Assembly (NCBI GenBank): GCA_002011035.2
Contig: MTLY02000001.1
Coordinates: 224,001-288,000 of the forward strand
From: Candidatus Hecatella orcuttiae
GTDB taxonomy: Archaea > Thermoproteota > Bathyarchaeia > Hecatellales > Hecatellaceae
Length of the DNA: 64,000 nucleotides
Reading direction: 5' to 3'
The notes below the pieces were generated by a model. It ran no database searches. It was given only the letters and a program-made list of their open reading frames with translations, and was not told the origin of the DNA. Position numbers and translations under genes: made by a program. Positions 1 through 64,000 of the stretch are shown in pieces. Each line of letters begins with the position of its first letter. Positions within the stretch are counted from its first letter, which is position 1.

Positions 1-226
1 TCTGGGGCAGATGAATGTGGCAGTTGATCAATCCCGGCATCACAGCGCATCCTTCAGCGTCGATGGTTTCTTCAGCTTTGTACCGTCCTTCGATCCTATG
101 AGCTTTATCAACATCAAGAATTCTATCGCCATCAATGACGACGGATCCCCCGTTAAAAATGCGCCTTTTTTCGTCCATTGTAATGACTGCTCCGTTTGAG
201 ATGATCACGTCAACCTTTTCTCTCAT
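1..226 (-). CDS. Amidohydrolase family protein (MTA/SAH deaminase-like), 5' part only; runs off the window
   Basis: Not in the ORF track. The minus strand from ATG 226 reads MREKVDVIISNGAVITMDEKRRIF...IDAEGCAVMPGLINCHIHLPQ, containing the PGxINxHxH metal-binding motif; G-rich SD upstream. Confidence 0.85.
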   Translation of the reverse strand, partial: MREKVDVIISNGAVITMDEKRRIFNGGSVVIDGDRILDVDKAHRIEGRYKAEETIDAEGCAVMPGLINCHIHLPQ

Positions 227-312
227 AGGAGAGTTCCCCCCTTTATCTATCTTGGAAATCGGTTTAAAAGTTCCCCCTTCAGCTAGCCCTACGCCTGTGT
301 TTAGGTTGTGTT

Positions 313-528
313 CTACATCCAATTTGTGTGACCGACGAGAAGACCTCTAGCGGAACGAGTATCCCAGCTTAAAAAGACTTTTCCTCGTTTTCTGGCAGTT
401 CTTTTAAGGTCTTCCATGACTCGTTGATAGCTGACGCTCCGCCCCGCCTTCATGTATGCCTTTAGCTTCCCCAACGTTACGCGAGTTACGGAAGTTACAA
501 CTTTCTTCCTCTCGGAGTTTTTGGTCAA
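313..528 (-). CDS. Short basic hypothetical ORF next to the tRNA 3' end (possible RHH/antitoxin-like protein or mobile-element relic)
   Basis: 3' part of track ORF 313..696, taken from TTG 528 because the 5' part overlaps the tRNA. The segment SVTRVTLGKLKAYMKAGRSVSYQRVMEDL loosely resembles small archaeal antitoxins. Confidence 0.3.
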   Translation of the reverse strand: MTKNSERKKVVTSVTRVTLGKLKAYMKAGRSVSYQRVMEDLKRTARKRGKVFLSWDTRSARGLLVGHTNWM

Positions 529-564
529 TATGGACTTGCCCAGAGGTATAATCCGTAACTTCCG
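476..564. repeat. GTTAC x3 at 9-bp period plus a 10-bp inverted repeat
   Basis: GTTAC at 476, 485 and 494; CGGAAGTTAC (489-498) is the reverse complement of GTAACTTCCG (555-564). Confidence 0.6.
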
Positions 565-587
565 AAAAGGAGTTGAACAAATTCGTG

Positions 588-712
588 TGGCGCCGCCGGA
601 CGGACTCGAACCGTCGACCAGCGGGTTCCTGTCAGCAGTTAACAGCTTCAGCCCTTTTTCAGCCCTGAGGGGCCTTGAGGTCCGCTGCTCCACCACGCTG
701 AGCTACGGCGGC
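588..712 (-). tRNA. tRNA-Asn(GTT) with two introns (30/31, 35 nt, 681-647; 37/38, 13 nt, 639-627), CCA encoded
   Basis: Acceptor GCCGCCG/CGGCGGC, G73, D arm GCTC/GAGC, T arm GACGG-TTCGAGT-CCGTC. Removing both inserts gives the anticodon arm GCGGG-CT GTT AA-CCCGC. Both introns form BHB-type motifs (central helices CAGC/GCTG and CTGT/ACAG). Confidence 0.93.
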
Positions 713-1080
713 GCTTCTTGGTTTTCTTCCACTTGCTGGACGGCGGCTGCTTGGAGGAACCTTCCCCAAGAGCACCCGTAGGGGAGCCCCACCCACCGGT
801 CCACCGGCCGGCCTTGGAGGTATAGGATGTAGGTGGGCAGGGTTTGGATTTGAAGCTTTTCAGCGAGCTCCCGGTTCTCCTCCACGTTCACCCGGGCGAA
901 GAGGAGCTTTCCCCCGTGGTGCAGGGAAGACTGCTGGAAGAGGCCTTCCGCTGCCTTGCAGGAGAAACTCCAGTCGGCGTAGAACTCCACCACCACTCCG
1001 CGGTTTTCCCTCACCACCCGGTCGAATTCGCTGCCTTTCAGCTGGATGACGGGGGAGGTTGAACCGAGGGTCTGGGGCAA
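703..1080 (-). CDS. Thioredoxin-fold protein with atypical SxxC site (WSFSC)
   Basis: VVVEFYADWSFSC...ARVNVEEN..LA...IQTLPT (cis-Pro motif). Likely start TTG 1080 after GGAG; the stop lies inside the tRNA. Confidence 0.75.
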   Translation of the reverse strand: MPQTLGSTSPVIQLKGSEFDRVVRENRGVVVEFYADWSFSCKAAEGLFQQSSLHHGGKLLFARVNVEENRELAEKLQIQTLPTYILYLQGRPVDRWVGLPYGCSWGRFLQAAAVQQVEENQEAPP

Positions 1081-1156
1081 GTTTCTCCAACCTCTCGGGT
1101 TAGGCTGTAGATGTCGAACCCTCTTATGGAGGAGCATCCTTTAAATCTGTTTTGGC

Positions 1157-1567
1157 CTAGGCCTCCACCTCCACCGGTTCGGGGGTGAACTCTCCCTCCT
1201 GAAAAATGAAGGACCTGAGAAGCTTCTCCGGCAGGGAGTAGATGGCGTAGGACATCCCCGGGTAGGTAGCTCGGCTTCGGTCAACCTCGGAAACCCTAGC
1301 CGGCCAGTAGGGGTGGCTGTGGTAGAAGCCTAAAACCTCCAAGCCCTCCTCCTCCGCTTCCGCGAAAACCCGATGCTGCTCCTCCGGGTCTAGGAGGTAG
1401 GTGGAGGGAGAAGGCTCGATGTTCTTCACCCGGCGGACCTTCTCCACCACCCGCACGTTTCCCTCAAGGAGCCTTCCCACTAGGATTCCGCAGGCCTCGG
1501 CGGGGAAGACCTCCTGAGAGTGGCGGGCTATCTCCTCCAAAAAACGCTTTTTAATCCTCAACACCAT
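1157..1567 (-). CDS. JAMM/MPN+ (Mov34) metalloprotease, desampylase-like
   Basis: EACGILVG and YHSHPxxxxxxSxxD JAMM motif; start moved to ATG 1567. Confidence 0.9.
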   Translation of the reverse strand: MVLRIKKRFLEEIARHSQEVFPAEACGILVGRLLEGNVRVVEKVRRVKNIEPSPSTYLLDPEEQHRVFAEAEEEGLEVLGFYHSHPYWPARVSEVDRSRATYPGMSYAIYSLPEKLLRSFIFQEGEFTPEPVEVEA

Positions 1568-1644
1568 AAAGGAAACCTGTAATCTAAAGAAGAGAGGAAG
1601 CTGAAAAACCTTCACCCTCAACGCATGGGGAGGGAAACCTGAAC

Positions 1645-2628
1645 TTGGTCCTGCTTCTCTCCAAGCCTGAAGTGGAATCCCTGCTGACGGCTTCCGAAGC
1701 CCTAGGCGCCGTGGAGGAAGCCTTCCGAGCCCATGCTCTGGGGCAAGTCCTCATGCCCAGCCGAGCGGCTTTCCCTCTAGCTCAAGGGAAAGGCTGGACG
1801 GGCATCATGCCGGCTTACATGGAAAACCTTCAGGCTCTCACCGTCAAACTGGTAACCTCCTTCCCTGAGAATCCTAAATCGGGCTATCCCACCGTCAACG
1901 CCCTCCTCATCTACAGCGACCCCTCCACCGGGCTGCCTTTGGCCGTCATGGAAGCCGGTTTTCTAACCTCCCTGAGGACGGGAGCAGCTGGAGGGGTAGC
2001 GGTCAAATATCTAGCCCGAAGGGACGCCGGGGTCTTGGGCCTCCTAGGCGCAGGGGAGCAGGCTTGGAGGCAGCTGGAATCGGTGAGGCTGGTCAGAAAC
2101 CTGAAAAAAGTGAAAGTCTACAGTCCGAACCCCCAGCATAGGCGAAGGTTCGCCCAGCAGGCGGCTGAAAGCTTTGGAGTAGAAGTCAAGGCTGTGGACA
2201 CAGCTGAGGAAGCGGCGGTGAACTCGGACATCGTAGTCCTAGCCACCACCTCCAAGGTTCCTGTGCTGAGGGGAGACTGGGTGGAGGAAGGCGCTCACCT
2301 CAACGCCTTTGGCGCCCACACACCTGAGACCAGGGAGTTGGACGGGGAGACGGTGGTTAAAGCCAAGATAGTGGTGGACTCCAAAGAAGCCTGCCTCAGA
2401 GAGGCGGGGGATCTGCTCATCCCCCTAGCTCAAGGCCTAATCCGGCAGACGGACATCCACGCCGAGCTGGGAGAGGTCGTCGCAGGGCTGAAAGAGGGCA
2501 GGAGCTCAGACAGGGAAGTTACCCTCTTCAAGTCCGTAGGTTTGGCCTTCCAAGATGCTGCGGTGGCTAAGGTCGTCTATGAGAAAGCCTTAAAACTCGG
2601 TGTGGGAAAAGAGTGGGAAATTCTGTGA
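1645..2628 (+). CDS. Ornithine cyclodeaminase/mu-crystallin family protein (archaeal alanine dehydrogenase-like)
   Basis: MPAY, LTSLRTGAAG, GAGEQA NAD-binding motif, FKSVGLAFQD. Confidence 0.9.
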   Translation: MVLLLSKPEVESLLTASEALGAVEEAFRAHALGQVLMPSRAAFPLAQGKGWTGIMPAYMENLQALTVKLVTSFPENPKSGYPTVNALLIYSDPSTGLPLAVMEAGFLTSLRTGAAGGVAVKYLARRDAGVLGLLGAGEQAWRQLESVRLVRNLKKVKVYSPNPQHRRRFAQQAAESFGVEVKAVDTAEEAAVNSDIVVLATTSKVPVLRGDWVEEGAHLNAFGAHTPETRELDGETVVKAKIVVDSKEACLREAGDLLIPLAQGLIRQTDIHAELGEVVAGLKEGRSSDREVTLFKSVGLAFQDAAVAKVVYEKALKLGVGKEWEIL

Positions 2629-2738
2629 TAATCCCCCCTCATAGGGCGGGGATGGAAAGAATTAGATACTAGTACCTGACATATACTTTACTATAAATCA
2701 CTATAAAATAATACTTATCATATTAAGGAGGAAGGCCT

Positions 2739-3677
2739 ATGTTCAACCCTCAGAATTTCATCTCCCAAAAGATGGAAGAAATCAAGAAGGCAGTGGGGAA
2801 CGAGAAGGCTCTCGTAGCCCTCTCCGGGGGAGTTGACAGCTCCACCACGGCGGTCTTGGGCTTCAAAGCCTTGGGCGAAAAGCTGGAAGCCGTCTTCATC
2901 GACGACGGCCTGATGAGGGAGGGGGAAGGGGAAAGGATATCCGCCACCTTCGCCTCCTTGGGTTTGAAGGTCCAGACTTACTCCATGGCCGAGGATTTTT
3001 TCAAGGCTTTGAAGGGCTTAACCGACCCTGAGGAGAAGCGGAAAGCCTTCAGGGAAGCCTTCTACCAGAGTCTGGCGAAGATCTCCCGGGGAAAGGGCGC
3101 CAAGTGGCTTTTGCAGGGAACCATCGCCGCGGATGTGGTGGAAACCTCCCGAGGCGTCAAAACCCAGCACAACGTCCTAGAACAGGTGGGAATAAACCCA
3201 GCGGAGAAATACGGCTTCAAAGTTGTGGAACCCCTCAAAGAACTGTACAAGCCCCAAGTGAGAGAGGTGGCTAAAGCCTTGGGTCTTCCTGCCGAGATCA
3301 CGGAAAGGCGGCCGTTCCCCGGCCCAGGGCTCTGCGTCCGGGTCTTAGGGGAAGTTACTCCCGAAAGGGTTGAAACCGTCAGGAAAGCTACTAGGATCGT
3401 GGAGGAGGAAACAGCAGGCCTCCTCTGCTTTCAAGCCTTCGCCGTGCTGATGGAGGATAAGGCCACAGGGCTGTCGGAGGACAAGAAGAGAATCTACGGG
3501 GAAATCCTAGTCATCCGGTCGGTTGACTCCACCGATGCCATGACCGCCCAACCCACCCAACTCCCATGGCCTGTCTTGGAAAAGATAACCAGAAGAATAA
3601 CAGCGAGTCTTCCTTCGGTCACCCGAGTTCTCTACGACTTAACCGGCAAACCTCCTGCGACTATTGAATTCGAGTAA
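2739..3677 (+). CDS. guaAB: GMP synthase, ATP-pyrophosphatase subunit B
   Basis: SGGVDSS PP-loop, QGTIAAD, KTQHNV, PFPGPGL, KPPATIEFE. Confidence 0.93.
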   Translation: MFNPQNFISQKMEEIKKAVGNEKALVALSGGVDSSTTAVLGFKALGEKLEAVFIDDGLMREGEGERISATFASLGLKVQTYSMAEDFFKALKGLTDPEEKRKAFREAFYQSLAKISRGKGAKWLLQGTIAADVVETSRGVKTQHNVLEQVGINPAEKYGFKVVEPLKELYKPQVREVAKALGLPAEITERRPFPGPGLCVRVLGEVTPERVETVRKATRIVEEETAGLLCFQAFAVLMEDKATGLSEDKKRIYGEILVIRSVDSTDAMTAQPTQLPWPVLEKITRRITASLPSVTRVLYDLTGKPPATIEFE

Positions 3678-3709
3678 CCGGTAAGGGCTGCCTTATCCTT
3701 TCTCCGAAG

Positions 3710-4168
3710 TCAACGTTCCCACTGCTCCAAGATGGCTAGAGCTTCCCGGCGGAATGCATCCGGCGGCCTATACCCCACTATTCTCCCCACCTCCTCGCCG
3801 GCAGGGGTGAGGAAGACGATAGTGGGAAGTTCCCACACCCGATATCTGTCGGCCAGGACTAGGTTTTCCCGGTTCTCCACATCTATTTTGAGGGGAATAA
3901 ATTCTTCGTTGAGAAAAGCAGCCAGCCGTGGATCGGTGTAGGTTTCCATATCCAACTTCCTACACCACCCACACCAATCTGCGTAAAACTCCATCATTAA
4001 AAGTTTTCCTTCCACCTGAGCCAAATTCAAGGCCTCATGGAAATCGTGCCTCCAGTTTATGCTTCCTTCCGACGGGGAGGAGGGCTGAAAAAATTGGAGA
4101 AGGTAGAAGGCGCCTCCCGCGGCGGCTAGGGCTACCATCACGGCCGCCAATACCGCAACGCGCTTCAT
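3710..4168 (-). CDS. Membrane-anchored or exported thioredoxin-like protein
   Basis: N-terminal hydrophobic helix; FYADWCGWC; LPTIVF. Confidence 0.85.
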   Translation of the reverse strand: MKRVAVLAAVMVALAAAGGAFYLLQFFQPSSPSEGSINWRHDFHEALNLAQVEGKLLMMEFYADWCGWCRKLDMETYTDPRLAAFLNEEFIPLKIDVENRENLVLADRYRVWELPTIVFLTPAGEEVGRIVGYRPPDAFRREALAILEQWER

Positions 4169-4294
4169 GACAAAACCTTAGGAAGCTGATTCATTAACAT
4201 TGCGTCCCTAGGAGAACCGGTCAAGCTGACCCTCCAAAGACCGATTAGACAAGTCTTAGGAAAAGAGAAGCCCTTTTCCAGCTTAGGCGACAGT

Positions 4295-5953
4295 TCAGGC
4301 TGAATTGGAAGTGACCGGTGTCTTCAAAGGCACCCGGTAGACGATGCCGTAGCGCACTTGGCCTTCGTCGCCTTCCTCGTCGATCTTCCTGACGATGGCT
4401 TCCAGTTCAACTCCTTCAGTCAAATAAGGCGGGTAGGTGTCCGTGATGATGGCCATGTTCTCCTTGTAGACGTTGTACGACTTGATGCGGCATCCTTTCT
4501 TGAAGGACACCAGAACCGCCCGGGAGGGGTAGAGTTTGGCCTCCAACACCGAAGGGTTGTTAAAGCCGGGGCACTTGGAGTCGACGCAGAAGTCTTTAGC
4601 TGGGAAGTAGACGCGCTTGCACCCGTGGCAGAGCTGGATCTTTATTTTCTTACTTTTGATAGGCTTTATCTCGCCTACGACTCGTTTAGGCGGCCGTCCC
4701 ATTCGCAGGTATTCTCTTATGCGGCGTATCTTAAGCCAGTAGTAGTCCTTCCAGCCCAACTTCTTCTTTCTCTCCAAGAAATCCCTGATGCTGGGTGCTA
4801 AGGTTTTTTTCTTCTCGATTCCCGGCAGCGTTCTAACCCATGTGGCCAAGCTGGCTGCCCAAGAGCCGTAGGAAATAGCCAAGATGTCCTGTCCGGGAGC
4901 GGCCATGTCGAGGATGTTCACAAGGTTCAGGGGCGTGTTCCCAGCGTAGGAGTTTCCCACCCACCTGGAAAGGAGGGTGGGGTGGATCTTCTCCTTCCTC
5001 TCCGCTTCGCTGAGGGTCAGGATTTCTAAGGATCTCATGACAAATTTTTTGAAATACTTGTTCAGGTAGCTGAATTCCTCAGCCCTCTTGACCACGACGT
5101 CGGGGTTTTCCTTCATCTCCCTCTGAAGCTTCTCCGTGCACTCCTCGGGGTGGAGAAACGTCTGAATGACCGAGAGAGGCCTGAAGGTCTGCTCCACAAG
5201 CTTCGCGTAGGGAGAGTGGGAGGTGATCCACCTGAAATGGTTCAATGTCAAGTCATGCTTCTTCAGCATCTTATAGGCCGAGTTGAGTACCCGATGCATG
5301 TACGCCCTCTTCGTCGTCTCGCCGAAGTGGGTAGGGTTCGGCTGACCTTCCCGCCTCCAGAAATCCTGCTCCAACCCCGCGTTCCCTACCACGTCCACGA
5401 TCTCAGCCGCAGGGTCTTTCGTCTCATCCTTTCTGCCGATGAGGAAGGAGCCGCTGCCGCAGCCTACCAGTATCTCCAGCGGATCGCCTTCCGCCCCGCC
5501 GGAGATGTCCGCCCCGATAGCTAGGCCGTAGGATATGTCCCCGCTTTCCACGTATTTCTGGCAGATGCTCAAAGCCTCCATGCCTGAGTTGCAAGCCAAC
5601 TCAAGGTCGGCTACATGTTCAAGATGCTGGCAGGACTCGAAGAAGGCGGCTACATGAAGCCCGGAGGAGCCTACAGCGTAGGGTCCGGATTCTTTTCCGA
5701 AGAAGGCGGCCTCGATTTTTTTGCAGTCGATTCCGCTTCTCTTCACTGCGTTGTAAGCGGCTTCCCAGCCGAGGGTGATGGTGTCCTCATCGATTCCGGG
5801 GACAGCTTTTTCCTCAACCCATAGACCATACCGGTAGTAGGAGATTCTATCTTTCTTCTCTCTTCTCCGCACCAGTTCTTCCACGTCGAATCTTCTTAGG
5901 GGGATGTATCCTCCCCAGCCTAGGATACAGGCTCCCTGACCGTTACCCGCCAT
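4295..5953 (-). CDS. HMG-CoA synthase-like condensing enzyme fused to a C-terminal DUF35 (Zn-ribbon/OB-fold) domain
   Basis: GKESGPYAV (Glu), DLELACNSG (Cys), SHSPY (His), VGNSYAG, SYGS; C-terminal CHGCKRVYFPAKDFC..C followed by an OB-fold ending GQVRYG. Confidence 0.85.
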   Translation of the reverse strand: MAGNGQGACILGWGGYIPLRRFDVEELVRRREKKDRISYYRYGLWVEEKAVPGIDEDTITLGWEAAYNAVKRSGIDCKKIEAAFFGKESGPYAVGSSGLHVAAFFESCQHLEHVADLELACNSGMEALSICQKYVESGDISYGLAIGADISGGAEGDPLEILVGCGSGSFLIGRKDETKDPAAEIVDVVGNAGLEQDFWRREGQPNPTHFGETTKRAYMHRVLNSAYKMLKKHDLTLNHFRWITSHSPYAKLVEQTFRPLSVIQTFLHPEECTEKLQREMKENPDVVVKRAEEFSYLNKYFKKFVMRSLEILTLSEAERKEKIHPTLLSRWVGNSYAGNTPLNLVNILDMAAPGQDILAISYGSWAASLATWVRTLPGIEKKKTLAPSIRDFLERKKKLGWKDYYWLKIRRIREYLRMGRPPKRVVGEIKPIKSKKIKIQLCHGCKRVYFPAKDFCVDSKCPGFNNPSVLEAKLYPSRAVLVSFKKGCRIKSYNVYKENMAIITDTYPPYLTEGVELEAIVRKIDEEGDEGQVRYGIVYRVPLKTPVTSNSA

Positions 5954-6322
5954 AACCGCCTACCCAGTCCTTTGACGCCTTCGCTAAATTTTTCCAGCTT
6001 CACCTATGTTGAATTGATCTTAATTAAGGTTTCCGTTCCCAGCCCCGCCAGCTTCACTTAGAATGGGGAAGAAGCTGCGAATACAGTCGGCGGCTTTCAC
6101 CAGATTTCTGTCCAGCATGATTCGACAGTTTGCCCTTCCCCATCATGAAAAACCCGCGGCGAAAAATCTGTAACATGTATGGCCATATATGGCAAAATTA
6201 TTATACTCGCTGTTTCAGAAGGGGACTCTTACCAGAAGGCTGGTTTTCAGGGAACGGTGGAATTCTTCTTTGGCAGCGTATCCCTAAACTAGGTTCCGCC
6301 GAGCGAATTTAGCCTCAGAGGT

Positions 6323-7882
6323 TTAGAGGACGTTTTCTTCCACTTCAGACTTCTTCACAGGCGCGTTTCTTGCTGCGAGCGCTTCCCTCTGAGCATAGGC
6401 TTGCTTGGATAAGGATTGTTCAAGATATTCTTTGTAGTCGAAGATCTTCACCGGCACAGCGAAGTGAATTTCAGGCTGAGAAACCAGGAGGGCTTCCCCC
6501 ACATCCAGCATCTTCAACTCCACATCGGAATATTCCAGGTAAGGCGTGTTCTCAGCCAGGTAGACGCGGTCCTCTTTGAGGCTGGTCTTCAGGATTAGCT
6601 TGGTCCAAAGCTCAGCGAAGACATCGCGGTTTATGCGGCAGGGCCTAGGGGTCACCGCGTTCAAGCCCACCTTATACTTGCGGCATGTGAGGGCTATATC
6701 TGAGAAGAGGGTGTGTCTTTCCTCCAGAAACTTGTGAGCCTCCTCCAAGGTGATGAGGAGGTAGGGAAGCCTCCGCCAAGCCTCATAGTCAGAGCGCCAC
6801 CGAGCCTTGTAATACTCCACAGCCCTGTCGGCTACCCAGCCTACCACCTGCCTCTGAGCTTCCTCCCTCATCCCTGAAACATCGACCAACACGCTTTTGC
6901 CTCCGGCCAAGGCCTTGACAACGGAGTGGGAGAAGTCATGGTCTAGATCCGCGAAGACCGTGCCGTTGAGGTAGGAGAGTTTTCTAAGCAGGGCGGTGGC
7001 CACAGCCTTCTGGCCGTCCGCCACCTTGAGCACTCCGTAGACATCCTCCTTCTCGTAGAGGGCTACAGCCTCGGTGATCCACTTACCCCGGCCCAGTCTG
7101 CTGGAAAGCTTCTTGGCGTAATGAGCTTGGGGAGGCGAAAGGTCTGGGTAAAGCTTCCAAAGGTCCTGAGGCTCTATTCTCCTCAGGCCTATCCGAATGA
7201 GGCCGTGGGCCACGGGAACCCGAGGTCTTTCCAAGCCGTAATACTCCAACCTTTCGGAGGCCAAGGGGCTGTCGGCCAACCCTTTGCCGATACCTTTCCC
7301 GGTGAGGAGTTCTCCTGCGAAATCGAAAATGAGCCCCACCGCTTTCCCCTCCGTCTCCATAAGGGCTGCGTTCAACACCAACTCCGCGTTGGTCTTCCCC
7401 GAACCTATCTGCCCCACCACTGCCATCATCCGGGGTATGCACTCCACACCGATACCCACCGTCCTCCTGCCTACAGCGGAGCCCTCCCGGAGGTAGCCTA
7501 ACTTCAGCTCTCCGGTGAGCTCCAAGGCCTTGTAGTCTTCCCAGCCTAGGGACTCCGCAGCCCAGCCGTAGTCAGGATTCAACGTAGGAGACCTAATCCG
7601 CCCTAGGCTGTCCCTTTCGAGGAAGAGGACGGCTTCCACGAAGCGGAACTGGGAGTAGGGCCCCACGGTTCTCATGGAGCCTTTCAGGTCCCGCAGCTCA
7701 TCCAGCTCCCCCAGCGTCGACCGGCTTCCAGCGTCGGTTACCCGAGCGTAGAAAACCCGGGAGGCCCCCTCCTCTCTTGAGGGTGTTATTTTTACAATCT
7801 GGCCGAAGCTGATGGTTGTGTCTGCAGTGACGATGAAAATCACCCGGTCTCCTTGGGCTTCCCTCACCCTGCCCAGCTCCAC
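6323..7882 (-). CDS. herA: HerA/FtsK-family (DUF87) ATPase with N-terminal HAS-barrel-like region
   Basis: Walker A GQIGSGKT, IFDFAGE, Walker B LITLEEAH, RKYKVGL; likely start GTG 7882 after GGAGGG. Confidence 0.85.
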   Translation of the reverse strand: MELGRVREAQGDRVIFIVTADTTISFGQIVKITPSREEGASRVFYARVTDAGSRSTLGELDELRDLKGSMRTVGPYSQFRFVEAVLFLERDSLGRIRSPTLNPDYGWAAESLGWEDYKALELTGELKLGYLREGSAVGRRTVGIGVECIPRMMAVVGQIGSGKTNAELVLNAALMETEGKAVGLIFDFAGELLTGKGIGKGLADSPLASERLEYYGLERPRVPVAHGLIRIGLRRIEPQDLWKLYPDLSPPQAHYAKKLSSRLGRGKWITEAVALYEKEDVYGVLKVADGQKAVATALLRKLSYLNGTVFADLDHDFSHSVVKALAGGKSVLVDVSGMREEAQRQVVGWVADRAVEYYKARWRSDYEAWRRLPYLLITLEEAHKFLEERHTLFSDIALTCRKYKVGLNAVTPRPCRINRDVFAELWTKLILKTSLKEDRVYLAENTPYLEYSDVELKMLDVGEALLVSQPEIHFAVPVKIFDYKEYLEQSLSKQAYAQREALAARNAPVKKSEVEENVL

Positions 7883-7883
7883 C

Positions 7884-8909
7884 TTACCAGCCCTCCATTC
7901 TTTCCACAAGCTCGTAATCATGCCTCAAGCCCAGCAGATGCCTTCTGAAACTGGCTGCTTCCACCTCCGTGAGAAGGTCTTCCAGCAGCCCTTCTTCCTC
8001 CAAACCCGTGTAGAGCATCTCCTCATATTCGAGAAGCTTGGCTTCAGGGATCTTGGTCTGCTGATGCGCGAGGAAAAGCGGCGCCGGGTAGCCGTCGCAA
8101 CGGGCGTCCCTAGCCAAGTAAGCCAGCTGGGAAACGATTTCCACCGCCTGGGAGGAATCCCGTCCTTCCAGTAGGTAGTCGACGATGTCGCAGCGGAAAA
8201 CCCGTGGGCTGGAAGGGGACAGCTTCACGCAGGAAATGTCAGCATAGAGATGCCGGCTTTGGCTTTCCCTTTTACCTAGGGGATAGTAAACCCAGCTCTC
8301 AGCCAGCTGCCCTCGGCTTTGAAGCTTCAGACCCCCTCGGCCCACGGAGGCTAGGAGGTCCCTTCCCCGGGAGTCCCGAAGTTTGGGGGAGGTCTTAGGC
8401 ATCATGAGGAGGGTTATCCCCCTTCTTTTGGAGGCATGGTAGAGGTTGATGGAAAAATTCTGCTCACCCCCAAAGTAGGCGGCTCCGTCCATGAGGTACA
8501 CGTCTCTCCTGTCGAAGCGGGGCTCCAGCTTCAGCACCAGATCGCTTTCAAACCTCCGAAGCTGAGCCCATATTTCAAAAGCCCTGCTCTTTGGGGAGCC
8601 TACGACGGCGAAGAGGTGGTCTTCGCTTCCTTCCTCCTCCACGTTCAACCGGCCTCCCTCAGTTTGCACGACCACGTAGGCGCAGCGGCTGACCCCTATT
8701 CTCCAGTTGTTGGCGCGGAGGAGGGCGTAGGATGAAGCGTCGACGGAGAGATATCTTCCCTTGGGTTGAAGAGGCTTCAACGGGTGATAGCGGTCCGGAT
8801 GAACTTCTTCGAAGATTTCATCCTCTTCCTCGACGGGATAATGTTTGGGGGCTCCCTCGTCTAGGTATTTCTTCATCTTCTTCAGACAGTCTTCTAAGCC
8901 TCGAGCCAT
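7884..8909 (-). CDS. nurA: NurA-domain nuclease
   Basis: SVDASS, RRFE, LMDG, PKTS and GYPAPLFLAH motifs; directly upstream of herA. Confidence 0.8.
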   Translation of the reverse strand: MARGLEDCLKKMKKYLDEGAPKHYPVEEEDEIFEEVHPDRYHPLKPLQPKGRYLSVDASSYALLRANNWRIGVSRCAYVVVQTEGGRLNVEEEGSEDHLFAVVGSPKSRAFEIWAQLRRFESDLVLKLEPRFDRRDVYLMDGAAYFGGEQNFSINLYHASKRRGITLLMMPKTSPKLRDSRGRDLLASVGRGGLKLQSRGQLAESWVYYPLGKRESQSRHLYADISCVKLSPSSPRVFRCDIVDYLLEGRDSSQAVEIVSQLAYLARDARCDGYPAPLFLAHQQTKIPEAKLLEYEEMLYTGLEEEGLLEDLLTEVEAASFRRHLLGLRHDYELVERMEGW

Positions 8910-9047
8910 GAATTTTCGCCAAAACTTTGAAGAATCGGAACCAGCCCTTCAGAAATAAAAGAGTGCAACCTTTATTTAAGCCAGTGAGACCGATGAAACT
9001 ATTCTCCGTATAGGTTTTATAGATTTCCAATGATCAAACTTTAAGGG

Positions 9048-9680
9048 TTGAAACCTTTGAGGACCCTAGCCATCTCCGACCTCCACGGCCGGCTTGAGAG
9101 AGCCGCCCAATTCAGCAAACTAGCTTCAGCCGATTTCCACTGCCTCGTCCTATGCGGAGACATAACCCATCTGGGGCCGACGGACCTAGGGCGGAAGATC
9201 GTTGAAACCCTCACAAAATCCGGGATCCCTGTCCTCTACGTCGCCGGAAACATGGACCCGCCCACCATCCTTGAAGCTCTCCAAGGGGTGGGAGTCAACC
9301 TCCACGGGGAACCAGCCACTGTTGGAGGGTTTACCTTCCTAGGAGCCGGCTTCGAATACGCCATCGGAGAAAACCTGAAGAGAGGCTTTGGAAAGCTGGA
9401 AGGCAGGAAACTCGACGTACTGGTCACCCATGCTCCTCCCTATGGAACAGAGGTGGACACCATCTGGGGCGGCCGACACATCGGAAGCCCTGAAGTGAGA
9501 AGCTTCATCCAAGAGCACCGCCCCTCCATCGCCCTCTGCGGCCACGTTCACGAAGCCCGAGGCTTGGACAGGCTGGGGGAAACCCTCATCTGCAACCCAG
9601 GCCCGGCGGCTCAAGGGTTTTACGCTGAAATCCAGCTGGGAGGCAGGGTTGAGGCTGAACTTTTGAGGCTGAAAGGCTGA
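9048..9680 (+). CDS. Calcineurin-like metallophosphoesterase (Icc-related)
   Basis: SDLHG, GDIT, GNMD, THAPP, CGHVHE, NPG. Confidence 0.9.
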   Translation: MKPLRTLAISDLHGRLERAAQFSKLASADFHCLVLCGDITHLGPTDLGRKIVETLTKSGIPVLYVAGNMDPPTILEALQGVGVNLHGEPATVGGFTFLGAGFEYAIGENLKRGFGKLEGRKLDVLVTHAPPYGTEVDTIWGGRHIGSPEVRSFIQEHRPSIALCGHVHEARGLDRLGETLICNPGPAAQGFYAEIQLGGRVEAELLRLKG

Positions 9681-9693
9681 GAGGCCGAGTGGA

Positions 9694-10500
9694 TTGGAGG
9701 TTTTCTTCCTAGGGACGGGAGGAGGCCGCTTCGCCACCATCACCCAGAAAAGGAAAACCGCTGGGCTTAGGATTCTTTCAGGCCGGGTGAACCTGCACAT
9801 CGACCCCGGTCCCGGGGCTCTAGTCTACTCCATCCAAGCGGGATTAGACCCGAGGAAGGTCAGAGCCGTCCTCATCACCCACGCTCACCCCGACCACTGC
9901 AACGACGGAGAGGTTATGGTGGAGGCCATGACTGGAGGCGCCATAAAGAAACAAGGCTACCTAGTCTGCGCGAAAAGCGTCCTCCGAGGCAACGAGGTCT
10001 GCGACCCAGCGGTCTCCCGCTACCACCAAGGCCTCCCGCGGGAGATAGCGGAGCTGAGCTCAGGAGGGCGTTTCGAGTTCGAGGGGGTTAAAGTGCAGGC
10101 TGTGAAGGCTGTGCACTACGACCCAGACACCGTGGGGTTCAAAGTTTTCCTACCAGGTGGAGAAAGCCTAGGCTACACCTCCGACGCTGAATATTTTGAG
10201 GGCATGGGAGCCGAATACCAAGGTGTAGACCTCCTCATCCTTTGCACCATGAGACCTCGAGGCAGCCCTCTGAAGTGGCACATGTCCGTGGACGACGCTG
10301 TTAAAGTGTTGGAAGAAGCCCATCCGAAACAGGCTGTCCTCACCCATTTTGGCATGAGGATGCTGACGGAGAACATGCCTGAGTTGGAGGCTGAATACGT
10401 GGAAAAGACCACGGGGATCCCCACCGTTTCCGCCTACGACGGAATGAGGCTGAAGGTGGAGAGGGAGAAGGAAAAGAGAGACCTAACCAGCTTTTTCTAA
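9694..10500 (+). CDS. Metallo-beta-lactamase fold hydrolase
   Basis: FLGTGG, IDPGPG, THAHPDH, YTSD, LTHFG. Confidence 0.9.
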   Translation: MEVFFLGTGGGRFATITQKRKTAGLRILSGRVNLHIDPGPGALVYSIQAGLDPRKVRAVLITHAHPDHCNDGEVMVEAMTGGAIKKQGYLVCAKSVLRGNEVCDPAVSRYHQGLPREIAELSSGGRFEFEGVKVQAVKAVHYDPDTVGFKVFLPGGESLGYTSDAEYFEGMGAEYQGVDLLILCTMRPRGSPLKWHMSVDDAVKVLEEAHPKQAVLTHFGMRMLTENMPELEAEYVEKTTGIPTVSAYDGMRLKVEREKEKRDLTSFF

Positions 10501-10563
10501 TAAGGTTGCAAGGGGGTTTAGTTTTAAAAAATTTATATAACTATTATTGTATATATTTATAAG

Positions 10564-10995
10564 ATGGTTATCATGCCTCTGACCGTGGACGAAGTTGCCC
10601 GTCACACGCTGGTAACATGCAAACCAAGCGAAACCCTCTTCGAAGTAGCCAACCTCATGCTGAAGCACAACGTAGGCTCCGTGCTGGTAGAAGACAGCCA
10701 AAGGGAGATAGTCGGAATAGTCACCAAAAACGATATCTTGAGGCAGATGATCGCTGGGAAAAATTTGAAGACCACCCAAGCTGGGGACATAATGTCGTAT
10801 CCCGTTGCCTCATGCAACCGGACAGACACCCTGGAAGAAGCGTTGAGAAAATTCGGAAACTACAGCAGGCTTGTGGTGAAAGCGGAAGACGGAAAAGTAG
10901 TGGGCGTGGCCAAGAAAAAGATCGTGGAACGGTTTGCCAACGTATCCTTAGCCTACGATTTCATTCAACGGCGCCTCCGAAAACCCGGAGACTAA
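10564..10995 (+). CDS. CBS-domain pair protein
   Basis: Two CBS repeats (VGSVLV..IVGIVTKND); TATA TTTATATA at 10532-10539. Confidence 0.88.
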   Translation: MVIMPLTVDEVARHTLVTCKPSETLFEVANLMLKHNVGSVLVEDSQREIVGIVTKNDILRQMIAGKNLKTTQAGDIMSYPVASCNRTDTLEEALRKFGNYSRLVVKAEDGKVVGVAKKKIVERFANVSLAYDFIQRRLRKPGD

Positions 10996-11118
10996 ATTTC
11001 CCCTACCTTTCGCCAGCAGGCCACCGTCAACCATACCCGGGATGCCTGCGCTGATTTTAACATTGCCGTTGGAGGGAAAGCTAAATTAGCGGCTTCCATC
11101 GAAGTATCTAAAAGTGGT

Positions 11119-11523
11119 GTGGAAATGGTGAGGATCACCTACAGACCTACCCAAGAGATAGTCATCTTGGATAGGGTGGAATATCCCACCGTCGACGACT
11201 TGGTGAAAAACATCATCCTAGTTGCCAAGGGCATAGGGCAAACGGGTGTGCTGAGCTGGACGGGGGGAGTCCTGTTCGCGGTTACTCCTCTTCTGCCTGA
11301 GAACGAAAAACTCATGGGCGAATATCTTAGGGGGCGGACCTACATCTCCAATGTCATATTTTCCCTCATGCCCCACTATACTGACTCCATCAGGAAAAAC
11401 GGCATGGAGATACCTGTCATCGATGTCACCCCTAATCCGACCATGCGGAGAATAGCCAGCTGGCTGAAGAAAACCTCAAGGAGCAGAGCGGGAAAACGGC
11501 AGCTTAAAATAAAGGACAGATGA
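11119..11523 (+). CDS. Hypothetical protein
   Basis: 134-aa ORF filling the gap; its stop overlaps the next start (ATGA). Confidence 0.7.
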   Translation: MEMVRITYRPTQEIVILDRVEYPTVDDLVKNIILVAKGIGQTGVLSWTGGVLFAVTPLLPENEKLMGEYLRGRTYISNVIFSLMPHYTDSIRKNGMEIPVIDVTPNPTMRRIASWLKKTSRSRAGKRQLKIKDR

Positions 11524-11963
11524 AGGGTATCTGCATGGTTCTCGAAGACTTTCTGTTCCCCGGGGAAGCAGTTTCCTACAAAAGCCTTTCGAAGGTTAAG
11601 TACCTGGGCGATAAGTTTGATTTTTACATCACCAATCAAAGGCTCATACTCTTTCAGGGTGGAAAAAAGGACAGACTTTTCGCTGAAAGATTCAGAGACA
11701 TCGGAAGCCTCCGCTACAGCGAGCGAGGGAGACTCTTGAAAGAGGCATCCATAACCTTAGAAAACCGAGAAAAATACCAGATGGAAATTTCAGGAAAAGC
11801 CTCAGACATGAGGGTCATATGGATAGCGTTGCAGAAAAAATGGCAAGAACTGCAAAAAACTCCAAGCACCGCGGAAGCTGAAAAAGCGAAGTGCAAATTC
11901 TGCGGGGCCCTCATGAACGCTGGCTCTTTAGTTTGTCCAACATGTCGAAAAATACAGAAATAA
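11520..11963 (+). CDS. bPH-like domain protein with C-terminal zinc ribbon
   Basis: LFPGE...FYITNQRLI PH-like motif; CKFCG..CPTC. Confidence 0.7.
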   Translation: MKGICMVLEDFLFPGEAVSYKSLSKVKYLGDKFDFYITNQRLILFQGGKKDRLFAERFRDIGSLRYSERGRLLKEASITLENREKYQMEISGKASDMRVIWIALQKKWQELQKTPSTAEAEKAKCKFCGALMNAGSLVCPTCRKIQK

Positions 11964-12079
11964 CCGGGCACCGGGTGGAAAAGATAAATACGGTAACCTG
12001 AAAAGCATCATGTCACGCCACATAGGAACACCCGCCATGTCAAAGGGTAGCTACTGAGAGAAGCCGCGGGGAATACACC

Positions 12080-14518
12080 ATGCGGGAGACAAAGGGAACA
12101 GAAGCGAAGTTCAAACCCAAGATCGCTGAAAAAAGATGGTCTCCCAGCTTAGAAAACGAGATTTTTGAGGAATGGGAGAAGACAGGCGTTTACAGGTTTA
12201 ACCCTGATTCTGGAAAGCCGATATACTCCATAGACACACCGCCTCCCTATGCCTCAGGCCGTTGGCATGTGGGCGGAGCCACCCACTACGCTCAGATAGA
12301 CATGGTCGCCCGCTACCGGCGGATGAGGGGCTTTGAGGTGAACTTCCCCTTCGGCATCGACCGGAATGGGCTGCCGGTGGAGGTGGAGGTGGAAAAGAAA
12401 CACGGCATAGCCGCTCACCAAGTGCCCCGAGAAGAATTCATCAACCTCTGCAAAGAATTCCTCGACCAAGTTGAGGAAGCCATTCTCGCCGCGGCTAAAA
12501 GGCTGGGAATGAGCTGCAACTTCAAGCAGCTCTACCGAACCGACAGCCCTGAATACCGGAGGATTACGCAGGAAACCTTCATCGAACTCTGGAAGAAGGG
12601 CTTGGTCTACACGGACGACAGGCCTACCAACTGGTGTCCCGTCTGCAGGACCACCATAGCCGACGCTGAGCTGGAATACGCGGAGCGGGACGCCTACCTC
12701 TGCTACATCAGGTTCGGTGTTGAGGGAGACAGCCGAGGAGCCGTAATAGCCACCACCCGGCCTGAGCTTCTATGCACCTGCGCCGCCGTCATCCGTCACC
12801 CCGAAGACGAGCGGCATCAGCACCTGGAGGGAAAAAAAGCTGTCACCCCCATCTTCAGCCGCAAAGTCCCCATCCTAGCCGACCCTTCAGCCAAACCTGA
12901 ATTCGGCACAGGCCTCGCCATGATATGCTCCTACGGAGACTACACCGACATCCGGCTTTTCAGGGAACTAGGCCTCAAGGCTGTGTTGGCCATAGACAGG
13001 GAGGGAAGAATGAACGAGGCCGCCGGCCCCTACCGAGGTTTAACCGTGGAGGAGGCCAGAGAAAGGATCATCGACAACTTGGAAAAAGCCGGCTTCATGG
13101 TTAGGAAGGAGAAAATCCGCCACAGCACCCCCGTGTGCTGGAGGTCTAAAAACCCTGTGGAGTTCATCTCCATGAGCGAGTACTACCTTAAACAGCTTCC
13201 CTTCCAAGAGGCAGTGAGAAGAATGTTTCAAGAAATGGAGTTCTATCCCCCTGAAGCCAGACAGCTTCCCCTAAACTGGGTGGACTCCCTCAACGTCGAC
13301 TGGCCTATCTCGCGGCGGAGATTCTACGGAACCGAGCTCCCCCTCTGGTACTGTCGAAAATGCGGCAAACCCTACCTGCCTCCGCCCGGGCGGTATTACC
13401 AACCGTGGAAGGAGCCTCCGCCCACACCCCAATGCTCCTGCGGCTCCACCGATTTTGAGGGGGAAACCAGAACCTTCGACACTTGGATGGACTCCAGCAT
13501 CACTCAACTTTACATTCTAGGCTACCGCAGAGATGAAAACCTCTTCAAGAAGGCTTATCCCTGCACTCTGAGACCTCAGGGAGCCGACATCGTCCGCACA
13601 TGGCTTTACTACTCCACCCTCAGAACCTACCAGTTGCTCTCCGACAAAGCCTTCCGGCAGGTGAGAATCTCAGGCATGGGCCTCGACGAGGCAGGGGAAG
13701 CCATGCACAAGTCCAAGGGGAACGTCATATGGCCTGAGCCCATCTTGGAAAAACTCGGCGCCGACGCCTTCAGGCTTTGGGGAGCCTCTGAAGCCCGGCT
13801 GGGCTCCGACTACCGGTTCAACTGGAGCAGACTGGAGGGAGCCGCTAGGTTCATCACCAAGCTTTGGAACATCTCCCGTTTCATCTCCTCCTTCCCGGTG
13901 GAAAAAGGGCCTGTGGAGCTTCAGCCTTTAGACGGCATGATCCTCGCGGAGCTGAACAAGGTTGTCGAAGAATGTGTGAAGGGCTACGAAGCCATGGACT
14001 TCTTCATCCCAGCTCAAGCCATCCGAAGCTTTTTCTGGAACATCTTCGCCGACCATTATTTGGAAGCCGTTAAGGCGAGGGCCTACAACTTCCAAAACCT
14101 TTTCCAAGATGACGCCCAAAGATCAGCTTGGAAGACGCTTCACCTCTGCCTGAGCACGGTCCTAAAACTTGCGGCACCCATCTGCCCCCATGTGACGGAG
14201 GCCGTTTGGCGGAGGATTTACTCTGAGACCTCCATCCATTTGGAGGAGTTTCCTCAACCTCAAAAAGAGTGGGAAAGCAGCCTCGGAGAGCTTCTCAAAC
14301 CTTTCACAGCCTTCAACTCCGCGGTGTGGAAGTTCAAAAAAGCCAAAAACATGGCTTTAAACTCCGAACTTCAAACAGTCTACACGCTTCAACCTCTCCA
14401 GCCTCTGGCAGCAGACTTGAAGGCGATGCACAGAATTGAGACCCTAGTCTTCGAGCAGCCTCCGTCGGGGGAGAAGGGCTTGGAAAAAATCGAAGAGTTG
14501 TACATTCGTCCCAAGTGA
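12080..14518 (+). CDS. valS: Valine--tRNA ligase (archaeal type)
   Basis: IDTPPPY..HVGG (HIGH-like), DWPISRRR, DTWMDS, AMHKSKGN (KMSKS-like). Confidence 0.95.
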   Translation: MRETKGTEAKFKPKIAEKRWSPSLENEIFEEWEKTGVYRFNPDSGKPIYSIDTPPPYASGRWHVGGATHYAQIDMVARYRRMRGFEVNFPFGIDRNGLPVEVEVEKKHGIAAHQVPREEFINLCKEFLDQVEEAILAAAKRLGMSCNFKQLYRTDSPEYRRITQETFIELWKKGLVYTDDRPTNWCPVCRTTIADAELEYAERDAYLCYIRFGVEGDSRGAVIATTRPELLCTCAAVIRHPEDERHQHLEGKKAVTPIFSRKVPILADPSAKPEFGTGLAMICSYGDYTDIRLFRELGLKAVLAIDREGRMNEAAGPYRGLTVEEARERIIDNLEKAGFMVRKEKIRHSTPVCWRSKNPVEFISMSEYYLKQLPFQEAVRRMFQEMEFYPPEARQLPLNWVDSLNVDWPISRRRFYGTELPLWYCRKCGKPYLPPPGRYYQPWKEPPPTPQCSCGSTDFEGETRTFDTWMDSSITQLYILGYRRDENLFKKAYPCTLRPQGADIVRTWLYYSTLRTYQLLSDKAFRQVRISGMGLDEAGEAMHKSKGNVIWPEPILEKLGADAFRLWGASEARLGSDYRFNWSRLEGAARFITKLWNISRFISSFPVEKGPVELQPLDGMILAELNKVVEECVKGYEAMDFFIPAQAIRSFFWNIFADHYLEAVKARAYNFQNLFQDDAQRSAWKTLHLCLSTVLKLAAPICPHVTEAVWRRIYSETSIHLEEFPQPQKEWESSLGELLKPFTAFNSAVWKFKKAKNMALNSELQTVYTLQPLQPLAADLKAMHRIETLVFEQPPSGEKGLEKIEELYIRPK

Positions 14519-14636
14519 CACTACCGCCCACTAGACCCCTACAGCTCGGCTTTTATCACCCAAGCCATTTAAGCAAAGGTTCGGAGAACTTGGTTTAAAT
14601 AGTATTTCATGCGCTTTCCTTTTGGTTAAACACGGC

Positions 14637-14804
14637 ATGAAGTCGGAAAAACCCTGCAAGTACAGAGGGGAAATTAAACTCGGAAACCAGAAGTGGAACT
14701 GGTGTTTCTTCTACAACTCCAAGATCGGCGACGTATCCTGTGAAAAATGCGAAATCCCAGGGTTAAACAGTCAAACCAAAATGAAAAACACGCCCATAGT
14801 GTAG
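14637..14804 (+). CDS. Small four-cysteine hypothetical protein
   Basis: MKSEKPCKY...WCFFY...SCEKCE; TATA TTTAAATA at about 14594. Confidence 0.5.
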   Translation: MKSEKPCKYRGEIKLGNQKWNWCFFYNSKIGDVSCEKCEIPGLNSQTKMKNTPIV

Positions 14805-14854
14805 GCTGAGGGTTAATGGCCTCGGCTTTTGAGCGGAGTCTTAAGATGAATAGT

Positions 14855-14994
14855 TGGTAGCCCGGGGGAGATTTTCGGGCAGCCACCGCGGCTGCGTTTC
14901 GAACTCCCGTCAGCAGGTCTCCCCTTGATGTTGACAAGCCAGAGCCTGCCATGCCTAGCCGGCCTAATCCCTTTGACCGCTACACCACCGGGCT
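14855..14994 (-). tRNA. tRNA-Gln(CTG) with three introns (about 21/22, 18 nt, 14972-14955; 37/38, 20 nt, 14938-14919; 59/60, 26 nt, 14897-14872), CCA encoded
   Basis: Acceptor AGCCCGG/CCGGGCT, A73. The spliced product is a 76-nt cloverleaf with GCAGG-CT CTG GA-CCTGC and GGGAG-TTCGAAT-CTCCC; BHB-type motifs at each junction. Confidence 0.93.
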
Positions 14995-15090
14995 ACGCCT
15001 TGGAGAGTGATTAATCTATTTCCACCCTTATTTTTTATCTATTTCTCAAGCCGCTTTTAAGGAATATGCAACTTCCTGTATCGAACTCTA

Positions 15091-15366
15091 TTATACGACG
15101 CCGGAGATTTCCAAGCCTCTTTTTCTCCGGGCAGCCGCCGGTCTTTGTTCGCATGTTTTCCTACGGTATTCGGCTAGGAGTACTTGAAACAGCAGCTTCA
15201 GCTCGTAGGGGCTATCATGGTAGGCGTCTTCCAGCCGTTGTTTTAATTTCTCATGTCTTTTCACGTTGAATTTTTCCATGAGCTTTCGTTCAAACCATTC
15301 CTGAAACCCAGCGTCCTCAGGCAGCTTTAACCCCATCAACACTGCCAAGGCGATAAAACACGGCAT
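15091..15366 (-). CDS. Small hypothetical protein
   Basis: 91-aa ORF with GGTGG SD and protein-like helical composition. Confidence 0.55.
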   Translation of the reverse strand: MPCFIALAVLMGLKLPEDAGFQEWFERKLMEKFNVKRHEKLKQRLEDAYHDSPYELKLLFQVLLAEYRRKTCEQRPAAARRKRGLEISGVV

Positions 15367-15514
15367 AATCCACCATCTTCAAGCCATATCCATAAGACAC
15401 ACGTAGCTAACCTTAACGTGCAAACTGTCGAGATAAAAACGTTTACAAGCCGGACCCATCCCGGGATGCTATCTCAAAAACACCGCCTTTGAAGGCTTCC
15501 GCAACCGCTTCAAC

Positions 15515-16468
15515 TCAGGGTCTGAAGCCGCATAACAGAAAGACCATAAGGGAGCTGGCTGTCAGGTCGGCGGTGGTCCCTGGGTTTAGGCTGTTATCGG
15601 GGCTGCGAAGTTGAGCGTGCAACTTCAAGACCGCTTGCTTTCCAGCCTCCGTCAGCATTCCTCCCTTTTCCAAAACCGCCTTGGCCTTTTCAGATATCCG
15701 CCGGGCTGTTTGCAGGCCTCTTCTCCTAGCCACCAAGCTGTCGGGGTAGTCGGCTAGAATTTTCAAGTAACATTGAACCACAGCTTTGTTCACGTCTCCT
15801 TCCCGGCGGAAGACTTCTGCCAGTTGAGGGTAGCCGACTTTGAAAGTTATAGTCATTCCCGTGGCCCACTCGCTGCCTATTCTATCCCATGCAGCGCAGG
15901 CTTTCATCACTTGGTACAGGGTTAGCCTTTTTTGGGTGATTTCCTCTGCCGCTGAATTTTTTAAAACATCGGGAGCCCCTTTCACCTTCGGTTTCTTCAA
16001 GCCCCCAGGTTTGGCCTTCCTCACAGCATCATAAAAGTTCAAGGCATCCTTTACACTGGTGGCTTTCAGCGCTCTCTTCACATTCTGACGAAGAAGAGGG
16101 GCTGTAAGCTTTGAGGTGGAGGCCCATGTCATGCCTGCCCCTGCCGCCAATGGTACGAGGAGGCTGAGGGTTCCTAGGTTGGTGTTACCGCCCTGATGCC
16201 ATTGCGCGGTTTGGTAGACGCCTTTCCTTATCCAGCTTCCTATCCCCAGCTGGCTTAGGCTGATTTCACCATTTCCAGCCCTAAGACCTTTCAGGGAAGC
16301 TTCTCGGGTGCAGGCTCCTATGGCTATTCCCCCGGCGAGGAAGTGATCATATTTCGTGTCCCTGAAATCGTGGAACCTGTCGATGTTGCCTGGTTTGGGG
16401 TAGGCGGAGACCTCTAAAACCACAGCCAGCTGGGCTGCTTGGGCTATTTCCTCGGCAGCGGTCTTCAT
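15515..16468 (-). CDS. CitG-family triphosphoribosyl-dephospho-CoA synthase homologue
   Basis: LEVSAYPKPGN, GNTNLG, PDSLVARR, NPGTTADL. Confidence 0.88.
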   Translation of the reverse strand: MKTAAEEIAQAAQLAVVLEVSAYPKPGNIDRFHDFRDTKYDHFLAGGIAIGACTREASLKGLRAGNGEISLSQLGIGSWIRKGVYQTAQWHQGGNTNLGTLSLLVPLAAGAGMTWASTSKLTAPLLRQNVKRALKATSVKDALNFYDAVRKAKPGGLKKPKVKGAPDVLKNSAAEEITQKRLTLYQVMKACAAWDRIGSEWATGMTITFKVGYPQLAEVFRREGDVNKAVVQCYLKILADYPDSLVARRRGLQTARRISEKAKAVLEKGGMLTEAGKQAVLKLHAQLRSPDNSLNPGTTADLTASSLMVFLLCGFRP

Positions 16469-16600
16469 CCAGCTTCTCGACGGCAAGGAGCTTCCGCCTC
16501 GCGGGTGGATGGGCGACTTGTACATCGGAAGGAAGTTTAACCTTTTCTGAAGTGGTGGATTTATATATTGAGTATTGTATAAAGATTAGTTAGAAAAGGT

Positions 16601-16909
16601 ATGGCGGAAATCTGTCAAATATGCGGGCTGCCTAAAGACCTTTGTGTATGCTACGAGATAAGTAAGGATCAACAGAGAATAAAAGTTCGCTTAGAAAAGA
16701 GAAAATGGAACCGCCCTGTCACCGTCATCGAAGGGCTGGATGAAAAAAGCGTTGACCTAGGGAAGCTGGCTGCTGAGTTGAAGACTTATTGCGCCTGTGG
16801 AGGGACTTTTAAAAACAGCCAAATTCTCCTCCAAGGAGACCATCGAGAGAAAACCAAGGAAAAACTTGTCATGATGGGTTTCCCTGAAGGAAACATCGAA
16901 GTCCGATGA
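16601..16909 (+). CDS. Translation initiation factor aIF1 (SUI1)
   Basis: ICGLPKDLCVC zinc knuckle, LKTYCACGGT, LQGDHR. Confidence 0.95.
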   Translation: MAEICQICGLPKDLCVCYEISKDQQRIKVRLEKRKWNRPVTVIEGLDEKSVDLGKLAAELKTYCACGGTFKNSQILLQGDHREKTKEKLVMMGFPEGNIEVR

Positions 16910-17010
16910 GACCTAAGCCTGCCGATCCTTTCTGCCGACTGGGAAGAGGAGACGCTGAGCTCTTGCATTCCTCAGTAACACATAAAGGTTGATGAACCAT
17001 AGAGAACGAT

Positions 17011-17229
17011 ATGCATGAAGTCGAAGTGAAAATTCTCCAAAAACCTTTACGTGTCCCCAAGGAGAAACTGGGAGAGCTGAAGGGAACCGTATCCGGAAGC
17101 CTCTTAAGCCGCATGAAAAAAGAAGCTGTGGACTGCCCTGTGAAGGGGGAGACTCTTCCTTTCATCGAATGTTTTACCTGCGAAAATTTTCTCCGAAGAG
17201 TGAAAGGCCACGTTCACTGCCGAGGCTGA
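17011..17229 (+). CDS. Small Cys-rich hypothetical protein
   Basis: VDCPV..FIECFTCENF..VHCRG, probable metal-binding protein. Confidence 0.7.
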   Translation: MHEVEVKILQKPLRVPKEKLGELKGTVSGSLLSRMKKEAVDCPVKGETLPFIECFTCENFLRRVKGHVHCRG

Positions 17230-17247
17230 AGGCGCCTCCGGGGCCCT

Positions 17248-18348
17248 CTAGGATTCAGCCGGCTTTCCCAAGATTCCCAGCGGCAGAAGATGGTCTGCCA
17301 AAACGCAGGCCACCAAAGCCTCCACAATGGGAACAGCTCTAGGGACTACGCAGGAATCGTACCTTCCCTTAACCTCCAACTCAGCGTCTTCCATGGTTCG
17401 GAGGTCCACGGTTTTTTGGCGTTTGAAGATGGAGGAAGGCGGTTTGAAGGCGGCTCTCACCGCAATGGGCATGCCGTTGGAAAGGCCGCCTAGGATCCCC
17501 CCTGCGTTGTTGGTGAGGGCCACAACCTTCCCCCCCACCACGCGGTAGGGGTCGTTGTTCTCCGACCCCCGAAGCCGGGCAGCTTGGAAGCCTGCTCCAA
17601 ATTCCACCCCCTTCACAGCTGGGATGAAGAAGAGGTACTTGGCTATGTCCGCATCCAGAGAGTAAAAGATGGGATCTCCAACTCCCGGGGGGACGCCGGT
17701 GGCTATGCATTCTACGACACCCCCTACGGTGTCGCCTTCCGACTTGGCTTGGAGGATTTTCTTCTCCATTTCTTCAGCTGTCTGAGACTCCACGCACCTG
17801 AGAGGGTTGGAGTATGCTTTTTCCCTGATCTCCTCAACGGTGGGCTGGCTTCGGATCTTCACCCCGGCTATTTCAACCGTGTGGGCGTAAACCCCTATGC
17901 CCGCTTCTCCGAGGAGCCGTTTGGCCACGGCGCCTGCGGCCACCATTCCCACGGTCATCCTGGAGGAGAAGATGCCTCCCCCCCGGTGGTCGTGGAAGCC
18001 TCGGTATTTGACGAAGGCGGGGTAGTCAGCGTGGCCAGGCCTTGGCTTCCACCTGAACTCCTCGTAGGCCTCGGAGCGGTATTCCTTGTTCCACACAAAC
18101 AGGCAGAGGGGCGCACCTGTGGTGCGGCCTTGGAACACTCCTGACAGGATGTTCACCTTATCCTCCTCCCTTCGAGAGGTTGAATACGCGGCGGAGGTAG
18201 GTCTTCTCCTGTTCAGTTCAGTTTGAATGTCTTCTTCGGAGAGGGGGAGCCCCGGCGGGCAGCCGTCCACCACGACGCCTATGCCTTTGCCGTGGCTTTC
18301 CCCGAAGAGGGTGACGACGTAGTTTCTTCCGATGGAGTTGCTAACCAA
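17248..18348 (-). CDS. aroC: Chorismate synthase
   Basis: [29 protein letters not shown]. Confidence 0.96.
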
Positions 18349-19636
18349 GCTTCACTCTTCCTCCTAACCTTGCCAGGTCCATGTAAAAATTCGGGTAGGA
18401 CTTACTTACGCATTCCGCTCCGTGGATTCGGGTTACTCCCTCCGCTCCCAAGGCTGCGACGGCGCAGGCCATGGCTATTCTGTGGTCTCCGTGGGAGTCC
18501 AGCTCCGCCCCCCTCAGCTTGCAGGGGCCCTCCACTTTCAGTCCGTCCTCTTGCTCTACTATCTTCGCCCCCATCTTGGCTAGCTCGGAGGCCGTGGTCC
18601 TCAGCCTGTCAGACTCTTTAATCCGCAGCCTCCTAGCGTTTTTTATGAAGGTTTCCCCCTCCGCGTAGCAGGCTAGGGCTGCACAGACGGGAACCAAGTC
18701 CGGGATATGCCTAGCGTCCACCTCCATCGCCTTCAATTCCCCGCCGGAAACCGTTACCTCCAAGCCTTCGCAAACTACCGCGGCGCCCATTTTTTTCAGC
18801 AGCGTCAATATTTCCCTGTCGGGGTGAGGGACCCCGCTTCCGTCTAAGTTTTCCACTTTGATCTCCGAGCCTGTTATGGCTGCGGCTGCGAGGAGAAAAG
18901 CAGCTGAGGAGAAATCCCCTGTAACTTGGTGGTCTTGAGGCCTGTAGCTTTGGCCGCCGGAAACCGTGAAGAGCTGATGGTTTTCTGAAACTCCAACCTT
19001 GACTCCGTGCCTCTCCAAGACGTGAAGCGTCAACTGAACGTAAGGCAGTGACTCCAAGCTTCCTAGGATGCGGATTTCCACTTCGCCTTCAGCCAAGGGG
19101 CTGGCGAAGAGGAGGCCGCTGACATACTGGGAGCTCACATCGCCGGGGATGGACGTCTTCCCCCCGGCTATTCCGCCGCCGTAGACCTTCACAGGCGGGT
19201 AGCCGCCTAGGCTTTCACACCGCACGCCCAGCTGCCGGAGGGCTTGGAGCAGAGGCTCTATGGGCCTTCTCAGCAGACCTTTTCTCCCCGTAAGAGTGGT
19301 GACACCCTCCGCCAAGGCGGCTAGGGGGATCATGAACCTCAGCGTAGCCGCGGATTCCCCGCATTCGATGGGCTGAGAAGGAGCCTTCCACCGGGCTAGG
19401 CCCTTGACGGTGATACTGTCTTCTCTCTGCTCCAAAACCGGGCCGAAGCTCCGGCAGGCGCTGACCGTGGCCAAGGTGTCATCGGAGATGAGGAGGTTTT
19501 TTATGAGGGATAGGCCCTCCCCCAGTGAGGCGGCTATGAGGGCCCGATGGGTGTAGCTTTTGGAGGGAGGCGCCTTCACCCGGCCGGAAAGTTTCTCGGT
19601 TCTGCCCACAGTGGCCACGACCATGCTGTCCGTCAC
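18341..19636 (-). CDS. aroA: EPSP synthase
   Basis: PPSKSYTHR, SSQYVSG, KESDR, DHRIAM. Confidence 0.96.
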   Translation of the reverse strand: MTDSMVVATVGRTEKLSGRVKAPPSKSYTHRALIAASLGEGLSLIKNLLISDDTLATVSACRSFGPVLEQREDSITVKGLARWKAPSQPIECGESAATLRFMIPLAALAEGVTTLTGRKGLLRRPIEPLLQALRQLGVRCESLGGYPPVKVYGGGIAGGKTSIPGDVSSQYVSGLLFASPLAEGEVEIRILGSLESLPYVQLTLHVLERHGVKVGVSENHQLFTVSGGQSYRPQDHQVTGDFSSAAFLLAAAAITGSEIKVENLDGSGVPHPDREILTLLKKMGAAVVCEGLEVTVSGGELKAMEVDARHIPDLVPVCAALACYAEGETFIKNARRLRIKESDRLRTTASELAKMGAKIVEQEDGLKVEGPCKLRGAELDSHGDHRIAMACAVAALGAEGVTRIHGAECVSKSYPNFYMDLARLGGRVKLG

Positions 19637-20502
19637 CTCAGCACACGGGCCCTAGCCTTGTTGGTTCTAGCCCTCAAGATTTCCCCCTCATGATTTCTCC
19701 ACGCCTCCACCACGCTTCCGCCCTCCCCCAGCCGGGTTACAGCGACGGTGGCCGGGCCTTTCCCGCTGAGCCCGGCTGCGATGGCGCCTGCCTTCAAAGC
19801 GTCCAGTGCAGGTTGAGGGTTGTATCCCAGCGCAGCTGAGTAGAGGAGGCCGTTGAGGGTTAGAGCCTTCCAGTAGTGGCCCTTGAAGGCTTCCTCGAAG
19901 GCCAACTCCACCAAGGGGGCTATCAGCTTCATTCGGTCGACATCCGCGCTGGGGGTGTAAACCTTTTGGGGTGGAAGGAGGATGAGGGCTTCGCAGTCTT
20001 CCACCGAGTCATGTCGGAGGAGCTTCCTCACAAAGTTGTCGGTTAGGACGATGCCTCCCAAGAAGGAGGCGCAGGCGTCGTCGTAGGCTCCGGTTATGGT
20101 GGTCTTCGCCTCAAAAGCCGCGTCCACAGCTAGGTTTAGGGCGGTGGAGTTGTCGAGAGTTTTTCCGAGGGCTGCGGAGGCGGCCAACACCAAGGCATTG
20201 GCTGCTGCGCTACTGCTTTTCAGCCCTCTGGCTACGGGAATGTCGGACCGGGTTTCCACTTCAGCGCCAAACCGGCCTTGAAGGCCAAAGTGCTTCAGCA
20301 CCTTTTGCACCGCCTTCTCCACCAAGAGGGTGCTTTCCCCCTCTTCCGGAACTATCCGGCCGCGGATGACACCCGCCTCCCCGGTCAGCCTAACCCGGGC
20401 GGTGGTTTGGAGGCTGAGGCTGAAGGCAGCGCCTTTCCCCGTAGCTATGGCGTTGACGATGGTGGCTGCACCGTAGGCCACAGCTTCTCCAAATCCTTCC
20501 AT
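19633..20502 (-). CDS. aroK: Archaeal (GHMP-type) shikimate kinase
   Basis: IVNAIATGKG, GLKSSSA, TGAYDDA, LSGKGP. Confidence 0.93.
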   Translation of the reverse strand: MEGFGEAVAYGAATIVNAIATGKGAAFSLSLQTTARVRLTGEAGVIRGRIVPEEGESTLLVEKAVQKVLKHFGLQGRFGAEVETRSDIPVARGLKSSSAAANALVLAASAALGKTLDNSTALNLAVDAAFEAKTTITGAYDDACASFLGGIVLTDNFVRKLLRHDSVEDCEALILLPPQKVYTPSADVDRMKLIAPLVELAFEEAFKGHYWKALTLNGLLYSAALGYNPQPALDALKAGAIAAGLSGKGPATVAVTRLGEGGSVVEAWRNHEGEILRARTNKARARVLR

Positions 20503-21360
20503 TCACTTTTCCCCCAAAGCCTTCAGGGCTGCGTTGAACATGACATCTAGGGGAGCCTTCTTCCCAGTCCATATTTCAAAGGACCTCGCAGCCTGATGGA
20601 CCAGCATACCCAAGCCGTTGACTGTCTTAGCTCCGGCGGCATCCGCCTCCCTGAGCAGCCTTGTCTTCAGCGGATTGTAGACGATGTCGAACACCGTCAA
20701 ACCGGAATGGAGGAGGCGGCTGGGAATCGGCGACGCATCCTCATGAGGATGCATCCCCACCGAGGTGGTGTTGACCAAGAGTTCAGCGTCTCTGAGCTCT
20801 TCCCCCAGCCTTTCGCTGTTCAACCTGATCCCTTTCACCCTGACGCTGTGATGACGGGATAGCTCCTCAGCCAGCTTCACCGCCTTAGCCTCCGTCCGGT
20901 TGGCGACTACAAGCTCACCGGAGGTTTTGGCGAGGGTGAAGCCTAAGGCTCTGGCCGCGCCTCCCGCCCCGAGGAGGACGACTTTCAGGCCCTTCACTTC
21001 AACACCGGCCTCCCGCAGAGCGGAGATGGCGCCTTCTCCGTCGGTGTTGTAGCCTACTGTTTTTCCTCCCATTATTTTCACGGTGTTGACGGCGCCTATG
21101 CTTCTGGCCTCAGGCTCCACCTCGTCCAGCAGAGGGATGACGGCGGTTTTGTGGGGGATGGTCACATTGAAGCCTTGAACTCCCAAGCTTCTCAAGCCAG
21201 CGAGGGCGGATGGGAGGCCGTCGGAGGCCACGTTGAAGGCTAGGTAGACGCAGTTGAGGCCTAGGCTTTCAAAGGCAGCGTTGTGGATGGTGGGGCTGAG
21301 GGAATGCTCCACCGGGCTGCCTATGAGGGCGTAGACCCTGGTGGCACTGTCAACCTTCAT
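20503..21360 (-). CDS. aroE: Shikimate dehydrogenase
   Basis: HSLSP, NVTIPHK, GAVNT, NTDG, GAGGAA. Confidence 0.95.
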   Translation of the reverse strand: MKVDSATRVYALIGSPVEHSLSPTIHNAAFESLGLNCVYLAFNVASDGLPSALAGLRSLGVQGFNVTIPHKTAVIPLLDEVEPEARSIGAVNTVKIMGGKTVGYNTDGEGAISALREAGVEVKGLKVVLLGAGGAARALGFTLAKTSGELVVANRTEAKAVKLAEELSRHHSVRVKGIRLNSERLGEELRDAELLVNTTSVGMHPHEDASPIPSRLLHSGLTVFDIVYNPLKTRLLREADAAGAKTVNGLGMLVHQAARSFEIWTGKKAPLDVMFNAALKALGEK

Positions 21361-22039
21361 CCAGCATCATCAGCCTGTAGACTTCCCGGGTTTCTCGGAT
21401 GGTCAGCTGGCCGGGGGCGGACTCTTTTCCCCTTCTCACCGAGGCGTAGGTGAAGAAGCCTCCGAAAAGGGGGGAAAGCACCCTGGAAAAAACTCCTCGA
21501 GGACCCATGCAGAAGGCGACGGTGGGAGTTTGCTTGGAGGCTTGGGCTAGGAACTCTAGACAGGTCAGGTTATCCTCCGGCCTTTGGGCGGTGGTTACTA
21601 TCTTGCACACCTCAGAGCCTTTTTTCAGCCCCTTTCGAAGGAGCGTGTGCAGGCGGCGGAGAGGCGGCGTGCCTGCGAAGTCGTGGAAGGAAACGATGGG
21701 CTTAGAGCCTTCAGCCTTCACTTTCTCCACCATCTCTTCCACATTTCCCGCGGACAGTTCCACATCCACATATTCGAAGCCGGCTTCAGCGGCATCCAAG
21801 AGGAGGCTGAGTCTTTTTTCCTCAGGTCCGTCGAACAGGCCTTTCTCCCTCAGAGGGCGGTTGGTGGCAATGAGCGGGAGGGAGGTCAGCTTTCGAACGG
21901 CGAAGGCGGGCACTGGCTTCTCTTGGTAGTCGATTCGAACCTCTATCAAGTCGGCCTCAGCCTTTTCCGCTTCCCGAACCATGCCCTGCAGTTCTCGGAG
22001 GCTTCTCCCCGGGGCGACGGCGCATATTCTAAGATTCAC
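21350..22039 (-). CDS. aroD: Type I 3-dehydroquinate dehydratase
   Basis: EVRID, SFHDF, KIV, FCMG..G..SR, SAPGQ. Confidence 0.93.
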   Translation of the reverse strand: MNLRICAVAPGRSLRELQGMVREAEKAEADLIEVRIDYQEKPVPAFAVRKLTSLPLIATNRPLREKGLFDGPEEKRLSLLLDAAEAGFEYVDVELSAGNVEEMVEKVKAEGSKPIVSFHDFAGTPPLRRLHTLLRKGLKKGSEVCKIVTTAQRPEDNLTCLEFLAQASKQTPTVAFCMGPRGVFSRVLSPLFGGFFTYASVRRGKESAPGQLTIRETREVYRLMMLDEG

Positions 22040-23121
22040 AGTTCTATCACGGTTTCTTCCTTGAGAAGAATTCCGAAATGACGCCCTCCCGGCTGGTGGT
22101 GGATTAGGACTTCGTCCCCTGGTTTCAAGTCCCTGACCGACTTGGATCCTTCCTTGGTTACAAGCCTAATGGTCTCTGCGTTCTGGACGATGGTCTTAAC
22201 CCTGCGGCCTTCCACCTCCGCCTCCACCAAGAGCATGGGCCTCTTCTCTATCTTAACCCTGCCCACGAAGGCGGCTCGCAGGTTTCCACCCCTGTCTACG
22301 ACGGCTACTTCTTCCCCTGCCTTCAACTCGGAGAGATACTTGGTCTTACCCTCCGGGGTCAGAGTGTAGAGGGACACCGGCCCCGCGTTCACCCTGAAAG
22401 GCCTAGGCTCCACGTGGGGGTTTTCCTGCACCTCCGCTTGCACGAGGAAAAGCCCTGAAGACTGGCAGCCTACGAGTATTCCTTCCCCGTGGGTCATGAG
22501 GTCGCAGGTGTCTATGCAAACCCTAGCGCCTAAGCCCAGCTCTTTGCACCCCACAACCTTGGCTGGAACTAACCGAAGCTTCGAAGGCTCCTCCCTCCCG
22601 GCTTTCACCTTCTCTAGGGCGGAGGCAACCTCGACGATTTCACCGGGCTCTTTGGCTTTTAGGACTACTCCATCTACGCCCAGTTCAAGGGTTTCCAAGG
22701 CCAGTTTAGCCTCCCGCCCGGAGGAAACCTCAGCCAGAAGCTTGCTTCTCCCCTGGATTTTTGCGATGAGGTTCTCCAAGGGTATGACCTTCCAATCCGG
22801 ACAGCTGGCGATGATGCAGTCTACTCCCAAGGAGGCGGCTTCTACAATTTTGTCCTCGTCAGCTCTCCCTCGAACGTTCATCTTCACGCAGATACCTTTG
22901 CCCTTCTCTTTCGCCTTTTTCACCTCAGCCTCCGAAAGCTTTCCCAAAAGCTGAATTTCACCGCCCTCGCTGGACACGGTTTTCAAGCCTAAGGACTCAG
23001 CCAGCGATGTCAGCTTCCCCTCAACTAGTGCGGTGGTGCAGAGGCCTTGAGCAGCCGCCAAGAGGCTGCGCTTGGTCTCCTCAGGCAGGGAGGGATCTAT
23101 TTCTATCCAGAATTCTTTCAT
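22036..23121 (-). CDS. aroB': 3-dehydroquinate synthase II (archaeal DKFP route)
   Basis: WKVIPLENLIA, RVCIDTC, RPFRVNAG, QNAETIRL, GRHFG. Confidence 0.93.
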   Translation of the reverse strand: MKEFWIEIDPSLPEETKRSLLAAAQGLCTTALVEGKLTSLAESLGLKTVSSEGGEIQLLGKLSEAEVKKAKEKGKGICVKMNVRGRADEDKIVEAASLGVDCIIASCPDWKVIPLENLIAKIQGRSKLLAEVSSGREAKLALETLELGVDGVVLKAKEPGEIVEVASALEKVKAGREEPSKLRLVPAKVVGCKELGLGARVCIDTCDLMTHGEGILVGCQSSGLFLVQAEVQENPHVEPRPFRVNAGPVSLYTLTPEGKTKYLSELKAGEEVAVVDRGGNLRAAFVGRVKIEKRPMLLVEAEVEGRRVKTIVQNAETIRLVTKEGSKSVRDLKPGDEVLIHHQPGGRHFGILLKEETVIEL

Positions 23122-23909
23122 CCTTTTCCCCTGAGGATCTTTAATGCCTCATCCACTTCAGCCTTTTGGTGGATGAGGGCGTGGAGGGCTTTCACCATGG
23201 CTGTGGGGTTTTCATGCTGAAAGACGTTTCTTCCGATGGAAACCCCCGCGCCGCCCACTTGGAGGGAGTCGTAGACCATCCTCAGCACTTCCTCGTCGGT
23301 TTTCGCCTTCGGACCCCCAGCTACGATGACAGGGACGGGGCATCCTCGCACCACTTCCCGGAAGGTTTCAGGGCTTCCGGTGTAGTTGGTTTTGACGATG
23401 TCCGCCCCCAACTCGGCTCCAAGCCTAGCCGCATGCTTGACCGCTTCAGGGTCATGTTCACTCTTAACCTTGGCTCCCCGCGGATACATCATAGCCAAGA
23501 GGGGGAGACCGTAGAAGTCACACTCGTCAGCCACACTGCCTAGGTCGCTGAGCATGGCAGACTCTTGCTCAGCGCCCACGTTGACATGGACGGAGACCCC
23601 GTCAGCCCCCAGCCTCACCGCTTCTTCCACGCTGCAAACCTGCACCTTCTCTAACGGGTCTGGGCCTAGGGCGGTGCTTCCTGAGAGGTGGATGAGGAGG
23701 GCCATGTTCCCTGTATCCGTGCGGCTGGCGACTCCTTTGTGGACGATGACCCCGTCTGCGTTTCCCAGCCTGATCTTGTTGAATATCTCCTGCATGTTCA
23801 CCAGCCCTCGAACAGGGCCGAGGGTGACCCCGTGGTCCATGGGGACCAACAGGGACTTTCCATCCTCTTTGAAGATTCTCTGCATTCTCCTCTTTTTTCC
23901 AGGACCCAT
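23118..23909 (-). CDS. aroA': 2-amino-3,7-dideoxy-D-threo-hept-6-ulosonate (ADH) synthase, class I aldolase family
   Basis: [26 protein letters not shown]; adjacent to DHQ synthase II. Confidence 0.9.
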
Positions 23910-23920
23910 GATTTCTCCCT

Positions 23921-24964
23921 TCAAATTATCCCTTTAGCCTTGAGGAGCTCGGCGTTGAGGATTGAGCATCCCGCAGCTCCCCTCACTGTATTGTGTCCTA
24001 GGACTAAATATTTAACTCCCCCCAAGGCAGCGTCCCTCCTAACCCTGCCCACCACCACAGACATGCCTCGGTTCTCCCACCGGTCAAGCCTCGGCTGAGG
24101 CCGATCCATCTCAGCCCGGACGACGATGGGCGGCTTGGGGGCGGTAGGCAGACCTAGCCTCTGAGGTTCACCCTCAAACTTGGCCAAGACCTCGGCCACC
24201 TCAGCCGGCTCAGCCTCGGCCTCTGTTTCCGCGAAGACGGCTTCCAGATGCCCATCGAGGGTGGGAACCCGGTTGCAGCTGGCTGAAATCCTGAACTCCG
24301 CAGGCTTCTCCGGGGAGCCTAAGATTTTCAGGGATTCCTTTTCGACCTTCTCCTCCTCCCGGCTGATGTAGGGGATGACATTGTCCACAATGTCCAAGGA
24401 AGGGACACCCGGGTATCCAGCCCCTGAGAGAGCTTGCATCGTAACCAGGAAGAGACGTTTCAACCCGAAAGCGTCGAGGATGGGCTTCACGGAGAGAGTT
24501 AGGATGGCGGTGGTGCAGTTGGGGTTGGTGATGATGGCCCCCTCCCATTTTCTCCGCCTCCGCTGTTCCTCCACCAAATAGGCGTGGTCCGCGTTGACCT
24601 CAGGGTTGAGAATGGGCACATCCGGGTCCATGCGGTGGGAGCTGGCGTTGCTGAAGACGGTGAAGCCGGCTCTGGCAAAGTCCTCTTCCACCTTATGCGC
24701 CACCTCCGCGGGGAGAGCTGAGAACACCAAGTCCACGTCGCCCAAAGCTTTGGGCTCAGCAGGCCTCACCTCCATGTCCGCCACCTGCGAAAATGTCTCT
24801 CCCTCCAGCTTCCACTTCACTGTTTCAGCGAAGGTTCTGCCCGTTGAGCGTTCTGAGGCGGCTAAGGCTTGGAGTTCAAACCAAGGATGGCCCTTCAGGA
24901 ATTGAATGAACCTCCCGCCCACCATGCCTGTGGCTCCGAGGACTCCTACTTTGACCTTAACCAT
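23921..24964 (-). CDS. asd: Aspartate-semialdehyde dehydrogenase
   Basis: GATGMVG, NPNCTT, QALSGAG, RVPTLDGH, HNTVRGAA. Confidence 0.95.
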   Translation of the reverse strand: MVKVKVGVLGATGMVGGRFIQFLKGHPWFELQALAASERSTGRTFAETVKWKLEGETFSQVADMEVRPAEPKALGDVDLVFSALPAEVAHKVEEDFARAGFTVFSNASSHRMDPDVPILNPEVNADHAYLVEEQRRRRKWEGAIITNPNCTTAILTLSVKPILDAFGLKRLFLVTMQALSGAGYPGVPSLDIVDNVIPYISREEEKVEKESLKILGSPEKPAEFRISASCNRVPTLDGHLEAVFAETEAEAEPAEVAEVLAKFEGEPQRLGLPTAPKPPIVVRAEMDRPQPRLDRWENRGMSVVVGRVRRDAALGGVKYLVLGHNTVRGAAGCSILNAELLKAKGII

Positions 24965-26204
24965 GGGAAACACCTGCCTTGGGAGGGGCTAGCTTCTCCA
25001 CGTTTTCCTTTATCAGCGTTAAAGCCTTTTCTCTATCTTTCCAGCCTAGGAAGACCCTGACAGAGGAACTGATGGTCATGACCCCCAAGAGGTTAATGCC
25101 TTCGCGGGCCAGCGGCGCCACCACAGCGTTCACGATGCCGGGAGCCTTCTCCAACTCAGGGCCTGAAACGGTGATGAGGGCTATGGGGTCGAGGCTGTGG
25201 ACGGCCTTGGCTATCCTCCGGTTTTTTATCAGCTCATGCAGCCTCTGGAGGAGGTTGGAGGGATTCTCCACGTAGAGGAGAAGGGAGGGTGAAGCCAAAG
25301 TTAAGCCTAGAATCTTGGCGGAGGTGCTGGCGGCCTCGGAGAAGATCATCAAAAGCGTCTCAGGGGAGGAAACTTCCCACCCCACCAAGGATACCATGGA
25401 GAGAGGCTGATGGTGAAGGGCGACGGAAAGCCTTGTCTCCATAACCCCCTTGATGACGGTTCCCTTTGCGAGGTCTTCCTCCTCGAATCCCACCACCCTT
25501 AGGGTCAGGAAGTCTGTCTTGTATTTGAGGGATTTCGGGTGAAGAACCTTCGCGCCGGCGGTGCCCAAGGTGAACATTTCCTCCACGTCTAAGCTTTCGA
25601 TCATGGCGGGAGCCGTGACTTTCTTAGGGTCAGCCGACAGAACGCCTTGAACATCCTTGACGAAGACCACCTCATCGGAGCCGACGCAGCGACCTAGGAC
25701 CACGGCGGTGATGTCGCTTCCTCCCCGCCCCAGGGTTGTAACCTTCCCTTGAGGAGACAAACCTATGAAGCCGGGGACAACGACCACGTAGCCTTCCTCC
25801 AGCAGAGGTTTCACCTTCTCCAACACCGCCCGCTGAGTCTTCTCCAAATTCACCTCCGCCTGGCCGAATTCCGAGTCGGTGTAGATAGGCCACTGAGAGG
25901 ATGAGGGATCCAACCCCACAGCCTTCACCCCCTGAGATTTGATGGCGGTGGTCATGATGCGGGCGGCTGTCCTTTCACCCATGGAAAGAACCTCATCCAA
26001 ATCCTCTTTGGAGAGCCCGTTGGGGCTGGATTGGAGAGCGGTTTGGAGGAGACCGTCGGTGACGCCTGTGAGGGCTGAAACCACAACGAGAATTTTCTTT
26101 CCTTTTCTGGCCTCCGCAGCCACCTTTCCCGCTGCTTGAGCTATGTTTTCCGGAGTTGAAAGGCAAGAGCCTCCGAACTTAACCACAAGAGTTTTCACTG
26201 GCAT
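24957..26204 (-). CDS. lysC: Aspartate kinase (paralogue heading the aro operon)
   Basis: VKFGGS, VVVSA, SMGER, TTLGRGGSD, C-terminal ACT-like domains. Confidence 0.9.
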   Translation of the reverse strand: MPVKTLVVKFGGSCLSTPENIAQAAGKVAAEARKGKKILVVVSALTGVTDGLLQTALQSSPNGLSKEDLDEVLSMGERTAARIMTTAIKSQGVKAVGLDPSSSQWPIYTDSEFGQAEVNLEKTQRAVLEKVKPLLEEGYVVVVPGFIGLSPQGKVTTLGRGGSDITAVVLGRCVGSDEVVFVKDVQGVLSADPKKVTAPAMIESLDVEEMFTLGTAGAKVLHPKSLKYKTDFLTLRVVGFEEEDLAKGTVIKGVMETRLSVALHHQPLSMVSLVGWEVSSPETLLMIFSEAASTSAKILGLTLASPSLLLYVENPSNLLQRLHELIKNRRIAKAVHSLDPIALITVSGPELEKAPGIVNAVVAPLAREGINLLGVMTISSSVRVFLGWKDREKALTLIKENVEKLAPPKAGVSHG

Positions 26205-26269
26205 GGATGATACCTCCGAAAACTTTCACGGAAATAGTTTTGACGGATGGAGAGAATGGAGGGAAACGC

Positions 26270-26356
26270 CTAACAGCTACCCGAGTATTCATGCTTTGGC
26301 GAGGTTCGGGGATAAACACAAAGCCCCCTGAAAACGTGAACCCCCCTGGAATGCAC
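26270..26356 (-). CDS. Putative aro-operon leader peptide (28 aa, MHSRGVHVFRGLCVYPRTSPKHEYSGSC)
   Basis: Strong SD GGGGAGGT (26371-26364) 7 nt before GTG, just downstream of the predicted TSS; contains Phe, Tyr and Tyr codons. Confidence 0.5.
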   Translation of the reverse strand: MHSRGVHVFRGLCVYPRTSPKHEYSGSC

Positions 26357-26399
26357 CCGGTTAACCTCCCCAGTATTGCATAATAGGATTTACCATCTC

Positions 26400-26408
26400 T
26401 ATATAAAG
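26400..26408 (-). promoter_or_regulatory. TATA box of the lysC-asd-aro operon
   Basis: CTTTATATA on the minus strand; implies a TSS near 26377 and a leader of about 170 nt. Confidence 0.65.
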
Positions 26409-26461
26409 ATTATCAAAAAAGAAAGAGGAAAGAGGTTCCTCGTTAATCTCCTTTTTCCGTT

Positions 26462-27025
26462 TTAGATTTTGCCGACCAAGTCTAAGCCAGGTTTGAGGGT
26501 TTCCTTTCCCGGCTTCCAACTCGCCGGGCAGACTTCTCCCTTGTGTTCCCTCACGTGGATAGCTGCTTGGAGTTTTCGCAGAAGCTCCTCGGCGCTTCGG
26601 CCGATGCTGTTATCGTGGATCTCCAAGGCTCTCAAAACTCCGTCGGGGTCGATGATGAAACTTCCTCGCAGGGAAAGTCCCTCCTCTTCGATGTAGGTAC
26701 CGAATTCTCTGCAGAGTCTTCCCGCGGGATCAGCCAGCATGGGGAACTTGATTTTCTGGATGGCGGGGGAGTGGTCATGCCAGGCTTTGTGGACGAACAC
26801 CGTGTCGGTGCTTACACTCAGCACTTCTGCTCCCGCTTTTTTGAATTCCTCGTAGTTCTCAGCCAGCTCTTCCAGCTCGGTGGGACAGATGAACGTGAAA
26901 TCCGCTGGATAGAACACCAGAACCAGCCATTTACCTCTGTAGTCAGAAAGCTTGATGGTCTTGGTTTCCTCGTTGTGGAAGGCTTCCGCCTCTAGGTCTG
27001 GAATTTGTTCACCGATTCTCACCAC
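26462..27025 (-). CDS. ahpC: 2-Cys peroxiredoxin, AhpC type
   Basis: FYPADFTFICPTE and GEVCPASW; GGTGA SD. Confidence 0.93.
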   Translation of the reverse strand: MVRIGEQIPDLEAEAFHNEETKTIKLSDYRGKWLVLVFYPADFTFICPTELEELAENYEEFKKAGAEVLSVSTDTVFVHKAWHDHSPAIQKIKFPMLADPAGRLCREFGTYIEEEGLSLRGSFIIDPDGVLRALEIHDNSIGRSAEELLRKLQAAIHVREHKGEVCPASWKPGKETLKPGLDLVGKI

Positions 27026-27091
27026 GGTTTTATCACCTGTTAAATTTATATTATAAACTTCACCATATTTTATATATTTTTACTACCCATC

Positions 27092-27682
27092 CTAGGAATC
27101 CGGAAAGTAGTGGTTCGGTGTTTCCAGAAAATTTTGGATAAGCCGCTTACCATGAGCGGTTAAGATGCTTTCAGGGTGAAATTGAATTCCCTCCACCGGC
27201 CGGCTTTTATGCCGGACCCCCATGATGGTTCCGTCCTCCGCCTTGGCGGAAACCTCCAGACAGGAAGGCAGGCAAGTGGGCACAGCGGCTAGGGAATGGT
27301 AGCGAGTAGCCGGGAAAGGATTAGGCAGCCCGTGGAACACACCTTTTCCGTCGTGGTAGACTTGGGAGGTTTTCCCGTGCAGCGGCCCGGACTCGGCTCT
27401 GTCCACTTTCCCCCCGAAGGCTTCCACGATGGCTTGGTGGCCTAGGCATACGCCGAGGATGGGGATGGAGGCGAGTTTCCTTATCACAGCCATGGTGTTG
27501 CCTGTGCTCTTCCGGGGATGCCCGGGGCCGGGGGATATTATGATTCTCTGAGGCCTCATTTCAGCTGCCTCCTGCGCGGTCAGGATGTTATCCGCTACTA
27601 CCACCTTGCAGCCTTGGCTGGCCACGTAGTCGACGAGAATGTAGACGAAGGAGTCCCGGTTGTTGATGAAGAGAACCTTCAC
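27092..27682 (-). CDS. trpG: Anthranilate synthase component II
   Basis: ISPGPG, LGVCLGHQ, RYHSL, QFHPES. Confidence 0.93.
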   Translation of the reverse strand: MKVLFINNRDSFVYILVDYVASQGCKVVVADNILTAQEAAEMRPQRIIISPGPGHPRKSTGNTMAVIRKLASIPILGVCLGHQAIVEAFGGKVDRAESGPLHGKTSQVYHDGKGVFHGLPNPFPATRYHSLAAVPTCLPSCLEVSAKAEDGTIMGVRHKSRPVEGIQFHPESILTAHGKRLIQNFLETPNHYFPDS

Positions 27683-29169
27683 GCTACGTTCACCTTCGCC
27701 TCCGCCATGCCTACGGCCTTCACTAGGCTTCGCATTTTGTTCTCCGTTTCAATCCACTCCAGCCTCGGCTGGGAGTCGGCTACCACCCCGGCTCCAGCTT
27801 GAACGGTGGCCGTGGAGTTCAAGAGCTGGATGGTTCGGATGGTGATAGCCCAGTCCATATCCCCGTTGAAGGCCATGTAGCCGATGGCTCCCGCGTAGGG
27901 GCCTCGGGGCTCCTTCTCCAGCTCTTCGATGACCTCCATGGCTCTCAGCTTGGGGGCGCCGGTTACCGTTCCTGCGGGGAAGAGGCATTTTAACACGTCG
28001 AAGGAGTTCATTCCTCTCCGAAGTCTTCCCTCCACGGTGGTGACTAAGTGCATCACGTGTTTGAACCTCTTCACTGTCATGAAGCCTCTCACTTGGACGG
28101 AGCCCGGCTCGGAAACCTTTGAAACGTCGTTCCTGGCCAGATCCACCAGCATGACGTGTTCAGCTCTTTCTTTGCTGTCTGTCTTCAGCTCCCTGAGCAT
28201 CCGCCCCTCATCCACCTTGTTCCAGCCTCTCCGCCTTGTCCCCGCGATAGGGACGGTGGTTATCTTTTCACGGTTTAGGCTTACTAGGGCTTCAGGGCTG
28301 CTTCCCACAAACCTGAGGCTTCCGAAGTTCAGGTAGAACATGTAGGGGGAGGGATTCAGCCTCCTCAAAGCCTCGTAGATCGCCAAGTCTCCAGCCTCAG
28401 TTTTCCGACCTACCTTCCGGGAGACCACAACTTGGAAGATGTCTCCGCTCCAAATGTATTCCTTGCACTGTTCAACCATGTGAGAGAATTCCTCCTGCCC
28501 CACGTTGGACTTGAAGTCTTCGACGGAAATGTCCCCGCTGACATCATCCTTTCTCCCTCCCTCAGCCCTGTAGCTTTTCAAGGCTTTTCCCAGATCTTGG
28601 GAAACATCGCCTGCGCCTCCCACCCCGTTGTCCACCTGCAGCAAGATTTCCCGAGCGTGGTCGTAGATGAGGACCGTGGTATGCATCCCCAACATGACCT
28701 CAGGGGTTTCCGCTCGACGTTTGAAGCCCACCCACGGGGCTACCGCGTCGTAGGCCACATAGCCTAGGTAGCCGCCGAAGAAAACCTGCCTCCTGAAGAA
28801 GGGAGGCCTCCGCAGTGCGGTTTCAGGAAAATATTCTTCAACCCTGTCCAAGGCCAAGATTCTGTTCTCAACCCTATCCTCCACAGCTCGGTGGGCTGCG
28901 CTGGGCATTTTCCGTTGAGGCTGGAGCCTGCGGAGGATCTGCTCCCCTCTCTCCGTTAGAATCTCCTCAACCCTCGGCCTGTCTTTTTTGACGGTTAGAA
29001 TGTAATCGGGGTTGAAGCAGAGAAAAGAGTAGAGGGGTTTGTGTTCGCTGAGGGATTCCAGAAGGAAAGAGAAGCGAGGTTCCAGCCTCTCCGATAGGTG
29101 TTTGAAGAGGGAGAAGACGTTGCACCGTCCTCCCACCCTTGTAACCTTCGGCTGAATGCTGGTAGGCAT
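27679..29169 (-). CDS. trpE: Anthranilate synthase component I
   Basis: LLES, NPSPYM, GSSPE, EHVMLVDLARND, PAGTVTGAPK. Confidence 0.93.
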   Translation of the reverse strand: MPTSIQPKVTRVGGRCNVFSLFKHLSERLEPRFSFLLESLSEHKPLYSFLCFNPDYILTVKKDRPRVEEILTERGEQILRRLQPQRKMPSAAHRAVEDRVENRILALDRVEEYFPETALRRPPFFRRQVFFGGYLGYVAYDAVAPWVGFKRRAETPEVMLGMHTTVLIYDHAREILLQVDNGVGGAGDVSQDLGKALKSYRAEGGRKDDVSGDISVEDFKSNVGQEEFSHMVEQCKEYIWSGDIFQVVVSRKVGRKTEAGDLAIYEALRRLNPSPYMFYLNFGSLRFVGSSPEALVSLNREKITTVPIAGTRRRGWNKVDEGRMLRELKTDSKERAEHVMLVDLARNDVSKVSEPGSVQVRGFMTVKRFKHVMHLVTTVEGRLRRGMNSFDVLKCLFPAGTVTGAPKLRAMEVIEELEKEPRGPYAGAIGYMAFNGDMDWAITIRTIQLLNSTATVQAGAGVVADSQPRLEWIETENKMRSLVKAVGMAEAKVNVA

Positions 29170-29185
29170 TTCGAGCCGCCCCCTT

Positions 29186-30001
29186 TCACGCTTTTTTAGC
29201 CGTCGCTGCTTTGAGGGTGTGGACGTAGGCGGAAACCTTCTCCAAGGCTTGAGCAGGGTTTGAAGCTGAGCTGGTGTAGAGGTCGATGAGGGCGGAGCCC
29301 ACGATGGCTCCGTCTGCTCCCGCCGCTATCACTTCCCGGACGTGCGGGGGCTTGGAGATTCCGAAGCCCACGGCTACGGGAATCCTCGCCTCCACGTGTT
29401 TGGCTATTCTTGAAATCGTCTTCTTCGTCAACGCGGAGAGGCTTTCCCTCGCCCCCGTCACCCCTAAGAGGGACACTAAGTAAAGGAAGCCCTCTGCCGC
29501 CTTCACGATTTTTTCAAGCCTCCGCTCCGTAGTGGTCGGTGCCACCAAGAAGATCAGGTTGACTCCCGCGTCCTTTCCAGCCTTGGAAACCGGCTCCGCC
29601 TCCTCCACGGGAAGGTCGGGGACGACCACCCCGTCCAACCCTGCCTCGGCGAAATCCCTGAAAAATCCAGCGACCCCCCGGCGGAGGACGGGGTTGTAGT
29701 AGCTCAGAAGGACCAAAGGCGTCTTGACCTTATCCCTGAGCTTGCGGACAGCCTCTAAGGCCCTGTGGGTGTTCATTCCGGCTTTAAGGGCCCTCTGATA
29801 GCTGGCTTGGATGGTCGGCCCGTCGGCCACGGGGTCTGAGAAAGGGAGTCCCAGCTCCAAGATGTCAGCTCCGCTTTCAGCCAGCCTCCGGGCTAACTGG
29901 ACGGAGCGTCTGAGGGAGGGGTCCCCGAGGGTTGTGAAGGTGATGAGGGCGCCTTCCTTTCTCTTTTTAAGCTGGTTGAAGGTTTCCTGTATTCTGCTCA
30001 T
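29186..30001 (-). CDS. trpA: Tryptophan synthase alpha chain
   Basis: [27 protein letters not shown]. Confidence 0.96.
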
Positions 30002-31212
30002 TTTCTGTCCTCCATGAATTTCTGAACCACTCCTAGGTCCTTGTCCCCCCTCCCCGAAAGGTTGAGCACTACGATGCTGTCTGGGGGAAGCCGCCGGGAT
30101 ATCTTCGCCAAGTGGGCTAGGGCGTGGCAGGGTTCTAGGGCTGGGAGGATGCCCTCCAGCTTGGCGAGCATGTGGAAGGCTTCCACAGCTTCCGCGTCCG
30201 TGGCCGTGTAGACTTTCAGCCTTCCTGTTTCTTGGAGAAAAGCCAGCTCCGGGCCTACGCCGGGATAGTCCAAGCCGGCGCTGATGCTGTGGGATGTTTC
30301 AATCTGCCCGTATTCGTCTTGGAGGATGCGGGTGTAGGCTCCGTGGAGAACCCCGAGGCTTCCAGCGGCCAAGGAAGCTGAATGCCTTCCGGTCCTGAGT
30401 CCCTGGCCTCCAGCCTCCACTCCGTGCAGCTGGACGGAAGGGTCTTCCAAGAAGTCGTAGAAGGCTCCTAGGGCGTTGCTGCCGCCTCCGATGCAGGCAA
30501 CTAGGAGGCTGGGCAGTCTTCCTTCTTTTTCCAAGACTTGCTGCCTTATTTCCTTCCCTATGACCCTCTGAAACTCGCGGACGAGGAGAGGGTAGGGATG
30601 AGGCCCCACCACCGACCCCACCACGTAGTGGGTGTCACCCACGTGGGCTATCCAGTCTCGGAAAGCTTCGTTGATGGCGTCCTTCAAAGTTCGACTCCCA
30701 GACTTCACCGGGTGAACTTCCGCTCCCAGCAGTTCCATCCTGTAGACGTTATGCCTCTGCCTTTCCACGTCCTCCTCCCCCATGTACACCTCGGTTTTCA
30801 AACCCAACACCGCCCCGGCCATGGCGGTGGCTAAGCCATGCTGCCCGGCTCCTGTCTCCGCTATAAGCCGCTTTTTCCCCATGCGGAGGGCTAGGAGGGC
30901 CTGGCCTAGCGTGTTATTGAGCTTATGAGCTCCTCCGTGGGTTAGGTCTTCCCGCTTCAGGTAAACCTTGCAGCCCAGCCGCCAGCTTAAACGCTGAGCG
31001 TAGTAGAGGGGCGTAGGCCTGCCGGCGTAGTCCCTCAGATACCTCCCCAGCTCCCCTTGGAATCCGGGATCTCGGTGGTGCCGGAGGAAGGCTTCATGCA
31101 GTTCCTCCAAGGCCGGCATCAAAATCTCGGGGGCGAAGATGCCTCCGTACCTGCCGAACTTGCCCTTTTCGTCGGGATACCTCCCATAATAGGAGAGGCT
31201 GGTTTTTTTCAC
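29998..31212 (-). CDS. trpB: Tryptophan synthase beta chain (TrpB1 type)
   Basis: [40 protein letters not shown]. Confidence 0.96.
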
Positions 31213-31877
31213 CCTGTTTCAACTCCTGCGGTTTTGGCTTTTCTTATGAAAGCCTGAATCTGGGAGTAGTCCTTGACCCCCGGGGAGGATTCAACCCCTG
31301 AGGACACGTCCACGGCGTAGGGTTGGACGGCGGCTATGGCTTCCTGGACGTTGCCGGCGGTGAGCCCCCCGGCGAGGATGAAGGGCTTGGGGCGGACAGC
31401 CTCCCCGACCATCCGGGCTACCTTCCAGCTGACGGGGCAGCCGGTTCCTCCGTAGCCTTCGGCTGTGGTGGAGTCGAAGAGAACCGCGCTCGCCACCTCG
31501 GCCAGTTTTTTCGCCTTCTCCTTCAGCTCCTCTTCCTTTTGGGAAGGATTCCAAGCTAAAACTCCGATGACCTGAGACTTGAGGGTGGAGGCTACGTGCT
31601 TCACGGCTGAAGGCTGGGTTATTCCGTGAAGCTGAACCGCGGAAGGGTTCAGCCGTTCCGTGGCCCTCACTATGGCGTCGGGGGAGGTGGTTGCTGAAAC
31701 CAAGACTGAGGAGACAAAGGGGGGAACCGCTGAGAGGATTCTTCCCGCCTCTTCCAAAGACAGGTTTCTCGGGGATCGGGGAGAATAGACCACCACCCCT
31801 ACAGCGTCGGCTCCGCTGTCGACAGAGGCTTGAAGGTCTTCTCTGCTTTTCAAACCGCAAATTTTAACCCTGACCAC
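31209..31877 (-). CDS. trpF: Phosphoribosylanthranilate isomerase
   Basis: VKICG, VQLHG, GGTG, LAGGL, DVSSGVE. Confidence 0.94.
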
Positions 31878-31880
31878 GGT

Positions 31881-32651
31881 TCAGGCCTCCACCAGCTCCC
31901 TCACCTTACTGGCCACGTTTTCAGCAGCCATGATGGCTGAGCCTACCAAGACAGCATCAGCGCCCCACCTGCGAACAGCCCGGACATCCTCCGCTGTGCG
32001 GAGGCCGCTTTCACTCACCACAACCGCCCCGGGGCACGCTACTCGAACCTCCGGCAGCAGCCTCTCCGTCACCTTCAGGTCGACTTGGAAAGTGGTCAGG
32101 TTTCGGTTGTTCACCCCCACCAGCTTAGGGTGGAGGGAAGCAGTCTTCTCCAAGTCCTTCGGGTCATGGATTTCCACCAAGGGCTCCAGTCCGAGGGAGA
32201 GGACGAGGCGGTGGAACTCCTCCAGCCTGGGACATAAGGACGCCACTAGGAGGACGGAGTCAGCCCCTGCCTCGAAAGCATGGTAAATCTGCCGTTCGTC
32301 TAGGATGAAGTCCTTCATCAGAATGGGAACCTGAGGGAAGGCCGCCTTCACCCTCCTGAGGTTTTCCATGCTTCCCCCGAAGAAATCCGGCTCGGTGAGG
32401 ACGCTGAGCCCCACGGCTCCGCCCTGGAGCATTTCCCCCGCCACCTCTTCCACGGAACCTATCTTCCGCAGAGGACCCTGCATCGGGGAGGCTGGCTTGA
32501 CCTCGGCTATCACCGGCACCTTGGAGCAGCCTCGGATGGCTTCGGTCAGGCTCACCCTCGGCCGGCGGCTTCCTCCGCTCGGCTGGTAGGCTCGGTAGTC
32601 TCTGTCGACTCTTCGCCTTACGGATTCGAGGATTTCTTCCATCCTAATCAT
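31881..32651 (-). CDS. trpC: Indole-3-glycerol phosphate synthase
   Basis: IAEVKPASP, SVLTE, KDFI, GVNNRNL, SESG. Confidence 0.94.
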   Translation of the reverse strand: MIRMEEILESVRRRVDRDYRAYQPSGGSRRPRVSLTEAIRGCSKVPVIAEVKPASPMQGPLRKIGSVEEVAGEMLQGGAVGLSVLTEPDFFGGSMENLRRVKAAFPQVPILMKDFILDERQIYHAFEAGADSVLLVASLCPRLEEFHRLVLSLGLEPLVEIHDPKDLEKTASLHPKLVGVNNRNLTTFQVDLKVTERLLPEVRVACPGAVVVSESGLRTAEDVRAVRRWGADAVLVGSAIMAAENVASKVRELVEA

Positions 32652-33696
32652 GCTCCAAGGCCTCCAGCTTCCCGGGGTCTCCCCCAGACTCTTTTATGAG
32701 AAGTCTAAGTTTTTCCAAGGCCTTTCCTGAGGACAAGGCTTCCCAGGCGAGCTCGAGGCCTTCTTCCACCCTTTCCACCTTGGAGGCGGCTAGGAGGGCG
32801 TAGGCGGCGTTGAGGGCAGTCATTTCGGCTTTGGCGTTTCTCACCCCCCCGAGGACCTCCAAACTTTCCCGAAGGTTTTGCTTCAGCTCTCCTCCCCTCA
32901 GTTCCTCGACGGTTTTCCCTTCCTCCAACCCAAACTGGCGGGGGTGAACGTCGTAGCTTTTGACGGTTCCATGGTTTAACTCTGCAACGTGGGTCGGCCC
33001 TACGAGGGATACCTCGTCGACTCCTATCAGGCCGTGGACGACGAAGGCTTTCTCCAAGCCCAGCTTCTCTAGGACGGCGGCCAGTTTTTCCACTAGGTCG
33101 AGGCTGTAGACGCCTAGGACCTGAGCCTCCACCGGCGCGGGGTTAGTGAGGGGGCCGAGGATGTTGAAGACGGTTCTGATCTTTATCTCCCTCCGAGGCA
33201 AGAGAGCATGCTTCATAGCTTGGTGAAATTTGGGGGCGAACATGAAGCCCACGCCCACCCTCTCCACGCAGCGTTCCACGGTTTTAGGCTCCGCTTGGAT
33301 GTTGACCCCGAACCCCTCCAAGAGGTCGGCGCTGCCGCAGCGGCTTGAGACAGCCCGGTTGCCATGTTTGGCCACGTATCCCCCGGCTGCGGCTACCGTC
33401 AGGGCTGAGAGGGTGCTGACGTTGAAGGTCTTGACAGGGCTGCCTCCTGTGCCGCAGGTGTCGATGAGGCAACCGGGAACTTTGGGATGGATCTTCACGG
33501 AGAAGCTTCTCATCACCCCGGCGAAGGCGGCTATCTCCTCCACGGTTTCCCCCTTCATCCTCAGGGCCGTCAGGAAGGCGGCTATCTGGGGCGGGGAAGC
33601 CTCGCCGCGGAGAATGGCCCCCATGGCCTCCTCCGCCTCCCCCGGAGTCAGGCTCCTTCCCTCCACCACCTTCACTAGGGCGTCGGCTAGGCTCAC
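32644..33696 (-). CDS. trpD: Anthranilate phosphoribosyltransferase
   Basis: DTCGTGG, NVST, KHGNR, FNILGPL. Confidence 0.95.
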   Translation of the reverse strand: MSLADALVKVVEGRSLTPGEAEEAMGAILRGEASPPQIAAFLTALRMKGETVEEIAAFAGVMRSFSVKIHPKVPGCLIDTCGTGGSPVKTFNVSTLSALTVAAAGGYVAKHGNRAVSSRCGSADLLEGFGVNIQAEPKTVERCVERVGVGFMFAPKFHQAMKHALLPRREIKIRTVFNILGPLTNPAPVEAQVLGVYSLDLVEKLAAVLEKLGLEKAFVVHGLIGVDEVSLVGPTHVAELNHGTVKSYDVHPRQFGLEEGKTVEELRGGELKQNLRESLEVLGGVRNAKAEMTALNAAYALLAASKVERVEEGLELAWEALSSGKALEKLRLLIKESGGDPGKLEALEHD

Positions 33697-33814
33697 CGGC
33701 CGCAGCCTCCAACCTCTAAGGTTGTTGCGAAGAAAAATCTGGTAGGTAAGGAAAGAAAGAGCCGCAAGAGGAGGGGGGAGGGTAATCTAAAACTGCAGGA
33801 GGCTTTGGGAAGGT

Positions 33815-33838
33815 TTATCTCCAGTCCAGCTGGTGCAC
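33815..33838 (-). CDS. Putative trp leader peptide MHQLDWR (an alternative 22-aa Trp-containing uORF lies at 33787-33855)
   Basis: GTG CAC CAG CTG GAC TGG AGA TAA, preceded by GGTGGGGAG, in the leader of trpD. Confidence 0.45.
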   Translation of the reverse strand: MHQLDWR

Positions 33839-33880
33839 TCGCTCCCCACCGTCAAAACTACTGTATCAGAGAACAATTCT

Positions 33881-33888
33881 TATTTAAG
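33881..33888 (-). promoter_or_regulatory. TATA box of the trp operon
   Basis: CTTAAATA on the minus strand; implies a TSS near 33859 and a leader of about 160 nt. Confidence 0.6.
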
Positions 33889-33931
33889 GCTTATGCGTAG
33901 GCTTCTGTTTCACGCTCTCTTTTCCGCGGTT

Positions 33932-35032
33932 TTAGAGCCTTTCTGTCACCAGCCGCTCTAGAGCGTTGATGAGAGCTTGGTTTTCCTCAGGGGTTCGGAC
34001 GCAGAACCTGAGGCAGTCTCCCAGCCCCGAGGCCTCGTCGAAGCTCCGGGGGACTATTCCCTGCTGGAGCAGCCTCCTGTAGGCTTCCGGAGCTGGAGGA
34101 GTCTTAAACCGGATGAGGATGAAGTTGGCTTGGGAAGGATAGACTTGAAGGCCTGGGATGACTTGGAGGGCTTTGATGAGCCGCTCCCTCTCCTCCGTCA
34201 CCCACTGGACGTTTCTTCGGAGGAGTTCCAAGTTCTCCAACGCCAGCCCAGCGAGGGCTAGGGAGATAACACTCAGGCTGTTGGGCGGCCTTACCTTGTT
34301 GAGCAGCCGGACGGTTTTCTCGTGGGCGACCATGTAGCCCACCCGAGCTCCAGCGAGGGAGAAGGCTTTAGAAAACGTCCTGATGACTATTAGGTTCTCG
34401 TAGGCGTCCACCAAGTCCACCACCGTCCGGCCGCAGAACTCGGCGTAGGACTCGTCCACCACCAGCGGGCAGCCGGACTCCTCCAAAACCTTCATGATGT
34501 CGGAGCGGTCTGTCAGGTTTCCAGTGGGGTTGTTGGGGCTGCAGATGAAAACCAGCCTAGTCTGGCGGCTGCAGGCCTCCAGCAAGGCGTCCACGTCCTC
34601 CGAGAAGTCTTCCCTCCGAGGAGCTAGAACCAGTCTTCCTCCCATCACCTCGACAATAGTGCTGTAGAAAGAGTAGGTGGGCTTTGAAGCTAAAGCCTCG
34701 GTGCCTGGGTCGATGAAAGTTTTAGCCACGATGTCCAAGGCCTCATCCGCACCCGTGGTCACGGTTAACTGTTCCACCCTCCGCCCCAGATATTTGGCGA
34801 GGCCTTCTCGAAGCTGGGTGTAAGACGTGTCCGGGTAATCGTTCACCCCAAGCCCGGGCAGCAACTCAGCCAGCTTCGACAAAAGCTCCTTGGGGGGGCT
34901 GGGCATGGTGTTGGTGTCAAACCGGAGCACTTGCTCCTTTCTTAGGCCCAGTTTTTTTGAAAGCTCGTCGGTGGAAGGCTCCCACTGGTAGGGTCTGAGG
35001 GTCTTCACAGCTTCCCTTATCTTCATGCTCAT
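33932..35032 (-). CDS. hisC: Histidinol-phosphate aminotransferase
   Basis: CSPNNPTG, DESY, RTFSKAFSLAGARVGY, SQANF. Confidence 0.9.
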   Translation of the reverse strand: MSMKIREAVKTLRPYQWEPSTDELSKKLGLRKEQVLRFDTNTMPSPPKELLSKLAELLPGLGVNDYPDTSYTQLREGLAKYLGRRVEQLTVTTGADEALDIVAKTFIDPGTEALASKPTYSFYSTIVEVMGGRLVLAPRREDFSEDVDALLEACSRQTRLVFICSPNNPTGNLTDRSDIMKVLEESGCPLVVDESYAEFCGRTVVDLVDAYENLIVIRTFSKAFSLAGARVGYMVAHEKTVRLLNKVRPPNSLSVISLALAGLALENLELLRRNVQWVTEERERLIKALQVIPGLQVYPSQANFILIRFKTPPAPEAYRRLLQQGIVPRSFDEASGLGDCLRFCVRTPEENQALINALERLVTERL

Positions 35033-35200
35033 ACTCTAAGCCTGCCTCCAGTGTTAGATGAAAGAAAACTGGTAGAAAAACCCTTACATGACCCCCCAGT
35101 TGGCAGCCGGCTTCGGCGCTAGATTTATGTCCTTCCAAAACCTTCTCCCTCTAACCTCAGGGCTGAAGACTTCTCCCTGAAAACAAAGGACCTGAAAAAA

Positions 35201-36211
35201 TTGAGGACCCTTGTGCCTCCGAGCCATGTCTACCTCAGAGACAACATCGCGGCCAAGGGGAACCCTTTCGGAGCCCCTGCCAAGGCTAGGGCTGAGTGGG
35301 CTCAGGGGTTGAATCTGCCTTCCAATGGAGAATGCTTCTTTTTTGCAGGCTGCGGCTACCAGTTCATGGACCGCGCGGAGACATGGTTGAAAGCTGTCCG
35401 AGGCTTAGAGAAAAGAGGCCTGCCTGTCGAACGGGTCTTGGGTGTGTCCAAAACTCTCAAAAAGGTAGGTGTGGACTTGGCCGGAGTCTACGGGAAACTA
35501 GCCGGCTCGGGGAAGACTACCGCCTACATCAACGCCCTCATCAGCGCCGTCAATGTCCTGAGAAAACTGGGAGTAAACCCCGCTTACCTCTACGATAAAG
35601 AACCTTGCTGCGGCTCACCCTTGTACTCTTCAGGCTTTGAGGAGGACTTTGCTGAAAACGCCCGCCGAACCTACCGGCTGTTGAAGTCCTTGGGGGTGAG
35701 GAAGCTGATAAGCCTTGTGCCCGCCTGCACTCACACGCTGCGAAACCTCTACCCCAGATACGTGGACGGCTTCGACCTAGAGGTCAGGCACTTCTTGGAA
35801 GAGGTTGCCGGCAGGCTGAAAAATGCCGGCATCCAGCCGGCCTTGAAAGAAGAGATGGAGCTGACTTTCCACGACCCTTGCCAGCTGGCTAGGTTCCTAG
35901 GCATCACCCAAGAGCCCAGAGAAATCTTAAGCAGAGTGAGAAATCTGAGGCTCAGGGAAGTTACGTCCACAAGCAGAGAGCGAACCACCTGCTGCGGCGG
36001 CGGGGGAGGCGTGGAGTTCACCTTCCCCGAATTGAGCGGAATGCTGGCTGAGGAGAGGATGAAAGAGCTCCTCGAAACAAAGGCCTCCGTCATCGCCACC
36101 CACTGCCCCGCCTGCCTACTACAGCTCAGGGAAGCCCGGGAGAGGATGAGGGCTCAAGTCCAAGTTTTAGACATAGCCCAAGTTTTGGACAAAGCCTTGC
36201 GGGGAGGTTAA
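35201..36211 (+). CDS. CCG-domain Fe-S protein (GlpC/HdrD/LutA-like)
   Basis: FAGC, EPCCG, HDPCQL, CCGGGG, HCPAC. Confidence 0.85.
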   Translation: MRTLVPPSHVYLRDNIAAKGNPFGAPAKARAEWAQGLNLPSNGECFFFAGCGYQFMDRAETWLKAVRGLEKRGLPVERVLGVSKTLKKVGVDLAGVYGKLAGSGKTTAYINALISAVNVLRKLGVNPAYLYDKEPCCGSPLYSSGFEEDFAENARRTYRLLKSLGVRKLISLVPACTHTLRNLYPRYVDGFDLEVRHFLEEVAGRLKNAGIQPALKEEMELTFHDPCQLARFLGITQEPREILSRVRNLRLREVTSTSRERTTCCGGGGGVEFTFPELSGMLAEERMKELLETKASVIATHCPACLLQLREARERMRAQVQVLDIAQVLDKALRGG

Positions 36212-36216
36212 AAAAG

Positions 36217-37452
36217 ATGGACCCTCAGGAAACCTTCGCCAAGGAATACCGGGCTAGGCTTATGCAGGCGGCTAGGGATGAGAAAATCAAGCGCGCCCTC
36301 TCCCGAGCCATAGCCTCCTTCAGAAAAAACGTGGACACAGCCCTTTCAGCCTTCCCCCACACGGTGAAGCTGACCAGGGAGGTCCGGAGGATCAAGGAGG
36401 AATCCGTAGAGCGGATGGAGGAGCTTGTGGAAGCCGCAGCCACCTCGGTGAGGAAAGCGAAGGGAGAAGCCTACTTGGCCAAAGACGGAAGGGAGGCTGA
36501 AAAAATCATCGGGGAACTGGTGGGAAGCGGTAAGTTGGTGGTCAAGTCCAAAAGCCTGACCGGGGAGGAAATAGAGCTACGGCAGTACCTGGAAAGGCGG
36601 GGCAACCAGGTTTACGAAACAGACCTAGGAGAGTTCATCGTCCAGCAGCTCGACATCAAGCCCATGCACATCCTCAACCCTTCCATCCATGTGCCCCGGG
36701 AAGCGGTGGCTGAAATGTTGAGAAAGCTAACAGGGGAGGAGGTGCCCCCGGATATAGCTGAAGAGGTTCAGGTGGTAAGGCGGCTGCTTCGGGGCAAGTT
36801 TTTCGAAGCTCACGTGGGAATCAGCGGAGCCAACGTGGTTTCAGCCGACACGGGAAGCCTTTTCATCTTGGAAAACGAGGGAAACGCCCGGCTGGCCACG
36901 GGAGCCCCTCCGAAGCACATAGCCCTCGTGGGCATGGAGAAGGTGGTCCCCACCCTCCAAGACGCTTGGAAGGTGGCGGAGGTAACTTGGCGCTACGCCG
37001 GCTATGCTGCTCCCTCCTACCTCAACATGATCACGGGGCCCAGTAAGACGGGAGACATTGAGAAGGCGATAACCTACGGCGTCCACGGCCCCCGAGAGCT
37101 TCATGTGGTCTTCCTCGACAACGGCCGCCTGAATTTTTCAAGACACCCGGTTTTGAAGGAAGCCCTCTACTGTCTTCGGTGTGGAAACTGCCTCTACGAA
37201 TGCCCAGTTTTCTCCCTCACGGCAGGATACTTCGGGGACAGATATTTTGGAGGAATAGGCGCTGTGTGGGCGGCTATAGTTTCAGGGGACATCTACGGGG
37301 AGGAATTTTACAGGGCGATCCCCCTGAGCTACACCTGCCTAACCTGCGGCCGATGCAAGGTAAGATGCCCTGTGGAAATCGACGTGCCTGAAATGATCGT
37401 GGAACTGAGAAAGCTGGCTGTGAGAAGGTTTTTGGAGAAACCCCCAAGCTAA
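36217..37452 (+). CDS. LutB/LldF-like LUD-domain 4Fe-4S protein
   Basis: KSKS, ETDLGEFI, NEGN, ITGPSKTGDIE, GVHGP, CLRCGNC...CP, CLTCGRC...CP. Confidence 0.88.
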   Translation: MDPQETFAKEYRARLMQAARDEKIKRALSRAIASFRKNVDTALSAFPHTVKLTREVRRIKEESVERMEELVEAAATSVRKAKGEAYLAKDGREAEKIIGELVGSGKLVVKSKSLTGEEIELRQYLERRGNQVYETDLGEFIVQQLDIKPMHILNPSIHVPREAVAEMLRKLTGEEVPPDIAEEVQVVRRLLRGKFFEAHVGISGANVVSADTGSLFILENEGNARLATGAPPKHIALVGMEKVVPTLQDAWKVAEVTWRYAGYAAPSYLNMITGPSKTGDIEKAITYGVHGPRELHVVFLDNGRLNFSRHPVLKEALYCLRCGNCLYECPVFSLTAGYFGDRYFGGIGAVWAAIVSGDIYGEEFYRAIPLSYTCLTCGRCKVRCPVEIDVPEMIVELRKLAVRRFLEKPPS

Positions 37453-38738
37453 AACAGGCCTGCCAGAAACGTCGAGATTAAAAAGGCGTCCAAGACCAGC
37501 AGGACTCCGAAAATCAGCCATCCGGCCGCTCTGAAATGCATTTTGTTGGCGGCGTCTCTGAGCAGTTCACGGCTGTTGGCCGTAGTGAGGATGAGGAGCA
37601 TGACTAGGGGGCTGAAGATGAAGGATATGACCATGGAGTAAACCATAGCTTGAATGGGTGTGACACCCAAAAGGAGAACCGCGTAGCCGATGATGAAGCA
37701 GGCTGTGAAGGTCAGATAAAAATGGAAGGCCTCCGCCACCTTCTTGTTCAGCCCCCTTTCCACTCCGAAGAATTCTCCGAAGGCATAGCCGGAGCTACTG
37801 ACCACCACTCCGGTGCCGATGACGGAGGAGGCGAAAAAGCCTATGGAGAAGAGGATGAAGGTGGCAGCCCCGAGATAGGGAAACAAAGCCAAGGCAGCAT
37901 CCCTAGGTGTGTCCACAGTGATCCCAAGGGGGTGCAGAACCGTGGCTGTGACCACAACGATGGCGAAGGCTTCAATGCCGGAAACGGTGATCCCGAGAAC
38001 CGAGCCGGTTCTCCCCAGTTTCAAGTCCTTAAGCTTGACGCCTTTATCCACGAGGGCTGAAGTCAGGTAGAACTGCATGTAGGGAGAGATAGTCGCTCCG
38101 ATGACAGCTGCCGAGAAAAGCAAATAATCAGGGGTCGGCTTGTGAACGATCCAAAAGGTACCTGCAGCCACAGCCTCAGGGGAAGGCTTAGCCATGAAGG
38201 CTACTGCTACATAGGCTAGGAGGGTTAAGCTTACCACGGAGAAAATTCTCTCCACCGGACTGTAACCTTTCTTCAGCAGGAAAGCCCAAACGCTGAAAGC
38301 TAGGATGGGAGATAAAACCACGTAGGGCGTGTAGAGGCCTAGGGAGCCTAGGAGAAGCTCCAGCCCAGCAGCCATGCCGGCTATTTGAGCCACGATGGTG
38401 GCAAAGTTCACGGTTAGAAGACCCAGCAGATAGGTGAATCCTACCCTGATGCCGAATCTTTCCCGGGCATGTTCTATCAGCCCTTTACCCGTGCCCACAG
38501 CGATCCTCACGCACATGTCTTGGATGAAAACGGAAAAAACTAGAGCTAAAAGTAGCGCCCACAAAACCGAGTGCCCATAGAGGGCCCCTGCAGAGGCAAG
38601 GCTTCCGATACTCGCCGCGTCGTTCCCAGCAGATCCCACGATGAGCCCTGGGGCAACAAGCCAGAGGAGATGTCTCACCCGCTTCGCTCGAGGAAAAATG
38701 CCTCTCTTGGCTTTCTTACCTCTTTTGGCAGTTTTCAA
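37449..38738 (-). CDS. NRAMP-family divalent metal transporter
   Basis: PGLI..AGNDA, multiple TM helices, IGATISPY. Confidence 0.88.
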   Translation of the reverse strand: MKTAKRGKKAKRGIFPRAKRVRHLLWLVAPGLIVGSAGNDAASIGSLASAGALYGHSVLWALLLALVFSVFIQDMCVRIAVGTGKGLIEHARERFGIRVGFTYLLGLLTVNFATIVAQIAGMAAGLELLLGSLGLYTPYVVLSPILAFSVWAFLLKKGYSPVERIFSVVSLTLLAYVAVAFMAKPSPEAVAAGTFWIVHKPTPDYLLFSAAVIGATISPYMQFYLTSALVDKGVKLKDLKLGRTGSVLGITVSGIEAFAIVVVTATVLHPLGITVDTPRDAALALFPYLGAATFILFSIGFFASSVIGTGVVVSSSGYAFGEFFGVERGLNKKVAEAFHFYLTFTACFIIGYAVLLLGVTPIQAMVYSMVISFIFSPLVMLLILTTANSRELLRDAANKMHFRAAGWLIFGVLLVLDAFLISTFLAGLF

Positions 38739-38747
38739 GGTCTTCCA

Positions 38748-39146
38748 CTAGTCTAAGTTCACTTCAAACCTGAATTCGGTCTCCTCCGTAGATATGATGA
38801 CCAGCAACTCCTTACTGGTTGAAACACCGTGAATGAGAATAGTCTCACCTGGAGAGTTCAAGGTGGTAGCTCCCCAAACGCGGGGGCTTGGTCGATAGGT
38901 TCCAGGCTTTTCCGGGTCTGGCTCCAGAACCTCCAATCGGGCGGGAAGCGAGGCTTCAGGGGAGGTCTTAACCCGTAGGTCAGCGTGGTCTCCGTCCCAC
39001 CAAGCCTTGACGGTGAAGCCTCCTGCGGAAGCTGTGTAGGAGTTTTCCGTCAAAGTTAGCGCTGAGGCGGTTAACCCGGTGGTGATAAGGATGATGAAAG
39101 GCAGCACTACAGCTAGGCTGTGAACATCAAACCTGTAAGCGCTCAA
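38748..39146 (-). CDS. Hypothetical protein with N-terminal TM or signal segment
   Basis: Hydrophobic N-terminus, beta-rich remainder; ends 9 nt before the NRAMP start. Confidence 0.55.
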   Translation of the reverse strand: MSAYRFDVHSLAVVLPFIILITTGLTASALTLTENSYTASAGGFTVKAWWDGDHADLRVKTSPEASLPARLEVLEPDPEKPGTYRPSPRVWGATTLNSPGETILIHGVSTSKELLVIISTEETEFRFEVNLD

Positions 39147-39287
39147 AGCCCATTCAACCTAGAAACAGTTCTCACTATTAGACTGATAGGTTTTTCGAAC
39201 CCATCCTGCTGGCAAAGGAAAGAAATAATTACTTCTCCCCAACATTCATGGAGGTTAAATCCGGCTGCGAAATGGAGGGTTAACCCC

Positions 39288-39893
39288 GTGAGGCTGTGCG
39301 AAAACTTCTTAGGGAAGACCGTTGTGACGGCGGAAGGTGAAAAGCTGGGAAAACTCTACGACATCATAGTGGACCCCAAACATGTCTTCCCTAAGATTGA
39401 CTTCATCGTCGTCAGAGCTCGAAGGCGGAATTCGGAGAGAATTTCCCTACGCAAGATAATCCGCTCAGTCAAACTTGGGCGGAAAAGTTTTCTCTACATT
39501 CCATGGAAATATGTGGATGAAGTGGAAAGGAAACGAATCCTCCTCCGGGTGAACGCTGAAAGGCTGGAGGAGATGTGGGATGAATTTTCAGAATTCAAAA
39601 ACGCCAAAAAGAAATATTCGCTGGTCAAGGACGTTCTGGACGAGCAGGTTGTAGATTCTGACGGCCGTTTTATCGACAGGGTTGACGATGTGAAAATTGA
39701 GCAGGTAGGTCGAACTTTGAGGGTCATAGGCTTGGACATAGGGATTGAAGGGGTGCTGGAAAGATTGGGGTTCGAGAGAATCTTGAAGAACATCGGAATA
39801 AAGCTTCCGGAAAAAATGATCCCTTGGTATCTGGTCAAACTATCTAAGAGAGCTAGGAGGATTCAGTTAAAAGTTCCAGGAGAAATCCTGTGA
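39288..39893 (+). CDS. Tandem PRC-barrel protein (MgtE N-terminal-like)
   Basis: LGKTVVTAEGEKLGKLYDI..IPW and LDEQVVDSDGR..RVDDV..IPW; start GTG 39288 after GGAGGG. Confidence 0.8.
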   Translation: MRLCENFLGKTVVTAEGEKLGKLYDIIVDPKHVFPKIDFIVVRARRRNSERISLRKIIRSVKLGRKSFLYIPWKYVDEVERKRILLRVNAERLEEMWDEFSEFKNAKKKYSLVKDVLDEQVVDSDGRFIDRVDDVKIEQVGRTLRVIGLDIGIEGVLERLGFERILKNIGIKLPEKMIPWYLVKLSKRARRIQLKVPGEIL

Positions 39894-39992
39894 AACATCC
39901 CTTTAACCCCTGCGCTTTTAAGAAGAACAATTTTTATAACTTCCCCTGAGCTATGAAAAGCGATTCAGAACTCCCTAGGCCGGGTTAATCGG

Positions 39993-41222
39993 TTGTTTCA
40001 CCTCGAATGCATCGGATGCCATGAAAAATTCGGCGGAGAAAAAGTCATCTACGTCTGTGAAAGATGCGGAGACCTGCTTGACGTTAAATACGATTATCTG
40101 GAACTGGAGTCAAAGCTCCGCTCCAAGGAATGGGAGAAACAGCCGCTCTCCGTGTGGAAGTACAAGGACTTCCTCCCAATCTTAGACCTCTCCAAGGTGG
40201 TTTCTCTAGGAGAGGGGGGAACGCGTCTCTACGAGTGCAGTCGGCTGGGACGGAGGCTGGGGGTTAAGAAGCTTTACGTCAAAAATGAGGGAGACAATCC
40301 CACAGGCTCTTTCAAGGACAGAGGCATGACCGTGGGGGTGACCAAGGCTTTAGAATACGGAAGGAAGGCGGTTCTCTGCGCTTCCACGGGGAACACTTCC
40401 GCATCCCTAGCCGCCTACGCTGCCAAAGCAGGGCTACGCTGCGTGGTGGTGGTTCCGTCCAAAAAAATAGCTCGGGGTAAACTGGTTCAAGCGGTGGCCT
40501 ACGGCGCCCAGCTTATTCCGGTGAAGGGAGGATTCGACGACGCCTTGAAGATCGTGTTGAAGCTTTCCCAAGCCAGGAAAGACCTCTATCTGCTTAACTC
40601 CATCAACCCTTACAGGATTGAGGGGCAGAAAACCTTGGCCTACGAGATCGCAGACGGCCTTCGGGGGAGGCCTCCAGACAAGGTCTTCATTCCCGTGGGC
40701 AACGCCGGGAACATCAGCGCCCTCTGGAAGGGCTTCAAAGAATATAGACGCCTAAATCTCATAGACAGCCTGCCTCAGACTATAGGGATTCAAGCCGTGG
40801 GCGCTGCGCCCATTGCCGAGGCGGTTAAATCAGGGTCGGAGACGGTGAAGCCTAAATCGCACCCTGAGACGGTAGCTACCGCCATTCGCATAGGCTCCCC
40901 TGTAAGCTGGAAGAAGGCGCTTCAAGCCATATGGGAGTCGCGGGGAACAGCGGAAACAGTGACCGATGGTGAAATCATGGAAGCTCAAAGGATGCTGGCC
41001 AGTCAGGAGGGGCTGTTCGTTGAACCTGCCAGCGCCTCCACCATCGCAGGCTTGAAGAAGCTGGTGGAAGAGGGTGTGGTGGGGAGAGATGAGGAAGTAG
41101 TCTGCATCGCCACAGGCCACGGGCTCAAGGATCCTGATACGCCCCTAAAATTCAGCGAAAAAGCCGAGGAAGTAGAGGCTGAGGTTGAGGCGGTGGAAAA
41201 AGCCATCGGTGTCTTGAGATGA
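39993..41222 (+). CDS. thrC: Threonine synthase
   Basis: NPTGSFKDRG, CASTGNT, PVGNAGN, EPASA, TGHGLKD. Confidence 0.95.
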   Translation: MFHLECIGCHEKFGGEKVIYVCERCGDLLDVKYDYLELESKLRSKEWEKQPLSVWKYKDFLPILDLSKVVSLGEGGTRLYECSRLGRRLGVKKLYVKNEGDNPTGSFKDRGMTVGVTKALEYGRKAVLCASTGNTSASLAAYAAKAGLRCVVVVPSKKIARGKLVQAVAYGAQLIPVKGGFDDALKIVLKLSQARKDLYLLNSINPYRIEGQKTLAYEIADGLRGRPPDKVFIPVGNAGNISALWKGFKEYRRLNLIDSLPQTIGIQAVGAAPIAEAVKSGSETVKPKSHPETVATAIRIGSPVSWKKALQAIWESRGTAETVTDGEIMEAQRMLASQEGLFVEPASASTIAGLKKLVEEGVVGRDEEVVCIATGHGLKDPDTPLKFSEKAEEVEAEVEAVEKAIGVLR

Positions 41223-42241
41223 GAATCATTCTGGTGGGCTTCGGTGTGGTGGGTCAAAGTTTCGCCCAACTTTTAGCAGCCAGGTCTCCTGATCTGCTGA
41301 AAAACCATGGACTCCGCCCCCGACTGGTGGCCGTGGTCGACAGGGGAGGCGCTGCTGTAAACTCGAGGGGCTTGGAACCTCTGAGGACCTTGGCTGCTAA
41401 GAGGGAGAAGGGCAGTGTGGCTGCGGATGGGGAAAACGGCAGACCCGGGTTGACGCCGCTTGAGGTCATAGAGAAAGTAGGGGCTGAGGTGGTGGTGGAG
41501 GTTACTCCCACTAACATAGCTGACGCTGAGCCGGGTATAACCCACATCAAGGCCGCCCTTAAAAGCGGGAAGCACGTCATCACCACCAACAAGGGGCCTC
41601 TAGCCTTGGCTTTTCCAGCTCTCATGGAGCTAGCCGACTACAACGGCGTGCTCCTCAGGTTCAGCGGTTGCGTGGGCGGAGGCACACCCATCCTAGAGTT
41701 TGCTCGAAGATGCCTGCTCGGTGATAGGATCATGTCCTTCCGGGGGATTTTGAACGGGACCACCAACTACATCCTATCTCAGATGACGGAGAGGGGATGG
41801 TCCTTTCAAGAAGCCTTGAAAGGTGCCCAGGAGGCGGGTTATGCTGAAGCTGATCCCTCCATGGATGTGGACGGCTACGACGCAGCCTGCAAGTTGGTCA
41901 TCATGGCCAACTGGATCCTGAACCGGAAGGCTGTGTTGGGCGATGTGAAAATAGAAGGCATCCGGGGAATTACCCAGCATGCCATAAAGGAGGCTCTTCG
42001 CAGGGGGCGGAAGATAAAGTTGCTAGCTTCCGCCGACGGCAACCTCGTGGTTTCTCCCCAAGAGGTCCCGGTGGGACATCCCCTCTGCGTTGATGGAGTC
42101 CTCAATGCTGTGAGCTTCATGTCTGAGTATGCGGGGGAGGAAACCCTCATAGGCAGAGGCGCCGGTGGGAAGGAAACCGCCAGCGCCGTGTTAAGGGACT
42201 TGATCCTCATCAGGCAGTCCATCGCTAAGATTCCGGTTTAG
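41219..42241 (+). CDS. hom: Homoserine dehydrogenase
   Basis: GFGVVG, TTNKGP, GILNGTTN, GYAEADP, GRGAG. Confidence 0.94.
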   Translation: MRIILVGFGVVGQSFAQLLAARSPDLLKNHGLRPRLVAVVDRGGAAVNSRGLEPLRTLAAKREKGSVAADGENGRPGLTPLEVIEKVGAEVVVEVTPTNIADAEPGITHIKAALKSGKHVITTNKGPLALAFPALMELADYNGVLLRFSGCVGGGTPILEFARRCLLGDRIMSFRGILNGTTNYILSQMTERGWSFQEALKGAQEAGYAEADPSMDVDGYDAACKLVIMANWILNRKAVLGDVKIEGIRGITQHAIKEALRRGRKIKLLASADGNLVVSPQEVPVGHPLCVDGVLNAVSFMSEYAGEETLIGRGAGGKETASAVLRDLILIRQSIAKIPV

Positions 42242-42288
42242 GTTTTCGAAAACGTTAAAATCCCTTCTCCTCCACCAAATAGCTGAAG

Positions 42289-43707
42289 GTGTCCTTAGGA
42301 TTGAGGCTTGTGATGAAGTTCGGGGGAACGTCGCTGGCTGACGGAGACTGCATCAGCCGAGCCTGCGGCATTGTAGTCGACAGTTTGAAGGGGGGGAATA
42401 AGCTTGCGTTGGTGGTCTCAGCCATGGCTGATGTTACCGACGAGCTTGTCGAAGCTTGCAGGTCCGCTGAGGTGGGTAACAGAAGCTTCATCCGGAATAC
42501 CGTCGTGGAACTCCGTCAGCTACATGAGTCAGCCTGCAGGGTTTCAGTGACAGATAAGCACCTCAGAAACGAGGTTAAGAAAACCGTGGAAGAGTCTTTA
42601 AAGGAACTGGAAAACGTTTTAGAAGGAATCACCTACCTGAAAGAGGTAACTCCGAAAATCGAAGACTACGTCCTCTCCTTCGGTGAGAGGCTTTCGGCGC
42701 CAATAGTTTGGGGGGCCCTCCGCTCTAGGGGGGTGGATGCTGAATGGTTCACCGGAAAGGAGGCAGGAATAGTGACGGATTCCAATTTCGGAGACGCTAA
42801 GCCTCTGATGGAGATGACCGTCCACCAAGTGAAGGACCGACTTCAGAAACTGTATGAGGGCGGCATCGTCCCTGTGGTGGCCGGATTCATAGCCGCTGAC
42901 CAAGAGGGGCGAATTACGACCTTGGGTAGGGGAGGTTCAGACTACACCGCAACCATCTTGGGATGCGCGCTGGCTGTGGACGAAGTTTGGTTCTGGACGG
43001 ATGTGGACGGTTTGATGACCACAGACCCCGCGGTGGAGCCTTCCGCCAAGACCATTCGGAAGCTGTCCTATCAGGAAGCCTTGGAAATGGCCTTCTTCGG
43101 AGCTAAGGCTCTGCATCCTAAGGCGATAGAGCTGGTCATGGAGCGGGGAATCCCCCTCAGGATAAGAAACACCTTCAATCCTCAAGACCCAGGCACGGCC
43201 ATTAAGGCTGACCAAGAGGTGGAGCCCAGCTCGGTAGCTAAGGCTATCTCCCTCATCCCCAAGGTCGCCATCATCACCGTCAGCGGAGCGGGCATGGTGG
43301 GAGCGCCCAGCGTAGCCTCCAAGCTTTTCGAAGTCTTAGGGAGGAAGAAAGTTAATGTTCTCATGATCTCCCAAGGCTCATCGGAGGCCAACATATCCTT
43401 CGCCGTCCCTAGGGAAAGCCTAGATGAAGTCCTGAACACGTTGGAGCTCTCTTTGCTGGGAGGAAAGTACGTCCGCGAAATAAAGGCGGAGGAGGACGCC
43501 TGCATCGTAGCCTTGGTGGGAGCGGGCATGCAGGGAACCCCAGGCGTAGCCGCCCGCATATTCAGCGCCGTGGCTAGGGAGAAAATCAACATCAGAATGA
43601 TAGCTCAGGGTTCCTCGGAACTCAACATATCCTTCGTGGTTAAGGAAGCTGAAGGAGAAAAAACGGTCAGAGCCCTTCACAGGGAATTTAACCTAGGCGG
43701 GAAGTAA
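42289..43707 (+). CDS. lysC: Aspartate kinase (thr-cluster paralogue with two ACT domains)
   Basis: MKFGGTS, SFGERLS, TTLGRGGSD, QGSSE twice. Confidence 0.93.
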   Translation: MSLGLRLVMKFGGTSLADGDCISRACGIVVDSLKGGNKLALVVSAMADVTDELVEACRSAEVGNRSFIRNTVVELRQLHESACRVSVTDKHLRNEVKKTVEESLKELENVLEGITYLKEVTPKIEDYVLSFGERLSAPIVWGALRSRGVDAEWFTGKEAGIVTDSNFGDAKPLMEMTVHQVKDRLQKLYEGGIVPVVAGFIAADQEGRITTLGRGGSDYTATILGCALAVDEVWFWTDVDGLMTTDPAVEPSAKTIRKLSYQEALEMAFFGAKALHPKAIELVMERGIPLRIRNTFNPQDPGTAIKADQEVEPSSVAKAISLIPKVAIITVSGAGMVGAPSVASKLFEVLGRKKVNVLMISQGSSEANISFAVPRESLDEVLNTLELSLLGGKYVREIKAEEDACIVALVGAGMQGTPGVAARIFSAVAREKINIRMIAQGSSELNISFVVKEAEGEKTVRALHREFNLGGK

Positions 43708-43721
43708 GTCTTCCCCGGCGG

Positions 43722-44399
43722 CTAATCTAAGAGGCGCTTCAACAGTTTTCTCGGATTATCCCTGACAACCACTAAGGCATCCTTCCAGCTCAGCCCAGCT
43801 CCTAAGGCAACCTGATAGGCGTCTTTTTGGGTGATGAAATCTTCAGGGCTGTGAAGGTCGGTGTTAACAACCAAGTTCGCTCCGGTTTCCAAACTCTGCT
43901 TGGCCACAAAGCCGTTGGTTAAGCAGTGTCCCTTCCGGGTTGTGAGTTCTAGGTATACTCCGTTACCCGAAGCCTTCTCGCACTCTTTCTCGCTGATCAT
44001 TCCCGGGTGGGCGAGGATGTCCACTTCCCCGGATTCCACGGCTGCCAAGTTTGTGCCCCGGGTTACAGGCTCCACCAAAGTTTCCCCGTGTGCTATGACC
44101 AGTTTGGCCCCCAGCCTTCTGGCCTTGGAGGCTAAAACCCCTATGGCTTTGGGTGGAACGTGGGTGAGCTCCACACCTGGGTAGAAACGGGTTTTCCCCG
44201 CGTATTTTTCCAGCTCCTCGGCCATGTTTGTCAGCTTGGTTACGACGGATTCCAAGTTAGCTGAGTCCACATGGTCTGTCACAGCCACAGCTTCGTAGCC
44301 CATGTTTTCAGCCCGCCTCAAAATTTCGCTGGGCAGTAGCTCTCCGTCGCTGAGAAGGGAATGGGTGTGAAATTCAATCCTTCTGCCAAGGGTCTTCAT
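43722..44399 (-). CDS. PHP-family histidinol-phosphate phosphatase
   Basis: HTHS..SDG, TDH, HGET, LAHPG, NTDLH; last gene of the his operon; start ATG 44399. Confidence 0.85.
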   Translation of the reverse strand: MKTLGRRIEFHTHSLLSDGELLPSEILRRAENMGYEAVAVTDHVDSANLESVVTKLTNMAEELEKYAGKTRFYPGVELTHVPPKAIGVLASKARRLGAKLVIAHGETLVEPVTRGTNLAAVESGEVDILAHPGMISEKECEKASGNGVYLELTTRKGHCLTNGFVAKQSLETGANLVVNTDLHSPEDFITQKDAYQVALGAGLSWKDALVVVRDNPRKLLKRLLD

Positions 44400-44788
44400 T
44401 TCAGGTTTTCCTCCTCCTTGAAGGTTGCTCCTTCCAGTTTCCGGTAGAAACACGTCCTGTAGCCCCTGTGACATGCTCCGCCTATTTGGCGGACTTTAAC
44501 CAGCAGGGCGTCGAAGTCGCAGTCTACATAGAGTTCCTTGAGAAACTGGTAGTGGCCTGAGGTTTCACCCTTCTGCCAAAGCCTATTTCTCTCCGTGCTC
44601 CAGTAGTACATCATGCCCGTGGTGAGGGTTTTCTCCACAGCCTCCCTGTTGGCGGAGGCCACCATCAACACTTCTCCGGTGGAGGAATCCTGCACCACCA
44701 CCGTCACCCGGCCGTTGTGCCGGTAGTTAAGCTGGCCTGCAACCTTCCTAGCCTCCTCTGGGCCTAAGGGCAGATTTGACACCTTCAT
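44396..44788 (-). CDS. hisI: Phosphoribosyl-AMP cyclohydrolase
   Basis: LWQKGETSG, DCDFD, ACHRGYRTCF. Confidence 0.94.
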   Translation of the reverse strand: MKVSNLPLGPEEARKVAGQLNYRHNGRVTVVVQDSSTGEVLMVASANREAVEKTLTTGMMYYWSTERNRLWQKGETSGHYQFLKELYVDCDFDALLVKVRQIGGACHRGYRTCFYRKLEGATFKEEENLK

Positions 44789-45399
44789 TCTCCGATCGAC
44801 CTGACGAAGTTTTTGAGAAGCCTTAAGCCTTGCGCTCCGCTTTTTTCCGGGTGGAACTGGGTTCCGTAGAGGCTTCCCGAAACCACCACCGACGGGAAAA
44901 CCGTCCCGTATTCAGTGGTGGCTAGAACGGCTGCTTCCTCCGCTTCCCCCACGTAGTAGGAGTGAACGAAGTAAAAGTAGTCTCCGTCGTTTATGCCTTC
45001 TAGGAAGCCGTGGGCTTTAACCGTCTTCACGGTGTTCCAGCCCATGTGGGGGACTTTAACACCTTGGGGTAGAGGTACTACTTTTCCCCTGAGGAAGCCT
45101 AAGCCTTTAGACCATCCTCCTTCTAGGCTTTCGCTGAAGAACAGCTCCATTCCCAAGCATATCCCGAGGAGAGGGAGACCTCTTTCCACGGCTTTTTTAA
45201 GCTGGGGCAGGCGGGGGGTGAGAAACTCAACGGCAGGCCGGTAGGCGCCCACGCCGGGGAAGACCACGGCGTCCCCCTCTAGGGCGTCCTCTACCCTCGA
45301 GGTGATGAAGGGCTGGGCTCCAACTTTCTCCAAGGCCTTCCGGATGCTCATCAGGTTTCCCACCCCGTAGTCCACCACCGCTATCCTAGGCGGCTTCAA
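44785..45399 (-). CDS. hisH: Imidazole glycerol phosphate synthase glutaminase subunit
   Basis: DYGVGN, PGVG, GICLG, PHMGWN, QFHPEKS; start TTG 45399 after GGAGGAGG. Confidence 0.94.
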   Translation of the reverse strand: MKPPRIAVVDYGVGNLMSIRKALEKVGAQPFITSRVEDALEGDAVVFPGVGAYRPAVEFLTPRLPQLKKAVERGLPLLGICLGMELFFSESLEGGWSKGLGFLRGKVVPLPQGVKVPHMGWNTVKTVKAHGFLEGINDGDYFYFVHSYYVGEAEEAAVLATTEYGTVFPSVVVSGSLYGTQFHPEKSGAQGLRLLKNFVRSIGE

Positions 45400-45401
45400 C
45401 C

Positions 45402-45686
45402 TTATCGCCTCCTCCTCCGGAGTTCTTGAAGTAGTTCCTCCAGTTTTATTCCTTTGAAGACCAGTAGCACCCAAGTGTGGAACACTAGGTCGGCGGCTTC
45501 ATGAACTATCTCCTGCCTTTCTCCTCCCCGAGCCGCCTTCACCAGCTCTTGGGCTTCCTCCTTCACCTTGCCCAGAACCTTGTCCACTCCTCCTTTTAAG
45601 AGGCTTGAAACATAGGAGCCGGGTTTGGGCCTGTGCCTCCGGTCTTCGATGACCCGGTAGACTTCGGATAGAACCTCCAAACTCAC
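45402..45686 (-). CDS. hisE: Phosphoribosyl-ATP pyrophosphohydrolase
   Basis: SYV..L, KVKEEA, EAADLVFH. Confidence 0.92.
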   Translation of the reverse strand: MSLEVLSEVYRVIEDRRHRPKPGSYVSSLLKGGVDKVLGKVKEEAQELVKAARGGERQEIVHEAADLVFHTWVLLVFKGIKLEELLQELRRRRR

Positions 45687-46996
45687 CGACGTCGGCCTCC
45701 CTTTCGCCCTTTGAATCTTTTCTCCACCGCCAGCCCATGGGCTGGAAGCCCTTCCGCCTCAGAGAAAGCCTTCACCGTCTCCCTCAGCCTCTTCAGTCCT
45801 TGGGGAGTGAGGTACTCCACGTTGATGGCTTTCATGAAGTCGTAGACCCAGAGGCCTGAACTGAACCGCGCTACTCCTCCCGTTGGGAGCACATGGTTTG
45901 ACCCTACAGCGTAATCCACTGCCGGAGTGGGCGTGGAGGCTCCAAGGGAAACGGATCCCGCGTTGGTGATCATGGAAACAAACTTCTCCGGCTTCCTGCA
46001 GAGGACCTCCAAATGCTCCGGGGCGAAGGTGTTGATGAACTCAGCTGCCTGAGCCGGGCTGTCCGCTAGGAGGAGGACTCCTGACCTTTCCAAAGCCTCT
46101 TCCAACACGGTTTTCCTCAGCCCTTGAGAGGCGTAGGTTCGAAGTTTTTCCCCCACCTTCGCAGCCAATCTCCCGTCTGTAGTGACCAAGATGGGTACGG
46201 CAAGGGGGTCGTGCTCCGCCTGGGAAATCAGGTCCACCGCCACAAGTTCAGGGTCAGCGGAGCTGTCGGCGAAGACCACCAGCTCCGTGGGGCCGGCGGG
46301 GAAGTCGATTCCCACCTCTCCGTAGACCAGCATCTTGGCCGCGGTGACGTAGACGTTTCCCGGCCCTAGGATCTTGTCAACCTTTGGAATCGTCTGGGTG
46401 CCGTAGGCCATGGCACCGACAGCCTGCACTCCACCCACCTTGAAGACCTCCTTCACCCCAGCTACATCCAAAGCCACAAGGGTGGCTGGGTTGATTCTCC
46501 CGTCTGGGGCAGGAGGCGTGCAGGCGACCAGCCTCCGAACTCCCGCCACCTTGGCTGGGATGGCCAACATGAGGGCGGTGGAAGGATAGGCGGCTTGGCC
46601 TCCGGGAACGTAGAGCCCCACCGTTCCCAGAGGACGGAAGACCTGCCGAACGTAGACTCCTGCGGTTTTCTTGAGGACTTTGCTCTTGGGCAGCTGTTTC
46701 CTGTGGACCTCCCGGATGTTGGACGCAGCCTTTTTTATCGCCCTGAGCATTCTGCCTCCCACTTTTCCGTAGGCTTTGGCGACTTCGAAGGGCTTAACCT
46801 GCAGCTCCTCCGCCGTGATTTCAACTCTGTCGTAGAGTTTCGCATATTCGACGACGGCCTCGTCGCCTTTCAGCTTCACCGCTTGGAGGATTTCCTCCAC
46901 CTTGCCTTTTACGAGTTGAAGGCTGAACCTGTTTCTCTGGATGAGTCTGCTCAAAGCCTCAGGGCTTAGGTCTTTTATTCGAACAGGCCCTAGCAT
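45683..46996 (-). CDS. hisD: Histidinol dehydrogenase
   Basis: YVPGG, GPGN, QAEHD, APEHL, GSNHVLPT. Confidence 0.95.
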   Translation of the reverse strand: MLGPVRIKDLSPEALSRLIQRNRFSLQLVKGKVEEILQAVKLKGDEAVVEYAKLYDRVEITAEELQVKPFEVAKAYGKVGGRMLRAIKKAASNIREVHRKQLPKSKVLKKTAGVYVRQVFRPLGTVGLYVPGGQAAYPSTALMLAIPAKVAGVRRLVACTPPAPDGRINPATLVALDVAGVKEVFKVGGVQAVGAMAYGTQTIPKVDKILGPGNVYVTAAKMLVYGEVGIDFPAGPTELVVFADSSADPELVAVDLISQAEHDPLAVPILVTTDGRLAAKVGEKLRTYASQGLRKTVLEEALERSGVLLLADSPAQAAEFINTFAPEHLEVLCRKPEKFVSMITNAGSVSLGASTPTPAVDYAVGSNHVLPTGGVARFSSGLWVYDFMKAINVEYLTPQGLKRLRETVKAFSEAEGLPAHGLAVEKRFKGRKGGRRR

Positions 46997-47001
46997 AGCG
47001 G

Positions 47002-47769
47002 CTACCCCCTAGGCGGCCTCACGGGGACACCTAGCTTCATCAACTCCCTCTTTATGTCCGCCACGGTATACTGCCGGTAGTGGAACACGGAGGCCGCTAG
47101 GGCGGCGTCGGCTTTTCCCTCAGTTAAGGCTTGGTAGATGTGCTGGGGTTCCCCAGCGCCTCCGGAGGCTATGACGGGAATGTTCACCGCTTCGGCGACG
47201 GCTCTGGTAAGTTTTATGTCGTAGCCAACTCTCGTCCCGTCGGCGTCCATGCTGGTGAGAAGGATTTCCCCGGCTCCCAGCCTTTCCACTTTCTTAGCCC
47301 ACTCCACCGCGTTGAGGCCTGTGGGAGTGCGTCCTCCGGTGATGTAAACTTCCCAGAAGCTCTCCCTCACATAGAGGGCGTCGATGGCTACCACGATGCA
47401 CTGGCTTCCGAATCTTTCCGCTCCCTTCCTCACTATTTCAGGGTCTCTGACCGCGGCGGTGTTGATGGAAACCTTGTCGGCTCCCGCCTCCAAGAGCGCT
47501 TCCATGTCTTCCAAACTCCGAACCCCGCCTCCCACCGTGAAAGGTATGAAGAGGTTTTCCGCCGTCTTCTTCACCACGTTGACCATGGTGGCTCTTCCCT
47601 CCGGAGAGGCGCCAACGTCCAAGAAAACCAGCTCGTCGGCTCCCTGCTCATCGTACATCAGAGCCAAGGCTGGAGGGTCTCCGGCATGGCGGAGTCCCTT
47701 GAAGTGGATGCCTTTGACGACGACTCCGTTGAGGACATCGAGGCATGGGATTATGCGCTTGGTTAACGT
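47002..47769 (-). CDS. hisF: Imidazole glycerol phosphate synthase cyclase subunit (inferred ACG start)
   Basis: The in-frame extension beyond the track ORF reads [20 protein letters not shown], the HisF N-terminus; also GADELVFLD and TSMDADG. Confidence 0.92.
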
Positions 47770-48360
47770 CTACAAGACCCCCTTGAGGCTGGGCGGCTTT
47801 TTCTCCTCCGCCTCCCTCAACCTCGCTGCCTCTGCCAATGCTCGGCCTAAGGCCTTGAAGGCAGCTTCAGCCTTGTGGTGACTGTTTAAGCCGCGGATGG
47901 CTACGATATGCAGGTTGAAGCGGCCTCCTTCCGCCAGCGACCTGAAAAAGTGGTCCACCATCTCGGAGGAAAGCTCCCCCAGCTTCGGCTCCTTGAACCT
48001 CAGGTTGGAGCGGTAGTAGGGTCTCCCTGAAAGGTCTATGGAGACCATTATCAGGGCGTCGTCCATGGGTAGGACGGCGCTTCCGAAGCGGTTGATTCCC
48101 TTCTTGTCGCCGAGGGCCTTATCCAAGGCCTGCCCTAGGACCAAGCCTAAGTCCTCCACCATATGGTGGTCGTCGTAGACGGGGCCTTTTTCTTCGGCTG
48201 AGGCTTCGAGGGTGAAGGAGCCGTGGAAGGCCATGGACCTAAGCATGTGCTCTAAGAAAGGCTTGCCCACCTGCAGCTTAACCTCTCCGGGCTTGTCGAG
48301 GTTGACCGCTACCTTGACGTAGGTTTCCTCCGTCTTCCGTTCAACCTTAGCCTGCCGCAT
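47770..48360 (-). CDS. hisB: Imidazoleglycerol-phosphate dehydratase
   Basis: [29 protein letters not shown]. Confidence 0.95.
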
Positions 48361-49075
48361 TCCTAACTATCTCCTTCGCTTCCTTTAACGTAAAGACTCC
48401 CTCATATAAGGCCCTTCCAACCACAGCGCCCCAGACTCCCGCCTTTGCCAAGTGGAGGAGGTCTTGAAGGGAGGACACTCCACCCGCGTAGATGACGGGT
48501 TTATCCGTAGAGTCTACAACCTTTCTAACCAACCCCGTATCCAGTCCGCTTAACGTCCCTTCCACATTCACATCCGTGTAGAGAAAAGCCGCCACCTCCT
48601 GCCGGGTGAAGAACCGTATGAGGTTGAAGGGGGAACCTGCTGCCTCTGCAGTCCAGCCTCTGGTCACCACCCTCCCCCCTCTGGAGTCTAAGGCCACGAT
48701 AACCCGGTCGCCGCCTACACGGTTTAGGAAGACTGAAATCGCCTGAGGTCTTTCCACGGCGACGGTTCCCAGGATAACCCACCGAGCCCCCGCCTCCACC
48801 AGTTCCCGGGCGTCCTCCACCCGCCTGATGCCGCCGCCTACTTCCACAGGGATGCGGAGGCTTCTGATGATTTTTTTCACGGTTTCCCTGTTTTTCCTGC
48901 TGCCTGTGAAGGCCGCGTCTAGATCTACCACGTGGAGAATTTCCGCTCCTTCCGCTTCCCAAGCCTCAGCTACTTTCAAGGGATCGTCCGAGATCTCCCG
49001 CCCTGTTCCGGGTTTTCCTTGGACAAGTTTGACGCATTTTCCATCTTGGATGTCGACGGAGGGTATCACCTTCAT
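48347..49075 (-). CDS. hisA: ProFAR isomerase
   Basis: IPSVDIQDGKCV, HVVDLD, GGGIR, YAGGV. Confidence 0.94.
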   Translation of the reverse strand: MKVIPSVDIQDGKCVKLVQGKPGTGREISDDPLKVAEAWEAEGAEILHVVDLDAAFTGSRKNRETVKKIIRSLRIPVEVGGGIRRVEDARELVEAGARWVILGTVAVERPQAISVFLNRVGGDRVIVALDSRGGRVVTRGWTAEAAGSPFNLIRFFTRQEVAAFLYTDVNVEGTLSGLDTGLVRKVVDSTDKPVIYAGGVSSLQDLLHLAKAGVWGAVVGRALYEGVFTLKEAKEIVRNAAG

Positions 49076-49098
49076 CGGCTGGGGGCGCTTCCCTTCTT

Positions 49099-49969
49099 TC
49101 ACGGGACAACCCTCTCCACGGGTAGGACTATGATGTCTCTGGCTCCAGCCGTCTTAACCGAGCTTATGACATGGGGGATTTCCCCCTCCTCGACAACAGA
49201 GTACACCTCCCACATGGGGACGGGAGCCTCAACCTTCGCCAACGTGGGGCCGCCCATGGAAGGGAGGACACCTAGAACCCGCTGCAGAGCTTCTTCGGGA
49301 ACGTTCATCATCAGGAGCTTCTTTTTTCTAGCCATTAAAACACTTCGGAGAGCGGTGGTGATTTCCTTTATCTTCTCTCCTTTCTCCGCCAAGGCCTTCT
49401 TGTTGACTATTAGCCTAGCCGAGGACCTCAGAACCTCCTCCACAATCCTCAGACCGTGAATTTTCAAGGTGGCCCCGGTGTCGACGATGTCTAACACAGC
49501 CTCTGCCACATTCATAAGGGGCGTGATCTCTACGGCTCCTGAGACCTTCACTATCTTAGCCTTCATACCTTTAACCTTGAGGTAGTTGCCGGCTATGGAA
49601 GGATATTTGGTGGCAATTCTAGTCTGAGCGGTTAGGTTTCGGGGAGACTCTATCCCTGACTCTTCAGGGGCGGCTAGAACTATCCGGCAGCCTCCGAACT
49701 CCAAGTCAAGAAGCTCAGCCACTTCCGCTCCGCTTTCCACGACGTAATCGTAACCTGTGACGCCCAAGTCTACTGCTCCTCCTTCCACCAACGTCGGTAT
49801 GTCCGAGGCTCTGGCTAGGACTATGGAAAGCCAAGGAATCACCGTGGATAGGTAAAGAGAGCGTGTTTTCCAGTTTGATGGCGCTAGGCCTGCTTTCGTT
49901 AAGAGTCTGACGGAGGGCTTGTGAAGGCGGCCTTTGTTGGGTATGGCGATGGTTATTCGGATTTTTCAT
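49099..49969 (-). CDS. hisG: ATP phosphoribosyltransferase, long form; the ATG at 49969 is out of frame with the body, which opens at 49965
   Basis: In-frame KIRITIAIPNKGRL upstream of the track ORF; RASDIP, DLGVTG, IATKYP, DIVDTG and a C-terminal regulatory domain. Confidence 0.88.
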
Positions 49970-49989
49970 CCCTTCTTGTGGGAAATTTG

Positions 49990-50003
49990 TGGGTTTAAAC
50001 CCA
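49990..50003. promoter_or_regulatory. Perfect 14-bp palindrome TGGGTTTAAACCCA, candidate operator over the his TSS
   Basis: Lies about 25-35 nt downstream of the minus-strand TATA at 50026-50019, between hisG and a divergent regulator. Confidence 0.55.
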
Positions 50004-50018
50004 TAATATACACATAAG

Positions 50019-50026
50019 TATATAAA
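50019..50026. promoter_or_regulatory. Possibly bidirectional TATA box shared by the his operon and the regulator gene
   Basis: Reads TATATAAA on plus and TTTATATA on minus. Confidence 0.55.
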
Positions 50027-50056
50027 CTTTCCCGCACCAATACATAGTATTACAAG

Positions 50057-50473
50057 GTGAGAGCTACGCGCATCTCAGAAATCATCCGCATAGACAACCG
50101 AGGAAGAGTGATCATCCCCGCTTCCATCCGAGAAGCCTTCGGCCTGAGAGAAGAAGCCTATGTAATGTTGATGGCGGACTTGGAAAGCCAAGAAGTGAAA
50201 TTCATCCCCTTCGCCGACCCCGACGCCAAGCTCTTCGAAGTAAAACTCTCCCTCACCGACGTGCGGGGGGCGCTGGCCAAGGCAGCCATGAAAATGGCGG
50301 AGCTGGGAGTAGACCTCCTCTCCACCCAATCCAGAACCCTGCAAAGGGGAAAGTCCGCCGAGTGGCATGCCATCGTCGACCTCTCCAAGTGCAAGCTTAC
50401 GCTGGGCGAGCTTAAGCGCAAGCTGGTGGAAGAGGGAGCTGCTAAACACGTGGAGATAAAACAGTTCGGGTGA
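50057..50473 (+). CDS. AbrB/MazE/SpoVT-type DNA-binding protein with C-terminal ACT domain
   Basis: IDNRGRVIIPASIREAFGL AbrB motif; DVRGALAK..MAELGVDL ACT motif. Confidence 0.87.
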   Translation: MRATRISEIIRIDNRGRVIIPASIREAFGLREEAYVMLMADLESQEVKFIPFADPDAKLFEVKLSLTDVRGALAKAAMKMAELGVDLLSTQSRTLQRGKSAEWHAIVDLSKCKLTLGELKRKLVEEGAAKHVEIKQFG

Positions 50474-50558
50474 ATTTTGATTCGTGAAATGTAAAAGCTT
50501 AAAAAGTTAAGTTGTGATTATTATACCTACATTTGAAGAAGGTACGATGATTTAGAAA

Positions 50559-50732
50559 ATGAAAGTCAAATGCCCTGAATGCGGCGCGGAATTCGACGCT
50601 CCCGACGACGTGATAGTAGGGGAAATCGTCAGCTGCCCGGACTGCGGCTTAGAGCTTGAAGTCAGCAGCATCCAGTCTGGAAAAGTCGACGTTAAAATTG
50701 TCAGAATTTCCGGCGAAGACTGGGGGGAATGA
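50559..50732 (+). CDS. lysW: Amino-group carrier protein LysW (below the ORF track cutoff)
   Basis: MKVKCPECG...CPDCG...EDWGE, 57 aa. Confidence 0.96.
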   Translation: MKVKCPECGAEFDAPDDVIVGEIVSCPDCGLELEVSSIQSGKVDVKIVRISGEDWGE

Positions 50733-50735
50733 TCA

Positions 50736-51590
50736 GTCACCTCCATAGGCATCCTCTACGATCAGATCCGTTGGGAAGAAAAAGCCATAATCGAAACCGC
50801 CAAGTCTAGGGGAACACCTGTTAAGCTCTTAGACTCGAAATCGATGTTCTTCGAACTGGGAGCCCGGGAGCGCGGAGGAGAAAAATTCGCCGACATAATT
50901 CTCCAACGCTGCGTAAGCTATTTCAGAAACCTTCACCTCACCGCCCTCCTAGAGAAAAGAGGCTACACAGTCGTTAACCCTTACAAGGTTACCCAGCTCT
51001 GCGGCAACAAGCTTCTGACAACCCTCGCCTTGACAAAGGCTAAGATACCGACCCCTAAAACCTACGTAGCCTTCACCAAAGAGAGCGCGTTGGAAGCCTT
51101 GGATAAAATGGGCTACCCGGCGATGTTGAAGCCTGTGGTGGGAAGCTGGGGGAGACTCATCATCCCCTTGAAGGACAGGGAGACAGCGGGAGCCGTCTTG
51201 GAGGAAAGGGAGTACATGTTCCCCCTCTACCAAGTTTACTACCTTCAGGAAATGGTCAAAAGGCCGCCGAGGGACATCAGGGTCTTCGTCATCGGAGACG
51301 AGGCAGTGACAGGCATCTACCGTTATTCCTTCTTGGACATCAAGACCAACATCGCCCGGGGAGGAAAAGCTGAACCTTGCCGCATAACTCCTGAGCTTCA
51401 AGAGCTAAGCCTCAAGGCAGCGGAGGCTGTGGGCAGCGGAATTCTCGGAGTTGACATGATGGAAACCGATGAGGGAATCGTGGTACATGAAATTAACCAC
51501 ACCATCGAATTTCAGGCAACCGCCACGGTGACGAAGGTCAACATACCTAAATACATCGTAGGCTATTTGCTTAGAAAAGCCAGAAAATAG
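50736..51590 (+). CDS. lysX: LysW-ligase LysX/ArgX (RimK ATP-grasp); no canonical start for the conserved N-terminus
   Basis: In-frame VTSIGILYDQIRWEEKAI upstream of the track ORF; KPVVGSWG, RDIRV, NIARGG, HEIN. Confidence 0.9.
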   Translation, partial: VTSIGILYDQIRWEEKAIIETAKSRGTPVKLLDSKSMFFELGARERGGEKFADIILQRCVSYFRNLHLTALLEKRGYTVVNPYKVTQLCGNKLLTTLALTKAKIPTPKTYVAFTKESALEALDKMGYPAMLKPVVGSWGRLIIPLKDRETAGAVLEEREYMFPLYQVYYLQEMVKRPPRDIRVFVIGDEAVTGIYRYSFLDIKTNIARGGKAEPCRITPELQELSLKAAEAVGSGILGVDMMETDEGIVVHEINHTIEFQATATVTKVNIPKYIVGYLLRKARK

Positions 51591-51611
51591 CTGCAGGCGA
51601 GGGCTCAGCCT

Positions 51612-52670
51612 ATGCTTCGAGTAGGCGTCATCGGAGGCTCAGGTTACACCGGAGGAGAACTTCTCAGGCTGCTTTTGGGCCACCCCCAAGTTGAAATAGC
51701 TCAGACAACCTCCAGAGAATACGGCGGCGAATACGTTTTCCGAGTTCACCCCAACCTCAGAGGGCTGACCAGCCTCCAGTTCGCCAAACCAGACTTGGAG
51801 AAGACGGTGAAGGAATGCGACCTTGTCTTCACGGCGACCCCCCACGGAGTTTCCTCCAAGCTTGTTCCCCGGCTGCTGGAGGCGGGGTTGAAGGTGATAG
51901 ACTTGAGCGCAGATTTCAGGCTGAAGAATCCTGAGGGCTACCCCCAATGGTACGGCTGGAGTCACCCTCACCCCGAACTGCTTCAGAAAGCCGTCTACGG
52001 CGTTCCTGAACTTCACCGGAGCGACATAGGGAAAGCTCAGCTTGTCGCTTGCCCGGGCTGCATGGCTGTGGCCAGCATTCTGGCTTTAGCCCCAGCGGCC
52101 AAAGAAAGGCTTTTCGAAGAGGACAAGGTTGTGGTCGACGTTAAGATCGGGTCTTCAGGAGCCGGAGCCAAACCCTCCCGGTCAACCCACCATGCTGAGA
52201 GAGCCGGCGTCATCCGGCCTTACAAGCCCACAGGTCACAGGCATACGGCGGAGATCGAGCAGGAGTTGAACTGGGTTGCAGGCTCCGGGGCGGTGAAGAT
52301 TTCCATGTCCGCCCACGCCGTCAACGTTGTGAGAGGCATCCTCGCCACCGCGCATCTTTTCCTGAAAGAGAAGATAGGGCTGGCGGAGGTTTGGAAAGCC
52401 TACCGGGGGTTCTACCAGAACGAGCCCTTCATCCGCTTGGTCAGGGATAAGAAAGGCCTCTACAAGCTTCCCGACCCCAAAACCGTCATCGGCTCCAACT
52501 TCTGCGATATAGGCTTCGACTTGGATAAGCATGTCAACAGGCTGGTGGTCTTGGGGGCTATCGACAACCTGATGAAGGGAGCCGCCGGCATAGCCGTTCA
52601 AAACCTTAACCTGATGATGGGCTGGGATGAAAGAACCGGGTTACTGCCGCCTGCCCTCTACCCTGTCTGA
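51612..52670 (+). CDS. lysY: LysW-aminoadipate/glutamate phosphate reductase (ArgC-like)
   Basis: GGSGYTG, DLSADFRL, ACPGC, DNLMKGAAG. Confidence 0.92.
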   Translation: MLRVGVIGGSGYTGGELLRLLLGHPQVEIAQTTSREYGGEYVFRVHPNLRGLTSLQFAKPDLEKTVKECDLVFTATPHGVSSKLVPRLLEAGLKVIDLSADFRLKNPEGYPQWYGWSHPHPELLQKAVYGVPELHRSDIGKAQLVACPGCMAVASILALAPAAKERLFEEDKVVVDVKIGSSGAGAKPSRSTHHAERAGVIRPYKPTGHRHTAEIEQELNWVAGSGAVKISMSAHAVNVVRGILATAHLFLKEKIGLAEVWKAYRGFYQNEPFIRLVRDKKGLYKLPDPKTVIGSNFCDIGFDLDKHVNRLVVLGAIDNLMKGAAGIAVQNLNLMMGWDERTGLLPPALYPV

Positions 52671-52801
52671 CGGCTTCCCTACCCTGCTCCCGGTCATTTT
52701 TGCCTCGAGGTTGAAGGCTGAGTTTTCAGCTATAGGTTTAAGAAGACGGCTTCATTTTGTTCTGGTTCATGAAGAAGAAGGGTTCCTACCGCGGCAATGC
52801 A

Positions 52802-53383
52802 ATGGATAGACTAGTGAGGATAGCTGAGGAGGGGGGAGCCGCGGAGGTCAAGGTCATCAACGCCAAGGACATCGTTGTGGATAAGAGGGTTAGGATGAAA
52901 TGTGCCATTCCCCCATGCAACCAGTACGGGAAAAACCTGATGTGCCCGCCTTACGTCATGTCCGTGGAAGAGTTCACCCAAATCCTCGGTAAATACAGAA
53001 AAGCCTTGCTGGTTCAGCTTGAAACTAACACCGACTCCTCAGACAAAGCGGACGCGCCCCTCACAGGAGAGCTTATAGAAACGCTAGAGGAAAAAACAGG
53101 CCTAGCAGAATGGTCGCTGAAGCTCCATAGGCTGATAAACCTCCTTGAAACCGAAGCTTTCAAGCTAGGGTTCCCCTTCGCCACAGGCTTCACTTGCGGA
53201 CACTGCCGCCTCTGTGAAGAATGCGTGCCCCCCGGGAACCCTTGCCGAAAACCCTTTGAGGCTAGGCCTTCCATGGAGGCCATGGGCATCGACGTCTCCA
53301 AGACCTGTGAAAAAGCTGGCATTCCGGTTTCCTTTTCTTCAAACCGAGCCATAAAGTTGACAGGGCTGGTCTTGCTTTATTAG
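52802..53383 (+). CDS. Cys-rich metal-binding protein (DUF2284-like)
   Basis: KC..PCNQYG.NLMCPP, GHCRLCEEC, CRKP..ARPSMEAMGID. Confidence 0.8.
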   Translation: MDRLVRIAEEGGAAEVKVINAKDIVVDKRVRMKCAIPPCNQYGKNLMCPPYVMSVEEFTQILGKYRKALLVQLETNTDSSDKADAPLTGELIETLEEKTGLAEWSLKLHRLINLLETEAFKLGFPFATGFTCGHCRLCEECVPPGNPCRKPFEARPSMEAMGIDVSKTCEKAGIPVSFSSNRAIKLTGLVLLY

Positions 53384-53477
53384 CTGCGAAGCTTCTGACT
53401 GAAAGCTAAAATACGCCTTCAGACTTTTCTAAAAGGAACCGCGAATTACCAGCGACGGTTCTCAGGAAGGTTTCAGA

Positions 53478-54296
53478 TTGGCTGACAGGTTCCTTGTGGT
53501 AAAGGTGGGGGGCAGCCTTCTCAAATCAGGTTTTCCTCCCACGCTACTGAAAGACCTGAAAAGCGCGGCCCTAAACCATCGGCTCACCCTCGTCCACGGA
53601 GGGGCGGCTCTGGTTACGGAGACCGCCCAGAAGATGGGGAAAGAGCAGAAGTTCATCGTTTCTCCCGATGGAATGAAAAGCAGGTACACCGACAGGGAGA
53701 CCATGGAAGTCTACACCATGGTCATGGCGGGTAAAATCAACAAGCAGGTCGTGGCTTTTCTGCAGAGCGGAGGGGTTAACGCCATAGGCCTCAGCGGGGC
53801 GGACGGCCAGCTTCTCAGAGCTTCCAGAAAGAAAAAACTCATCATCTTGGATGAAAGGGGAAGAAAAGTGGCTATTGAAGGCGGCTACACGGGGAAAATC
53901 GAAGAGGTGAACCCCCAGCCTCTCCGCTGCCTGATGGACTTGGGCTACATGCCTGTGGTGGCCCCCATAGCCGTGGACGATGAGTTCCAGCTTCTAAACG
54001 TAGACAGCGACAGGGCTGCCGCCTACATAGCCAAAGCCCTGAAGGCTGACTGCCTCATCCTCTGCACCGATGTGGAGGGACTTATCCTCAACGGCGCTCT
54101 CGTCAAAAGGCTGAAGCTGGAAGAGGCTCGGGAAAACCTCCCCAAGATCGGGCATGGTATGAGAAAGAAGATTTACGCTGCGGTGGAAGCCTTAGAAGGA
54201 GGCGTCAGAGAAGTGGTGGTGACGAAGGGCGCCTTGGAAACCCCCCTAACCTCAGCTTTAAACCATGAGGCGGGAACCCTCATTGTCCCTCAGTAG
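53478..54296 (+). CDS. lysZ: LysW-aminoadipate/glutamate kinase (ArgB-like)
   Basis: VKVGGS, VHGG, SRYTD, GGYTG, NVDSDRAA. Confidence 0.92.
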   Translation: MADRFLVVKVGGSLLKSGFPPTLLKDLKSAALNHRLTLVHGGAALVTETAQKMGKEQKFIVSPDGMKSRYTDRETMEVYTMVMAGKINKQVVAFLQSGGVNAIGLSGADGQLLRASRKKKLIILDERGRKVAIEGGYTGKIEEVNPQPLRCLMDLGYMPVVAPIAVDDEFQLLNVDSDRAAAYIAKALKADCLILCTDVEGLILNGALVKRLKLEEARENLPKIGHGMRKKIYAAVEALEGGVREVVVTKGALETPLTSALNHEAGTLIVPQ

Positions 54297-55485
54297 AGAT
54301 GAGATAATCCGCTGGGAAAACAGCCAGCTGGCCGACGTCTACCACCGGAGAAACCTCGCCGTAGTCCGGGGTAAGGACGCCCTCATCTGGGATGCGGATG
54401 GAAAGCAGTACATCGACTGCATGGCCGGCTTCGGCGCTGCTTTCATAGGCCACTGCAACGAAAAAGTGGTAAAGGCCCTTCAAACCCAAGCTGAGAAACT
54501 CATAGCATGCCACGGGTCCCTCTACAGTGAGGCTAGAGCTCAGCTTCTCCGAAAATTGGCCTCCATAGCTCCGAAGGGGTTGGACAAAGTTTTTCTGTCC
54601 AACAGCGGCTCCGAAGCCGTGGAGCTGGCTTTAAAGGTTTCAAGAAAGTTCACGGGAAAGAAAGAGTTCATAGCCATGATGAGAAGCTACCATGGGAAAA
54701 CCATGGGCTCCCTCTCCGTCACCTGGAACGCCAAATACCGAGCTCCCTTCGAGCCGCTCATTCCCCAGGTGAAATTTGTTCCCTATGGGCGGTCGGAGGA
54801 AGTCAGGAAAGCCCTGACGGCTGACACAGCCGCCATCATCGTGGAGCCAGTTCAGGGAGAAGGCGGAGTCTACGTGGCTCCGGAAGGCTACCTGAAGGAA
54901 CTCAGGGAGCTGGCCGACCGCCAAGGGGCACTGCTGATCTTCGATGAAATTCAAACAGGCTTCGGGAGAACTGGAAAGATGTTCGCCCTCGAACACTGGA
55001 ATGTCACCCCCGACATCCTGTGTCTGGCAAAGGCAGCGGGCAGCGGTGTCCCCATAGGCATCACCCTAGCTGGCGAGGAGGTCATGGGCTCGCTGAAGAT
55101 AGGGGAACACTCCGCCACCTTTGGGGGAAACCCCCTCTCCTGCATTGCAACCGTCGCCACCATCGACGTGCTGGTGGAAGGACGACTCTGGGAGGCAGCA
55201 GCTCGCTTAGGGAAGCACTTCTCAAGCCGTCTAAGAGAGCTGGGTGAAAGACATAGAATTGTAAGGGAGGTCCGAGGCTTAGGCTTGATGCTGGGGATGG
55301 AGCTTCGCTTCGACGTCTTGGACATCCTTAACAAGATGCTGGAGAAGGGGGTTCTGATAATGAACGCGGGGGTGAAGACTCTCCGTTTTCTCCCTCCCTG
55401 CGTAATCTCCCCAAGCCAATTGGATACCGTCGTCGAGAAGCTGGAAGAATGTCTGAGGGAAAAAGAAGCATCCATAGCTAGATAA
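54283..55485 (+). CDS. lysJ: LysW-semialdehyde aminotransferase (ArgD-like)
   Basis: SNSGSEA, EPVQGEGG, DEIQTG, LAK, TFGGNP. Confidence 0.9.
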   Translation: MSLSRDEIIRWENSQLADVYHRRNLAVVRGKDALIWDADGKQYIDCMAGFGAAFIGHCNEKVVKALQTQAEKLIACHGSLYSEARAQLLRKLASIAPKGLDKVFLSNSGSEAVELALKVSRKFTGKKEFIAMMRSYHGKTMGSLSVTWNAKYRAPFEPLIPQVKFVPYGRSEEVRKALTADTAAIIVEPVQGEGGVYVAPEGYLKELRELADRQGALLIFDEIQTGFGRTGKMFALEHWNVTPDILCLAKAAGSGVPIGITLAGEEVMGSLKIGEHSATFGGNPLSCIATVATIDVLVEGRLWEAAARLGKHFSSRLRELGERHRIVREVRGLGLMLGMELRFDVLDILNKMLEKGVLIMNAGVKTLRFLPPCVISPSQLDTVVEKLEECLREKEASIAR

Positions 55486-55507
55486 ACGTGAAAGGAGGTG
55501 CAGTAGA

Positions 55508-55669
55508 ATGGAGGAAGTGAAAGTTCTGCTTCAAATCGACGGGAAGATCGTGCCTCTCAACCGGTTCGCCCAGCGGATATTTCAAACCACTTTGGAAGGG
55601 ATGGTCTCAGCCCTGAAAGGCATACCCCCTGCCTACCGGGAGCTGTCCCTCTCGATTAAAAAGAAGTAA
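55508..55669 (+). CDS. 53-aa protein resembling a stand-alone MobB C-terminal domain (below the ORF track cutoff)
   Basis: AGGAGGTG SD; MEEVKVLLQIDGKIVPLNRFAQRIFQTTLEGMVSALKG... Confidence 0.7.
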   Translation: MEEVKVLLQIDGKIVPLNRFAQRIFQTTLEGMVSALKGIPPAYRELSLSIKKK

Positions 55670-55677
55670 AACAGCCT

Positions 55678-56460
55678 TCAGATGAAAAGATCGTATTTTG
55701 CAGGCCTGACCAACTCGCCGGCTCCCGCGTCCTCACTTTCTTGGTAAGGGTATCCTCGGATAACCACTACCGGCAACGCCTCAGCCGCTTCGCCCATGAG
55801 TAGCTCTCCCGCCGAGGCCAGCTCATCGGCTACGGCTATCTCCTTCACCTTCAACGTGTAGCCGAACAGGTCTTTTTCTCCCTTTCTGTCGTGGATGGGC
55901 CTCAGGCCCGCAACGCCTATGGCGACATTGACTTGCCCCATCCTGAAGGGCCTTCCAAACGTGTCTGTTATAATCACAGCCAGCTTTTTCCCGGACAGTT
56001 TCATGAGCTGCTCTCTCAATTTTCTGGCAGAAGCATCTGGGTCTCTGGGAAGAGTTGCCACCGCGTCTCCGCCGGAAACATTGGAGAGGTCGACGCCTGA
56101 GTTGGCGCATATGAGGCCGTGGCGTGTTTGGGTGATGAGGTGGCCTCTGCGAAACCTTACAATGCTTTTAGCCTCTTGGAGGATGATTTCCGCCATCCCC
56201 ACTGGTTTTTGAATCCGCTCAGCCACGATTTCAGCCATGGCGCTGGGTTTCACGGATTTTAATCTCACCACGGAGCCTTCAGCCTTGGAGATGACGACTT
56301 GAGCGACGACGATGATGTCCCCGTCTTCAAGACGTATTCGCTGCTTTTTTGCGGTCTTCCAAATAAGCGCGGCCACGTCGTCCCCAGGTTTGACTAGAGG
56401 CATGCCGGGGATGGGGATTATCTCGATTTTCCGGGGGGACGGCATAGGCAAACCTGTCAA
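55678..56460 (-). CDS. cofE: Coenzyme F420-0:L-glutamate ligase
   Basis: SKAEG, ANSGVDLSN, TDTFGRPFR, ADELASA. Confidence 0.92.
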   Translation of the reverse strand: MTGLPMPSPRKIEIIPIPGMPLVKPGDDVAALIWKTAKKQRIRLEDGDIIVVAQVVISKAEGSVVRLKSVKPSAMAEIVAERIQKPVGMAEIILQEAKSIVRFRRGHLITQTRHGLICANSGVDLSNVSGGDAVATLPRDPDASARKLREQLMKLSGKKLAVIITDTFGRPFRMGQVNVAIGVAGLRPIHDRKGEKDLFGYTLKVKEIAVADELASAGELLMGEAAEALPVVVIRGYPYQESEDAGAGELVRPAKYDLFI

Positions 56461-56470
56461 CTTCCCTTTT

Positions 56471-59149
56471 TTAGAAGTTTAAAAACGACTCTAGTTTGGA
56501 GATGCCTATGATCTCTTCGAAGCTGATGTCCAAGGCGTCCAAGACTTGTTCGAAGGTGGTTTGAATGTGCTCCACATATTTGTTGACGTCGATTTCTTCC
56601 AGGGAAGCTTGGGATAACAGTTTAACCCATGGGTCTTTTCTCACTTTCACATACCTCACCACGGAGCCGGCTCCGATTTTTTCTTGGTCCTCCTTGGAGA
56701 GCTCCCTCAAAGCTTTCACATGCTGAGGGGTTGTTTTCTCATAGTCCTCCAAGCTCTTACCCAAGACGACGGTGAAGGCTAGGTCTTCCAAAGAATATTC
56801 CTTGCTCTTCAGCCGGCTGTAGCATTCTTTGACGATCCCCTTGATCTTCTCTTTGGCGTTGAAGAAGGCGTCCTCGGTTTCCACTTGGCTGAGGATGTTA
56901 ACCATGTCGGCGAAGGCCTTCTTCAAAAACTCCGGAGTGTTCCTCTTCTTCCCGGTTAAGCCTTTTATGTCAACGTTTCCCGTGGGGTAAACTCCGATGT
57001 AGTTTTTCTTCCGGGTGGAGAAGACGGTATACCGGTAAACTTTGTCCACATCCAAATCCATGCCCAAGTTATCTTTAGACCATTCGATGAGCTGGCGGAT
57101 TTGGGCTTCGGAAGGGTTTTTCAGAAAAACCGAGTCCGTGTCTCCGTAGATAACTTCAATGCCCAAGTCCTGAGCTTTTTCTATCACCTCCTGAATGGCA
57201 TACCTCCCCACGCTGGCCGTGGCTTCCGCTACAGGAGGGCAGTAAAGGACAAAGTGCTCGGCTCCGAAGACCCCGTAGGCAGCGTTCAAGATTACCTTCA
57301 GAGTCCTTTGGACAGCAGAATACCATGAACGGACTTCCGGCGGCACCGAAGGGTCTTTGGCTTTGCTCTTGTACCATCGAACTCGGAGGTCTCGGAGGGA
57401 GCCTATTAGGAGGCTGGTCAGCCCTCTTTTCTTCGTGCATACCCAGTGGGTTGTTTCCGGGATAAGGTTTCTCTTACATTCTTCATGGGGACATCGGACG
57501 GTTTCATAGGAGAGGTTCCACCTTTTGATGATGCTGGGGTACAGGCTGCTGAAGTCGAGAACGATGACGTTGAAGTTAACCCCAGCCCTCGGCTCGATGA
57601 CCACAGCGCCCCGGTATTTCTTTCCCTTGATGATGGAATGGGTTGCAGTGACGCCTTTCTCCGCGAGGATTTCCTTGGAAGTGGGGATGAGAATTCCCCG
57701 CCTCCTATGCTCACTGTACACCATGCTCCTTATCCAATTAGAAACTCCCTGCCGGGACACATCCTCCAAAGGCATCTTAGCGATTCTCGAAAGAGCGATG
57801 ATCAACTTCAAAACCAAGTTATCATCCAAAGCCGCCAGCTGGTAGGTTAGCTCCGAATCCCTGAGACAGTAGGCAGCCAACTCCATGTAGGAGAGCCGGG
57901 AAACATCCCTGTCCAACCCCAGCTTACCCAAGCCTAGGAGGGAAGAGGCTACCTCTTGGAGAGTTATCTCCCTGTACTTCTGGTCGAAAGCGTAAACCTG
58001 AATCGACCTGTTGAAGAAAAACCTGTAGAGGTCAAGGTGGATGCTCAGCCGGAGGAGGGCGGATTCCCTCCCCAGCTCAATGGGGATATCCTCCCTCGCA
58101 AAGCCCAGCCTCTCAGCTCGGTGATGAAGATACCGGAGGTCAAAGTCATCTCCGTTGAAAGTCAAAACAATAGGGTAGTCGGTGAGGATCTCAAACAGCT
58201 GCCTGAGAAGCTCTTTTTCGTCATCGTACCATTCAACCCTAGCCTCCGAGGGAAGCTCCGCTGAACCTTCGGAGACGACTCCCCTCCGAAGCAGCAGAAC
58301 TCTTTTAACAGAGTCGGAAGCCACTAAGGAGGCACAAATGACCCTGTATAGGGCTTCTTGCGGGCTGGGAACCCTGTCCAGGGTAGGGGACTCTACCTCG
58401 ATGTCCAAGGCAGCGTACCTCAGCTTGGGAACAGGGCATTCCAGTAGCCTCGCCCAGTTTTTGATGTACTCAAAAAACTCCGGAGACTCGCCTGCGAAGG
58501 CCGCTTCCACTTCGCTGAGGCTGGAGGACAGCCTCGATTCTAAGGGTATGATCTCCTCTTCCCTGATGGCGTAAGGCATCCCTACCTCCAAGTTTCGATC
58601 GTAGAGGTAGTTTTCATAGTATTTTATGTCAGCCTCCCAAACCTTCACCGAAGCGTCCTCCGGCTTCCACCGGGGGATGATGTCCCTGATGCACCCCGAA
58701 GGCCTGCCTCCGATGGCCAAGGGGTCTCGGGCGACGATCCGGGTCACCACCACTCGCCGGTCGATTAGAGGGTCCAGCTTCTCCACCTGCTCAAAGCCCT
58801 CCAACCCTTCATGGGCCATGAGCTCAGGGATATTCTTCAACTCCTCAGGCCGGAGGCTTGTCAGGCAGTAGGGCTTGTGGCCGGTGTTATCGTACCAAAA
58901 ATAAAGCTGCTCATCGGAGGGGCTGTAAAACTTCAGAACCGCGCAACGTTTATCACCGTCGTAGGTGGCTGAAAGAAGGTAGGCCTCAGCCAGATCTGAG
59001 GCTGGGGCAAGCCTTTCAGCCATATGCTTCCTAATTTTCTCCCGCCAAGCTTCCATATCCCCGGTTTTAGGGGTTTCAGGGGCTTGCGGCTTTTCCTCAG
59101 GCTTCCCCAAGTAGTCTTCTAAGGTTTTTTCCTGCATCTTCCCAGTCAC
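56471..59149 (-). CDS. polB: Family B DNA polymerase (PolB1-like)
   Basis: DIE and FNGDDFD exonuclease motifs; DFSSLYPS, KVILNAAYG, YGDTDS; no intein seen. Confidence 0.95.
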   Translation of the reverse strand: MTGKMQEKTLEDYLGKPEEKPQAPETPKTGDMEAWREKIRKHMAERLAPASDLAEAYLLSATYDGDKRCAVLKFYSPSDEQLYFWYDNTGHKPYCLTSLRPEELKNIPELMAHEGLEGFEQVEKLDPLIDRRVVVTRIVARDPLAIGGRPSGCIRDIIPRWKPEDASVKVWEADIKYYENYLYDRNLEVGMPYAIREEEIIPLESRLSSSLSEVEAAFAGESPEFFEYIKNWARLLECPVPKLRYAALDIEVESPTLDRVPSPQEALYRVICASLVASDSVKRVLLLRRGVVSEGSAELPSEARVEWYDDEKELLRQLFEILTDYPIVLTFNGDDFDLRYLHHRAERLGFAREDIPIELGRESALLRLSIHLDLYRFFFNRSIQVYAFDQKYREITLQEVASSLLGLGKLGLDRDVSRLSYMELAAYCLRDSELTYQLAALDDNLVLKLIIALSRIAKMPLEDVSRQGVSNWIRSMVYSEHRRRGILIPTSKEILAEKGVTATHSIIKGKKYRGAVVIEPRAGVNFNVIVLDFSSLYPSIIKRWNLSYETVRCPHEECKRNLIPETTHWVCTKKRGLTSLLIGSLRDLRVRWYKSKAKDPSVPPEVRSWYSAVQRTLKVILNAAYGVFGAEHFVLYCPPVAEATASVGRYAIQEVIEKAQDLGIEVIYGDTDSVFLKNPSEAQIRQLIEWSKDNLGMDLDVDKVYRYTVFSTRKKNYIGVYPTGNVDIKGLTGKKRNTPEFLKKAFADMVNILSQVETEDAFFNAKEKIKGIVKECYSRLKSKEYSLEDLAFTVVLGKSLEDYEKTTPQHVKALRELSKEDQEKIGAGSVVRYVKVRKDPWVKLLSQASLEEIDVNKYVEHIQTTFEQVLDALDISFEEIIGISKLESFLNF

Positions 59150-59203
59150 TTCACTGGTCGAAGGCGATGATTAATAAGTTTTTGCTGCCCCACGGCCACT
59201 CAG

Positions 59204-60097
59204 TCAATCAAACTTTTTCGCCTCCAGCAAGCACAAGGCTTCAAATATTATCTTCGCACCAAGGACGGCTGTGATGCCGCTGTCGTATCTTGGGGCTATT
59301 TCAACCAAGTCGAAGCCTTTCGCTTTCCCGTTTACCACCCCCCTCAGAATCTCCAAGAGAAGATGGGAGTTCAGCCCCTCCGGCTCAGGGTTTCCGACGG
59401 CGGGAGCGAAAGCAGGGTCCAATACGTCCATGTCGACGGTGAAGTAGGAGGACTTGAAGCTTCGGAGAAAATCCCTGATGTTTCCAGCAGCCCAAGCGGA
59501 GCCTTGGCTGAGGATCTGGTCGGAAGTCAGGTATCTGATTTTCCGGCTTTCCACGTAAGCCAAGTCCTCCTTGCACACCGCCCTGACACCTGCGAAAATA
59601 ATTCTATCAGGCCCTATTTTCTCCGCCAGTCTCCTCATGAAGGTGGTGTGGGAAAATTTTTTCCCCTCATACTCGTCTCGAAGGTCGAAGTGAGCGTCAA
59701 AAGAAACTATTCCCGTATCCTTGGGCAAGGATTCGACTGCTGAAAAAGTTAGGGTATGCTCTCCACCTAAGACCACCGGCTTCTTCCCAGCTTGAAAAAT
59801 CCTTGAAACCACTTCCTTCAGATTCGAAAAGGATTCAGCCACATCTTCAGAGACAGCCACGTCGCCAGCGTCGTGGATTTTAAGGTCCTCTAAGAAGACC
59901 CGGGTTCGGAGGCTGTAGGTTTCGATGTTGAGGGAGGCCTCCCTCAGAGCATTAGGTCCCTCCCGCGCCCCAAAACGGTAAGTGCTGGTGAGGTCGAAGG
60001 GAAACCCCACAACGACGTAATCGGCTTCGGAGAAAGGAAGCGACAGACCGGAAAAGGGGGAGGGCGGAGATGTTAAGAGGGTCTTTTTCCAGTTCAC
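59204..60097 (-). CDS. speB: Agmatinase
   Basis: GGEHT, DAHFD, DMDVLDP. Confidence 0.92.
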   Translation of the reverse strand: MNWKKTLLTSPPSPFSGLSLPFSEADYVVVGFPFDLTSTYRFGAREGPNALREASLNIETYSLRTRVFLEDLKIHDAGDVAVSEDVAESFSNLKEVVSRIFQAGKKPVVLGGEHTLTFSAVESLPKDTGIVSFDAHFDLRDEYEGKKFSHTTFMRRLAEKIGPDRIIFAGVRAVCKEDLAYVESRKIRYLTSDQILSQGSAWAAGNIRDFLRSFKSSYFTVDMDVLDPAFAPAVGNPEPEGLNSHLLLEILRGVVNGKAKGFDLVEIAPRYDSGITAVLGAKIIFEALCLLEAKKFD

Positions 60098-61086
60098 TTC
60101 TCAAATATTCTCTCCATCACGGCTGCCACCATTATGGGGAAGCAGATGGTGGTGTCACCGATAACCTGAACGTAGCTGGCTTTACTTTTAACCTTACCCC
60201 AAGACACAGCCTCCTCCAAAGTGGCTCCCGATAGCCCTCCGGGTTCAGGGCGGTCCATGGTTATCTGTATGGCGTAGTCCAATTTTTTACCCGTGGTGAA
60301 AGCTGCTTGAAAGATGAAGTTTTTCGGAACTCCTCCTCCGAGAACCAAGGCACCCGTTTTTTTAGAGGCTCTAAACATTTCAAAGAAGTTCTCCATGTCG
60401 CCCATGACATCCAATTGAATTTTCGGAACCTCCTTCACGCTTGGATATTTTCTATCCCACAACAACCCAAAACAGGAGTCGTTGAGAGCCGGAACGTAAA
60501 TCGGCTTATCAGCCTTGTAGGCTGCGTAGATTATCGAGTCTTCACAAGGTTTCATCAGCATGCCAACTTTTTTAAAAAACTCAGAGATCGACAGCCTAGG
60601 CGAGTTTTTGTTTTTCATCATTTCCCCGTAGATTTCTTGACAGATGCCCAGCATCGGCTTATCGAAACAGTCGACAAAATACTGATCCGGAATGAAGACA
60701 TCGTATATTCTGTCGATTTTCTCGGAATAAAGTTTGCTGTCGTCGGTTTGACAGGTTCCCTTAAAATGTCGACCTCCGTAGGCTTCAACGAAGTCGTGAA
60801 CCATGTTGGCTCCGGTGCTGACAATGACGTCTACCATGTCTCTCTTGATCATTTCGATGACGATCTGCTTCATCCCGGCGGGAACCATGGCGCCTGAAAA
60901 ACCAAAAAAAATAGTAGCATCATCTCTCAGCATCTGCTCATAAATGTCAACAGCCTTAGCCAGCCTTCCAGCTCCAAAGCTTCCAGACCTACCCATTTCA
61001 AGGATGAGTTGATTTACAGTCATGCCGCACCTCAACTTCACCGGCTCAACAACATCCTTACAGAATTCATGAGCCGTCTTAATCAC
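60094..61086 (-). CDS. dys: Deoxyhypusine synthase
   Basis: STGAN, DRIYD, GGGVPKN, GGLSGATLEEAVSWGK. Confidence 0.93.
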   Translation of the reverse strand: MIKTAHEFCKDVVEPVKLRCGMTVNQLILEMGRSGSFGAGRLAKAVDIYEQMLRDDATIFFGFSGAMVPAGMKQIVIEMIKRDMVDVIVSTGANMVHDFVEAYGGRHFKGTCQTDDSKLYSEKIDRIYDVFIPDQYFVDCFDKPMLGICQEIYGEMMKNKNSPRLSISEFFKKVGMLMKPCEDSIIYAAYKADKPIYVPALNDSCFGLLWDRKYPSVKEVPKIQLDVMGDMENFFEMFRASKKTGALVLGGGVPKNFIFQAAFTTGKKLDYAIQITMDRPEPGGLSGATLEEAVSWGKVKSKASYVQVIGDTTICFPIMVAAVMERIFEK

Positions 61087-61226
61087 ACCTATAAGTTTTT
61101 AACAATTCTTAAACTGGAAATGGAAATATAAAATTTTCTAAGAAAATACTTGAAGACCCGGAACAGAATTTTGGATCTCAAAAAAAACCTCGCATCTGAA
61201 ACGTTTCGAGGCTGGTTTGAATTTTA

Positions 61227-63209
61227 TCAGAAAATCCTTTTACCTGTTTCTTCGCCTACTTTTAACCCAGGTCTTCGAGCTGTCAGCATCTCTTGAAATT
61301 CTTTTGAACTCAGAATTTTCAGGAAAGCTTGAACTGCAGGCTTGTTAAGCCTGTCTAACCTTATGGCGAAGTCGTAGTTTTCATCCTTTAGATGAACGTA
61401 GTCTAGACCGTTCAGGCGGGCCACAGTCTCTATGGCCAATCCCACGTCGGCTTTTCCGTGCAGGATGGCCGTCGCTAGAGCTGAGTGGGATTTGACTTCG
61501 AAGGTGTATCCCTTAATTTTACGGATTAAGTCTTCAAAATCAACCCGCTTTTTCTTCGCTACTTCCTTTATATAAAAATCCAGCAGAATTCTGGTTCCGG
61601 AGCCTGTGTTCCTGTTCACCAAGGTTACATCCTCTCTCCAAAGGTCTTCTAGGCTACGGATCCCTTTCGGGTTTCTCCTTGCCACCACCAGTCCCTGCCT
61701 TCGGATGTAACCCCTCACCAAGGCTGCTTTCCCTTCAAGGCCGAATTTTTTCATAAACGACACATTGTAGTCTCCGGTTTCTCCATTCAGCAGGTGGATG
61801 CCTGCCATGTCAACTTCACCCCTCCTAAGGGCGGACAGGCCTCCACTAGAGCCGAGGTTGATTATCTTGAGTTTAAAGCTGGGATTTTGCTGAAGGAACA
61901 ACTCAGCGGCCACATCCAAGCCTAAGCAGTGGCTTCCCCCTATCACCAAGTCCGCAGGCTTAAACTGGGATCCGAAAATCCTAACCTGAACGCTTTCCCC
62001 CTCCTCTAGGAAAACTCTTCCCTCAGGAATTTCAATAAAGCCGTCAGCCTCGGCTAAAGTGGATATGGCCCCTGAACCCCCGACGGTGGGGAAAACGATG
62101 AACGCTTCCCCCGCCTGAATTATGTGCACTGGCAGAAAGTTCCTCCTCCCGGGGGTAGAGAAGATTCTTTCCCCCGCCTTGGCTTCAAGGACTTTCCCCT
62201 CAACCCACGGGCTTAAGCCGGCCATCTGTCTGAGAACAGGTTGGACGAGTATGTTGAAAATCATCAGCGCCGAGGTGGGATAGCCCGGCAGCCCAAAGAT
62301 AGGCTTACCTTGGATCAAGGCAATGATAGTTGGCTTTCCCGGCTTCACCAACACCCCGTGGACCAGTATGCCGGGTTTTCCAAGGCTGTCCAAGATTCTG
62401 TAGAGAATGTCTCCTGCGCCAGCTGAGGTTCCTCCGGAAACTAGGACGACGTCGCTTGTTTCAAGCGCCAGCTGGATCCGCTTCTTCAAGGCTTGGGCTT
62501 CATCGCCAACTACCCCTAGGAAGCGGGGTTCACAGCCGCATTCCAGAACGGATGCGGAGAGGGTGTAATTGTTGATGTCATAGATTTTACCGTAAGGTAA
62601 AGGTTGACCTATAGGGGTAATCTCGTTGCCTGTGGAAACCACGGCGACCACAGGTTTTCTGTAACATTTTACCTCCGAGATGCCTAAGGCTGCCAGAACC
62701 CCTATTTCTACGGGAGTTAAAACCGTCGACTTTCTCAGCACAAGCTCCCCAGCCATCATGTCGGAGCCGGCTGCCATAATGTTCTCCCCGGTGGTAACAG
62801 GCCTGTAGACTTCGAGGGAATCGCCCGCGGATGACGTATACTCCACCATGACAACAGCGTTCGCCCCCGGCGGCAGAGGCGCTCCTGTAGCGATTTCCAC
62901 CGCCTCCCCTTTCTGCAAGGTGAAGGGGGGCTCTTCTCCAGCTTGGAGCCGTCCCACTATTTTGAGCCTCACAGCTTTGTCCTCTTCAGCGTTGTAGGTG
63001 TCCTCCGCCTTGACAGCGTAGCCGTCCATGGCAGCCCTGTCAAAAGGTGGAATATCTAAGGGGGCTTCCACATCTTCTGCTGTAACCCTCCCCAAGGCCT
63101 CCGTCAACTTTACTGTCTCAACTCCCACTGGTTTCGGTTCAAAGTGCTCTCGCAGTTTCCTACCTGCTTCCTCAAGGGAGAGGAGATCCCGGAAAATTTT
63201 TCTAGCCAT
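61227..63209 (-). CDS. moeA: Molybdopterin molybdenumtransferase MoeA fused to a periplasmic-binding-protein-like domain
   Basis: AAMDGYAV, STGNE, KPGKP, LPGYP; C-terminal GSHC, GSSGGL, NRNTGSGTR. Confidence 0.92.
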   Translation of the reverse strand: MARKIFRDLLSLEEAGRKLREHFEPKPVGVETVKLTEALGRVTAEDVEAPLDIPPFDRAAMDGYAVKAEDTYNAEEDKAVRLKIVGRLQAGEEPPFTLQKGEAVEIATGAPLPPGANAVVMVEYTSSAGDSLEVYRPVTTGENIMAAGSDMMAGELVLRKSTVLTPVEIGVLAALGISEVKCYRKPVVAVVSTGNEITPIGQPLPYGKIYDINNYTLSASVLECGCEPRFLGVVGDEAQALKKRIQLALETSDVVLVSGGTSAGAGDILYRILDSLGKPGILVHGVLVKPGKPTIIALIQGKPIFGLPGYPTSALMIFNILVQPVLRQMAGLSPWVEGKVLEAKAGERIFSTPGRRNFLPVHIIQAGEAFIVFPTVGGSGAISTLAEADGFIEIPEGRVFLEEGESVQVRIFGSQFKPADLVIGGSHCLGLDVAAELFLQQNPSFKLKIINLGSSGGLSALRRGEVDMAGIHLLNGETGDYNVSFMKKFGLEGKAALVRGYIRRQGLVVARRNPKGIRSLEDLWREDVTLVNRNTGSGTRILLDFYIKEVAKKKRVDFEDLIRKIKGYTFEVKSHSALATAILHGKADVGLAIETVARLNGLDYVHLKDENYDFAIRLDRLNKPAVQAFLKILSSKEFQEMLTARRPGLKVGEETGKRIF

Positions 63210-64000
63210 AAGCTGGCTCCTCCAGACTTCTCAGCAAGGTAACCTTCACGGTTTCCCCTTTTTCTATTCCTTCCTTTTCTTCAGGCACCACCACTAAGCC
63301 TTGGGCTTTAACCATGGAGGATATTATTCCAGCTCCTGTGATTCTGATAGGTTCAGCCTCATAGCCTTCTCCCGTCTTTCTTAAAGCAACTCGGACAAAG
63401 TCTCTGACGCCGGGATGGGAAGGTACTCTCCTCGCCATCTTCGCCTCCACAGTGTAGCCGGATATTTCAGGCAGAGAAGTCCCCAGCATTTTCCCAATAA
63501 TCCCCTGCACAAACAAGTAGAAGGTCACCATAGCGGCCACAGGATAGCCGGGTAAAAGCACCACAGGCTTTTCCCCCACAGCCGCCAAAGCAACAGGTTT
63601 GCCCGGGCGAATGGCCACTCCGTGAACAACAATACAGGAGTCGGGGAAAGACCTCAGAGCTTCGACCACTAGGTCCCTAGCCCCCACAGAGGTGCCGCCG
63701 GATAGTACGGTGAGGTCCGCTTTTCTCAGACCCTCCTCCATCTTGGCCTTGATGGAGTTCAAGTCTTCGGAGGCTATGCCTAGGTCTAGAGGCGTGCACC
63801 CCAGTTCCGCTATCGCAGCCAACAGGAAATAACGGTTTGAATCGAAGGTTTTTCCACTCTCAGCCGGCACTCCAGGCTCGACAAGTTCGTTGCCCGTGGA
63901 GGCCACAGCGACCACAGGCTTTTTGACCACTTTAACCTTCCCTTTTCCCAAAGCGGCTAGAAGAGCTAAGTCCTGAGGCTTCAAAGCTAAGCCCTTGGTT
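63202..64000 (-). CDS. moeA: Second MoeA, 3' part; the gene starts beyond the window
   Basis: STGNEL, DSN, SGGTSVG, RPGKP, LPGYP. Confidence 0.9.
   Translation of the reverse strand, partial: TKGLALKPQDLALLAALGKGKVKVVKKPVVAVASTGNELVEPGVPAESGKTFDSNRYFLLAAIAELGCTPLDLGIASEDLNSIKAKMEEGLRKADLTVLSGGTSVGARDLVVEALRSFPDSCIVVHGVAIRPGKPVALAAVGEKPVVLLPGYPVAAMVTFYLFVQGIIGKMLGTSLPEISGYTVEAKMARRVPSHPGVRDFVRVALRKTGEGYEAEPIRITGAGIISSMVKAQGLVVVPEEKEGIEKGETVKVTLLRSLEEPAYG

Follow-up and report, generated by a model that had tools for sequence, protein, structure and literature searches.

A conserved Phe/Tyr leader upstream of the lysC-aro operon in Bathyarchaeia, with features of a possible prfB-like +1 frameshift

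In bacteria, the control of amino-acid operons by leader peptides is a textbook mechanism. Bacteria also use an autoregulatory +1 frameshift in prfB, the gene for release factor 2, which takes place at CUU-UGA with a Shine-Dalgarno-like (SD-like) AGGGGG located 3 nt from the P-site codon. In hungry-codon frameshifting (Gallant; Ty1 CUU-AGG-C), as treated in the cited passages of a 2016 review (PMC5009743), a scarce aminoacyl-tRNA slows the A-site codon and favours a +1 slip from NUU. Those passages give Ty1 as the example of a utilised shift at a slow-to-decode codon, and state that 'no examples are known' of productive use of starvation-driven frameshifting at hungry codons. They further describe the ermC leader, where a ketolide-induced frameshift lets ribosomes translate into the spacer, switching on ermC, and mention frameshifting in pheL, which seems incidental (PMC5009743). 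For Archaea, the cited part of a 2021 review (PMC8211752) reports only one programmed -1 frameshift, that in fucA1 of Saccharolobus solfataricus. A search of the literature (full text; few subscription journals) found no leader-peptide attenuation in archaea, no Bathyarchaeota upstream ORFs (uORFs) and no trpE frameshift.

The locus described here belongs to the archaeon Candidatus Hecatella orcuttiae. The window, i.e., the whole stretch of DNA that was analysed, is 64,000 nucleotides long; all positions refer to it and all features discussed lie on its minus strand. The gene order on this strand is trpD-C-F-B-A-E-G (33696-27092), a peroxiredoxin gene (27025-26462), a gap of 257 nt and a nine-gene cluster. 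As identified with Pfam, the first gene of this operon is lysC, encoding aspartokinase (24957..26204, ATG at 26204), followed at 17248..24973 by asd, ADH synthase (ADHS, DeoC family), DHQ synthase II (DHQS-II), aroD, aroE, a GHMP-type shikimate kinase, EPSP synthase and chorismate synthase. The Shine-Dalgarno sequence (SD) of lysC, GGAGG, was read from the sequence at 26213..26217. The ADHS/DHQS-II route is the archaeal path to chorismate and starts from aspartate semialdehyde, so that an aspartokinase at the head of the operon makes sense. The lysC-[asd]-ADHS-DHQSII linkage is kept in most of the 65 class loci that we compared. The nearest named relatives of lysC are mostly Bathyarchaeota/Bathyarchaeia MAGs with 35-41% identity, according to a lysC-alignment scan of genome contigs that was dominated by generic aspartokinases and is useful only for naming the closest relatives. 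Positions 26100-26366 are identical and gap-free in contigs from two other public sequencing runs (DNA). As these contigs match without difference, the G-runs and reading frames of the leader are not assembly errors.

A terminator-like hairpin with a T-run (26441-26415) is found 3' of the peroxiredoxin gene and upstream of a TATA box, so the leader looks like the start of its own transcript. This putative promoter element, aTCTTTATATA (26400..26410, with TTTATATA at 26407-26400), corresponds in the alignment to a gcTTAAATA that is conserved in relatives, roughly 35 nt upstream of the SD of a uORF. The uORF SD, GGGGAGGT (26364..26371), is complementary to the 16S 3' end GGATCACCTCCT and is followed after 7 nt by a GTG at 26356. 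From this codon runs a 0-frame uORF of 28 codons (VHSRGVHVFRGLCVYPRTSPKHEYSGSC; 26270..26356) with the stop TAG at 26272-26270, 65 nt before lysC, and then GCGTTTCCCTCC. When we reread the minus strand, all sequence features that had been named in an earlier note on this DNA were found in place, including the aromatic codons of the uORF: Phe9 (TTC, 26332-26330), Tyr15 (TAT, 26314-26312) and Tyr24 (codon from 26287). As in the trpL, pheL and hisL attenuators, a short leader ORF with a ribosome-binding site, a start and end-product codons thus stands before a biosynthetic operon. Rfam revealed no family in the 257-nt gap at gathering score, and up to E 10 there were only chance-level matches (E > 4); no covariance model of the lysine riboswitch, the T-box or another known RNA family matched.

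For comparison, lysC was located in 41 relatives, in all 14 family genomes and in 223 of 401 class genomes, and 70 loci were retrieved. A small divergent gene beside the leader in relatives was considered as a regulator and rejected: it is an Arcadin-1 homologue (Pfam E 3e-9) and is located elsewhere in this genome. Ten leaders of the window's own family (f1; the window's is among them) and seven of a sister family (f22) gave a set of 17, which we aligned from the TATA box to lysC. The TATA box, SD and start codon are conserved, and between start and spacer lies a nearly invariant core, NGG-RGG-N6-NUU-UUC-NGG-RGG-N6-NUU-UAY. The frame in which TTC encodes Phe and TAY encodes Tyr is an ORF with a start in 17/17 leaders (e.g., VVSRRLYVFRRSCVYF, VLSRRSRLFRGTRIYIASHCTP and LESRRGRVFRGPRFYIVA). 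Searched as a degenerate pattern, the core occurs once in the 1.75-Mb genome of the window's own organism and has 18 matches in a metagenome collection, 16 of which have a lysC-like VVKFGG motif 105-129 nt downstream. Together, the 17 genome leaders and 18 metagenome matches make up a set of 35 loci. The uORF start stands exactly three codons before NGG-RGG in 32 of these (GTG in 25, ATG in 4 and TTG in 3), and an SD-like match (at least 4/5 to GGAGG) precedes it in 31/35.

The core consists of two units that repeat with an 18-nt period. In the window, module 1 (26330..26347) has the SD-like AGGGGG at 26347-42, 6 nt, GTT at 26335-33 and the Phe codon TTC at 26332-30, and module 2 (26312..26329) has AGGGGG at 26329-24, 6 nt, GTT at 26317-15 and the Tyr codon TAT at 26314-12. 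Across loci, GGRGG stands at a fixed gap before each pair of NTT and an aromatic codon. The codon preceding the Phe codon is NTT in all 31 loci that have unit 1, and the Phe codon itself is TTC in 31/31; likewise, NTT precedes the Tyr codon in 35/35 loci and the Tyr codon is always TAY (35/35). The gap between the SD-like motif and the NTT of module 2 is 6 nt in 30 loci and 5 nt in five. By eye, the alignments also show variation of the core at +1-frame third positions even upstream of the Phe site, a pattern for which slippage at Phe or Tyr offers no explanation.

The earlier note had asked whether the F/Y/W codons are conserved in orthologous leaders. The Phe codon and the first Tyr codon are, being present in 17/17 leaders, whereas Tyr24 and the Tyr-Trp pair of a minigene upstream of the uORF are not. 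Neither Tyr24, the His codon nor the CCCTCC after the stop is conserved across the aligned leaders. The minigene, MQYWGG* (ATG CAA TAC TGG GGA GGT TAA, 26361..26381), had been noted for its adjacent Tyr-Trp codons; relatives read MKFK.. or MKLSAR* at this place, and we judge it to lie outside the system.

Aromatic content tells a different story from codon conservation. Within 300 nt upstream of lysC, no 10-codon window held more than two aromatic codons, whereas dinucleotide shuffles had a mean of 3.0 and 92% of them matched or exceeded the real leader, so the aromatic enrichment that had been expected of the 28-codon uORF is not above chance. The other 16 leaders of the window's type are likewise without aromatic enrichment. 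Clustered codons for the regulating amino acid, as in an attenuator, are absent from this leader, although its one Phe codon and the first of its Tyr codons show conservation. The unremarkable aromatic content, together with a fold energy of the whole leader that is no better than that of shuffles (z +0.82), is what a functionless chance ORF in a promoter region would also give. Such an accident is extremely improbable, as the ORF is conserved in two families and in 18 metagenome contigs, 16/18 of them confirmed upstream of lysC. What exceeds chance is the conservation of the uORF and not its aromatic content. The proposal that the leader of the chorismate operon senses aromatic amino acids is thus supported by the conserved Phe and Tyr codons rather than by enrichment, while the supposed enrichment and the pairing mechanism discussed below find no support.

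Next, we focused on the frame that overlaps the uORF. From 26409 onwards, the window's +1 frame is open across the spacer, the lysC SD and the lysC ATG, with an internal GTG at 26319. The part that would be reached from the Phe or Tyr site extends over 26179..26331 and ends at TAA (26181-26179). Counted from the Tyr codon, the +1 frame is open for 28-44 codons in 17/17 genome loci and its stop falls between 21 nt before and 23 nt after the lysC start in all of them; the -1 frame stops after 1-47 codons in these loci. When the metagenome loci were added, the +1 frame was open to the lysC start in 33/33 loci, the -1 frame in 3/33 and the 0 frame in 0/33, in a set of loci that are non-independent through kinship, although in most lineages the spacers cannot be aligned (47-62% identity). 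For shuffled spacers, the mean probability of being open is 0.28. In many loci, the +1 stop overlaps the lysC start as ATGA, GTGA or TTGGTAG. In this the leaders resemble ATGA/GTGA translational coupling, in which an upstream stop overlaps or abuts the next start, and such a position of the stop was seen across 17/17 loci. They differ from it in that the upstream ORF is often startless and in that the window's own +1 frame terminates 23 nt into lysC instead of in an overlap of the ATGA type. In close pairs of loci, substitutions in the spacer fall evenly on all three codon positions (6/9/5 and 11/8/11), and there are either no indels or indels of 9 or 3 nt, none of which breaks the frame. This suggests that it is the translation of the spacer that matters, and not the peptide. 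The conserved +1-frame ORF to the lysC start did not figure in the earlier note's description.

The +1 ORF often lacks a start of its own. No ATG, GTG or TTG is present in this frame at or before the Tyr site in 7/17 loci, and none in the whole ORF in 5/17; in many loci, a stop 1-4 codons upstream of the core closes the frame. It could still be argued that there are simply two overlapping ORFs with separate starts, the long one delivering ribosomes to lysC from GTG 26319 or from non-canonical codons and the uORF only modulating it by occupancy. The window and three relatives (L002, L004 and L006) indeed carry a GTG in the +1 frame 4 nt after the second GGRGG, so that independent initiation is possible in these four, and L115 and L117 have an ATG or TTG overlapping the uORF start. 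Further, in two other families (f16 and f26) lysC itself is the +1 frame of a two-module uORF (GGTGAC-TGC-GTT-TTC-GGTGAT-GGC-GTT-TAT; f26 also with a TGG), open through the core, and both have a GTG or ATG inside the core in the lysC frame. We nevertheless consider separate starts improbable. The loci without any canonical start speak against them, as do 14/34 trpE loci, described below, where no start is possible. Elsewhere, the codon at the position of GTG 26319 reads GTA, ATT, ATC, GTT, GCG, GCC, AAG, GAG or ACT. Moreover, such a start would be blocked whenever a ribosome stalls on the uORF, whereas a biosynthetic operon calls for the opposite response.

We favour a prfB-like +1 frameshift at hungry Phe or Tyr codons that couples translation to lysC, and give this reading of the window a probability of roughly 0.55. 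In this model, the 257-nt gap would be translated and would act as a ribosome-based sensor of Phe and Tyr. Ribosomes would start at GTG 26356, with its SD 7 nt upstream, and meet two identical modules of AGGGGG, 6 nt and GUU, followed by UUC (Phe) or UAU (Tyr). While charged tRNA is plentiful they would stay in frame and stop at the TAG at 26272. Where Phe-tRNA or Tyr-tRNA is scarce, the A site would be empty and the P-site tRNA on NUU could slip +1 onto UUU, which is possible because the aromatic codons begin with U. The shifted ribosome would then cross the spacer in the +1 frame to the lysC start region, stopping at 26181-79, and on arrival would open or occupy the lysC initiation region and re-initiate (translational coupling). 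Re-initiation would raise expression of lysC and the aro genes, and perhaps the transcript would be protected too. The direction of control is right, as scarce Phe or Tyr would mean more shift and more enzyme.

Like prfB, the leader has a brief 0-frame ORF that has a start codon and ends soon after the putative shift site, a continuing ORF in the +1 frame (in 7/17 lysC leaders without its own start), an upstream SD-like AGGGGG at a fixed distance (here 6 nt) and a P-site NUU followed by U, so that the tRNA could re-pair on UUU. Also like prfB, the slow A-site codon would report the level of the pathway's own product. Unlike prfB, this codon is a sense codon (UUC, UAY or UGG) and not a stop, and the sensed quantity would be charged tRNA; the window's +1 ORF is a connector ending at the lysC start rather than an enzyme, and the host is an archaeon. 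A further difference from prfB, with its 3 nt, is that the SD-like motif stands 6 nt from the P-site codon, or is GGUGAU plus 3 nt, and its role may accordingly differ. Two other points count against the slip or make it less needed: the re-pairing from GUU to UUU leaves a first-position mismatch, and lysC has a good SD of its own, so that coupling is not obviously necessary. As in the hungry-codon shifts introduced above, a scarce aminoacyl-tRNA would slow the A-site codon and favour a slip from NUU; what sets these leaders apart is that the site shows conservation and lies upstream of the corresponding biosynthetic genes. The likeness to the ermC leader is that frame-changed ribosomes would cross a spacer and allow downstream initiation; the difference is that ermC involves an antibiotic on the ribosome and the unfolding of a hairpin, whereas no conserved hairpin exists here.

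RNA folding bears on a different explanation, an ordinary stalling leader peptide in which pauses at Phe/Tyr codons alter RNA folding or transcription-translation coupling and no frameshift occurs. The earlier note had pointed to a pairing switch, with CCCTCC and TTTCCG each able to pair with the lysC SD. This pairing is unconserved and has no predicted response to ribosome position. To test this anti-SD switch, we masked ribosome footprints in 17 loci, placed at Phe, at Tyr or at the stop. In the window, the fraction of the lysC SD region predicted to be unpaired was 0.40 for free RNA, 0.39 and 0.33 with ribosomes stalled at Phe and Tyr, respectively, and 0.37 at the stop, and over the 17 loci lysC SD accessibility showed no trend with ribosome position. 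An SD that is paired at rest and then freed by a stalled ribosome (ermC-type sequestration) was thus not found, and the unchanged accessibility on masking the stall sites argues against stalling as the mechanism. Downstream of the Tyr codon and up to lysC, the 17 loci show neither significant nor conserved structure (median z -0.1; window +0.5), nor did we find, as attenuators would have, a conserved set of mutually exclusive hairpins over the 3' end of the leader ORF. Between the leader ORF and lysC there is no terminator, the sole terminator-like site being the one at 26441-26425, upstream of the TATA box, and no T-run of at least five was found in the window leader. Unlike trpL, pheL and hisL, the window leader has a single Phe and a single conserved Tyr codon and lacks both a terminator and alternative hairpins.

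Leaders elsewhere in the class look more classical. In other families, the best sense-strand uORF ahead of lysC closes with runs like FFSFDYYFYYFN, YYYYYYYCFF or FFDFFYYYFYFE. The top window has at least 6/10 aromatic codons on the sense strand in 28 of 54 aro-linked loci, vs 1/54 on the antisense strand, and the shuffle fraction is <=0.01 in 26 of the 54. All 31 loci with such F/Y-run leaders have a hairpin that starts between 3 nt before and 5 nt after the uORF stop (median z -2.9; z < -2 in 25/31) and ends a few bases before the lysC SD, with T4-5 following in some. RNAalifold on 18 F/Y-run leaders gave 10 pairs, three with compensatory changes. Like the trpL/pheL/hisL attenuators, these families thus have F/Y runs and then a hairpin, sometimes with a T-run. 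Phe/Tyr leader peptides seem to be general in the class, and the window's type is a separate and leaner one. In the hairpin leaders, we found no systematically open +1 frame. That these families use a hairpin without a systematic +1 ORF counts against the frameshift reading. For the window's own type, we consider an ordinary stalling leader unlikely: the uORF with its cognate codons is conserved, as stalling would also have it, and the classical-looking peptides and hairpins of other families (31/31, some T-runs, three compensatory pairs) lend it some credit, but structure and terminator are missing in the own type and the +1 ORF, open in 33/33 loci, is left unexplained.

The frameshift model receives further, independent backing from the trp genes of the class. 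In families whose trp operon begins with trpE, the sequence ahead of this gene is [SD]-ATG-(RGG NAU)-NNN-NUU-UGG, for example ATG AGG GAT CGC GTT TGG or ATG GGT GAT TCA CTT TGG. Nine of 11 loci examined bore this module, and in 9/9 of them trpE was in the +1 frame of the module uORF; this frame runs through the whole of trpE, whereas the -1 frame stops within about 30 codons. trpE was located in 172 of 401 class genomes and 40 more upstream regions were added, giving 50 loci. A module with the TrpE signature in the +1 frame was present in 34/50, NTT-TGG being a fixed part of the search pattern behind these 34 modules. No canonical upstream start in the trpE frame was found in 26/34 module loci, where the frame is often closed by the TGA of ATGA. 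In 14/34, the whole stretch up to the conserved LES.EG motif, some 40 codons on, contains no start, and these 14 startless trpE genes cannot be initiated conventionally. A startless +1 ORF is thus seen in 7/17 lysC leaders and 14/34 trpE loci, the window having GTG 26319 in its +1 frame. From these comparisons, the putative +1 ORF is either an enzyme gene (trpE, or lysC in f16 and f26) or a connector ending at the lysC start, as in the window's type. The AGGAGG and GGUGAU forms of the SD-like motif are both complementary to the 16S 3' end GGATCACCTCCT. Read by eye, the P-site NUU stands at nearly equal distance in all three module forms when these are aligned on the full SD, and in the printed sequences it is, again by eye, one or two bases nearer to the SD than start codons are.

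The earlier note had suggested a leader system shared between the trp and aro operons. As a related Trp-codon module does precede trpE across the class, a system of this kind does exist; in its details, however, the window's own trp leader is built differently. It has a short uORF, VHQLDWR*, with a counterpart ..QQDWS* in one relative. This uORF is overlapped by a startless ORF of 52 codons that ends as GTGA on the trpD start and lies in the -1 frame, without a slippery site, so another entry route into such frames may exist. The Trp module pattern had a single match in the window's own genome, inside a long coding frame, which we took to be chance.

The Trp module also bears on the possibility that the tandem GGRGG-N7-TTTWC units are an RNA or DNA binding site for a regulatory protein or RNA, the ORFs being incidental. 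Conservation at the nucleotide level fits this idea, as the Phe codon is TTC and never TTT and the uORF-frame third positions are invariant, and so does the 18-nt period of the two units. A binding site, however, would explain neither the set of start codons at a fixed distance and their SD, nor the +1 frame that is open over unalignable spacers with its stop-start overlaps, nor the change of the key codon to TGG before trpE. No Rfam family matched and the small gene neighbouring the leader in relatives is no regulator. We consider a binding site very unlikely.

Taken together, comparison shows a conserved, initiation-competent uORF, its modules, an often startless +1 ORF ending at the lysC start and an equivalent Trp module fused to trpE. 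From these features, we infer the ribosomal +1 slip, its being driven by starvation and the raised expression on reaching the lysC start. The regulatory logic fits the frameshift reading, as a Trp codon stands before the trp genes and Phe/Tyr codons before the common pathway. For the class as a whole, the odds are about even that a prfB-like +1 frameshift with an end-product sense codon is used, with UGG before trpE and UUC/UAY before lysC-aro, such that the enzyme or a coupled connector would be read only when charged tRNA is scarce.

If true, no amino-acid-sensing programmed frameshift would precede this one, and Archaea would gain their first +1 programmed frameshift. It would join attenuation by hungry ribosomes with autoregulatory frameshifting of the prfB type into a sensor of charged tRNA. 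As for the startless trpE genes (14/34 loci), automatic annotation will truncate them or call them broken, and mis-annotated trpE could mislead metabolic reconstructions of these uncultured archaea.

The trp operon leader of the window (33697-33880, minus strand) comprises a short uORF and an overlapping ORF that ends at trpD, the first gene of the operon. The uORF reads GTG CAC CAG CTG GAC TGG AGA TAA and encodes VHQLDWR*, for which one relative of the family (L172) has a counterpart ending in QQDWS*. The second ORF has 52 codons, lies in the -1 frame relative to the VHQLDWR* uORF, contains no start codon in its first half, and has a stop codon that overlaps the trpD start as GTGA. The trp leader of L172 shows the same arrangement, with TTGA as the overlap.

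Upstream of the lysC leader of the window, a hairpin, GAGGAACCTCTTTCCTC, followed by TTTCTTTTTT, is found directly 3' of the peroxiredoxin gene (26415-26441, minus strand). This element is a terminator of bacterial appearance in an archaeal genome. In relatives (L002-L008, L005 and L010), the gene that lies upstream of the lysC leader, and is transcribed divergently from it, encodes a homologue of Arcadin-1 (about 115 residues; Pfam PF18653, E 3e-9). The Arcadin-1 homologue of the organism itself is encoded elsewhere (C2:46839-47147), and the peroxiredoxin gene sits before the leader instead. The window also contains a second aspartokinase-like frame on the plus strand (42661-43653, G000:C1:266661-267653), which has 32% identity to lysC and is open for 474 codons. 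This is possibly an aspartokinase for the Lys/Thr/Met branches.

Rfam matches a tRNA of 122 nt at window 591-712 on the minus strand (45.7 bits), where ARAGORN reported no tRNA. The match is probably an intron-containing tRNA gene, as fits the archaeal host. Two 16S rRNA 3' ends were seen in the genome (C2 near 466,500 and C3 near 600), which share GGATCACCTCCT and differ slightly just 5' of it. Either the genome has two rRNA operons, or the assembly is contaminated to some extent; its stated contamination is 4.25%.

In other families, lysC leader peptides (L012-L015, L022, L032-L034 and L118-L148) end in runs of Phe and Tyr that occupy up to 9 of 10 codons (e.g., YYYYYYYCFF). A hairpin follows directly at the stop codon, with a T-run after it in some leaders. 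These regions resemble a classical attenuator, here in archaea. Inspection by eye of the largest of these families revealed an upstream TTCGAAGC box that adjoins the uORF start and could pair with GCTTCGA, located just 5' of the Phe/Tyr run.

In two further families, f16 (L018, L133 and L134) and f26 (L128, L143 and L149), the lysC frame stays open for 135-210 nt upstream of the conserved LysC N-terminus and traverses a uORF with two modules. No start codon was found near the usual N-terminus of lysC in f16, which implies either a poorly conserved N-terminal extension of 50-60 residues or that ribosomes enter the frame by frameshift.

Among the class trpE upstream regions (L189-L238), trpE lies in the +1 frame of the module [SD]-ATG-(RGG NAU)-NNN-NUU-UGG, a proposed +1 frameshift site, at 34 of 50 loci. 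Fourteen of these 34 lack any ATG, GTG or TTG that could serve as a start ahead of the LES.EG motif conserved in TrpE. Automated gene calling would cut such startless +1-frame trpE genes short or divide them.

Follow-up and report, generated by a model that had tools for sequence, protein, structure and literature searches.

In Escherichia coli and its relatives, Trp codons in the leader ORF of trpL report the supply of charged tRNA-Trp. TnaC, by comparison, senses free Trp at its stop codon and blocks Rho, inducing the catabolic tna operon. In hungry-codon leftward shifting, an empty A site promotes slippage in the P site, and -1 sites of the dnaX type have a downstream hairpin. To our knowledge, the sensing of charged tRNA by a leader ORF is so far bacterial only, and we know of no general account of how most archaea regulate amino-acid biosynthesis. 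In the literature searched, we found neither an archaeal leader ORF that senses charged tRNA nor a hungry sense codon that naturally senses an amino acid for its own pathway.

Two further described mechanisms are relevant to the locus reported here. In the +1 autoregulation of prfB, which encodes release factor 2, the P-site tRNA can slip early in the ORF, where the A-site codon is decoded slowly (PMC12421855). Translational coupling via overlapping stop and start codons has also been described (PMC12548453). With regard to archaea, homologs of TrpY and Tar are largely missing from Crenarchaeota (Thermoproteota-like lineages), for which a third mechanism has been suggested (PMC6737238).

We analysed the leader of the trpD operon of Candidatus Hecatella orcuttiae, an archaeon of the class Bathyarchaeia, in a window of 64,000 nucleotides (contig MTLY02000001.1, positions 224,001 to 288,000); the genome that contains the window is labelled G000, and Gnnn and fnn are working labels for the genomes and families of its relatives in the class. 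All features described below lie on the minus strand and are given in window positions. Our preferred reading, to which we assign a probability of roughly 55%, is that this leader may act as a translational Trp sensor, in which a starved ribosome slips by -1, crosses a connector and couples into trpD. On balance, we also lean toward the view that the sensor is one member of a leader-cassette family spread through the class.

The trpD leader and its promoter

The trpD-trpC-trpF-trpB-trpA-trpE-trpG operon (27092..33696) was delineated from its ORFs and the alignment of orthologs, with trpD matching TIGR01245 at 395 bits. The sequence-only reading that preceded this work had described an operon free of further gaps behind a TATA box about 190 nt before trpD, and both descriptions are borne out: the genes are tightly packed, with overlaps or gaps of at most 16 nt, and the TATA-like CTTAAATA (33888-33881) lies 185 nt 5' of the trpD GTG (33696). 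Together with BRE-like bases upstream, this element reads as a putative promoter (33881..33895), and the TATA region of trpE promoters in class relatives is closely similar to it. The upstream neighbour is hisC, which encodes histidinol-phosphate aminotransferase (33932..35032; TIGR01141, 321 bits, cut-off 276.55); a hisC ortholog is found upstream of the trp genes in G001 too. The co-directional gap of 235 nt in front of trpD ranks only at about the 89th percentile within the G000 genome.

TrpD scans of metagenomes and genome collections yielded no relative above 60% identity. A close comparison was possible with a 92%-identical relative, represented by one 1545-nt contig for which 37 of the 41 differences were listed. 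There are no listed differences in the promoter segment (33865-33895), and similarity to the window ends exactly at 33895, followed by 933 other letters before the end of hisC. The trpD Shine-Dalgarno (SD) sequence GGAGG (33710-33706), 9 nt 5' of the GTG, is the same in both.

In Methanothermobacter, archaeal trp control takes the form of TrpY/TRP-box repression (PMC6737238), and class relatives likewise have TGTACA boxes, located upstream of the TATA box of trpE or trpB2. Unlike in that system, no TrpY-family gene (NF053754) was matched in G000, a genome that is 97% complete, and no TGTACA box occurs in the leader (33697-33931), so a different regulator is needed. A scan of 32500-35500 with Rfam covariance models (E up to 10) produced no match in 33697-33931, T-box included; its five weak matches all fell outside that interval. 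Among relatives, G016 carries a divergent TrpY-family gene (188 bits, cut-off 180), and an ArsR-type regulator is divergent from trpE in G015 and G022, with G000 homologs that, at only 30-31% identity, are uninformative as candidates.

A Trp-codon mini-ORF in related genomes

Two short ORFs with a TGG codon had been proposed in this leader, and both exist, one starting with GTG and the other with TTG (neither with ATG). The first, GTG CAC CAG CTG GAC TGG AGA TAA (33815..33838; MHQLDWR, then stop), has its Trp codon UGG at codon 6 (33823-33821) and its frame-0 stop two codons past UGG. It had been described as SD-led, which is true insofar as a GGAG exists; this element lies only 3 nt before the GTG, however, and is thus weak, and a GGUG occurs 8 nt upstream (as judged against the 3' end of the G000 16S rRNA, ...GGATCACCTCCT). 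The second, a 22-aa TTG uORF (33787..33855) in the +1 frame, which is also the trpD frame, is present as claimed, but in G003 AGG stands in place of its Trp codon. In the 92%-identical relative, its tail carries non-synonymous L>F and L>P changes, and a C>T change creates an ATG in its frame. We judged that the 22-aa uORF is probably not functional as a peptide, and it was rejected as a sensor for want of conservation.

The 7-codon mini-ORF behaves differently. Its sequence is unchanged in the 92%-identical relative, where a 49-nt block (33802-33850) that also includes the weakly SD-like purine block GGTGGGGAG (33841..33849) has no listed difference, while divergence is 11-17% in the flanks and about 6% in trpD (approximately 21 differences in 342 nt). 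Mini-ORFs of the form start, three or four codons, GAY-TGG-NNN-stop occur three times in the whole G000 genome, and the one at 33838-33815 is the sole intergenic instance. Beyond this relative, a motif GUG UAU/CAC CAN CNG GAC UGG with an early stop is found in four class families (f1, f4, f10 and f14), where it precedes trpD, trpC, trpB2 and trpS. The mini-ORF is kept in three genera of its own family and in three further families, in each case ahead of Trp-related genes. The outcome that would have counted against the sequence-only reading, relatives devoid of a Trp-codon uORF, thus did not arise. These comparisons support the mini-ORF as a genuine conserved Trp-codon element, situated downstream of its own predicted promoter.

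Several individual comparisons were less informative. A MAFFT alignment of three leaders did not bring the element into register, and a pairwise local alignment of G000 and G003 (14/16) had a score that was reached by 29 of 500 shuffles and is not significant alone. A stretch shared by these two genomes, CCTTACCT, was dropped as chance, as it is not kept in the 92%-identical relative. Short TGG-bearing ORFs are common in random leaders, and one could take these as chance ORFs with no regulatory role, in the long stretch that separates hisC from an internal trp promoter, a view that the non-significant G000-G003 alignment would also allow. We regard this as very improbable, given the 49-nt block that lacks any listed difference between diverging flanks, the presence of the same mini-ORF before Trp genes in four families, and its uniqueness in the G000 genome.

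The wider family was explored with a motif and a profile. The motif CANCNGGACTGGANNTAR had 11 matches in 401 class genomes, with equally many for the reversed control; 7 of the 11 were in leaders (trpD in G000 and G003, the trpC operon in G001, trpB2 in G016, trpS in G083 and G071, and a leader in G155). NCBIfam models assigned downstream genes as TrpB-like (701 bits) and Trp-tRNA ligase (535 bits). A sequence-profile search identified matches in 34 of 151 class genomes and in 36 of 71 genomes of family f14, and 12 of the 24 new loci inspected were leaders; G000 itself scored 31.1 bits as one of the training sequences. The G000 element conforms to the cassette motif GUG-(UAU/CAC)-CAN-NNG-GAC-UGG with UGG as codon 6 (GTG CAC CAG CTG GAC TGG, 33838-33821), and its downstream gene, the trpD operon, belongs to Trp metabolism, as do the trpS, trpB2 and trpC targets elsewhere; some cassettes instead precede small TIGR04076-family ORFs of unknown role. 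A G precedes GAC in every instance, a count partly biased by the search model, while codon 4 varies (CTG, CAG, CCG, TTG, TCG, CGG). In G001, GCG takes the place of GTG, and the mini-ORF frame has no canonical start; the separate trpD of this genome has a related CAGCTGGAATTTA upstream.

In f14 members the GUG is preceded at 7-9 nt by a good SD, and members of f14 and f24 have a hairpin that starts 7-10 nt past UGG (z of -1.7 to -3.1 in four). G000 does not share this combination, as its SD-like elements are GGAG at 3 nt and GGUG at 8 nt and no hairpin follows UGG (-0.7 kcal/mol, z +0.8). Both features are weak in f4 and f10 members too, and hence may not define the cassette family.

The nucleotide conservation of the motif exceeds what a 7-residue peptide needs, so that an RNA or DNA binding site fits as well. 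In place of a translated ORF, the conserved block could represent an operator for a Trp-responsive protein at about +10 to +50 of the transcript, or an element of the RNA to which a protein or, via UGG, the anticodon of tRNA-Trp binds. Between families with a TrpD identity of about 50%, GUGUAUCA..GGACUGGA does not vary, synonymous positions included, second and third codon positions vary alike, and both the missing start codon in G001 and the CAGCTGGAATTTA upstream of its separate trpD are in line with a binding site. We nevertheless consider this explanation unlikely. No conserved secondary structure and, at E up to 10, no Rfam family was found in the leader, and the 10-mer CTGGACTGGA (at most one mismatch) matched G000 108 times versus 85 for the reversed control, which does not represent genome-wide enrichment and thus gives no regulon signal. 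In addition, a binding site does not account for the good SD before the GUG in f14 members, for the position of the frame-0 stop or for the architecture of the -1 frame.

The pyrimidine tract and the -1 frame

A C/T tract of approximately 55 nt had been reported between the uORFs and trpD, and it is present at about 33782-33731, where we read it as the stop-free body of a connector. Its pyrimidine content (0.87 in 45 nt) ties for first when 790 upstream regions, each 100 nt or longer, are ranked, and all three frames are stop-poor in it. Changes in the 92%-identical relative (13 listed in 77 nt, 17%) are mostly C/T exchanges, which characterizes the tract as fast-evolving.

The sequence-only reading had proposed that this tract occludes the trpD ribosome-binding site by pairing with it, gated by the position of a ribosome stalled on the Trp codon. 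Complementary pentamers do exist on paper, and changes at 33764 and 33725 in the 92%-identical relative would keep the UUGCG/CGCAA pairing through G-U. Folding nevertheless lends the idea no support, either in minimum free energy (MFE) or in ensemble probabilities: the probability per nt that tract and SD pair was 0.002 for free RNA, rising to 0.028 once a ribosome mask was placed at UGG, and SD accessibility was 0.33 both masked and free, equal to controls with a shuffled tract. In the folding ensemble the 5' purine block is the partner of the tract (0.895 per nt), and the leader (MFE -47.2 kcal/mol, z +1.83) is less stable than most random versions of itself, with 195 of 200 shuffles folding at least as well. 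Under starvation, a ribosome stalled over the 5' block would release the tract for pairing with the SD, an effect opposite in sign to what is needed, and the tract, besides diverging by 17%, is absent from other cassette members. SD occlusion is thus disfavoured by computation, and we see very little chance that it operates here. Moreover, no RNA structure is conserved between the G000 and G003 leaders (z -0.40 for G003), and the G000 leader was found to have no mutually exclusive antiterminator and terminator hairpins with a U run.

The reading frames downstream of the mini-ORF form a more consistent pattern. From the candidate slip site G_GAC (33827-33824), proposed by comparison with relatives, a -1-frame connector ORF of 45 codons including the stop (33693..33827), with no start codon at its 5' end, extends to TGA 33695-33693, overlapping the trpD GTG as GTGA. 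A +1 shift, which would take ribosomes leaving the mini-ORF into the trpD frame, was rejected, being excluded by TAG 33789-33787. Thirty-nine related loci were informative, and in these the -1 frame, counted from the mini-ORF, is open as far as the downstream gene's start; among 19 loci, stops past UGG occur at +6 to +30 in frame 0 (+6 to +39 nt in the wider family), at +4 to +55 in frame +1 and at +65 to +1379 in frame -1. The mini-ORF is hence conserved and tied to Trp genes, with its -1 frame open to the target start across the family, as comparison of the genomes demonstrates.

Among 13 non-fusion loci, the -1 stop overlaps the target start exactly as NTGA in G000, G003, G083 and G155 and as UGAUG in G023 and G091, falls 1-12 nt short of the target gene in G115, G111, G128 and G001, and lies 4-23 nt within it in G038, G033 and G016. 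Composition-matched shuffles had an open -1 frame at frequencies from 0.477 to 0.009 across these loci; for G000 alone, the value of 0.274 is weakly significant. Nine of the 13 have no -1-frame start codon upstream of UGG, while G003 and some others do have one, so that direct entry is possible at those loci. In 21 further f14 loci, an ORF of at least 80 codons begins exactly 1 nt before the -1 stop in 11, such an ORF starts -11 to +5 nt from that stop in 6, the -1 frame exceeds 1100 nt in 3 (2 of which are trpB2), and 1 is truncated. Overall, the connector stop overlaps the target start (GTGA, ATGA, TTGA or UGAUG) in 17 of 30 non-fusion loci. At trpB2, the connector can run into the gene: 4 of 5 fusions lack any ATG, GTG or TTG in the TrpB2 frame, and an SD-led start lies in the mini-ORF frame, which identifies TrpB2 genes whose sole recognizable start codon is the out-of-frame start of the mini-ORF. 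Two expectations for translated connectors were not seen; the predicted avoidance of Trp codons was not apparent (15 in 1317 codons versus 14 and 16 in the other frames, with the 92%-identical relative gaining one Trp codon in the connector), and the variation showed no codon periodicity (26/35, 21/35, 23/35). Taken together, the frames point to the -1 frame as the link between the Trp codon and the start of trpD.

Under the frameshift sensor, transcription would begin downstream of the TATA box, and ribosomes would initiate at the GTG of the mini-ORF. When charged tRNA-Trp is ample, UGG would be read and translation would stop two codons on at UAA, leaving a 118-nt leader without translation. 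When charged tRNA-Trp is scarce, the ribosome would pause with its P site on GAC and its A site, still empty, on UGG, and the P-site tRNA would shift back by one base, from G_GAC to GGA. The -1 frame could then be read through the pyrimidine-rich connector as far as the TGA in the trpD start, where termination at GTGA would pass the ribosome to trpD via translational coupling; a leader that is kept translated may also guard the transcript against premature termination. We infer three things in this scheme: the shift at G_GAC_UGG, the response to Trp, and coupling or relief of polarity as the output. Some observations speak against a frameshift, including that re-pairing from GAC to GGA costs one of three pairs and leaves a G-U among the other two, that all three frames are stop-poor in the tract, that the SD-like element in G000 is badly spaced and no hairpin is present, and that G001 has no canonical start.

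A sensor could also work through the mini-ORF without any frameshift, as the sequence-only reading had offered as its second option, if a stall at UGG, or release after it, determined the exposure of the long untranslated U/C-rich leader to termination by aCPSF1/FttA or to intrinsic termination at oligo-U. Elongation of the transcript into trpD would then be under the control of the Trp codon. The mini-ORF is conserved, the leader is unstructured, G-poor and contains U runs, and G000 has an aCPSF1/FttA ortholog (928 bits, cut-off 580). According to PMC11616081, FttA binds and prefers U-rich RNA, competition with the ribosome is proposed, ribosome/FttA exclusion being only a hypothesis, and FttA terminators are defined by U-rich RNA of 30-36 nt, U 23 nt behind the 3' end and factor-dependent 3' ends. 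A ribosome at UGG would, however, cover only about 15 nt downstream and would uncouple from RNA polymerase, leading to more termination under starvation, which is the wrong sign. This alternative also encounters no common U-run terminator in the G001, G003, G016 and G083 leaders, and it leaves unexplained both the openness of the -1 frame up to the target start and the start-less TrpB2 frames. We consider it a possible but rather improbable alternative to the frameshift sensor, albeit a stronger one than a binding site.

Comparison with described systems and implications

The proposed sensor resembles bacterial trpL in that a Trp biosynthesis operon has a short Trp-codon ORF in its leader. It differs in that G000 has a single Trp codon (one UGG in 7 codons, with no tandem pair), no alternative hairpins and no hairpin-plus-U terminator, in that the proposed output is a change of frame plus coupling, and in that the cassette also occurs before trpS. 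As in TnaC, a ribosome would be held near the end of a Trp-containing leader ORF, followed by an unstructured pyrimidine-rich spacer. The logic in G000 must be reversed relative to TnaC, as the operon is biosynthetic and charged tRNA would be sensed. Compared with dnaX-type -1 sites, the f14 members have a similar hairpin 7-10 nt after the shift codon; by contrast, the cassettes have no X_XXY_YYZ heptamer, and G000 has no hairpin. The overlap of connector stop and target start recalls stop/start coupling, except that the connector mostly lacks its own start and would be entered only by frameshift.

The likeness to prfB is that the shift rate would report the supply of the factor that reads the A-site codon. 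Unlike prfB, the shift proposed for G000 is -1 at G_GAC_UGG, not +1 at CUU_UGA, a sense codon would be sensed, and the shifted frame encodes no functional protein, leading instead to the start of the regulated gene. A closer counterpart is seen in trpE of class relatives, where an SD-like element is followed after 3 nt by NUUU and then by GG where prfB has GA; as judged from these sequences, this gene apparently requires a +1 shift of the prfB kind at NUU_UGG. The G000 leader does not have such a site, as GAC, not NUU, precedes UGG and the +1 frame ends at TAG 33789-33787; the pattern ATGRGKDATNNNNTTTGG had no matches in G000.

An extended reading would hold that the class runs its Trp regulon on two hungry-UGG frameshift switches, the +1 shift of trpE and a portable -1 cassette, which we regard as an even bet. 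Within this reading, and with odds that we likewise see as balanced, the -1 cassette probably originated within the 5' end of trpB2. Its connector would be a start-less ORF, free of sequence constraint, that ends on the target start or runs into TrpB2, a description we find no less plausible than its opposite.

Even without a frameshift, a conserved 7-codon Trp ORF before trpD, trpC, trpB2 and trpS in four families calls for an explanation. If the frameshift sensor is correct, this would be the first case in Archaea of amino-acid genes controlled by a leader ORF, and sense-codon starvation frameshifting would join the few autoregulatory recoding events, such as those of prfB and antizyme. It would explain truncated or missed TrpE and TrpB2 gene calls in hundreds of class genomes and would provide a compact module of approximately 150 nt, usable in reporters. 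Most broadly, archaeal ribosomes would serve as amino-acid sensors, with recoding, rather than RNA structure or a repressor, sensing the amino acid.

Layout of the trpD leader

In the window, trpD (minus strand; GTG start at 33696; TIGR01245, 395 bits) is the first gene of a tight operon, read from its ORFs as trpD-C-F-B-A-E-G, that extends to 27092 on the minus strand and lies behind hisC (35032-33932, minus strand; TIGR01141, 321 bits, cut-off 276.55). The 235-nt hisC-trpD gap is unremarkable in length (approximately the 89th percentile of co-directional gaps in the source genome, G000) and holds, all on the minus strand, the leader elements named in the sequence-only reading, i.e., a TATA-like CTTAAATA (33888-33881), a 22-aa ORF with a TTG start (33855-33787), a mini-ORF with a GTG start encoding MHQLDWR* (33838-33815), a C/T-rich tract (approximately 33782-33731), and the trpD Shine-Dalgarno (SD) sequence GGAGG (33710-33706). 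The latter is a good SD because the 16S rRNA of this genome ends in ...GGATCACCTCCT; the mini-ORF has an SD-like element at a poor spacing. The 16S rRNA match itself (C2:464353-466521, outside the window) spans 2169 bases for the full 1478 model positions, which makes at least one insertion or intron in the gene probable; another, partial, SSU match is located at C3:4-640.

With a pyrimidine fraction of 0.87 in 45 nt, the tract is tied for first in G000 among the 790 upstream regions that are 100 nt or longer. The second most pyrimidine-rich region (contig C2, approximately 425360-425553, outside the window) has a short lysine-rich ORF, then a C/T-rich stretch that includes eight consecutive T, and immediately afterwards a 105-aa ORF, an arrangement resembling a gene for a small basic protein followed by an oligo-T terminator. 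The tract upstream of trpD had been proposed to pair with the trpD SD and occlude it, a reading we now regard as very improbable. SD-tract pairing was 0.002 per nt in the partition function and 0.028 with a ribosome footprint masked around the UGG codon, while SD accessibility was 0.33 with and without the mask, the same as in shuffled-tract controls. The leader RNA (33862-33680; -47.2 kcal/mol) folds less stably than 195 of 200 dinucleotide shuffles (z +1.83), and the tract instead pairs with a 5' purine block (0.895 per nt, partition function). A T-box was rejected, as an Rfam search of the G000 leader gave no match; TrpY/TRP-box control was likewise rejected, G000 (97% complete) giving no TrpY-family match and its leader having no TGTACA box.

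Conservation of the mini-ORF

The nearest TrpD proteins among genome representatives are those of G001 (56% identity) and G003 (54%), and metagenome contigs reach at most 60%, apart from a 92%-identical relative represented by one 1545-nt contig from one public run (X10). Among the differences listed between this contig and the window, none falls in 33802-33850 (purine block, mini-ORF, and 13 nt beyond) or in the TATA region (33865-33895); the tract has at least 13 in 77 nt and trpD about 21 in 342 nt. Similarity ends at 33895, with 933 other letters separating the trp promoter region from the hisC end at what is the 33895/33939 junction in the window, a break that fits the trp genes having their own promoter. 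In G003, where trpD is also first, and in G001 the mini-ORF core lies 3' of a TATA box; in G001 it precedes trpC-F-B-A-E-G behind hisC, which is thus upstream of trp genes as in G000, and two ACT-domain-like genes, with trpD elsewhere. By eye, both of these G001 ORFs (88 and 309 aa; L274, 5465-6661, lying between the trpC leader and hisC) resemble ACT-domain proteins, and the 309-aa product also resembles phosphoserine phosphatase. In the G000, G003, and G001 leaders a single codon separates UGG from the stop (TAA, TAG, and TAA, respectively); G001 has GCG at the mini-ORF start position.

A search of 401 class genomes with CANCNGGACTGGANNTAR gave 11 matches, the same number as the reversed control; seven of the 11 are leaders (G000, G003, G001, G016, G083, G071, and G155). 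The G016 leader precedes a TrpB-like gene (701 bits) in a locus that also has TGTACA boxes and, divergently oriented, a TrpY-family gene (188 bits, cut-off 180), those of G083 and G071 precede a Trp-tRNA ligase gene (535 bits), and that of G155 precedes a TIGR04076-family ORF. A sequence-only profile built from six leaders matched in 34 of 151 class genomes and in 36 of the 71 genomes of family f14; 12 of 24 newly inspected profile loci were true leaders, the others resembling chance matches within genes. The leader consensus is GUG-UAU/CAC-CAN-NNG-GAC-UGG, preceded in f14 by GGAGG 7-9 nt 5' of GUG. ORFs of the form start-3/4 codons-GAY-TGG-NNN-stop occur three times in G000, and the mini-ORF is the only intergenic one; that the leader ORFs are chance ORFs without a role is scarcely credible. 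The earlier observation is confirmed in part: from the earlier proposal, a leader ORF that would sense Trp is upheld, given its conservation before Trp genes, whereas SD occlusion as its output is not. A nucleic-acid binding site would also fit a motif that is invariant at the nucleotide level, although we consider this improbable.

Four f14 loci (L291, L323, L328, and L331) carry the Trp leader cassette before an ORF of approximately 87-92 aa, which matched TIGR04076 in G155, the one locus scanned; there it is followed by genes for a 4Fe-4S protein and an aldehyde:ferredoxin-oxidoreductase-like protein and adjoined by a prephenate-dehydrogenase-like gene. Such loci may represent a Trp- or indole-linked pathway.

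The -1 frame and its end at the target gene

Across 19 loci, the first stop past UGG lies at 6-30 nt in frame 0, 4-55 nt in frame +1, and 65-1379 nt in frame -1. In three of these (G058, G053, and G122) the TrpB-like protein TrpB2 itself is the -1 frame; in four of five such fusions (including two extra from f14) the TrpB2 frame contains no ATG, GTG, or TTG from its opening to 60 nt past UGG, the SD-led start being in the mini-ORF frame. For the 13 non-fusion loci analysed, the -1 stop overlaps the target start codon as NTGA (G000, G003, G083, and G155) or UGAUG (G023 and G091), lies 1-12 nt upstream of it (G115, G111, G128, and G001), or lies 4-23 nt within the target gene (G038, G033, and G016). 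The chance of an open -1 frame in composition-matched shuffles of these loci ranges from 0.477 to 0.009, and upstream of UGG the -1 frame has no start codon in nine of the 13. Among 21 further f14 loci (targets trpS in 13, trpB2 in two, and several small ORFs), 11 have an ORF of 80 codons or more whose start lies precisely 1 nt ahead of the -1 stop, and six have such an ORF starting within -11 to +5 nt of it; the -1 frame exceeds 1100 nt in three and is cut by a contig end in one.

In G000, this -1-frame connector starts at 33827 and closes with the TGA at 33695-33693 (minus strand), within the GTGA of the trpD start. Its openness is weak evidence, being matched in 0.274 of composition-matched shuffles: within the tract, stops are scarce in every frame of the three. 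The 92% relative differs at 14 connector positions, two of them synonymous, and the frame is still open; the changes are fast and mostly C/T. Neither codon periodicity in connector variation nor depletion of Trp codons in connectors was found. In trpS leaders of genus g21 (L298, L302, and L324-L343) a connector block, CC(C/T)AGAAA(G/C)CTTCTAAACCG, is conserved at the nucleotide level and partly self-complementary, which suggests extra RNA structure in those leaders.

We favour, at a probability of roughly 0.55, a -1 frameshift upon Trp starvation into a connector coupled to trpD. A ribosome short of Trp-tRNA would wait at UGG with GAC in the P site. G precedes GAC in every leader while codon 4 varies among six codons (a count partly biased by the search model), so after slipping back by one base, tRNA-Asp would pair with GGA, and CUG would occupy the A site. 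From there the ribosome would read the connector and terminate at the regulated gene's start codon, the classical geometry for translational coupling, or, at trpB2, continue into the enzyme; with ample Trp it would terminate shortly past UGG. The pyrimidine tract of the window would then be a connector kept stop-free, which fits its fast, mostly C/T change and non-conserved peptide. As at classical -1 frameshift sites, a hairpin starts 7-10 nt past UGG in f14 and f24 members (z -1.7 to -3.1 in four); folding of the region downstream of UGG gave none in G000. The G000 element would behave as a leader-peptide sensor, yet, lacking alternative hairpins, it is not an attenuator of the classical type; that the leader ORF acts on transcript elongation without any frameshift is unlikely, if less so than a binding site.

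A predicted +1 switch at trpE and relation to known systems

Class relatives with the order trpEGDCFBA carry an SD-led ORF beginning ATG RGK DAT NNN NTT TGG, which encodes M-[RG]-[DYN]-x-[VILF]-W (L193-L201, L203-L269, and L128-L163). The motif was present in all nine relatives chosen by TrpD rather than by motif, each with trpE in the +1 frame to the ORF and open from there, and in 175 of 401 class genomes, the reversed control being several-fold rarer by a rough tally. trpE lies downstream in 63 of 79 loci examined, and in all 63 it is offset by +1 with its frame open; past TTTGG, frames 0 and +2 are open for a median of 12 codons and frame +1 for at least 234 codons in all, and in 26 of the 63 the trpE frame has no canonical start. 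Among named-record loci picked by TrpD, the motif occurs in all seven Bathyarchaeia-titled ones with a trpE 5' end (six strict, one variant) and is absent from the bacterial and other archaeal ones. In L081 and L163 a TAG in the +1 frame directly precedes TTT_GG, which places the shift site at NUU_UGG. trpE of these relatives thus appears, from reading-frame evidence, to need a prfB-like +1 frameshift at NUU_UGG; the geometry is that described for prfB in PMC12421855 (SD-like element, 3 nt, slippery NUUU, then a slow codon). A genome-wide pattern search found no such motif in G000, where trpE comes late in the operon and has an ATG of its own; a prfB-type site in the G000 leader was rejected, as it has no NUU and its +1 frame is closed.

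A literature search, mostly outside subscription journals, yielded neither an archaeal trp leader ORF nor a frameshift in the leaders of trpE, trpB2, or trpS; a term search in PMC5009743 gave no mention of trpE or anthranilate, and PMC11237513 proved to be irrelevant. We rate the mini-ORF leader as a variant of leader-ORF sensing and autoregulatory recoding, both known, and it may have been described earlier. The predicted direction of response is right for biosynthetic genes and trpS alike. Paired TGTACA-type palindromes lie directly 5' of the trpE or trpB2 TATA box at L193, L196-L201, and L288; such boxes, and in G016 a TrpY-family gene, would mean that these genomes use repressor boxes alongside a frameshift leader.

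Follow-up and report, generated by a model that had tools for sequence, protein, structure and literature searches.

Three biosynthetic genes of Candidatus Hecatella orcuttiae, hisF, hisG and lysX, have no ATG, GTG or TTG between the bounding in-frame stop and the conserved N-terminus, and similar frames were found genome-wide. The genes are probably intact and working, and probably reflect a lineage-wide trait of these Bathyarchaeia, near-cognate initiation at codons placed by a Shine-Dalgarno (SD) contact. About one conserved gene in 20 seems to begin at codons like ACG and CTG, which gene-finding software overlooks. In a few percent of the genes, ATG, GTG or TTG would have been swapped for a codon one base from AUG. 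We infer from the sequence that translation begins at such codons, with methionine, that the usual initiator Met-tRNA (anticodon CAU) is guided there by the SD contact, and that the efficiency is probably reduced. Literature searches found no published description of such starts in Bathyarchaeia.

The three genes are located in the analysed stretch of 64,000 nt (the window). The hisF frame (47002..47769, minus strand, 255 codons) is bounded by the in-frame hisB TAG and the hisF stop codon, and residues 1-251 were matched to positions 1-254 of 254 of TIGR00735 (377.5 bits; cut-off 294.55). The hisG frame (49099..49965, minus strand, 288 codons) follows an in-frame TGA, with residues 4-187 on positions 1-183 of 183 of TIGR00070 (204.3 bits; cut-off 75.75) and the HisG C-terminal domain in addition. 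The lysX frame (50733..51590, plus strand, 285 codons) lies behind the TGA of lysW, with residues 5-284 on positions 1-280 of 281 of TIGR02144 (314.9 bits; cut-off 275.6). All three open directly behind the stop, and these NCBIfam equivalog profiles were matched from their first positions. The preliminary description had reported 34-40 conserved N-terminal codons ahead of the first in-frame ATG, GTG or TTG; this was confirmed, with 34 codons in hisF (TTG, 47665..47667, minus strand), 37 in lysX (ATG, 50844..50846, plus strand) and one more than reported, 41, in hisG (GTG, 49840..49842, minus strand). No internal stop was present over the 255-288 codons, and the pseudogene signs looked for (internal stops or frameshifts, lost conserved residues, lowered conservation) were absent from the three genes. 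Reciprocal-comparison flagging (see below) found no further genes without a canonical start in the window.

That sequencing or assembly error produced the three starts is scarcely credible. Over 47600-50900, Logan contigs from four runs of four studies (X1, X5, X6 and X7) contained no other letters and no gaps; the hisF and lysX sites were covered by X1, X5 and X6, and the hisG site by all four runs. Mean word depth of the site-covering contigs was from approximately 10 to 292 (X1 up to 292x), and Nextera (Illumina-type) adapter ends were present in the contigs. Run X1 may be the source sample, and contigs omit rare variants. Among the runs listed as containing the stretch, none was an RNA run. 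Since contigs of four runs and four studies agree letter for letter, the missing starts are not an assembly error. In addition, hisF and lysX differ from their relatives by substitutions and not by homopolymer indels, and no point in support of an error was found. The initial doubt about random sequencing error was thus borne out wherever contigs cover the three sites.

For the genome-wide extent, stop-to-stop frames of this genome (G000) and of two genomes of the same family (G001 and G002) were compared by reciprocal tblastn. Flagging required a minimum of 10 conserved residues (BLOSUM62 sum of at least 20, partner without a stop) ahead of the first ATG, GTG or TTG. With this crude, purpose-made gene finder, and with G001 and G002 being samples of only 1.06 and 1.18 Mb, the unique genes flagged were 48/912 in G000, 32/665 in G001 and 18/701 in G002, rates known from these three genomes alone; the rate in G000 was approximately twice that in G002 (0.053 vs 0.026). 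The two pairwise comparisons flagged 38/712 and 25/658 genes in G000, 28/608 and 15/451 in G001, and 15/642 and 12/504 in G002. Conserved N-termini without NTG starts, for which a genome scan had been proposed, were thus found in 48 genes of this genome. The genes for TFB, fibrillarin, topoisomerase VI-B, the primase small subunit and ATPase subunit D are among them, and the flagged genes were not clustered beyond chance, which argues against the earlier suggestion that the missing starts are peculiar to three biosynthetic entry steps, perhaps throttling them. Of 23 genes picked by hand from the 48, 15 have a Pfam domain that starts upstream of the earliest canonical codon, as in TFB (zinc ribbon at 12-53, earliest canonical codon 22), fibrillarin (domain 13-237, codon 51), the Rrp4/Csl4-type ECR1_N gene (domain 12-49, codon 47) and the LeuA-type gene (HMGL domain 22-280, codon 36). 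Median identity to G001 was 51.8% for flagged genes and 51.0% for the others, and the conservation percentile was 62 for hisF and 90-96 for lysX.

Which codons replace the canonical ones was determined with the 62 of 98 flagged genes that could be mapped, once per gene, to the earliest canonical start of the partner, with offsets -3 to +6 as background. CTG or ACG stood at the mapped start in 14/62 genes, compared with 26/526 flanking codons (Fisher p 1.4e-5), and any of the five near-cognates in 20/62 (61/526 flanking, p 5.6e-5). ATA, ATC and ATT, on which hisG and lysX rely, were not enriched at the mapped start (6/62 vs 35/526, p 0.26), and neither were one-step neighbours of GTG and TTG that are not near-cognates of AUG (9/62 vs 116/526). 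A codon freshly mutated from ATG is near-cognate by construction, so position alone is no proof of function. Fifty-six of the 98 flagged genes have at most 8 codons from the stop to the conserved N-terminus; CTG, ACG, ATA, ATC or ATT was contained in 37 of these short zones (null 20.8 +/- 3.6, 0/5000 simulations reaching 37) and CTG or ACG in 19 (null 6.7 +/- 2.4, 0/5000), while ATA, ATC or ATT occurred in 18 of the remaining 37 (null 10.3 +/- 2.7, 28/5000). Near-cognates were absent altogether in 19 of the 56. The median anti-SD duplex before zone codons was -8.1 kcal/mol for ACG (n 14), -8.3 for CTG (n 18) and -4.0 for others (n 362). The SD motifs of ACG and CTG, with GGTGA or GGAGG 5-9 nt upstream of the candidates, were as strong as those at supported normal starts (median -6.65), and those of ATA, ATC and ATT were no better than background (-4.0 to -4.7).

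ACG and CTG, the codons strongly backed by both position and SD, are each a single C-to-U step from AUG or UUG, as would be expected if the mRNA was mended by site-specific editing (ACG to AUG, CUG to UUG) as in plant organelles. ATA, ATC and ATT, which editing could not mend, are without such support, and UUG is a common start here (59/155 supported starts). Plant chloroplasts, with ACG-to-AUG editing and non-AUG starts, likewise have a genomic ACG where the protein must begin. Editing is still quite improbable: the equally mendable TCG and GCG were not enriched (TCG 2/62, GCG 0), no motif besides the SD was visible around the sites, and only hisF would be accounted for, not hisG (ATC) or lysX (TCA). 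Literature searches uncovered no account of C-to-U mRNA editing in an archaeon, and we know of no editing of archaeal mRNA of any kind, unlike in plant chloroplasts. If true, site-specific C-to-U editing in this archaeal class would be the first case of an mRNA editing system among Archaea.

Alternatively, mutation removed the start codons and left the three copies with little or no expression, as pseudogenes-to-be that are tolerated because histidine and lysine are supplied or a paralogue is present. Relatives nearly all retaining ATG, GTG or TTG (19/19 for hisF, 9/9 for hisG, 17/19 for lysX), an additional hisG copy in this genome that does start with ATG, the TCA at the old lysX start, two changes from TTG, and the twofold flagged rate relative to G002 are consistent with such decay. 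It is rather unlikely, given that the frames have no internal stop and were matched by profiles end to end, that lysX is in the 90th-96th percentile of conservation, and that TFB, fibrillarin, topoisomerase VI-B, primase and ATPase subunit D are also startless; a 97%-complete genome covered at up to 292x mean word depth (in X1) is unlikely to lack them. Neutral decay that hit the 3-base target in 5% of genes would be expected to leave many more genes damaged internally, yet long open frames make up 92% of the genome, and the neighbours of GTG and TTG that cannot pair with the initiator were not enriched at the mapped position. Relatives with ATG throughout and relaxed selection in this genome had been named in the preliminary description as the mark of incipient pseudogenes. 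Relatives did nearly all retain a start, but as ATG, GTG or TTG, and the flagged genes as a group were as conserved as the others.

With near-cognate initiation as the preferred reading, hisF most likely starts at the ACG at 47769-47767 (minus strand), the first codon behind the hisB TAG. The KRIIPCLDV segment, the Asp of which we take to be catalytic, precedes the first ATG, GTG or TTG and would be deleted by a start at the TTG. In 19/19 relatives, the first canonical codon is at query-equivalent position -3 to +1, in 10 of them exactly at the position of the ACG, and the ATG of G002 maps onto it. An SD-like AAGGGGGTC (47776..47784, minus strand) is located within the hisB 3' end, approximately 6 nt upstream of the ACG, and its anti-SD duplex (-10.3 kcal/mol) is strong compared with the median of supported normal starts.

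The hisG gene probably starts at the ATC at 49962-49960 (codon 2, minus strand), the best candidate, which aligns with the ATG of three of nine relatives (L007, L009 and L010); a canonical start is present in all nine. Counted from the alignment, the ATC is 15 nt downstream of the conserved CCCAC motif, and the relatives' ATG 12-14 nt. The SD duplex of the ATC is only -5.7 kcal/mol, about the median of normal starts, yet 37% of internal codons reach -5. An alternative candidate is the ATA of codon 4 (49954..49956, minus strand; duplex -4.7 kcal/mol), which has no alignment support. The genome also has a paralogous hisG that begins with ATG (C3:191403-192299, 36% identity), and the copy in the window could therefore be less constrained.

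The context in common to hisG (GGGATGA-AAA-ATC) and lysX (GGAATGA-TCA-GTC), with an out-of-frame ATG one base before the frame in both, was confirmed. Translation might start at this ATG and shift immediately by +1, with tRNA-Lys re-pairing at ATG-AAA in hisG and then reading ATC, and with ATG-A-TCA in lysX. In hisG, the ATG (49969-49967) and the following AAAAA (49966-49962) form a possible slip site (49962..49969, minus strand), and the A run permits perfect re-pairing. The ATG is 25-30 nt downstream of TTTAAA, roughly where the usual TATA-to-start distance would put the 5' end of a leaderless transcript, and the predicted product MKIRITIAIPNKGRL would look like the N-termini of relatives; read without a shift, the same ATG opens an 84-codon out-of-frame ORF. 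As a whole, a shift is also quite improbable. The lysX ATG is merely the GAA of the last Glu of lysW plus its TGA, the same GAATGA occurs in relatives with a proper TTG start, lysX has no slippery site, and in hisF an out-of-frame start is lacking altogether. The A site offers no rare or stop codon at which the ribosome could stall, and no relatives had a frameshifted hisG (9/9 hisG and 17/19 lysX are unshifted with normal starts). NTGA before the frame was not enriched (18/48 flagged genes vs 235/641 ordinary genes whose canonical start lies close by). Start-proximal +1 recoding, proposed earlier, was not supported as a common mechanism, although in hisG alone a slip on ATG-AAA-A may occur: of the features of programmed +1 frameshifting, an ATG with a re-pairing site was found in hisG only, with no stall codon and no conservation of the arrangement.

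Near-cognate initiation in lysX would occur somewhere within the first seven codons, TCA GTC ACC TCC ATA GGC ATC (50733..50753, plus strand), where GTC (50736-50738), ATA (50745-50747) and ATC (50751-50753) are candidates. Upstream, lysW (50559..50732, plus strand; Zn_ribbon_LysW, E 3.6e-15) ends with ...EDWGE-TGA and has an SD-like GGGGGG run in its end (50722..50727, plus strand); relatives carry GGGGAG-AATGA-TTG at the corresponding position. The TCA, which is no near-cognate, occupies the place of TTG or ATG in eight relatives. The SD-like run is suitably spaced for codons 1-4, with duplex energies of -9.2 to -14.1 kcal/mol; each of these four codons differs from AUG by more than one base. 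At the ATA, the duplex energy was -5.7 kcal/mol. In the alignment with the crystallised Thermus LysX (3vpd_A, 1uc8_A), residue 5 falls on residue 2, and the ATA would be the only AUG-near-cognate that yields LysX of normal length. A canonical lysX start is present in 17/19 relatives; in the other two, the candidates are ACG (G001) and CTG (G014). The near-cognate use by the lineage originally put forward, with ACG, ATC and GTC as the starts, was supported overall: ACG is well supported for hisF and ATC is plausible for hisG, but GTC is a weak proposal for lysX.

Both the hisB TAG and the lysW TGA are in frame with the following gene, and their readthrough would give fusions, HisB-HisF through TAG (which the pyrrolysine system of this genome could decode) and LysW-LysX through TGA. 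In the genome, a tRNA with the anticodon CTA adjoins a gene for the PylS C-terminal domain (279 bits, over the cut-off), and the in-frame TAG between hisB and hisF is also found in three relatives (L043, L044 and L051). These three, however, carry ATG, GTG or TTG directly behind the TAG, so the arrangement is independent of readthrough, and TAG ends 27% of genes and is thus an ordinary stop in this genome. Fusion by readthrough is very improbable, as a stop in common with the upstream gene was no more frequent in flagged genes (3/38 vs 64/712), TAG before flagged frames was not enriched (8/48 vs 430/1729), hisG has no upstream gene, and LysW works via its free C-terminal EDWGE end.

Near-cognate initiation behind an SD contact, the reading preferred here, resembles eukaryotic non-AUG initiation by Met-tRNAi in using codons a single base away from AUG, of which CUG and ACG are the best supported here. 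Eukaryotic near-cognates, as given in PMC3105428, include CUG, ACG, AUA, AUU and similar codons, and the archaeal initiation machinery is described in PMC6237735 as eukaryotic-type (aIF1, aIF1A and aIF2). Eukaryotic non-AUG codons mostly yield minor N-terminal extensions or uORFs and are selected by scanning and Kozak context, whereas here the codon would be placed by the SD contact and be the sole start of genes with a single product that are ordinary or even essential. In Haloferax volcanii ribosome profiling, near-cognates were approximately 30% of the putative alternative initiation sites (PMC7261190), an experimental hint that archaeal ribosomes are able to initiate at them; those were alternative or internal sites, set aside by its authors as possible false positives, and not sole starts of conserved genes. 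The rare bacterial and archaeal non-NUG starts (CUG, AUU class; table 11) are similar in that individual genes use CUG or AUU as the start after an SD, and differ in frequency: here, 2.6-5.3% of testable genes are without AUG, GUG or UUG, and ACG is prominent.

The locus comprises the his operon on the minus strand (hisD 45683-46996, hisF 47002-47769, hisB 47770-48360, hisA 48347-49102, and hisG 49099-49965) and the start of the lysW-lysX-lysY cluster on the plus strand (lysW 50559-50732, lysX 50733-51590, and a semialdehyde dehydrogenase gene, 51612-52670). When translated from the upstream in-frame stop, hisF, hisG, and lysX gave complete proteins, each of which matched its NCBIfam equivalog profile from profile position one. 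The first in-frame canonical codon (ATG, GTG, or TTG) was found 34 codons in for hisF, 41 for hisG, and 37 for lysX. This confirmed that all three lack a canonical start at the conserved N-terminus, as stated in the preliminary description; the span of 34–40 codons given there held for hisF and lysX, and hisG was counted at 41.

Of ten public sequencing runs listed, nine carried the window or part of it, and none was recorded as RNA. Contigs of four runs from four studies, in which Illumina Nextera adapter ends were present, were compared with the window over 47600-50900 and had 0 differing letters and 0 gaps; one run (X1) was possibly the source sample, and rare variants can be hidden in contigs. 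The organism was present at high depth in runs X1-X5. The hisF and lysX starts were covered by runs X1, X5, and X6, and the hisG start by X1, X5, X6, and X7. Because the four assemblies agreed letter for letter, an assembly or consensus error at the three start sites is not credible; random sequencing error had been considered unlikely in the preliminary description.

The genome containing the window (G000; 1.75 Mb, 3 contigs, 97% complete) was searched with a simple, crude codon-usage caller, which returned 1780 stop-to-stop frames covering 92% of the genome. Partial genomes of two relatives of the same family and different genera (G001, 1.06 Mb; G002, 1.18 Mb) were used as partners, and tblastn was run among the three genomes in all six directions. 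Genes were considered testable when the best alignment extended to 10 or fewer residues from the first canonical codon, and flagged when that codon was preceded by 10 or more aligned residues whose summed BLOSUM62 score was 20 or higher, with no stop in the partner. The proposed genome scan for conserved N-termini without NTG starts was positive: 38/712 and 25/658 testable genes were flagged per partner in G000 (48/912 unique), 28/608 and 15/451 in G001 (32/665), and 15/642 and 12/504 in G002 (18/701), these rates covering three genomes of one family. Only hisF, hisG, and lysX were flagged inside the window. Flagged genes were not clustered beyond chance in the genome (6 neighbour gaps of 3 kb or less; null mean 4.03, P 0.21), and three of them within 3.3 kb are within what the genome-wide rate allows; by our own rough estimate, three flagged among eight consecutive genes are expected once or twice per genome at 5%. 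The codon-usage score of the pre-start region (2.07 for hisG) was too weak alone to detect cases.

Of the 48 genes flagged in G000, 23 were hand-picked for high scores and short zones (the zone being the codons from the stop to the conserved N-terminus) and scanned for Pfam domains. A domain began ahead of the first canonical codon in 15 of these 23, including TFB (zinc ribbon 12–53, first canonical codon 22), fibrillarin (13–237, codon 51), an exosome Rrp4/Csl4-type protein (12–49, codon 47), a LeuA-type synthase (22–280, codon 36), dihydroorotate dehydrogenase, an amino-acid kinase, AcnX, and Ham1. Four had far-downstream domains alone, which are uninformative, and four had no match. Topo VI-B, the primase small subunit, and A-type ATPase subunit D were also flagged in G000, and ribosomal proteins and an RNA polymerase subunit, judged by sequence motifs only, in G001. 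The median identity was 51.8% for flagged genes versus 51.0% for the rest. We infer that initiation at non-canonical codons works in this lineage, since the genome could not have silenced all these conserved genes.

The LeuA/homocitrate-synthase-type gene (G000 contig C3, 630026-631585; G001 contig C8, 48342-49916) had a KWGIILF extension before the HMGL domain that was conserved in both genomes, with no ATG, GTG, or TTG ahead of the domain (the first at codon 36 in G000 and 60 in G001); in G000, an ATG in another frame and a run of seven A were located just upstream. A conserved 136-aa protein without a Pfam match (G000 contig C1, 328309-328719) shared 31 of the 47 residues ahead of its first canonical codon with G001, and had TCG in place of the ATG of G001 and no CTG or ACG close by.

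The first canonical codon of the partner could be mapped to a position upstream of the gene's own in 62 of the 98 flagged genes. CTG or ACG occupied the mapped position in 14/62 (8 CTG, 6 ACG) and offsets -3 to +6 in 26/526 (Fisher p 1.4e-5). The corresponding counts were 20/62 and 61/526 for all five near-cognates (CTG, ACG, ATA, ATC, and ATT; p 5.6e-5), and 6/62 and 35/526 for ATA, ATC, and ATT alone (p 0.26). One-step neighbours of GTG and TTG that are unable to pair with the initiator were not enriched (9/62 and 116/526), which counts against plain mutational decay. In 56 flagged genes the zone was 8 codons or shorter. At least one near-cognate of the five occurred there in 37 (null 20.8 ± 3.6; 0/5000 simulations reached 37), and CTG or ACG in 19 (null 6.7 ± 2.4; 0/5000); of the remaining 37, 18 had ATA, ATC, or ATT (null 10.3 ± 2.7; 28/5000). 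No convincing start codon was found in 19/56, in effect including lysX.

Shine-Dalgarno (SD) strength was calculated as the energy of the duplex with the 16S rRNA tail, which ends in GGATCACCTCCT. The medians were -6.65 kcal/mol for homology-supported normal starts (n=262) and -3.5 for internal codons (n=1310). In the start zones, ACG had -8.1 (n=14) and CTG -8.3 (n=18), ATA, ATC, and ATT had -4.0 to -4.7 (n=37), and other codons had -4.0 (n=362). GGTGA, GGAGG, or GAGGT was located 5–9 nt upstream of ACG or CTG in most listed contexts, and no shared motif besides the SD was visible around them. The supported canonical starts in G000 were ATG (66), TTG (59), and GTG (30; n=155), and the near-parity of TTG and ATG fits a generally loose start selection.

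The hisF gene probably starts at the ACG at 47769-47767 (-), the first hisF codon past the hisB TAG. All 19 relatives had ATG, GTG, or TTG at the query-equivalent position -3 to +1, and 10 of the 19 had it exactly at the place of this ACG (e.g., TAG-ATG in relative L044 and TAG-ACG here). It is preceded by AAGGGGGTC, with an anti-SD duplex of -10.3 kcal/mol; together, the relatives' start position and this duplex give good support to the ACG proposed earlier. If begun at the first canonical codon, HisF would lack the N-terminal segment bearing the conserved KRIIPCLDV, the Asp of which we take to be catalytic.

For hisG, a canonical start was present in 9/9 relatives, and there is about an even chance that the gene starts at its codon 2, the ATC at 49962-49960. 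This candidate is favoured because it aligns with ATG in three relatives (L007, L009, and L010) and because of its distance from a promoter-proximal motif, being 15 nt past the conserved CCCAC (12–14 nt for the relatives' ATG). On the other side, its SD duplex is mediocre (-5.7 kcal/mol), and its codon class had no statistical support at mapped start positions. The ATC suggested earlier is plausible. Initiation at the out-of-frame ATG at 49969-49967, followed by a +1 slip into the hisG frame, seems unlikely; AAAAA directly follows this ATG, where tRNA-Lys could re-pair +1, and the ATG sits 25–30 nt past a TTTAAA. The GGRATGA context noted in the preliminary description is indeed common to hisG and lysX, and as a shared +1 recoding signal it was rejected, since it arises incidentally from GAA+TGA and from TGA stops. 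A start at ATA or a silent hisG jointly take up the remaining probability.

A second hisG of another subtype (C3, 191403-192299; 36% identity, motif KGHLW) had an ATG start. Most family relatives carry the C3 type alone and a few the window type; G000 and G006 carry both. Between hisG and a divergent gene (50057-50473), TGGGTTTAAACCCA and then CAAATTTCCCAC were found at 49976-50003 (-). The CCCAC-AAATTT-CCCAC portion of it overlaps a TATA-like TTTAAA, recurs upstream of hisG in six family relatives (L003-L007 and L013), and is probably an operator. The adjoining 138-aa gene had a weak AbrB/MazE-type Pfam match (E 6e-4, below the cut-off).

The lysX gene is among the best conserved of G000 and has the same frame and length as in its relatives, and therefore no indel. 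A canonical start was present in 17/19 relatives, eight of which start at the codon where G000 has TCA; an SD-like GGGGGG retains the spacing seen in the relatives, yet the codon there is TCA. No canonical start is present in G001 or G014 either; the candidates are ACG and CTG, respectively. The out-of-frame ATG consists of GAA (the last Glu of LysW) and TGA, and occurs also in relatives with TTG starts. The GTC at codon 2, put forward earlier, is a weak candidate, as two non-standard pairs with the initiator would be required. The ATA at codon 5 aligns with residue 2 of the crystallised Thermus LysX and would give a protein of normal length; its SD is weak (-5.7 kcal/mol).

Initiation at near-cognate codons is a familiar feature of eukaryotes, and CUG or AUU starts in prokaryotes are rare curiosities. 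Standard gene callers for archaea accept ATG, GTG, and TTG only, and HisF, HisG, and LysX would for this reason be shortened by 34–41 residues. About 1/20 of the G000 genes would likewise be shortened or missed, which would distort metabolic reconstructions and protein-family alignments for this group of uncultured, very abundant sediment archaea. An archaeal lineage in which CUG and ACG serve as routine sole starts, even for TFB or fibrillarin, beside eukaryote-type initiation factors would be a natural system to study how start-codon stringency is set; near-cognate codons may also be a built-in dial of expression level. In published studies, AUG starts switching to CUG were counted at 2/61,358, such genes being termed 'few' (PMC5622118), and in Haloferax near-cognates made up about 30% of the putative alternative sites of initiation, though the authors set them aside (PMC7261190). 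Two others state that aIF1 discriminates against non-canonical starts (PMC6237735, PMC8211752). A full-text search of CC-licensed PMC and bioRxiv articles found no description of routine ACG or CUG starts in an archaeal lineage.

Several possible causes were considered. Loss of the fidelity factor aIF1 does not apply, as it was present in 29 of the 31 genomes searched, including G000; an aIF1/SUI1 gene is located in the same window (16670-16885 (+), i.e., C1, 240670-240885). Sua5 and Kae1 families, presumably the t6A machinery, were found in G000, which speaks against loss of that machinery. Reinitiation after an in-frame upstream stop was rejected as a general cause, with shared stops in 3/38 flagged versus 64/712 other genes, and in 3/28 versus 49/608. 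The initiator tRNA looked ordinary (CAT anticodon, A1:U72, G:C-rich anticodon stem). No second initiator with another anticodon was found by BLAST with the initiator, which gave one other tRNA, also with CAT; this negative is weak, as many of the intron-rich tRNAs of G000 escape aragorn. The other CAT tRNA (C2, 476948-477052), with an intron according to aragorn, may be an elongator or may serve as a further initiator; over its 3' half it shares 90% identity with the initiator tRNA (C3, 12646-12724). A changed genetic code was also rejected: the stops before the 48 flagged frames were 19 TAA, 8 TAG, and 21 TGA, and genes end with TAA, TAG, and TGA at 37, 27, and 36%, respectively. Since a tRNA-Pyl called by aragorn (anticodon CTA) adjoins a PylS C-terminal-domain gene (279 bits, over the cut-off) at C1, 349861-350806, G000 seems to encode pyrrolysine, although 27% of its genes end in TAG.
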